DNA of 25,668 nt from the NCBI GenBank assembly GCA_001771735.1, contig MEUM01000082.1, forward strand, positions 1 to 25,668, written 5' to 3'. How positions within the stretch are numbered: position 1 is the stretch's first letter; each line of letters opens with the position of its first letter. Shown one piece after another: positions 1-25,668 of the stretch. The DNA is from a candidate division WOR-3 bacterium RBG_13_43_14. Its GTDB lineage: Bacteria; Hydrothermota; Tepidihabitantia; SM23-42. Under the pieces are notes generated by a model, which did no database searches, was not told the origin of the DNA, and saw only the letters and a program-made list of their open reading frames with translations. The position numbers and the translations under genes were made by a program.

Positions 1-258
1 CTTTTGCTCTATCAAAATTTTTATGAGGATAGCTCAGGCAGAAAAACAGAATGGTGGTCATGGAATTCATGGAATTTGCATATTCCTGACTCCGTTTTCA
101 TCATACCAAGGGAATTAACAGTAATCCGTAAGAATAAGGCATTTTATGATACTCTTTTTCCTCCAGGGCCTGAGATTATATATAAGAAGTATGCGATACT
201 TCCGATAAGCACATGGTGGTTTTTTTTAAAAATGCATCTGAAAAGACTATTTTTTTAA
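1..258 (+). CDS. 3' end of a hypothetical protein (open from the window edge)
   Basis: Frame 1 is open from position 1 to TAA at 256-258. No recognisable motif. Convergent with the kinase-helicase gene. Confidence 0.4.
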   Translation, partial: LLLYQNFYEDSSGRKTEWWSWNSWNLHIPDSVFIIPRELTVIRKNKAFYDTLFPPGPEIIYKKYAILPISTWWFFLKMHLKRLFF

Positions 259-357
259 CTCACAACTTTGGCGGGCATATTGACCTTAAATACAATTACG
301 TGTATGCTAATGGTATGTTACCGGTGTGGTTTTACGCGCCAGAGATCTGTCAGTTTA

Positions 358-435
358 GGAATTTTCCGCCCTCTGCCAGAGGCAGACAAGATAGGCGGGT
401 CAGCTTCATTTAAATCATAATAAAGGGGGCTGAAG
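358..435 (+). repeat. Double-hairpin intergenic repeat, copy 1 (both loops expanded)
   Basis: GGAATTTTCCGCC..ATAGGCGGGTCAGCTT..GGCTGAAG matches the reverse complement of 23613-23654 and also 11314-11350, with extra sequence in both loops. Followed by GGCGTTTATTTTT, so it could also terminate + strand transcription. Confidence 0.7.
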
Positions 436-445
436 GCGTTTATTT

Positions 446-2980
446 TTACGTCTGTTTGAACATATCGATCAGGAAACGGGATGGTTTTTGTGACCGCCCA
501 TATCTCCATTTCGGGTATAACAAATATAGTTTTTTCTGGGCGCGGGTGAGACCAACATAGCATATCCTTCTCTCTTCTTCGAGTTCTTTTTGGGCGGACA
601 ATTTCTTGGTAAGAGGGAAGATCTCTTCGACCATATCAACCATGAAAACAACCGGAAATTCAAGTCCCTTGGCGCTATGTATGGTCATAAGCTTAACCGT
701 ATCTTTTCCCCAGTCGACCAGATCAAGCTCCTGGACCAGGCGGATTTCGCTCATGAAATTACTTAACCCGGGCTGGTCATGGCTGCGCGCCAGCGCCTGC
801 AATTCATTTATATTTTCACCCTTGAGGCCAAAGGTATTAATGCATTCATTAACTATATTCAGTGGTTTTAATAAACGCCCTTCACTGATCTGATGAGCAA
901 GGATCTCGCGTGCTTTATCCTCGTTCTTCTTGCTTATATTGAACAGGGTAAGAGCGCGGGCAATAAACTCCAGGCGGTATTCAGTGGTTATAGGTTTTTT
1001 ATTGATATAATAATCCAGCAATTCCAGATACTCAATAACTGGTTTTATATCCAATCTTTCAAAAAACGATGCGCCGCCGATCAATGCATGGGGAATGCGT
1101 TCTTTCATAAGTTTTTCCTCATATAATCGTGAAAGCGAATTCATCCGGTATAGTATAGCAAAGTCCTGGAACCGGTAATGGTCATGCTTGAGCGCTTTAA
1201 TTTCCTTTATTATATACTCAGCTTCCTCTTCTTCCGAAGATGCGGCATAGAGCACAATGTCGGCATTGTCTGAATTGGGGATAGTGGTGGGTTTGCGTAG
1301 CATCAGATTGTTGGCCAGATCTACGATCTGCTGGGGCAGGCGGAAGCTCCGTGAAAGCTGGAAGATCTTCACTTTTGGAAAATCCTTCGGTACCTGATAG
1401 ATCAGATCACGGTCGGCTCCACGCCATCCGTATATCGCCTGGTCAATATCACCGGTGAAGAAGAAGTTATCCCGGATCAACAGCGATATCAATCGATATT
1501 GTGCCGGGTTGATATCCTGCAATTCATCAACAAATATGTAATCGAATGACTGTTGATAATGGTCCCGAAGATCAGTTTCATAATTCAGCAATCGGAGCGG
1601 GAAAAAGATTAGGTCATTGTAATCAAGGTAGTTATTCGTTTTTAGGTGGGTTTGGTATGTTGAATAAGCTTCCTGACAAAATGCCTCCCATTTGCTCTGT
1701 GGTTTTATGTCCTGAACCTGCATGCCCTGGGATTTGAATAGTTCGATCTGCTTCAATACGGCCCGGCTCCGGTATTTCCCGGTCTTGATCCCGGTCCGGT
1801 TGAACTCATCGACCGGAACAACAACCGTGAAATTTTCATCAATATCAAGTCGCTCAGCATCACGCCTGAGTATGTTAAGCCCAAGGGCGTGGAAAGTGCC
1901 AAGCCATAGTTCATGCAGCGGATAAGAAGTGATCTTCTGCAAGCGCATTTTGATATCATTGGCGGCTTTGTTGGTAAAAGTGCATACTAGTATCCGGGAG
2001 GCAATTTTTCCCTGGTCCAGCAATTTTTTTAGTGCAAAAGTCAGGGTACTGGTTTTGCCGCAGCCCGCCTGGCCAAGCACCAGGATCGGCATCCCGGTAT
2101 GATCGATTATCTCTTTTTGATCAGCGGTCAGTTTTATTTCATCAATTTTATGATTGATCGTCGGCAGAGTGGAGGTGACAACAACTGCTTTGTGCCTTTG
2201 TTTTAAATATGCCAGTAATTCTTGAGCTGTTGACCGGGCTCTTGAATCCACGCACAGCATTCGGGCAATGGTTTCTTCGATGATCTCGGGTACATTGGAT
2301 CGTATCATGGAGGGCAGTAAAAAAGAGCCGTTTGCGATCTTGATCTGCAAACGGCTCAGGGCATCATCGAGGAATGGCGGTATACCGGCGATCATTTCAT
2401 ATAATAATATACCAAGACTCCAGATATCCGATTTTTCGGTGAAATTTCCAGACCAGGTTTCCGGTGACATGTATAGTGGTGTGCCGGCAGTTGATGCCGA
2501 TATCGTTCCGGAACGAATAAAACGAGCAAGGCCGAAATCCGCGATCTTGACCGTTTTCTTCCCCTGGTAATCGGTAATAAGCACATTCTCCGGTTTAAGA
2601 TCGCGATGCAATACCTTTTTATCATGGGCATAGGATAGACCGTCGAGCATTTGCATGAGAATAGTTAATACATCATTGCAATCCATACCATCGGCATTGA
2701 TAATATCACGCAAAGTATTCCCTTCCACATATTCAATGACCATGACGAATTTATTCTCAATGAAATCGATGTTATAGAACCTTACTATGTTAGGATGATC
2801 GAGCGAAGCCAGGAGACGGGCTTCATCCCTGAGCATATTGATGTCATCTTTATGCATGCGGGCGATCTTCAGAGCGAACAGTTTGTCAAGAATAGTGTCC
2901 CGGGCGAGAAAAACATCACCAAAAGCGCCGCCGCCGCACCAGCTTATCAGCTCATATTTCCCGAATTTCTTTTGAAGCAC
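446..2980 (-). CDS. Hanks-type Ser/Thr protein kinase fused to a UvrD/PcrA-family (SF1A) helicase, 844 aa
   Basis: Kinase in aa ~9-260: GGGAFG, ALK, HRDLKPEN, DFG, GTPLYMSPE, DIWSLG. Helicase from aa ~282: LTADQ, GQAGCGKT, TFTNKAA, DELQD, GDIDQAIYGWRGA, TIHSAKGLEF, EEERRICYVGLTRA. GTG start, no clear Shine-Dalgarno. Confidence 0.93.
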   Translation of the reverse strand: MLQKKFGKYELISWCGGGAFGDVFLARDTILDKLFALKIARMHKDDINMLRDEARLLASLDHPNIVRFYNIDFIENKFVMVIEYVEGNTLRDIINADGMDCNDVLTILMQMLDGLSYAHDKKVLHRDLKPENVLITDYQGKKTVKIADFGLARFIRSGTISASTAGTPLYMSPETWSGNFTEKSDIWSLGILLYEMIAGIPPFLDDALSRLQIKIANGSFLLPSMIRSNVPEIIEETIARMLCVDSRARSTAQELLAYLKQRHKAVVVTSTLPTINHKIDEIKLTADQKEIIDHTGMPILVLGQAGCGKTSTLTFALKKLLDQGKIASRILVCTFTNKAANDIKMRLQKITSYPLHELWLGTFHALGLNILRRDAERLDIDENFTVVVPVDEFNRTGIKTGKYRSRAVLKQIELFKSQGMQVQDIKPQSKWEAFCQEAYSTYQTHLKTNNYLDYNDLIFFPLRLLNYETDLRDHYQQSFDYIFVDELQDINPAQYRLISLLIRDNFFFTGDIDQAIYGWRGADRDLIYQVPKDFPKVKIFQLSRSFRLPQQIVDLANNLMLRKPTTIPNSDNADIVLYAASSEEEEAEYIIKEIKALKHDHYRFQDFAILYRMNSLSRLYEEKLMKERIPHALIGGASFFERLDIKPVIEYLELLDYYINKKPITTEYRLEFIARALTLFNISKKNEDKAREILAHQISEGRLLKPLNIVNECINTFGLKGENINELQALARSHDQPGLSNFMSEIRLVQELDLVDWGKDTVKLMTIHSAKGLEFPVVFMVDMVEEIFPLTKKLSAQKELEEERRICYVGLTRAQKKLYLLYPKWRYGRSQKPSRFLIDMFKQT

Positions 2981-2983
2981 GAT

Positions 2984-3832
2984 CTATGACGGAAAAGCCG
3001 ATAAATGCAAAAGCACCTTTTTGTCGAAAACCGCCTGACCAGCAAGGTTGCGTTTAGCAAAATGTATCCGTGTATTTTTACCGGATCGTTCCTCTTCGAT
3101 CGCAGCCGAGATACTTTTAACGAAATTTATTATATCCGGATTTTTTAATTCTTTTTTTGTCAATTCACAGGCTTCCATTGCATAACCACGGATAAGCTTG
3201 CGTTCAAATTGGCGGAAAATTGAATTATTGGCAAATAAGTCGCAGCCCAGGATGCGATTACCAGCAACCCCGATGAACCCGATTGCCTTATCATTTAAAG
3301 TGCTGAAATCCTCAAGATAGCGGTTAAGCTCGTCATCAAGCCCTTTATAAATATCGTGCATTGATGAGGTCACGGAATTTATACGGGTTGAAACGATTTT
3401 TTGGGTAATTTCATTCCATATGTCCTGTTGCAGTTCATTGACCGGTCTTTTGGTCAATAGTATTGAACGAAGCCGCGGATAAGAACAGAATCCGGTCGTG
3501 AATCGACCGATTGATTGCCATCGTCCCTCTTCCACACAGACCACGGAAAGGGTTTTTCGGGTTTTGGCCGGAATAAAAGTTGAAGCGCTCACGATGCGGT
3601 TCTGCATAGCACCGGCGATCTCCTCGCCATCGATAATCAGGAGCGGCTGATCGCCGAGATTGTTGAGATCGACTTTGTCGATCACCGGAGTATCAAGTTC
3701 TTCGATCTGAATCTTCTTTTCATCAAGTAATGTGTCGATCGCATGCAAGCGGTATTCAATGGGTTTGTCGGTCAGTAATGGATAAAGCTGGAGATTACGC
3801 AGGAATAACGGATTGTCAGTGCGAAAATCCAT
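2984..3832 (-). CDS. ARPP-1 / DUF6569-like domain protein, 282 aa
   Basis: Motifs PLLIIDGEEIAGAMQNRIV and SVVCVEEGRW match my recollection of the ARPP-1/DUF6569 family. ATG at 3832 overlaps the upstream stop as TGATG, so it is preferred over TTG at 3835. Confidence 0.72.
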   Translation of the reverse strand: MDFRTDNPLFLRNLQLYPLLTDKPIEYRLHAIDTLLDEKKIQIEELDTPVIDKVDLNNLGDQPLLIIDGEEIAGAMQNRIVSASTFIPAKTRKTLSVVCVEEGRWQSIGRFTTGFCSYPRLRSILLTKRPVNELQQDIWNEITQKIVSTRINSVTSSMHDIYKGLDDELNRYLEDFSTLNDKAIGFIGVAGNRILGCDLFANNSIFRQFERKLIRGYAMEACELTKKELKNPDIINFVKSISAAIEEERSGKNTRIHFAKRNLAGQAVFDKKVLLHLSAFPS

Positions 3833-4269
3833 CAATCACCAGGCGAATACTGAGCAACAAAGATCCGTTTCTCCGACCAGTCCGTATACCAGGTCCAGTT
3901 ACGACTATATGCCCGGACCTGCCAGTAATACTTGCCATTCGCACTGACCACAAAAATAAATGTAGTATCTTCGACCCGCTCAGCCTTGCCAGGAAGCTCG
4001 GGGTTATCGTCAATTTTCAACTCATAGTATTGAGTGCCCGGGATTGCGGTCCAGATCATTTCAATATCATTTGGATAAGGATTCCAGCAATCGTATAAAA
4101 AAGCCGCATTGTTCGCCGGAGCGATCAATAAGGCCGCTTCTGGAGGCGGGCCGAGTGAATCGAAAGGTGGTTCATATTCATGCGGATCGCGGCAGCTTGG
4201 AGCGAAAACAATAAATAGTGCAAGCATGATCATTGAACTGAACTGGATGATTCTAAATATTGAGTTCAT
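3832..4269 (-). CDS. Small lipoprotein with an Fn3/Ig-like domain, 145 aa
   Basis: Hydrophobic signal ending in APSC (lipobox-like). Fn3-like pattern LLIAPANN..W..I.G...Y.L..YYWQVRA..W...WS. SD AGAGGT upstream. Confidence 0.75.
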   Translation of the reverse strand: MNSIFRIIQFSSMIMLALFIVFAPSCRDPHEYEPPFDSLGPPPEAALLIAPANNAAFLYDCWNPYPNDIEMIWTAIPGTQYYELKIDDNPELPGKAERVEDTTFIFVVSANGKYYWQVRAYSRNWTWYTDWSEKRIFVAQYSPGD

Positions 4270-4280
4270 TGTTCACCTCT

Positions 4281-6839
4281 TTAAAAAACTATATTAACTC
4301 CTACACGGGCACGGCGCGGTGCAGTGTAGGCATTGACCCAATCATCACTTTCTTTCATCATATCGTAAAAGGCGCGATACTGTTCATAGGGTACAAGCAA
4401 ACCGTCATGGCTCAGATCAGCCTGCGGACTGTAGTAGGCCCGGTCGATCGCGACATATGATGTCTGTTCTTCAAAATCGGTAAGCTTGATATCTTCCAGT
4501 GGCACGAGTGGAAAATGGGAATTAATTTCATTGCGGATGTCAAGCAGGTTTATGATCTCGAAGTTGATGGCGGCCTGTAATCGGCTGATCTTGAATGATT
4601 TAGATAGCACGCAATCGATTTGTTTTTGAACCGGCAGGTATGCATAATTACGTTCTTCATATTTGCCTTCGGGACCGGGCGGTGTATAGGGAAAACCTTC
4701 GCCGAAAAAGGCAAACAGATATAATTTTGTTTGTAGCGGCAATTTGAACATTCCTTGAAAAAACAGCTTGTGTCTCTGGTCAAAATCCAGCGGGTAGTCC
4801 TTTGCTTCCGGGATAAAGGTAGTATCTGGATTGTCCGCGTAATAGCGCCGGTATACTTCTTCGGCATATGAACTTGATCCGCGTGCAAATGATAATGTAT
4901 ATGATATTTTACCGGTATAAAGAGAGTTTGCAAATTCCAGTATTGTTTCAACACCTTTTATATTCGCATATTCAATGTTCCGATATTGAACATAATTATG
5001 AGGTGCCGATAAAACCAGTCTTGTGCCGATAAGATCGGCAACATCTTTGTAAAAACTGTTAAGAGTAGCCGTAAGATTAGGATTGATCGCGCCTTGAAAG
5101 CCGATCTCATAACTAACGGTTTTTTCTGGTTTCAGGTCTGGGTTGCCGACCAGGGGGAGCCAGCCGCCGCTGACCAGATAAGACGGAAACGGATAAAGCC
5201 CGTAATAAACATATTGTTTATCATATAACGGCGGTTGAGCGTAACTACCGACATTAGTGCGGAAAATGAACTTTTCCGTGACCATGAATGATATCCCCAG
5301 GCGCGGCGAGATGACAGTTTTAGGTTCGATATTATTGACGCCCGAGGAAAAATGATCATATCGGCATCCGATCTTTGCATACAGGCCTCGAAAATCAATG
5401 TTGTCCTGTATGTAAACTGAGTACTCGCTGGGTTGATAATTATATTCATCGATCAACTGATTCTGTGAATCACTAACAAAATAGGTGAAATTATTGAAAT
5501 CCATTTGAGCGTATTCGACCCCGGCTTTAAGTTCATGATACCGGTTGAGTTGTGCAATAGTACTAAAATGCGTTTTTAAAACCTGGGATGAATTCTCCCG
5601 GTATTCGGGATAATCACCTTCACAAACAATGTCCTGATGCACTGCGCCGAAAGGATTATCGCTGCCAGCCGCCGGCCAGCGCAGGGTTTCATAATCCTGG
5701 AATTGAAAAGGATTGAAAAATCCATAGCTGCCTGGAACCCTCACTCCATAATTAAGATTCGTGTACAGGCGGTTCAGATTCAAATTAAATAGTTTTCTGG
5801 AATCGGGCAGAAAGCTTAAGCTCAAAATCTGAAGATCGCTCTGGCGGTGGTCAGAACGGTAGTGATCAAGATTATACTTCCATTCCGAATTGTAACGATC
5901 GAACTGGCTGTTTGACATTGCTCCACTAAGCATCAGGTTGAACTTGCCGCTTGGAGCAGCGATCCACTTTCCATAGAATGAATAATCGCTGCGGTTTTTA
6001 TGAGGGAGAATGAATAATTTGGGGTCCCAATCATTGGTCTGCATGAGGTCGATCGAAAAATAGCCTTTATTTTTTTTATTAATCGGTATATGAACTGCGC
6101 CATTGTAATTTTCATAACCGAAATCGAAATAATAGGGCATTATTCTTTCGGTCTTGGTAAAACCCTTTAATTCAATGTTGTCTTTGGGAAAAGCCGTGAT
6201 TACATTGATAACGCCGGACATCGCCCGACCGTATTCAACATCAAACCCGCCCGGCAGGAATATGACCTCATCGATAACACCCTTGGAAATTGCGATCGCA
6301 AGATCACCGGTTTGCGGGTCGATGATCGAAACATTATCGATCATATACTGTACCTCGCTCGAACGGCCACCGCGCACATGTATTCCCGTATCAGTTCGGG
6401 TTACTGCAGGTTGGAAAGCAATCATCTCGATTGCGTAATCGATCGGCAACGTGGTGATTTCAGTGCTCCGTAGAATATAAGTAGTGCCGACCATATCCTT
6501 TTTTACCTGAGGTATTTCACTGGTCACGGTGATCGGCGGCATTTCGATAGTGGTTTGGGTAAGAGTGATATTTAACCTTACGGTTTGATCGATCTCAACC
6601 ACGGCATTTTCGACGCGTTTGGACTGATATCCGATATAGCTTATCTCAATTGTATAACGACCACGCGGGACACTGAGAATGAAAAAATCACCGTTTTCAT
6701 CACTGGCAGTGCCGAGTTCGGTGCCTAATATTTCAATGTTCGCACCGACAATGGATTCTTTGGTTGCTTGATCGCGTACCGTACCTTGAACTTTACCAGT
6801 CGTGCCGTTAATAAGGCACAGGATCAATAGATATGCCAT
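4281..6839 (-). CDS. TonB-dependent receptor with an N-terminal carboxypeptidase-regulatory-like domain, 852 aa
   Basis: Signal peptide, GKVQGTVRDQAT..GANIEI domain, plug motif HVRGGRSSEVQYMIDNV, barrel motif NPDLKPEKTVSYEIG, C-terminal ..RARVGVNIVF. SD AAGGAG. Confidence 0.9.
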   Translation of the reverse strand: MAYLLILCLINGTTGKVQGTVRDQATKESIVGANIEILGTELGTASDENGDFFILSVPRGRYTIEISYIGYQSKRVENAVVEIDQTVRLNITLTQTTIEMPPITVTSEIPQVKKDMVGTTYILRSTEITTLPIDYAIEMIAFQPAVTRTDTGIHVRGGRSSEVQYMIDNVSIIDPQTGDLAIAISKGVIDEVIFLPGGFDVEYGRAMSGVINVITAFPKDNIELKGFTKTERIMPYYFDFGYENYNGAVHIPINKKNKGYFSIDLMQTNDWDPKLFILPHKNRSDYSFYGKWIAAPSGKFNLMLSGAMSNSQFDRYNSEWKYNLDHYRSDHRQSDLQILSLSFLPDSRKLFNLNLNRLYTNLNYGVRVPGSYGFFNPFQFQDYETLRWPAAGSDNPFGAVHQDIVCEGDYPEYRENSSQVLKTHFSTIAQLNRYHELKAGVEYAQMDFNNFTYFVSDSQNQLIDEYNYQPSEYSVYIQDNIDFRGLYAKIGCRYDHFSSGVNNIEPKTVISPRLGISFMVTEKFIFRTNVGSYAQPPLYDKQYVYYGLYPFPSYLVSGGWLPLVGNPDLKPEKTVSYEIGFQGAINPNLTATLNSFYKDVADLIGTRLVLSAPHNYVQYRNIEYANIKGVETILEFANSLYTGKISYTLSFARGSSSYAEEVYRRYYADNPDTTFIPEAKDYPLDFDQRHKLFFQGMFKLPLQTKLYLFAFFGEGFPYTPPGPEGKYEERNYAYLPVQKQIDCVLSKSFKISRLQAAINFEIINLLDIRNEINSHFPLVPLEDIKLTDFEEQTSYVAIDRAYYSPQADLSHDGLLVPYEQYRAFYDMMKESDDWVNAYTAPRRARVGVNIVF

Positions 6840-6895
6840 GTTTGCTCCTTTTTAACTCTGAAAAATCTGAAAGATTATCATGCAATTATTAAAGA

Positions 6896-8353
6896 TCATG
6901 GTGCGAGCCGTATCATTGAGAAATCATAATCAAATAATGTATATGCATATCCGACTGCAGTGTAGCCACCATCATTGGTCTGGATCACATCATATCCATA
7001 ATCATTATGAACTAGATTTGAAACGCGAGCCCACAGCGAATCACCGGTCGCGCTTATTTTGATCAAATATGTATCGTAATACGAGCCACTGAAAGAATTG
7101 CTTGCACCGGTGATAATATATCCGCCATCACTGGTCGGTTTGATCGAATAGGCATAATCCGTACCACTACCACCGTATTCCTCCTGCCAGCTGATATTGC
7201 CACTGGCGTCGGTTTTAACGATATAAACATTATTACCATTATCGCCGGCGATTATATAACCACCGTCACCGCTAATAGCAATATCATTACCACGATCAGC
7301 CGCGCTGGTGCCTAAAGTTTTAGCCCAAAGCGAATCACCATTGGCACCGAGTTTTATCAAATAAATGTCACTGTTTCCGGCACCAAAAGAATAGGTTGTG
7401 CCGGCGATGATGTAGCCACCATCAGAAGTTTGTTCAACACCGTATGCAAAATCACTGTCAATACCACCGATGGTTTTTGTCCAGGTTGTATCACCTGAAG
7501 AATTCAATTTTATGATATATACATCCTGACCGCCGTTGCCGAAAGAATTGGTATAGCCGACAATTATGTATCCACCATCGGAAGTTTGCTCGATGTCCCA
7601 TCCGTATTCATCGTTCAAACCACCACAAGATGTTTGCCAGTCAAGAACTCCATAGTCATTGGTTTTAATGATATAAACATCGCAACCACCGACCCCATAA
7701 CTAAAAGTATAGCCGGTGATCGCGTATCCCCCATCATTCGTTTTGCAGATATCATATGCACCATCATCGACCGGACCACCGAAATAAAGTTGCCAGGCCT
7801 GAGTGCCGTTGGTATCAACGGCAAAAAGATATACATCATAACCACCATTGCCGGCTGAGCGGGAACGGCCGACCGTAATATACCGATGCTGGCTGAGATT
7901 TTCGACAACCGAATAACCGTAATCCTCACGGTCACCGCCAAATGTTTTTTCCCACAGTATTCCCCCTGACAGGACGGTCAAAGTATGAGGATCAGACCAT
8001 TCGGATTCAGCTTCTTTTTGATCGTATGCCTGTGCTCGTATTTCATAAATGCCGGCACTTGAGAAATTATGGGTCAGGGATACTGTTTCCGATGAAGCGA
8101 CATAATAACTCCAGTTGGATATCGCTCCATCACCCCAGTCAAACCGGATCGCGATACTATCATTATCCGGATCCGTTGCCGAACTCGAAAACGAATAATT
8201 ACCTGCGTCGCCGCTTTCTAATCCGCTCGGGATCGATGGTATATCGGGTGCGCTATTGCTCGAACAGGAAATGATCGCCATGATTAATAGGGCATTTATT
8301 ACCGGGAAAATCGTATTTTCAAGAACGGACCGCAATCTTGTCGCATTTATCAC
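6896..8353 (-). CDS. Lipoprotein with a PKD-like domain and ~50-aa beta-propeller repeats, 485 aa
   Basis: Lipobox IISC. PKD-like motif ATDPDND..FDWGDG..HNF..G.Y. Repeated W.KT.GG...D.(G/A)Y...QT.DGGYII.G. GTG start with SD AGGAGG. Confidence 0.85.
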   Translation of the reverse strand: MINATRLRSVLENTIFPVINALLIMAIISCSSNSAPDIPSIPSGLESGDAGNYSFSSSATDPDNDSIAIRFDWGDGAISNWSYYVASSETVSLTHNFSSAGIYEIRAQAYDQKEAESEWSDPHTLTVLSGGILWEKTFGGDREDYGYSVVENLSQHRYITVGRSRSAGNGGYDVYLFAVDTNGTQAWQLYFGGPVDDGAYDICKTNDGGYAITGYTFSYGVGGCDVYIIKTNDYGVLDWQTSCGGLNDEYGWDIEQTSDGGYIIVGYTNSFGNGGQDVYIIKLNSSGDTTWTKTIGGIDSDFAYGVEQTSDGGYIIAGTTYSFGAGNSDIYLIKLGANGDSLWAKTLGTSAADRGNDIAISGDGGYIIAGDNGNNVYIVKTDASGNISWQEEYGGSGTDYAYSIKPTSDGGYIITGASNSFSGSYYDTYLIKISATGDSLWARVSNLVHNDYGYDVIQTNDGGYTAVGYAYTLFDYDFSMIRLAP

Positions 8354-8444
8354 TTAATCCTCCTTTTATCTATATGCCAGTATTAACTATTGCTCCTTGG
8401 GTAATAAAAAAAAATCTTAAAATTTCCTCACATTTTCCATCGAT

Positions 8445-8473
8445 ATTATAATTACTCTTTGACAAAGTGTCAA
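8445..8473 (-). promoter_or_regulatory. Perfect sigma70-type promoter for the leftward operon
   Basis: On the minus strand: TTGACA (8473-8468), 17-nt spacer, TATAAT (8450-8445). Confidence 0.85.
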
Positions 8474-8507
8474 GGGAAGCGAGTTATTTCGGCAATTTAT
8501 GCAGGGC

Positions 8508-8535
8508 TTGATTCGATACGAAATATGAATATAAT
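8508..8535 (+). promoter_or_regulatory. sigma70-type promoter for metK-ahcY
   Basis: TTGATT (8508-8513), 16-nt spacer, TATAAT (8530-8535), then SD AAGGAGG (8544-8550). Confidence 0.7.
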
Positions 8536-8553
8536 TCATCAATAAGGAGGCCT

Positions 8554-9696
8554 ATGTCAAAATATTTTATTACCTCGGAGTCAGTTACCGAAGGGCATCC
8601 TGATAAAATATGTGATCAGTCATCTGATGCGATACTTGATTTAGTTTTGGAAAAGGATCCTTTTGGCCGTGTAGCAGTTGAAACCCTTGCAACCCGCGGC
8701 TTGATATTTGTCGCTGGTGAGCTTTCAACGAATTGTTATGTGGAGATCGACAATATAGTCCGTGCTCTATTGTATGAGATCGGTTATAATGACAGTGATA
8801 TGGGAATAGATGCCCATTCATGCGCGATTATTTCAGCGATCCAGGAGCAGTCAAAAGATATCGCGATCGGTGTCGATATCGGCGGTGCGGGTGATCAAGG
8901 CATGATGTACGGTTTTGCCTGCAATGAAACACCGGAGCTAATGCCCTTACCGATCATGCTTGCCCACAAACTCGTGCGTCGTCTGGCTGAGCTCCGGAAG
9001 GCAAACATCGTTGATTATCTGCATCCAGATGGCAAAGCCCAGGTAACGGTGGAATATGCTGATAAAAAACCGGTTGCGATCTCAACCGTGATTCTCTCGG
9101 CGCAACACCATAATGATGTCAGCAATGAACAACTCCATGCTGATTTGAAGAAATTAGTGATCAAAGAATTACTTCCTCAGAATTTGATCAATGATAGAAC
9201 TAAGCTTTTAATTAATCCCACCGGACGTTTTGTGGTCGGCGGACCACAGGGTGATACCGGCGTGACTGGTCGTAAAATAATCGTTGATACATACGGCGGC
9301 GTTGGCCATCATGGAGGCGGATGCTTCTCGGGAAAAGATCCAACAAAGGTTGATCGGTCAGCTTCATATATGGCGCGTTATGTTGCCAAGAACATTGTGG
9401 CGGCCGGTGTTTGTGATCGGGTCGAAATAGCATTATCCTATGCGATCGGTGTTGCTGAACCGATATCGATCGATATAAATTCTTTTGGAACCGCAAAAGT
9501 CGATGAAAGTAAGATCGTCAATGCACTCCGTAAATTATTTGACTTCACTCCCCAGGGGATTATTGATAAACTTAACTTAAGACGGCCGATCTATAAACGC
9601 ACGGCATGTTATGGGCATTTTGGCCGTGAGGAAGAAGGATTCAGCTGGGAAATTTGCGATATGGCTGATGCGATCCGGCGCGAAACCGGTATTTGA
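8554..9696 (+). CDS. metK: S-adenosylmethionine synthetase
   Basis: [53 protein letters not shown]. Confidence 0.98.
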
Positions 9697-9730
9697 GCGG
9701 TCGGTAATCAATACGAAGAAAAGGAGCGGC

Positions 9731-10972
9731 ATGAAATATCACATTAAGAATATTAATCTAGCATCGGAAGGGTATCGCCGGATTGACTGGGCAAATTCAA
9801 AAATGCCTGTTCTAAGCTTGATCGGGGATCGGTTTAGACGGAAAAAAGTTCTCAAAAACCGGCGGATCGGATGTTGTTTGCATGTTACTACCGAAACTGC
9901 GAATCTTGTCAGGATATTAAAGGCAGGTGGAGCTCATGTTTATCTTTGCGCTTCTAATCCGCTTTCAACTCAGGACGATGTCTCAGCCGCCCTGGCTAAA
10001 GACGGGATCGGTGTTTATGCAATTAATGGTGAAAATCGGCGCGAATATTATTTTAATATGGACCAGGTTCTTAAGGCAAAACCAGAAATCCTGATCGATG
10101 ACGGAGCCGACCTCATTTCAACCGTACATAAAAAAAGAACAAAAGGCGTGCTTGGTGCTACAGAAGAAACAACTACCGGCGTTATTCGTCTGAAGCAAAT
10201 GGAGCAGGATAAAGTACTGCGCTTTCCGATCGTTGCGGTAAATGATTCATTGACCAAACATTTATTTGATAATCGCTATGGCACCGGTCAATCAACCATT
10301 GATGGTATATTAAGGGCGACCAATGTTCTAATATCCGGCAGCAATTTTGTCGTAGCTGGATACGGTTGGTGCGGCCGGGGTTTAGCGATGCGCGCGCGGG
10401 GCATGGGCGCAAATGTTATTGTTACGGAAGTGGATCCAGTAAAAGCCCTTGAGGCGCGCATGGATGGTTACAATGTTATGCCCATGATCGATGCCGCCAA
10501 GGTCGGTGATATTTTTATTACTGTGACCGGTGATATCAAAGTCATTCGGCGAGAACATATGTTGAAAATGAAAGACGGCGCGATTATCGGGAATTCGGGT
10601 CATTTTGATGTTGAAATTGACAAAGTTGTTCTGAAAAAATTGACGCGCCGGCAACGATCGATCCGTAATTTCTGCGAGGAATACACATTGAAAAGCGGTA
10701 AAAAGCTTTACCTGCTATCTGAAGGTAGATTAGTAAATCTGGCTGCAGCCGAAGGGCATCCGGCAATGGTTATGGATATGTCTTTTGCCAATCAGGCGCT
10801 AGCCGTTGAATATATTCTAAATAATAAGAAATTAAAAAATGTCGTATGTACTTTACCGGTCAAGATAGACGAATCGATCGCACATTTAAAATTGAAATCA
10901 ATGGGTATCAAGATCGACTCGCTTACCCCGGAACAGAAACACTATCTTACTTCCTGGAAAATGGGAACGTAG
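9731..10972 (+). CDS. ahcY: Adenosylhomocysteinase, 413 aa from ATG 9731
   Basis: [59 protein letters not shown] before 9731, so the ORF-track start at 9611 is too far upstream. Confidence 0.97.
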
Positions 10973-11310
10973 TATACGCTAAACGCCTGACACTATACGC
11001 TGAAAAACTTCATAGCTTAATAAGTTGGAAGTAATAGAGAATCGTAAATCGTCAATTGGCAGCGAAAGGCGAGTCGTTGTTGTGGGAGCGGCTTTCCACA
11101 GCCGCGATCCTATTATCGAGCCCAGGAGGGCTCTCCCACAATGGATTAAACGGCATTAACGAACTCAACGAGACTAACGATCAAAATGTCATTTAATAAC
11201 CGACTAACCCAATGACGATCAAAAATGACTCAATGACCAATGACAAAATGATTACTATGTTTCCAGCTTCCAAACTCCAACCCCTAAACTATTCTTCTTT
11301 AGGTATTTAG
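10973..11310. repeat. Patchwork of short tandem (7-9 nt) repeat arrays
   Basis: TATACGC/TAAACGC (10973-11000), AATCGTA/AATCGTC (11040-11053), 9-mers with an AACG core (11146-11185), TGACCAA/TGACTCAA (~11200-11250), TTCCAGC/TTCCAAA/CTCCAAC/CCCTAAA (11261-11288). Confidence 0.7.
11080..11141. repeat. REP doublet / REPIN-like cloverleaf
   Basis: Perfect 9-bp outer inverted repeat TTGTGGGAG..CTCCCACAA enclosing hairpins GCGGCT-N6-AGCCGC (11088-11105) and GAGCCC-N4-GGGCTC (11118-11133). GTGG tetranucleotide as in GTRG-type REPs. Confidence 0.7.
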
Positions 11311-11313
11311 ACG

Positions 11314-11350
11314 TTTTTCGCCTTAGGCGAATCAGCCTTCGGCTGAAGAT
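11314..11350 (+). repeat. Double-hairpin intergenic repeat, copy 2
   Basis: TCGCCTTAGGCGA-A-TCAGCCTTCGGCTGA, homologous to the reverse complement of 23613-23654. Confidence 0.75.
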
Positions 11351-11366
11351 ATTTAGGGCCTTTGCT

Positions 11367-12458
11367 TTATTGTTGTTCAAAGCTTCTCACGAACATCATG
11401 CCAGGCAGTTGTTTGACCAATCCTTTCATCTCCAGTTCAAGTAATATCTGTAGTATCGATGAGGTTGGTCGATCAAGCCGCTCGGCGATTGAATCAAGAT
11501 ATATTGGTTCGAGCGATAATTCTTGCCAGATCGGTTCGTGATCCGGGTCGAGTTTGATATCGATCGTGAGGGGTTCTTTTTTGTTTTTATCTGGATTCAA
11601 TCCAAGATATTCGAGTACGTCCTGGCTTGATGTTACTGGAATAGCACCATCTTTGATGAGACGATTGGTGCCGCTCGAGGCTTTTGAAAAAATATTACCG
11701 GGTATCGCGAAGACATCGCGGTTCTGATTCAACGCCCATTGAACCGTATTCATGACGCCGCTTTTTTCCTTAGCTTCGACCGCTACGACCGCCCGGGCAA
11801 GACCCGAAACAATGCGATTACGTTTTGGAAAATTCTGGGCATGCGGGGGCGTACTGATACCAAATTCCGAGATTACCGCGCCGCTCTTTATTATTCTTTC
11901 CATGAGCTTTTGATTTTCCGGTGGATAGCAAATATCAATACCACACCCAAGAACCGCGATCGTGCGGCCATTATTACGCAAGGCGCTTGTGTGGGCAACC
12001 GTATCAATACCTCTGGCCATGCCGCTCACGATTGTTATCCCGGCTTTAATAAAATCGCTGGTGAAGATATCGGCGATCTGCTTGCCATAAACAGTTGCTC
12101 CCCGGGTACCGATCACGGCGATGCTGTTATGGTCGGTGTCTTTGATCTCACCCCGCATAAAAAGCACGGGTGGAAAATGTTCTATTGTCTTGAGCCAGGC
12201 AGGATATTGAGGAGAATAATATGGGATGGCTTTTATCAGCAGCTTTTCCGCGATGCGATACTTTTTCTCGAGCGTATCATCCAGCTTTAAGTTTTTTATG
12301 CAATTAGCGATCTCGATACCGGTTGTTTTGGCGATCTCATGTCGGTCGGTATTTTTAATCGCCTCGGCTGATTGGAAGAGTTCCAAAAGCGCAAAAAGCT
12401 TGACCCCGTTCAGTTTATCGATCGATAACAGGTCAATAAAAGACCTTAGTTCATTCAT
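11367..12458 (-). CDS. dprA: DNA-protecting protein DprA
   Basis: AVIGTRGAT, IVSGMARGIDTVAH, AVLGCGID..YP, NFPKRNRIVSG, VFAIPG, C-terminal winged helix (LLELEMKGLVKQLPG). Confidence 0.96.
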   Translation of the reverse strand: MNELRSFIDLLSIDKLNGVKLFALLELFQSAEAIKNTDRHEIAKTTGIEIANCIKNLKLDDTLEKKYRIAEKLLIKAIPYYSPQYPAWLKTIEHFPPVLFMRGEIKDTDHNSIAVIGTRGATVYGKQIADIFTSDFIKAGITIVSGMARGIDTVAHTSALRNNGRTIAVLGCGIDICYPPENQKLMERIIKSGAVISEFGISTPPHAQNFPKRNRIVSGLARAVVAVEAKEKSGVMNTVQWALNQNRDVFAIPGNIFSKASSGTNRLIKDGAIPVTSSQDVLEYLGLNPDKNKKEPLTIDIKLDPDHEPIWQELSLEPIYLDSIAERLDRPTSSILQILLELEMKGLVKQLPGMMFVRSFEQQ

Positions 12459-12975
12459 GCCGCTGAAGTTCTTTAATCATTAGAAACAAATCAGGATTAT
12501 TGGTTTCGATTACTGCTAAAAAGCGCTCCGTTCTACCGGTATCCGATGTAAATTCATGAATTTTGATCGCGCATTCGCCGGCTTCCTTTTGCAGTAATTT
12601 GCTCAGGGCATTGCAGGCTTCTTTGATCACAGTTGGGTTATCGTCCTGCAGTAATAATTCGATTATTGCTTCAAATGAATTCGGGCTTGCGATCTCACCC
12701 AGTGCCAGGCAGGCGGCCGCCCGCGTATACCAATATCCTTTTTTCAGCAGCAGCTCAAGCCGCGGCACGACCTGATTCCCGTATTGAGCAAGTTTGTTCG
12801 CGGCGCGCTCGCGCATGATCCAGGATTCATCCTCAAGCAGCTTGATCAGGATTCTTAATGTTTCTCTTTCCTTGACACCATTGAGCTTGTCAAGGACCTG
12901 AAGCCGTTTTTTAATATTCGGTGATTCGAGCAATTTTATGAGATTGGCGCGGTCCTGTTTAAATCTAATTTTCAT
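12451..12975 (-). CDS. HEAT-repeat protein, 174 aa
   Basis: HEAT-like units (LLEDESWIMRERAANKL, WYTRAAACLALGEI). Overlaps both obgE and dprA. Confidence 0.8.
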   Translation of the reverse strand: MKIRFKQDRANLIKLLESPNIKKRLQVLDKLNGVKERETLRILIKLLEDESWIMRERAANKLAQYGNQVVPRLELLLKKGYWYTRAAACLALGEIASPNSFEAIIELLLQDDNPTVIKEACNALSKLLQKEAGECAIKIHEFTSDTGRTERFLAVIETNNPDLFLMIKELQRHE

Positions 12976-13915
12976 TGCTTAGATATTCACCCAGCTCCTT
13001 AATACCGTCCCCTCTGAGGGCTGACACATAAAAAGTTCTTTCTTTAATATTATACTTTTTCAGACGATTTAATAAATCGATCTTATTAAAAATTATTATT
13101 CTGGGTTTTTTCATAAGACCTTGATCATATTGTTCAAATTCCTTTACAATACTGCGATATTGTTTTAGCGGTTGATGCATAGTTATATCGATCACAAGGA
13201 CCAAAAAGCGGGTACGTTCGATGTGACGTAAAAATTGAATGCCCAATCCCTTACCTTTGTGAGCATCTTCAATTATCCCGGGCATATCAGCCAGGACAAT
13301 GTTCCTTTTGGCGCTTTTCAGCACACCTAGATTGGGTGCGAGCGTGGTGAATGGGTAATCAGCGGTTTTGTATCGGGAATGGGCGAGCGCATTGAGCAGG
13401 GTCGATTTTCCGGCGTTGGGAAAACCGACAATACCAATATCGGAAATAACCTTGAGGACCAGTTGAATGGTTCGTCTATCACCGGGGTTACCTTCTTCTG
13501 AGATACGTGGCGAACGTCTGGATGCGCTGGCAAAGTGCATATTGCCACGACCGCCGCGACCGCCTCGAGCAATAAGTAATTTCTCATCGTGATTGATCAG
13601 CTCGCCGATCATGCGTCCATCAGCGTAAGCGACAACCCCTAAAGGCGTATGGATAAAAACATCAACGCCGCTGCGGCCATGCATTTTTTTACCTTTGCCA
13701 TGAAGACCCCGCTCGGCGCGAAAATGGGGTTTAGTCTGTAGATCATAGAGTGTGAGCATAGATCGGCTGCCGACGAGATAAACTGAACCGCCATTGCCAC
13801 CGTCGCCACCATCGGGCCCACCCTTGGGAATGAATTTCTCGCGGCGAAAAGACATGCAGCCGTTACCGCCATGCCCACCTTCGACATAGATCTTTGCCGT
13901 ATCGACGAATTTCAT
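12965..13915 (-). CDS. obgE: Obg-family GTPase (short form), 316 aa
   Basis: Gly-rich Obg fold (GGHGGNG..FRREK..PKGGPDGGDGG), GFPNAGKST, YPFTTL.P, DMPG, NKID. Confidence 0.97.
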   Translation of the reverse strand: MKFVDTAKIYVEGGHGGNGCMSFRREKFIPKGGPDGGDGGNGGSVYLVGSRSMLTLYDLQTKPHFRAERGLHGKGKKMHGRSGVDVFIHTPLGVVAYADGRMIGELINHDEKLLIARGGRGGRGNMHFASASRRSPRISEEGNPGDRRTIQLVLKVISDIGIVGFPNAGKSTLLNALAHSRYKTADYPFTTLAPNLGVLKSAKRNIVLADMPGIIEDAHKGKGLGIQFLRHIERTRFLVLVIDITMHQPLKQYRSIVKEFEQYDQGLMKKPRIIIFNKIDLLNRLKKYNIKERTFYVSALRGDGIKELGEYLSNEN

Positions 13916-13922
13916 TTTTATT

Positions 13923-13950
13923 ATTATAGCGAAGAATAATGAAGAATCAA
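13923..13950 (-). promoter_or_regulatory. Internal sigma70-type promoter just upstream of obgE (probably leaderless mRNA)
   Basis: TTGATT (13950-13945), 16-nt spacer, TATAAT (13928-13923), 7 nt, ATG. No SD. Confidence 0.6.
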
Positions 13951-13960
13951 CATACTGATA

Positions 13961-13988
13961 ACAGATTACAGTTAACAGATTGCAGTAA
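13961..13988. repeat. Heptamer tandem array (4 units)
   Basis: ACAGATT ACAGTTA ACAGATT GCAGTAA immediately after the coaD stop. Confidence 0.6.
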
Positions 13989-14477
13989 TTACGGTTTCTT
14001 TTTATTTGAGATCTTTTTCAATAATGCTTTGGCAACGATGTCCGGCACGAGTGCCGATATATCACCGCCCAGAGAAGCGATCTCTTTGACCAGCGATGAG
14101 CTGATGAAAATATATTTTTCGCCGGGCATGAGAAATATGGTTTCAATATCCGGCGCAAGCTTGCGGTTCATCAAAGTCATCTGCAATTCATAGTCAAAAT
14201 CCGAAACCGCCCGGATGCCGCGGATCAAAGTAGCGGCATTCATTTTACGGGCCAGATCCACTAATAGGGATGAAAAACCGACAACCTCGATGTCTTTTCG
14301 GCCTTTGACCACTGATTTAACAAGCGCTATCCTTTCTTGCTGGCTGAACATGGTTATCTTGGGCCGGGCGCTGACCCCGACGATCACCCGGTCAAAGATC
14401 GCTTTTGCCCGGTTAAGAACATCGATATGACCGTAGGTTATCGGATCAAAAGTTCCTGCGTATATAGCCTTTTTCAT
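13989..14477 (-). CDS. coaD: Phosphopantetheine adenylyltransferase
   Basis: AIYAGTFDPITYGHIDV, IRGIRAVSDFDYELQM, ISSSLVKEIA. Confidence 0.97.
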   Translation of the reverse strand: MKKAIYAGTFDPITYGHIDVLNRAKAIFDRVIVGVSARPKITMFSQQERIALVKSVVKGRKDIEVVGFSSLLVDLARKMNAATLIRGIRAVSDFDYELQMTLMNRKLAPDIETIFLMPGEKYIFISSSLVKEIASLGGDISALVPDIVAKALLKKISNKKKP

Positions 14478-15013
14478 TACATTGACTCCGGTTTTGAATC
14501 GATAACCGATATGGCGGTTTCACCATGTTTTTTGTGCTTTATCATTTGCCATTCTCCAGGAAGATTAATCGTCTCCTTTGCATGATGTTCAACAATAACA
14601 ACGCCGGAGGCGAGATCGCAATTATGAAGTAAAATAAGGGTTTGATCAACGTAGTCACGGTGATAAGGAGGGTCGAGGAATACGATATCGAATTTCCTGC
14701 CTTTGAGTTTTTTGAGACTGCGGCGAAAATCATATTTCAGAACCTCGCATTTGTCTTTTATCTTAAACCGGTCGATATTGATCATCAGACTACGAGCATT
14801 GGTTTCGATGAAAACGCAATTGCATGCTCCGCGGCATATCGCTTCAATTCCAAGGGCACCGCTGCCAGCAAAGACATCAAGGATGTGCGCGTTTACGACC
14901 AGACTGCCGAGAATATTGAATATTGACTCGCGAACAATCCCTTTTGTTGGTCGGGTGCCCTTTTTTGCTACCTTTAGAGATCTGCCTTTGTTTCTACCTC
15001 CAACAATCCTCAT
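14477..15013 (-). CDS. rsmD: 16S rRNA m2G966 methyltransferase
   Basis: MRIVGGRNKGR, TRPT..VRESIFNIL, LDVFAGSGALGIEA, VFLDPPY. TAATG overlap with coaD. Confidence 0.93.
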   Translation of the reverse strand: MRIVGGRNKGRSLKVAKKGTRPTKGIVRESIFNILGSLVVNAHILDVFAGSGALGIEAICRGACNCVFIETNARSLMINIDRFKIKDKCEVLKYDFRRSLKKLKGRKFDIVFLDPPYHRDYVDQTLILLHNCDLASGVVIVEHHAKETINLPGEWQMIKHKKHGETAISVIDSKPESM

Positions 15014-15060
15014 TACATCATGTCAAGGATGTCAGAGCCGCAAAATTCGTTAAAGTCTCT

Positions 15061-16659
15061 TTAGTAATTTCTAATAATCGTCGGCGTGATAAAGATCAGT
15101 AATTCCCGGTCCTCAAAAGTAGTCGTTGTTTCCCGGAATAATGCTCCCAGAATCGGTATGGATTTGAGTATCGGGATACCGCGCACGCTTTTGGTCTCTT
15201 TGCGGCGGATAAAACCACCGATAACAACGGTATTGCCGTCTTTAACCAGGACTTTGGAATCAGCTTCGGATGTAGTAATGATCGGGCGGCCGGCAAGCGC
15301 CGAAGCACGATCAAGTTCACTGACCTCAGCATGTATATCCATTGTGATCTCTTCAAGCGAATTGATATGGGGCGTAACCTCAAGTTTTGTACCGACGGTA
15401 TAGAATTGGATCACAGTATTACCGGAAATATCACGGGTAGGGATTCCGAAACGCTGACCACCGAGTATCGATGCCTGTATATTATCGACTGCGGTTATTC
15501 TGGGTGAAGAGATGGTTTGTGCCTTGCCGTTCTCTTCAAGCATATTGATAAACATATTGATCTGGGCGAGCGATGGAACCGTACCAATATTGAAAATGCT
15601 GTAACCAACGATTGATGGATTCTGATTGCTGACTATTTCACCGCGGATGACTCGGCTTTCAAGACCTTTTAAGGTCCAGTCGATCCCTAGTCCTTTCGAT
15701 GTCGAAGCGTCAAGATCGACCACCTTGGCCATGATCTCGACCTGCGGAGTCGGCGTATCGAGAAGTTTAACCAGCTGTTCGATCTTGTTGTGTATCGGAT
15801 CGACCTCAGTTACGACAATCGAATTGGTCCGTTCGTCGACATTGGCTTTGCCTTTTGGCGACAGCATCGCTGCAATCTTGTTCAGCATTTTGGCTGGATC
15901 CGCAAACTCAAGTTTATAAATCTTGGATGATGTCGGTAGATCATAATCCTGCTTGTCAAGATTGTCGGCAGTATCGACCCTGATCACACCAGGATCTTCC
16001 CGGTAAGCGTAACCAGAAGCTTTTAGAATAATATCTAATGCCTGACGCCAGGGCACGTTGTGCAATCTAACCGTAACCGTGCCTTTGACATCTTTGCCAG
16101 CGACGATATTCATTCCCGAATATTCAGCAAGTGCGCGCAAAACGGTTAGAATGTCGGCGTTCTCAAGGTCGATCGAAATCGGTCGCCCGGTAATCGTTGC
16201 GGTTGGTTTTGGCGTTGGTGCAGGAACGTTGGTCTCCAGAGTCGGTGTGGCAACTATTTCAGAACCGACTGAATGCCATTCAGCAAAAGGCATGGCCTGA
16301 CCAGTAAGTACGGTTAGTACAAAATTATTTTCTTCGGTCAGGGTTAAATAAGAGTAATCATTGTCAAGGGTTGCGACCACACGAATAAGATCGCTTTGCT
16401 CTGTGAATCCGGTAACGGTGATTTCTTTCACCCCGCCACGGTTCACGGCAAATTTCTTACCAACTAATGAGCTCGATACTCCCGAACAATCTATAACAAC
16501 TCTTGCCGGGTTCTTTAAGCTGAAGGAATTGGCAACGAATGGTGCATCGGCAACGACTGAAAGTTTTGTATTGACACCCTCAGAAGCGACCACTATATCT
16601 TTTATTACTGCACCACCGGCCAGGGAAATTACCAAGCTCAGAATTAAAATATTCCTCAT
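15061..16659 (-). CDS. pilQ: Type IV pilus secretin (AMIN + N domains + secretin)
   Basis: Signal peptide, AMIN-like L.NP.RVVID, ISIDLENADI..VLR.LAE, VDERTNSIVV, VGTKLEVTPHI, LKSIPILGALFR, ELLIFITPTI. Confidence 0.93.
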   Translation of the reverse strand: MRNILILSLVISLAGGAVIKDIVVASEGVNTKLSVVADAPFVANSFSLKNPARVVIDCSGVSSSLVGKKFAVNRGGVKEITVTGFTEQSDLIRVVATLDNDYSYLTLTEENNFVLTVLTGQAMPFAEWHSVGSEIVATPTLETNVPAPTPKPTATITGRPISIDLENADILTVLRALAEYSGMNIVAGKDVKGTVTVRLHNVPWRQALDIILKASGYAYREDPGVIRVDTADNLDKQDYDLPTSSKIYKLEFADPAKMLNKIAAMLSPKGKANVDERTNSIVVTEVDPIHNKIEQLVKLLDTPTPQVEIMAKVVDLDASTSKGLGIDWTLKGLESRVIRGEIVSNQNPSIVGYSIFNIGTVPSLAQINMFINMLEENGKAQTISSPRITAVDNIQASILGGQRFGIPTRDISGNTVIQFYTVGTKLEVTPHINSLEEITMDIHAEVSELDRASALAGRPIITTSEADSKVLVKDGNTVVIGGFIRRKETKSVRGIPILKSIPILGALFRETTTTFEDRELLIFITPTIIRNY

Positions 16660-16671
16660 ATATTACCTCCT

Positions 16672-17082
16672 TTACTTTTCGTTTGGTTGAAGTCTGAGTT
16701 CATACTTGGTAACAACACCAGCGTGGACAATTTCGAAAATAATCGATTGACGATTTATTTCCTTTACTTTTCCACCGGCAACTTTGTCACCTCTCTTAAG
16801 GATATAACCATTGTTTACTCCATCTTTGACCAATGCATAATATCCTTTGTCTCCCCATAGTATCCCGATCAATGTTAAATTTTCGACACTGAGGTGACTT
16901 GCCTTTCCACCTTCGGATAGGTCCCATCCAAGTAAAGGTACAAATGGATCCCGACGACCCGATTCCTTATAATCCCATTTTTCAACTGGGAAAAGAGTAT
17001 CGGTTGAGGTGGCAGTAGTTTCTGGTGCCTGGTTAACGAGTAAAATGGCGAAAGCAATATTACTTACGAGGTGGCACAGCAT
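16672..17082 (-). CDS. pilP: PilP-like pilus assembly protein, 136 aa from ATG 17082
   Basis: Y..SGRRDPFVP motif, LIGILWG, ALVKD, position between pilO and pilQ. SD AAGGAGG before ATG 17082. Confidence 0.75.
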   Translation of the reverse strand: MLCHLVSNIAFAILLVNQAPETTATSTDTLFPVEKWDYKESGRRDPFVPLLGWDLSEGGKASHLSVENLTLIGILWGDKGYYALVKDGVNNGYILKRGDKVAGGKVKEINRQSIIFEIVHAGVVTKYELRLQPNEK

Positions 17083-17632
17083 GGGGCACCTCCTTTCCTT
17101 GTGCAACTGTATAGGTTGCGGCACTCAGTGTTGCCTCAATGCTTCTATCCTTACCAGCTTTGATAACCACCGAGGGCACATTGACTATTCTGGCCAGGTT
17201 TCCGACATTCGATAAAAATCGGCCGAGTTGATGATAACCGCAGACGATTTTTATCTGAACCGGTATTTCTGAATAATTCGTTTTTAACTGTGGAGCACTG
17301 GGTTTGAAAAGCAAGAAACTTACACCGGCCTTAGTCCCGGAATTCGATATCTGCTGTATGAGCGATGGGATCTCTTTTGCTTTGGGTAACATTTCTTTAG
17401 CTTTTTCCCATTCTAATTCCAGTCGCGCGATCTTGGCTTGAAGTTCCGGTAGACGTTCACGTGCAGCTTCAGCTTTTTGAACCTCGATCCGCAATGAATC
17501 GCGCATCGTGATCAGGTTTTTGATCTTCTTTTGATTGGGCTGATAGAGCAACTGGAAAAACGCGATGAGTATGATTATTAGTAAAACGAAAAACAAAATT
17601 AATTTTTGGGTTTTCGGTTCACGTATATTCAT
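17060..17632 (-). CDS. pilO: Type IV pilus assembly protein PilO
   Basis: N-terminal TM helix and coiled coil, LPKAKEIPSLIQQI, GYHQLGRFLSNVGNLARIVNV. Confidence 0.92.
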   Translation of the reverse strand: MNIREPKTQKLILFFVLLIIILIAFFQLLYQPNQKKIKNLITMRDSLRIEVQKAEAARERLPELQAKIARLELEWEKAKEMLPKAKEIPSLIQQISNSGTKAGVSFLLFKPSAPQLKTNYSEIPVQIKIVCGYHQLGRFLSNVGNLARIVNVPSVVIKAGKDRSIEATLSAATYTVAQGKEVPHAVPPRK

Positions 17633-17634
17633 GA

Positions 17635-18234
17635 TTACCTCGCAGTTGTTGTTTCGAAACCTAAACTAGCCGTGAGAGTGAATTCCATCATTTCCTGTTT
17701 TTCGACAGCTTTTTTCTCCAGTACAGTGAGATCGACATTATTGATATATGGTGATTCTTCAAGACGGTTCATGAATTCAGCGACCAGCAGGTTCGAGGCA
17801 GTATATCCTTTCAAGGTCAATGCCGATTGGGTCGCATCGAGAGTCGTTAACCACGTGAATTCAGGCACACGACTGGATATTTCATCAAGAATATGGGCAA
17901 TAAAGAAACGGTTACGATTCAGTTCTTTTATCGGAGCAATAAGCGCAGCAAGCTCACGTTCTCGGCGTTCCAGACTATCGACGGTCGCCTTGTATACCTT
18001 AAGCTCTTCGAGCTTGGCATTCAGCTGTGAAATATTGTTGTTAAGGCTACCCATGCGACTCGTCTGAAGCAGCAACAGCACGACAATTATCAAGACAACG
18101 ATTGTGCCGCCAGCTATGTAGGCAAAGGTTGCCTGGATCGAAGGTAGTTTTATCCCTGCGCTTGGTGCTTTTGCTGCTTTGCGCTTTGGCGCCCCTCCTT
18201 TCTTGGCAGATGGCGCTAAATTTATTTTTATCAT
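17635..18234 (-). CDS. pilN: Type IV pilus assembly protein PilN
   Basis: MIKINL.P start, TM helix, coiled coil, ILDEIS..VP...WL, VAEFMNRLEESP. Confidence 0.92.
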   Translation of the reverse strand: MIKINLAPSAKKGGAPKRKAAKAPSAGIKLPSIQATFAYIAGGTIVVLIIVVLLLLQTSRMGSLNNNISQLNAKLEELKVYKATVDSLERRERELAALIAPIKELNRNRFFIAHILDEISSRVPEFTWLTTLDATQSALTLKGYTASNLLVAEFMNRLEESPYINNVDLTVLEKKAVEKQEMMEFTLTASLGFETTTAR

Positions 18235-19274
18235 TACTCCCCCCTTAAAGCCAAACCAGTGGCTTGGGCTAGGATTGGTCCAAGGACATCAGCCCCTTCT
18301 GGACCGAACATGGTTGGATCATAAATAATATTCTTGAAGGGATTTAATAATTCAATTTGTATACCAAGTCTGCGCTTCAAATATTCTACTAGATTCGGGA
18401 TCAGGGAGCCGCCGCCCGAGAAGAACATCCGGGACACTTTTTCTTCACCGGTAACACTGCTTAGGAATTGCAAGCTGCGTTCGATCTGGGTGCCGAGATC
18501 ACTGACAAAGGATTCAAAAACACCCTGAACCGAGTCTTGAGATGCGCCGACCGGGATCGTACCCTTCACGGCATTTGCCGCATCTTCATAATTAAAACCA
18601 ACTTCTTTCTGGAGTTTGCTGATAAAAGCATTTACTCCATAATAAACATCTCGGGCAGATAAAGATGAACCGCCTTTCATAACATTGATGACGGTCATGC
18701 CTGCGCCAATATGAATTAATCCGATGGTTTCGTCAGAGGTCGGTGAATAATTGAATTCATAAGCATTCTGTATGGCAAACGCGGTCGTATCGACGATTAT
18801 CGGTGTTAAATTCAGTTCTTTTAACAATGAACTTAAATTATTGATAAGTTCATTCTTGGCTGCAACCAGAATGACTTCCTGCTGGTTTTCGCCGAAATTT
18901 GGATTTACGATATCAAAATCAAGCGTGACCTCATTGATATCGAATGGAACGTATTGTTCCGCTTCCCATTTGATCTGCTCGCGTGTATCCGCTTCGTTCA
19001 TCCGGTCCATTGTAATTCTCTTAATGATTACATCTCGGCCGGCAAGTCCGATCACAACATCTTTGGTTGTGAAATTGCGACTTTCAAGTACAGTTCGGAT
19101 CGAATCTAAAACTGCCTCCCGATCAATAATCTCTCCCTCCACGATCGCATCAGGTAAGACCTTTGAAATCCCGTAATTAAGAAGTTTTTTATTCTTACCT
19201 GTACTAAGTTCTACCATTTTGGTTTGACTGGATCCAATGTCAAGACCGATAACCTTTTTTTTCTTTCCGAACAT
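18234..19274 (-). CDS. pilM: Type IV pilus assembly protein PilM, 346 aa from ATG 19274
   Basis: IGLDIGSSQTKMVEL, EAEQYVPF, SGGGS.IPNL, A.ATGLALRG. SD AAGGAG before ATG 19274. The ORF-track start at 19340 lies upstream of the promoter. Confidence 0.94.
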   Translation of the reverse strand: MFGKKKKVIGLDIGSSQTKMVELSTGKNKKLLNYGISKVLPDAIVEGEIIDREAVLDSIRTVLESRNFTTKDVVIGLAGRDVIIKRITMDRMNEADTREQIKWEAEQYVPFDINEVTLDFDIVNPNFGENQQEVILVAAKNELINNLSSLLKELNLTPIIVDTTAFAIQNAYEFNYSPTSDETIGLIHIGAGMTVINVMKGGSSLSARDVYYGVNAFISKLQKEVGFNYEDAANAVKGTIPVGASQDSVQGVFESFVSDLGTQIERSLQFLSSVTGEEKVSRMFFSGGGSLIPNLVEYLKRRLGIQIELLNPFKNIIYDPTMFGPEGADVLGPILAQATGLALRGE

Positions 19275-19305
19275 AATCACTCCTTGTTTTTGTACATTTC
19301 GTTCA

Positions 19306-19333
19306 ATTATATATATATTAGATAATCTGTCAA
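19306..19333 (-). promoter_or_regulatory. sigma70-type promoter of pilM containing a TA dinucleotide run
   Basis: TTGACA (19333-19328), 16-nt spacer, TATAAT (19311-19306). An 11-nt alternating TA run (19308-19318) spans the -10 and spacer. Confidence 0.75.
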
Positions 19334-19507
19334 GAGGCAATTAAAAGGGAAACCGTTAATCACTTAAAATATCGGTTTAGCGTGAATGGTCAATTTTATA
19401 ATAATTTCTGATAAAATCGGAAATCTTTGATTTCAGAGCTTTTAATAATTTTTTTGACGAAAATGAATAGTTCAAAATTCCTAACCTTTATCAAGTTATA
19501 TTTCCGA

Positions 19508-20611
19508 TCATTCCCGGAAATTAAAGGATGACCGGCATTTTTGTGTGAATCCGGCAAGTTTTCCCGATTTAATTGAGCTTCGTAACTGACCCATTAATTT
19601 TATATAAAAGTGTAGATTGTGGTAGCTGACCAGGCGTCCGGCCAATGCTTCGCCGGCATTGAAAAGATGCCGTATATAGCCCCGAGAAAAATTACGACAA
19701 GTAAAGCAGGTACATTCAGGATCAATCGGAGCCGTATCCTGAGCATATCGGCTCGCTTTGACTATGATTTTGCCTCCAGTAGTGAAGGCCATGCCAGTTC
19801 GTCCATTCCGGGTTGGCAGCACACAGTCGAAAAGGTCAACGCCCCGGCTTACTGCTTCTACAATATCTTCAGGATATCCAGCACCCATTAAATAGCGGAT
19901 TTTTTTAACTGGTATTTCCTGATTTACTTCAAAAACCATTTCCTGGGTCAGGCTGGAAGGTTCGCCGATCATTAATCCTCCGATACCATATCCGGGAAAA
20001 TCAAGATCAACGAGACGCCGTGCGCATTCGCGCCTTAAATCCTTGTAGGTAGCGCCCTGTATTATTCCAAAAATATTTTTGGTCGATCCTTTTATGCTGC
20101 GTTTTGCCCATTGCAGCGTACGTTCAACTGCTAATCGGGCATCGAGAACCGAAGATGGATAGCCAGTGAAAAAATCAAGGCACATTGCGATATCCGAACC
20201 AAGTTCTTTTTGTATGCTGACCGCGAGTTCGGGACTGAGAAAATGCCTGGAACCATCAAGATGTGATGAAAATTCAATACCATCATCGTTGACTTTCCGT
20301 AATGTATTTAACGAATAGGCCTGAAATCCTCCCGAATCAGTAAGAATAGCGCGGTCCCATGACATAAAGCGGTGGAGACCACCGAATTGCTTTATCAAAG
20401 GTGAGGTTGGTCGCAGCATTAAATGATATGTGTTGCAGACGATTATCTGTACGCCAATTTTTTTTAACGATGCTGGATCGATCATTTTTACCGTCGCCTG
20501 GGTCGCGACTGGCATAAAATTCGGCGTATCGACCGAGTAATTTTTTAGTTTAATTATACCAACCCGTGCGGCACTTGCCGGATCTTGATGGATTATTTTA
20601 AAGCGAATCAC
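19508..20611 (-). CDS. tgt: tRNA-guanine transglycosylase (bacterial type)
   Basis: TPNFMPVAT, NTYHL, TDSGGFQ, GIIQG, D.FDCVLPTRNGR, Zn site C.C..C and HNL. GTG start overlaps the upstream stop (GTGA). Confidence 0.96.
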   Translation of the reverse strand: MIRFKIIHQDPASAARVGIIKLKNYSVDTPNFMPVATQATVKMIDPASLKKIGVQIIVCNTYHLMLRPTSPLIKQFGGLHRFMSWDRAILTDSGGFQAYSLNTLRKVNDDGIEFSSHLDGSRHFLSPELAVSIQKELGSDIAMCLDFFTGYPSSVLDARLAVERTLQWAKRSIKGSTKNIFGIIQGATYKDLRRECARRLVDLDFPGYGIGGLMIGEPSSLTQEMVFEVNQEIPVKKIRYLMGAGYPEDIVEAVSRGVDLFDCVLPTRNGRTGMAFTTGGKIIVKASRYAQDTAPIDPECTCFTCRNFSRGYIRHLFNAGEALAGRLVSYHNLHFYIKLMGQLRSSIKSGKLAGFTQKCRSSFNFRE

Positions 20612-21738
20612 TTCATTACTTCTTTGCCCGCAAAACTACGATTGAGCGCGAATTCATTTATATCGTAGGGCGGTTTCCCATTTAATATATATTCCGCAGC
20701 TAGCCACCCGATCTCCGGTCCGAGCATAAAACCGTGGCCACACATGCCGCCGACGATCCAGAATCCTCTAATTTGTGTTTGATCAAGGATCGGATTGCCA
20801 TCTGGGGTCATTTCATATGAACCGGACCATTGGCGCATGATCTTGACTTTTTCAAGCTTGGGGATAAGCCGCGCCATGCGTCGTCCCATTTCTTTTGCGA
20901 ATTCAAAAGAAGTTCCAAGGTCAATACCTGGTACATTGGGTTTAGGTGTGTAGCACCCGATAATGCTGCCTTTGTGGTATTTCTGATTAAAATAGCAGCC
21001 GTCATCCCGATAGTCGACGATCATCATATCAAAAAATCTTTCGATCGGCTCGGTTATGATCGCCTCATGACGTTCCGGGTATATCGGGATATCAATATTC
21101 AATAACCGGGCGATACTACCGCAAAAAGGTCCAGCTGCATTGATCACGACTGGCGCATAATATTTCTCGCCGGTGCTGGTTGATATCGAATCAACCCGTT
21201 CATTTTTAATACCAATGCTTTGAACTTCGGTTCCAGTAAAAACTTTTCCCGAATGAGCAATATGGCGTGCGTAGGCATCAACTATCAAAAATGGATTTGC
21301 CTGACCATCACTTGGGCAATGTGCACCACCAAGCAATCCTTGCGTATTTATACCCGGTACTAGACGCTCAATTTCTTTTACATCGACATATCGGACATCG
21401 AGTTCCATTTCTTGCTGTAGTTTTATCAGTTCAAGATAGACCTGTTTCTTGTTTTCATCATGGGCAAGAAATAGATAACCTCCCGGATGGAACTCTACGT
21501 CCTGTTGTAATTCATTGGCCATTACTTTGAATTTCTTGACTGATTCCATGGCAACCTTAATGCTGAGTTCAGTTGAAAATTGCTGTCGGATACCTCCAAT
21601 ACAACGTCCGGTCGATCCGGCGGTCAGATAATCTTTTTCAAAAAGAAAAACCTTTAGTCCTTTTCGAGCTAAATAATAACCGGCGGCAGTGCCAATAATA
21701 CCACCACCGATTATTATAACATCAGCTGTATTGTCCAT
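20608..21738 (-). CDS. FAD-dependent oxidoreductase, DAO / sarcosine oxidase beta-like, 376 aa
   Basis: IIGGGIIG Rossmann motif, GSTGRCIGGIRQQF, WSGSYEMTPDGNPI, GHGFMLGP. Confidence 0.88.
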   Translation of the reverse strand: MDNTADVIIIGGGIIGTAAGYYLARKGLKVFLFEKDYLTAGSTGRCIGGIRQQFSTELSIKVAMESVKKFKVMANELQQDVEFHPGGYLFLAHDENKKQVYLELIKLQQEMELDVRYVDVKEIERLVPGINTQGLLGGAHCPSDGQANPFLIVDAYARHIAHSGKVFTGTEVQSIGIKNERVDSISTSTGEKYYAPVVINAAGPFCGSIARLLNIDIPIYPERHEAIITEPIERFFDMMIVDYRDDGCYFNQKYHKGSIIGCYTPKPNVPGIDLGTSFEFAKEMGRRMARLIPKLEKVKIMRQWSGSYEMTPDGNPILDQTQIRGFWIVGGMCGHGFMLGPEIGWLAAEYILNGKPPYDINEFALNRSFAGKEVMK

Positions 21739-21741
21739 GAT

Positions 21742-21792
21742 AAGTTCTAAATACTAATAACAAGCACTAAATTCTAAGCACGAAATCCTAAA
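21742..21792. repeat. Heptamer tandem array (CTAAAT/CTAAGC type)
   Basis: ..TTCTAAA TACTAAT AACAAGC ACTAAAT TCTAAGC ACGAAAT CCTAAA. Shares the 16-mer AAGCACTAAATTCTAA (21762-21777) with 23593-23608. Confidence 0.7.
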
Positions 21793-21894
21793 CCCCGTCA
21801 AATACAAAAAAAGATTATGGCTCATGCTGAAAAAACAGTTATTACCCTTATTGATATTATTCCCTTGTGATATATGCAATTTGAACGGGGTAAA
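21789..21894. mobile_element. ~100-bp MITE-like element with short terminal inverted repeats
   Basis: TAAA|CCCCGTCAAAT ... ATTTGAACGGGG|TAAA: TIRs differ by one indel, TAAA direct repeat on both flanks, AT-rich non-coding interior. Confidence 0.6.
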
Positions 21895-21917
21895 CAATAT
21901 TTAATTTCCAATTTTTT

Positions 21918-22047
21918 AAATTCCAAACAAATTCTAAGTCCCCCTCTATCCCCCTTTGTTAAAGGGGGATAGAGGGGGATTGTAAAAGATCTATTCATTG
22001 GGCCGGGATCAGCTTTTGGTTGAAGGATTTCGTATTTCGAGATTAGT
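21918..22047. repeat. 130-bp repeat, copy A, with a perfect 19-bp hairpin
   Basis: Direct repeat of 23648-23777 (offset 1730; 11 mismatches in 130 by hand count). Hairpin TCCCCCTCTATCCCCCTTT-GTT-AAAGGGGGATAGAGGGGGA (21939-21979). Confidence 0.9.
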
Positions 22048-22050
22048 ATT

Positions 22051-23301
22051 CTAGTATCCATACTGTGCAATAATCTCGTCTTTTTTCTTACCCAGGATCT
22101 GATACTTTGCACCGATCTTCGTGAATGCGGCGATCGCTTTATCAAGATGTTCTTTTTCGTGGGCAGCTGATACCTGTACTCGGATCCGCGCTTGCCCTTT
22201 AGGCACGACTGGGAATGAAAAACCGATTACATATATACCTTCTTCATAGAGATCGCGCGCCATATCCTGTGCGAGTTTAGCATTGTATAGCATTATCGGT
22301 ACGATCGGGTGAACGCCTTCACGGATATCGAATCCAGCGGCGGTCATTTTATCTCGGAAATATTTTGTATTTTTTTCAAGTTTGTCCCGACGGTCAGTAG
22401 TTTTAGAGATCAGATCGATTACTTTATTTGCCGCCGCAACAATAACCGGGGGCATGGTATTGGAAAATAAATAGGGACGCGCCCGTTGCCGGCAAAGATC
22501 CACGATCTCTTTTCGTCCGCTCACACATCCGCCGGACGCGCCACCTAGGGCTTTGCCCAAGGTTGTCGTAATGATATCGATACGCCCGATCACACCACAG
22601 TGTTCATGAGTACCTCGACCGTTTTTACCCATGAAACCGGTCGCATGAGAGTCATCAACCATGACCATTGCATCATATTTTTCAGCCAGGTCACAAATCT
22701 CGTCGAGCTTGGCAATATCACCATCCATTGAAAAAACACCATCAGTTATGATCATTCTCAATCGTAGGTTCTGGGTTTCCTTCAATTTTTCCTCGAGATG
22801 ATCCATGTTCGAATGCTTGTAATTATAAAGCTGGGCTTTACAAAGCCTCATTCCGTCAACGATCGATGCATGAACCAGCCGGTCAGAGATCATAGCGTCT
22901 TCTTTATCAAGCACGACATCGAAAACACCGGCATTCGCATCCATACATGAAGGAAAGAGTATGGTATCCTCAGTCCCGAGAAATTTGGTTAACTTGGTTT
23001 CGAGCTCCTTATGAATATCCTGGGTACCACAGATAAAACGCACTGATGACATACCGTAGCCACGTTCATTTAAACCTTGATGAGCGGCTTCGATGACTTC
23101 CGGATGACTTGATAACCCAAGATAATTGTTAGCACAGAAATTCAACACTTCCTTCGGTTTGGCGCCGACGGGAAACTCGACATTGATATTAGCTCCCTGG
23201 GGCGATTCGATATAACGTTCTTCTTTAAAAGTTCCGGCGGTATTGATGTTTTTCAATTCATTTGAGAAAAAATCCCGGGCTTTGTTGCTATAGGCCATCA
23301 T
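22051..23301 (-). CDS. kbl: Glycine C-acetyltransferase (2-amino-3-ketobutyrate CoA ligase), PLP alpha-oxoamine synthase family
   Basis: [58 protein letters not shown] (PLP Lys), [25 protein letters not shown]. Confidence 0.93.
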
Positions 23302-23307
23302 GACCTC

Positions 23308-23559
23308 CTATGCTACATTGAATTCTTTGAGTAGATTGATCATATTGTTTACTGAATCGAATGCCTCGGTCGTGGCTTTTTCATCCGGAATCGAGATCTG
23401 GAATTTTTTCTCAAGAAAGGTTTTAAGCGCTACCATTGAGAATGAATCAACGATGCCGCTTGAGATTAATTGAGTACTCTCATCAATCTCTTCTGAATCA
23501 TCATCCAGATATTCCTTTTTGACATAATCGATTATCAATTTTTTTAAATCGTCGCTCAT
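23308..23559 (-). CDS. Acyl carrier protein (phosphopantetheine-binding), 83 aa
   Basis: Acidic small protein with L.SSGIVDSF (Ppant Ser), FLEKKFQI.IPDE, F.SVN.M. SD GGAGG. Confidence 0.88.
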   Translation of the reverse strand: MSDDLKKLIIDYVKKEYLDDDSEEIDESTQLISSGIVDSFSMVALKTFLEKKFQISIPDEKATTEAFDSVNNMINLLKEFNVA

Positions 23560-23570
23560 TTTACCTCCCT

Positions 23571-23612
23571 CTAAAATTAAATTCTAAATCCTAAGCACTA
23601 AATTCTAAATAA
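23571..23612. repeat. Heptamer tandem array
   Basis: TTCTAAA TCCTAAG CACTAAA TTCTAAA directly upstream of the ACP ribosome-binding site. Confidence 0.7.
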
Positions 23613-23654
23613 TATCTTCAGCCTAAGGCTGATCCGCCTATGGCGGAAAATTCC
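23613..23654 (-). repeat. Double-hairpin intergenic repeat, copy 3
   Basis: Minus strand reads GGAATTTTCCGCCATAGGCGGATCAGCCTTAGGCTGAAGAT; two adjacent hairpins. Confidence 0.75.
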
Positions 23655-23777
23655 AAACAAATTCTAAATCCCCCTCTATCCCCCTTTATTAAAGGGGGAA
23701 GAAGGGGGATTATAAAAGATTTATTCATTGGGCTGGGATCAGCTTTTGGTTGAAGGATTTAGTATTTCGTGCTTAGT
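23648..23777. repeat. 130-bp repeat, copy B
   Basis: Direct repeat of 21918-22047; hairpin 23669-23709 has an internal mismatch bubble. Confidence 0.9.
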
Positions 23778-23779
23778 CA

Positions 23780-25486
23780 TTAGTCGTTCTCCAGTGTGCT
23801 GGTATCGCCGATCTCCTCGCCCCACTCTTTAGCCCGCAGCATTCGGCGCATGATCTTGCCGCTGCGCGTTTTAGGTAATGAAGATACGAATTCGATTGCC
23901 TGAGGCATGGCCAGCGGCGAAAGTTTTTTGCGGATAAAGTTCATAATATCGAGTTCTAAATCTGCGTTCGGCTCATGACCAGGTTTTAGAGCAATAAATG
24001 CCTTAACGACTTCCATGTTCACTGGGTCTGGTTTGCCGACCGCGGCGGATTCAGCAACCGCTGGGTGCTCGAGCAAAGCTGACTCGATTTCAAATGGTCC
24101 GACTAGATGACCAGCCGTATTAATAACATCGTCATCGCGACCCATGAACCAGAAATAGCCTTCGTTATCAATACTGGCACGATCGCCGCATATGTACCAA
24201 CCGTTCTTGAATTTTTCATCATATAATTTTTTGTTATTCCAGTAAGTGCGGAACATCGATGGCCAGCCAGGTTTGAGCGCGATCAAACCCACTGTCCCGG
24301 CGGTTTCTATCGGTTCAAATTTCTTTGGATCAACGACAACTGCAGTAATTCCTGGAAATGGTGTGCCCATGGAGCCTGGTTTTACCGTCATGCCAGGAAA
24401 GTTCGTGATCACTATCGCTCCGGTTTCAGTTTGCCAGTAGGAATCGTGAAAAGGTTTTTTAAATACTTCCTGCGACCAGATCACGGCTTCAGCATTTAGG
24501 GGTTCGCCAACACTTATCAAATGGCGCAGGCAGGACATATCATGAGCTTTGACCGGTCCTGCGCCTTCTTTCATTAAAAGACGGATTGCAGTCGGTGCTG
24601 TGTACCATATTGTAACCTTATGTCTTTCAATGAAACTATACCATTTATCAGTGTTGAATCCCGAATCTAGCACAACCTGAGTAACGCCACTTGCCCAGGG
24701 TCCAATGATTCCGTAGGATGTACCGGTCACCCAGCCCGGGTCAGCAGTACACCAATAAATATCATCGGTGGTCAGATCCAGTGCCCATTTTGCCGTTATA
24801 TGTTGAGCAATAAGCGATGAATGAACATGCATTGCACCTTTTGGTTTTCCAGTAGTACCGGATGTATAATGCAGCACCGAGGGAAATTCCGGACCAGCCT
24901 TATATATGTCGAATTTTTCATTCAATTGCGCTTTTTCCATATTAAAACTGATTTCAAATTTTTCGAGTTTTTTATTCCCCGCGTCGACCACGAATATATA
25001 TTTTAGATCAGGTAATTTATGAAGTATTTTTCTTACTTTTCTAATATGCTTCATAGTGGTAAATATCGCGCAGGTCGACGCGTCCTCAAGCCGGGTGAAC
25101 AGGGCTTCTTCACCGAATGCCGAGAACAACGGCTGAACAATGCCGCCCATTTTCAGCACTCCCAAAAAACTTATGTACAATTCCGGGATACGGTCCATGA
25201 ACAGGCATATTCTTTCCTCAGGTTTGATCCCATTATCGAGCAGGAATTGAGCGATTGCATTGCTGTACAATCTTATATCATTATAGGTATATTTTTTCTT
25301 GTTGCCCTGAAAACCCTCCCAGATCAAGGCTGTTTTGTCCGCCATTCCTTTTTCACAGATCCTCTCGCTGCAATAATACGCAAGATTGTACATACCATCC
25401 TTACCGTATTCGAGTTCTTTAACTGACAACTGCCATTCGAAATTTTTGTATTTTTCCTCATAAGAACCAATATTGCCCATCAACAT
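23780..25486 (-). CDS. acsA: Acetate--CoA ligase-like adenylate-forming enzyme (short AcsA type); start 25486 or 25480
   Basis: HYTSGTTGKPKG, YWCTADPGWVTG, SVGEPLN, YWQTETG, GRDDDVI, PKTRSGKIMRR. SD AAGGAGG is better spaced to ATG 25480. Confidence 0.9.
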   Translation of the reverse strand: MLMGNIGSYEEKYKNFEWQLSVKELEYGKDGMYNLAYYCSERICEKGMADKTALIWEGFQGNKKKYTYNDIRLYSNAIAQFLLDNGIKPEERICLFMDRIPELYISFLGVLKMGGIVQPLFSAFGEEALFTRLEDASTCAIFTTMKHIRKVRKILHKLPDLKYIFVVDAGNKKLEKFEISFNMEKAQLNEKFDIYKAGPEFPSVLHYTSGTTGKPKGAMHVHSSLIAQHITAKWALDLTTDDIYWCTADPGWVTGTSYGIIGPWASGVTQVVLDSGFNTDKWYSFIERHKVTIWYTAPTAIRLLMKEGAGPVKAHDMSCLRHLISVGEPLNAEAVIWSQEVFKKPFHDSYWQTETGAIVITNFPGMTVKPGSMGTPFPGITAVVVDPKKFEPIETAGTVGLIALKPGWPSMFRTYWNNKKLYDEKFKNGWYICGDRASIDNEGYFWFMGRDDDVINTAGHLVGPFEIESALLEHPAVAESAAVGKPDPVNMEVVKAFIALKPGHEPNADLELDIMNFIRKKLSPLAMPQAIEFVSSLPKTRSGKIMRRMLRAKEWGEEIGDTSTLEND

Positions 25487-25492
25487 GCCTCC

Positions 25493-25668
25493 TTACAGAT
25501 CATTTTCCATGATGGTTAAACTAAGCGATAATTGTTTTCTGCGGGTCGTTGAACAATGAATGTTTTTGATTGATCTATCATCGGCGATCTTTTTTAATTC
25601 ACCTTTTAGTGTGATCTTCTCATTGAATTCAATTTCAATATTTTTCCAGAAATATCCTTTTTCCAAAC
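25493..25668 (-). CDS. 3' end of an unidentified protein (..YFWKNIEIEF..TTRRKQLSLSLTIMENDL)
   Basis: Open frame from the window edge to TAA 25495-25493; the stop overlaps the acsA SD. Confidence 0.65.
   Translation of the reverse strand, partial: LEKGYFWKNIEIEFNEKITLKGELKKIADDRSIKNIHCSTTRRKQLSLSLTIMENDL

Follow-up and report, generated by a model that had tools for sequence, protein, structure and literature searches.

A tdh-acpS-acsA-acp-kbl gene cassette from a candidate division WOR-3 bacterium and its probable use of a private acyl carrier protein

Gene content and order of the cassette

The window analyzed here, a 25,668-nucleotide stretch of contig MEUM01000082.1 from the candidate division WOR-3 bacterium RBG_13_43_14, carries on its minus strand the genes for an AcsA-family AMP-forming acetate ligase (positions 23780..25486; 568 amino acids; NF003313), which we propose to be an acetate:ACP ligase, a dedicated acidic acyl carrier protein (ACP; 23308..23559; 83 amino acids; PF00550) with Ser39 in the motif GIVDSFSMV, a glycine C-acetyltransferase (Kbl; 22051..23301; 416 amino acids; TIGR01822) belonging to an ACP-linked clade, and a flavoprotein of the DAO family (20608..21738; PF01266). 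All four share one orientation. A sequence-only reading of this DNA had noted the common orientation of the ligase, ACP and Kbl genes and of the gene upstream of acsA, the distance of 6 nt between acp and kbl, and the absence of adjoining fab genes, and we found the same. Longer spacers separate acsA from acp (220 nt; 23560..23779) and kbl from the flavoprotein gene (312 nt), and both contain a dispersed palindromic repeat of 130 bp, the second copy of which lies at 21918-22047. The two copies are 92% identical and dozens of partial copies occur across the genome; the acsA-acp spacer comprises merely tens of nucleotides in most close relatives, and we do not consider the repeat part of the function. 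Promoter-like sites were present at the locus at chance level, and the terminator-like sites provided no usable operon boundary.

The gene upstream of acsA, left unnamed in the sequence-only reading, is the C-terminal half of acpS (25493..25668, minus strand), encoding a dedicated phosphopantetheinyl transferase. In a genome-wide search it was matched by an HMM of 40 AcpS proteins from related loci (E=1.6e-10); its stop codon is located 6 nt ahead of acsA, its 5' half falls into an N gap beyond the window, and the genes at this position in relatives pass TIGR00556. The scaffold extends 524 nt past the window and contains there, behind two N gaps and on the same strand, fragments of a gene for a Zn-dependent Tdh (scaffold positions 25849-26192) that matches the Tdh of a relative at 51%. 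The previously reported absence of a neighboring tdh gene consequently holds inside the window but not on the scaffold, and the trio of ligase, ACP and Kbl genes, while real, is part of a larger cassette with the order tdh-acpS-acsA-acp-kbl.

The acsA-acp-kbl trio is syntenic far beyond the host genome. By an automated count, which failed to register three overlapping or truncated cases (L042, L055 and L157) and draws on a sample including many close kin, kbl follows acp in 71 of 76 loci. Since the gene order recurs in relatives and in other phyla, it is not a product of chance. The tdh gene is part of the operon at 42 of the 60 informative loci, and at one locus (L162) an unrelated SDR-type Tdh takes its place. 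Because Tdh belongs to the operon, the product of Kbl is tied to L-threonine.

This linkage bears on the earlier suggestion that acyl-ACP is condensed with glycine to an aminoketone or a sphingoid-like product, with the flavoprotein as a tailoring enzyme. Although the gene layout resembles that of aasR-acpR-spt (PMC9386255), and 2-amino-3-ketobutyrate can decarboxylate to aminoacetone (PMC9814548), the association with two unrelated forms of Tdh speaks against an aminoketone as the end product, and conserved tailoring or export genes were not found. The flavoprotein, whose best structure match is 1Y56_B (E=4.7e-61), also follows kbl in six relatives lacking the ACP and was not seen in cassette loci of other phyla; we therefore rejected it as a tailoring enzyme and regard it as a lineage neighbor that probably lies outside the ACP module.

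The carrier protein and the CoA sites of Kbl and the ligase

The ACP exceeds the cut-off of PF00550 (23.4 versus 20.8 bits) but scores below every named ACP model, including that of the fatty-acid AcpP (TIGR00517; 26.9 versus 70.45 bits, not passed); the housekeeping AcpP is encoded by a separate gene beside fabF. Among 35 ACP sequences, the GIVDSF serine motif, and with it D38-S39, is invariant, and the cassette ACPs are 73-88% identical within the host order. Ser39 is the predicted phosphopantetheinylation site, which the dedicated AcpS would arm; at least two AcpS are found in 27 of the 29 cassette genomes, while each of the 12 cassette-less genomes has one. Complex prediction for the ACP and a Kbl dimer gave a score of 0.12 (mark 0.32), which we count neither in favor of nor against an interaction.

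The synthase had been taken for a true Kbl, and this assignment is supported by its TIGR01822 score (630.7 bits; cut-off 493), by the closest solved structures, which are Kbls of 55-58% identity, and by the invariant catalytic residues N58, S191, H144, H219, K250 and R374. In E. coli numbering, N50, V79, H136, S185, H213, K244 and R368 are invariant in all 59 ACP-linked Kbls. None of the SPT models was passed (337/640, 290/500 and 240/670 bits). The changes that distinguish the ACP-linked Kbls (diagnostic residues F116, M120, R141, V143, L158, N160, H168 and K172) concentrate at a beta-alpha-beta unit equivalent to the one that in ALAS binds the CoA adenosine and contains Lys156 (PMC4615937). 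By homology and by its spacing from a conserved His, Lys156 was assigned to R150 of E. coli Kbl and to L158 of the window Kbl. The adenosine-pocket residues R150/R152 of E. coli are L158/N160 here; neither place is basic in any of the 59 ACP-linked Kbls, whereas all 12 non-ACP Kbls possess Arg, and at position 141 an R or K was gained in 59 of 59. At the equivalents of positions 141 and 158, E. coli BioF, which judging by the title of PDB 8DLE uses ACP, carries R130 and L147. WOR-3 Kbls with and without an ACP partner are encoded at the same chromosomal site and are 70-75% identical; such pairs make a switch of an alpha-oxoamine synthase from CoA to ACP directly testable.

For the ligase, whose sequence includes YWCTADPGWVTG, an acetate-type enzyme as proposed earlier is likewise supported. 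It passes NF003313 (761 bits; cut-off 729) but none of the long-chain ligase models, its closest structure is the B. subtilis-type AcsA 9G79, and it retains the acetate pocket (V253/T254/V326/W351, equivalent to V310/T311/V386/W414) together with K544 (equivalent to K609); the counterpart of W414 is present in 63 of 63 ligases. The A8 residue Arg526 influences CoA kinetics (PMC10455477). Both Bacillus AcsA and E. coli Acs have this Arg, which is replaced by Leu (L461) in all 63 cassette ligases. The RG motif of the Bacillus enzyme is absent (N490 in 63/63, followed by M/L491), and the CoA loop has a net charge of +6, compared to 0 in Bacillus AcsA. With an acetate-sized ligase pocket, and with SPT and long-chain models not passed, a sphingolipid-like pathway finds no backing, and we consider an aminoketone or sphingoid product extremely improbable. 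That an acetyl group is carried on the dedicated ACP, as the sequence-only reading had supposed for acetate or a short acyl group, is the direction in which the sequence evidence points.

Distribution and exchange of the cassette

The ACP and the ligase are present in exactly the same 29 of the 41 genomes of the host order. Of the 12 others, nine possess an ordinary kbl, seen in eight of them right behind tdh, and the site of the cassette is occupied in ACP-less relatives by a plain tdh-kbl pair. A single clade (59 ACP-linked versus 12 non-ACP sequences; support 100/100) unites the ACP-linked Kbls, which come from about eight phyla. The Tdh tree, on the other hand, tracks taxonomy at the level of the genus, with six changes, a number that was equally low in about 80 of 500 shuffles. 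Since the Kbl tree is split by ACP status and the Tdh tree by genus, we conclude that kbl is exchanged together with acpS-acsA-acp. Genome G044 contains acp-kbl, and a ligase of the cassette clade was not found in it.

The classic Tdh-Kbl pair (kbl-tdh of E. coli; Cupriavidus, PMC9814548) resembles the cassette in its Zn-type Tdh and Kbl above cut-offs, its catalytic residues and its organization in one operon; the cassette differs by the insertion of acpS, acsA and acp between tdh and kbl and by its Kbl, which falls into a clade of its own and whose pocket for the CoA adenosine is remodeled. Tdh, Kbl and Acs might nevertheless be ordinary CoA-dependent enzymes, with ACP and AcpS as passengers or in a regulatory role, given that all three pass the cut-offs of the ordinary families, that the CoA-site residue R584 is retained in the ligase, and that at E<=1e-60 the cassette ligase is the sole Acs-like match in nearly all genomes compared. 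The exact co-occurrence of ligase and ACP, the high identity of the ACPs over the order, the association of one Kbl clade with the ACP and the concentration of changes at both CoA sites render this very unlikely.

Neighboring genes of single loci would fit a scheme in which the ligase and Kbl both supply acetyl-ACP to a consumer encoded elsewhere, such as an MBOAT acetyltransferase, fatty-acid priming or an acylating aldehyde dehydrogenase. An MBOAT gene follows acsA-acp in L160, distant relatives of the ACP adjoin an AMP-ligase plus MBOAT, and an acylating aldehyde dehydrogenase-like gene flanks the cassettes L162 and L232; however, no such consumer recurs across the 81 loci, and we judge the scheme improbable. 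We rejected fatty-acid priming by acetyl-ACP, since nearly all genomes (39 of 41) have FabH, irrespective of the cassette.

Proposed pathway and direction of flux

We consider it probable, from comparisons at the sequence level, that the cassette encodes a threonine/glycine/acetate pathway and that a private ACP with a phosphopantetheine group takes the role of CoA in it, and we infer that this ACP is a substrate of both the ligase and Kbl. The co-occurrence of ACP and ligase, the extra AcpS, the Kbl clade and the changes at both CoA sites all point to such a carrier swap. In the AasR-AcpR-SPT system of Rhodobacteria, an adenylating ligase, a dedicated ACP and an alpha-oxoamine synthase are likewise clustered, the ligase makes no use of CoA, and acyl-ACP is the substrate preferred by the synthase (PMC9386255); the cassette differs by its acetate-type ligase, Kbl in place of SPT, its Tdh partner, its dedicated AcpS and the lack of an indicated lipid product. 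Many uncultured bacteria possess such a gene block, which couples the classic enzyme pair of threonine cleavage to acetate activation via a private carrier that apparently replaces CoA. Carrier proteins have known roles in the synthesis of lipids, polyketides and the cell envelope, and citrate lyase (CitC/CitD) and the malonate decarboxylase ACP use a private acetyl carrier in catabolism that is loaded by an AMP-forming acetate ligase. While the cassette shares the private acetyl carrier with these systems, their carriers hold a phosphoribosyl-dephospho-CoA group, are recycled within one enzyme complex and are served by unrelated ligases. The literature searched contained neither a paper on the tdh-acpS-acsA-acp-kbl cassette nor a description of a small-molecule amino-acid pathway on a private ACP instead of CoA. 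Databases label each part as an ordinary enzyme, and metabolic models of WOR-3 and other lineages may therefore misread acetate use and ATP yield.

The overall threonine/glycine/acetate reaction is near equilibrium, so that flux is feasible either way. We slightly favor the conversion of threonine to glycine, acetate and ATP through a ligase operating in reverse, and put forward the combination of carrier swap and this direction as a tentative scheme. Once AcpS has armed Ser39, Tdh would oxidize L-threonine to 2-amino-3-ketobutyrate, Kbl would cleave the latter onto holo-ACP to give glycine and acetyl-ACP, and the ligase, running backwards, would convert acetyl-ACP, AMP and PPi to acetate, ATP and ACP. 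The threonine/glycine/acetate link may in this way make ATP, and the private pool would keep the thioester for this purpose, separate from cellular acetyl-CoA. In four single-contig cassette genomes, neither AckA nor an ADP-forming synthetase was found above cut-off; all four contain a membrane PPase and three a glycine decarboxylase P. Against ATP formation, the AckA/ACD/PPase profile of the ACP-less genome G002 is identical to theirs; matches to the Pta/Ptb family and weak, butyrate-kinase-like matches to the AckA family in G002 and the four cassette genomes represent a possible ATP route. Tests of direction by gene content (ThrC, Hom, ThrB, AckA, ACD, PPase and Pta/Ptb) gave no distinction between genomes with and without the cassette.

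With flux in the opposite direction, acetate and ATP would load the same private ACP, Kbl would condense acetyl-ACP with glycine, and Tdh would reduce the product to L-threonine; conversion of ATP to AMP and PPi would hold the pool highly acetylated and drive threonine synthesis, or acetate/glycine assimilation. In the DltA/DltC system, the ligase loads its carrier and does not unload it. The same is true of AasR/AcpR, which agrees with this direction and argues against the ATP-forming one (PMC9386255). ThrB above cut-off is missing in 24 of the 29 cassette genomes, a gene for a SatP acetate uptake transporter follows kbl in L159, and L055, L159, L167 and L230 encode, next to the ACP-type Kbl, a further Kbl that either falls outside the ACP clade or has the ordinary length and that could serve breakdown. 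However, ThrB is also missing in 10 of the 12 cassette-less genomes, Hom plus ThrB are retained in five cassette genomes, and the presence of the cassette is not anticorrelated with that of ThrC-like, Hom or ThrB genes. Moreover, a parallel pdh-acp cassette would be left unexplained, and we regard this direction as rather unlikely.

For the favored ATP-forming direction, the AMP-forming acetyl-CoA synthetase of Syntrophus aciditrophicus provides a precedent, as it forms ATP from AMP and PPi (PMC4992975, PMC13404658). Loop residues bias this enzyme, and its altered region is likewise the CoA-binding loop (PMC13404658), yet it acts on acetyl-CoA with no carrier protein; its loop determinants are not transferable to the cassette ligase subfamily and cannot be read there, given that the consensus is missing from Bacillus AcsA too.

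The parallel cassettes are acsA-pdhA-pdhB-pdhC-acp clusters in Tropicibacter, Sinorhizobium, Desulfotalea and Rhodococcus plasmids, in which the same NF003313-type ligase and an ACP lie beside an acetyl-generating enzyme, E1/E2 of pyruvate dehydrogenase. The pyruvate dehydrogenase reaction is one-way, and we count these clusters in favor of ATP formation. They differ from the WOR-3 cassette by a separate ligase clade (45-49% identity), a dissimilar ACP, and pyruvate dehydrogenase in place of Tdh/Kbl; a limited literature search yielded no characterization of them. More tentatively still, both arrangements may belong to one class of modules for substrate-level phosphorylation without CoA, in which an acetyl-generating enzyme would feed a private ACP and an AMP-forming ligase would then make ATP from AMP and pyrophosphate. 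In the ligases of both cassettes, R526 is lost (Leu or Met in four of four pdh-acp ligases), the RG motif known from Bacillus lacks its Arg, and the CoA loop is basic; this shared signature provides a hypothesis that can be tested in cultured bacteria with acsA-pdh-acp clusters.

Gene Content and Distribution of the Cassette

The minus strand of the window carries genes for an AcsA-family ligase (23780-25486; NF003313, 761 bits, cut-off 729), an 83-amino-acid carrier protein with Ser39 (23308-23559; PF00550), Kbl (22051-23301; TIGR01822, 631 bits, cut-off 493) and a DAO-family flavoprotein (20608-21738). The acp and kbl genes are separated by 6 nt, as reported by the sequence-only reading, whose statement that tdh is missing is correct for the window, but Tdh fragments are present on the same strand just outside it, past N gaps (the scaffold is 26,192 nt long, and the window covers its first 25,668; the genome is 66% complete). 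The gene upstream of acsA, which that reading had left to be identified, encodes AcpS, of which the window contains the C-terminal half (E=1.6e-10; profile search of all six-frame ORFs of the genome). The full unit is therefore tdh-acpS-acsA-acp-kbl. Named close homologs of the ACP stem mostly from candidate division WOR-3.

Among the 41 genomes of the host's order, the ACP (73-88% identity) and the ligase occur in exactly the same 29. A second AcpS is found in 27 of these, and each of the 12 cassette-less genomes has one AcpS; the housekeeping AcpP is encoded at a separate site adjoining fabF. Distribution within the host phylum is patchy (32/201 genomes), and the trio proposed from the sequence alone recurs in the host's order and, judged by record titles, in Zixibacteria, Ignavibacteria, Eisenbacteria, Bacteroidota, Oligoflexia, Terriglobales, and UBP2. 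In our synteny survey of 81 distinct ACP loci, many of them close kin so that counts are not independent, kbl directly followed acp in 71/76 loci scored by script (three others are overlap or truncation artefacts), the ligase gene was located at most 4 kb upstream of acp in 74/77, tdh within 7 kb in 42/60, and acpS within 6 kb in 37/57. One locus possesses an unrelated SDR-type threonine dehydrogenase (E=1.4e-128 to 7OL1) at the tdh position; the module is thus linked to threonine chemistry and not to the neighborhood of a single gene.

The cassette is a variant assembled from known protein families, and we found no published description of it in the literature searched. Its layout works like that of AasR-AcpR-SPT, but it is not a member of that system.

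Several loci deviate from this arrangement. Locus L079 (genome G044) has acp-kbl of the ACP clade on a 4.7-Mb contig, and no ligase of the cassette clade was detected in that genome. An MBOAT gene replaces kbl after acsA-acp in L160 (2485-3957). Loci L055, L159, L167, and L230 each encode, beside the ACP-type protein, a second Kbl, which fell outside the ACP clade in those cases that were tested. In L159, genes for SatP and for a protein resembling ADP-forming acyl-CoA synthetases lie downstream. Two unrelated loci (L162:1132-2550; L232:8510-9961) have, next to the cassette, an acylating aldehyde dehydrogenase-like gene whose product may also act on a two-carbon thioester.

CoA Sites of Kbl and the Ligase

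All catalytic and amino-acid-binding residues checked in Kbl are invariant, and the protein scores far under the cut-off of SPT models; glycine/acetyl chemistry would hence be expected, and the earlier impression of a true Kbl is borne out, also by the TIGR01822 score. In the Kbl tree, 59 ACP-linked proteins from all phyla (including that of L061, scored as ACP-linked though one gene apart) group as a single clade with 100/100 support and a stem of 0.46; the Kbls of nine ACP-less relatives and three others fall outside it. These nine relatives, which provide a natural control, retain Kbl at 70-75% identity, encoded directly after tdh in eight (the ninth contig is cut) and followed mostly by the same genes as in cassette loci. 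The Tdh tree, in contrast, tracks genus and not ACP status (6 changes; about 80/500 shuffles as low), and near-identical Tdh proteins accompany different Kbl types in the genome pairs G010/G015 and G024/G020. The two trees indicate that acpS-acsA-acp and the special kbl come and go together, as a unit placed after a conventional tdh.

The flavoprotein, for which sequence comparison with solved structures gave 1Y56_B as the best match, had been considered as a possible tailoring enzyme. Its gene also comes after kbl in six genomes that lack the ACP, and none was observed beside cassettes of other phyla in the loci examined; we rejected this role and regard it as a neighbor.

Clade-specific changes in Kbl are concentrated at residues 116-124 and 137-175; a predicted model assigns them to two strands (136-140 and 157-161) and two helices (145-153 and 166-175). 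The matching strand-helix-strand of R. capsulatus ALAS forms the pocket for the adenosyl moiety of the CoA thioester, whose ribose is bound by Lys156 (PMC4615937). Counting 14 residues from a conserved His maps this lysine to Arg150 of E. coli Kbl (window position 158), which is Arg in 12/12 non-ACP Kbls and basic in 0/59 ACP-linked proteins; position 160 follows the same pattern. All 59 have gained Arg/Lys at position 141 and possess Lys at 172. We infer from this pattern, by homology to ALAS, that ACP-linked Kbl is altered at its CoA adenosine pocket. E. coli BioF, crystallised in a crosslink with ACP (8DLE, entry title), resembles these proteins, with Arg130 and Leu147 at the places of positions 141 and 158.

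The ligase retains the acetate pocket (V253, T254, V326, W351) and the catalytic K544. Arg526, which affects CoA kinetics (PMC10455477), is replaced by Leu in 63/63 cassette ligases. At their CoA sites, Kbl and the ligase of the cassette both differ from their ordinary counterparts, Kbl and AcsA. The CoA-nucleotide-binding loop carries a mean net charge of +6 (63 sequences) versus 0 in four Bacillales AcsAs; such a basic loop would suit the acidic carrier (18 Asp/Glu, 9 Lys/Arg). Because R584 is kept, the ligase may still use CoA. Plasmid searches revealed a second group of the ligase family in acsA-pdhA-pdhB-pdhC-acp clusters (L175-L178, from Tropicibacter, Sinorhizobium, Desulfotalea, and Rhodococcus). 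Here, Arg526 is also lost and the loop is basic (+3.5); the Bacillales AcsAs, without an adjacent ACP, show neither trait. One ligase signature is thus common to two different ACP-containing cassettes.

Direction of the Pathway

The simplest reading, which we consider probable, is that AcpS would arm the private ACP and that acetyl would pass on it between Kbl and the ligase. As to direction, we lean slightly toward threonine breakdown with ATP formation. Pyruvate dehydrogenase works only toward the acetyl-thioester, so the ligase of the pdh-acp clusters would have to operate backward, provided that the loop is closed. ATP is made from PPi by the AMP-forming Acs of Syntrophus (PMC4992975). Four single-contig cassette genomes contain no AckA or ADP-forming synthetase above the cut-off; all four possess a membrane pyrophosphatase and three possess glycine decarboxylase P. 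However, G002, a genome without the cassette, carries the same energy genes. Synthesis of threonine from acetyl-ACP appears somewhat less likely. Known ligase/carrier pairs charge their carrier (PMC9386255), which would favor it, as do the absence of ThrB from most cassette genomes and the SatP gene after one cassette; Hom and ThrB are kept in five cassette genomes, which we counted for breakdown. Comparing gene content gave no separation of cassette from non-cassette genomes.

In genus g7 (genomes G007, G014, G017, G019, G021, and G023), the Hom and ThrB genes lie close together, and no ThrC match was found in these genomes, single-contig ones included. A second alpha-oxoamine synthase (G000:C88:8006-9067; 34% to Kbl) is present in most relatives.

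Repeats and Neighboring Genes

The spacers at 21739-22050 and 23560-23779 each contain a copy of a 130-bp element, the two copies being 92% identical; the element features a strong C-rich/G-rich hairpin flanked by heptamer-like sequences, and dozens of partial copies are scattered over the genome. Locus L070 has a DUF559 endonuclease-like gene within the same acsA-acp spacer, a possible mover of such repeats. At 15061-20611, tgt overlaps the flavoprotein gene by 4 nt and is followed by genes that, by inspection, resemble a type IV pilus set (pilM-N-O-P-Q). The minus strand also has a promoter-like site at 19333-19306 that matches TTGACA-16-TATAAT perfectly.
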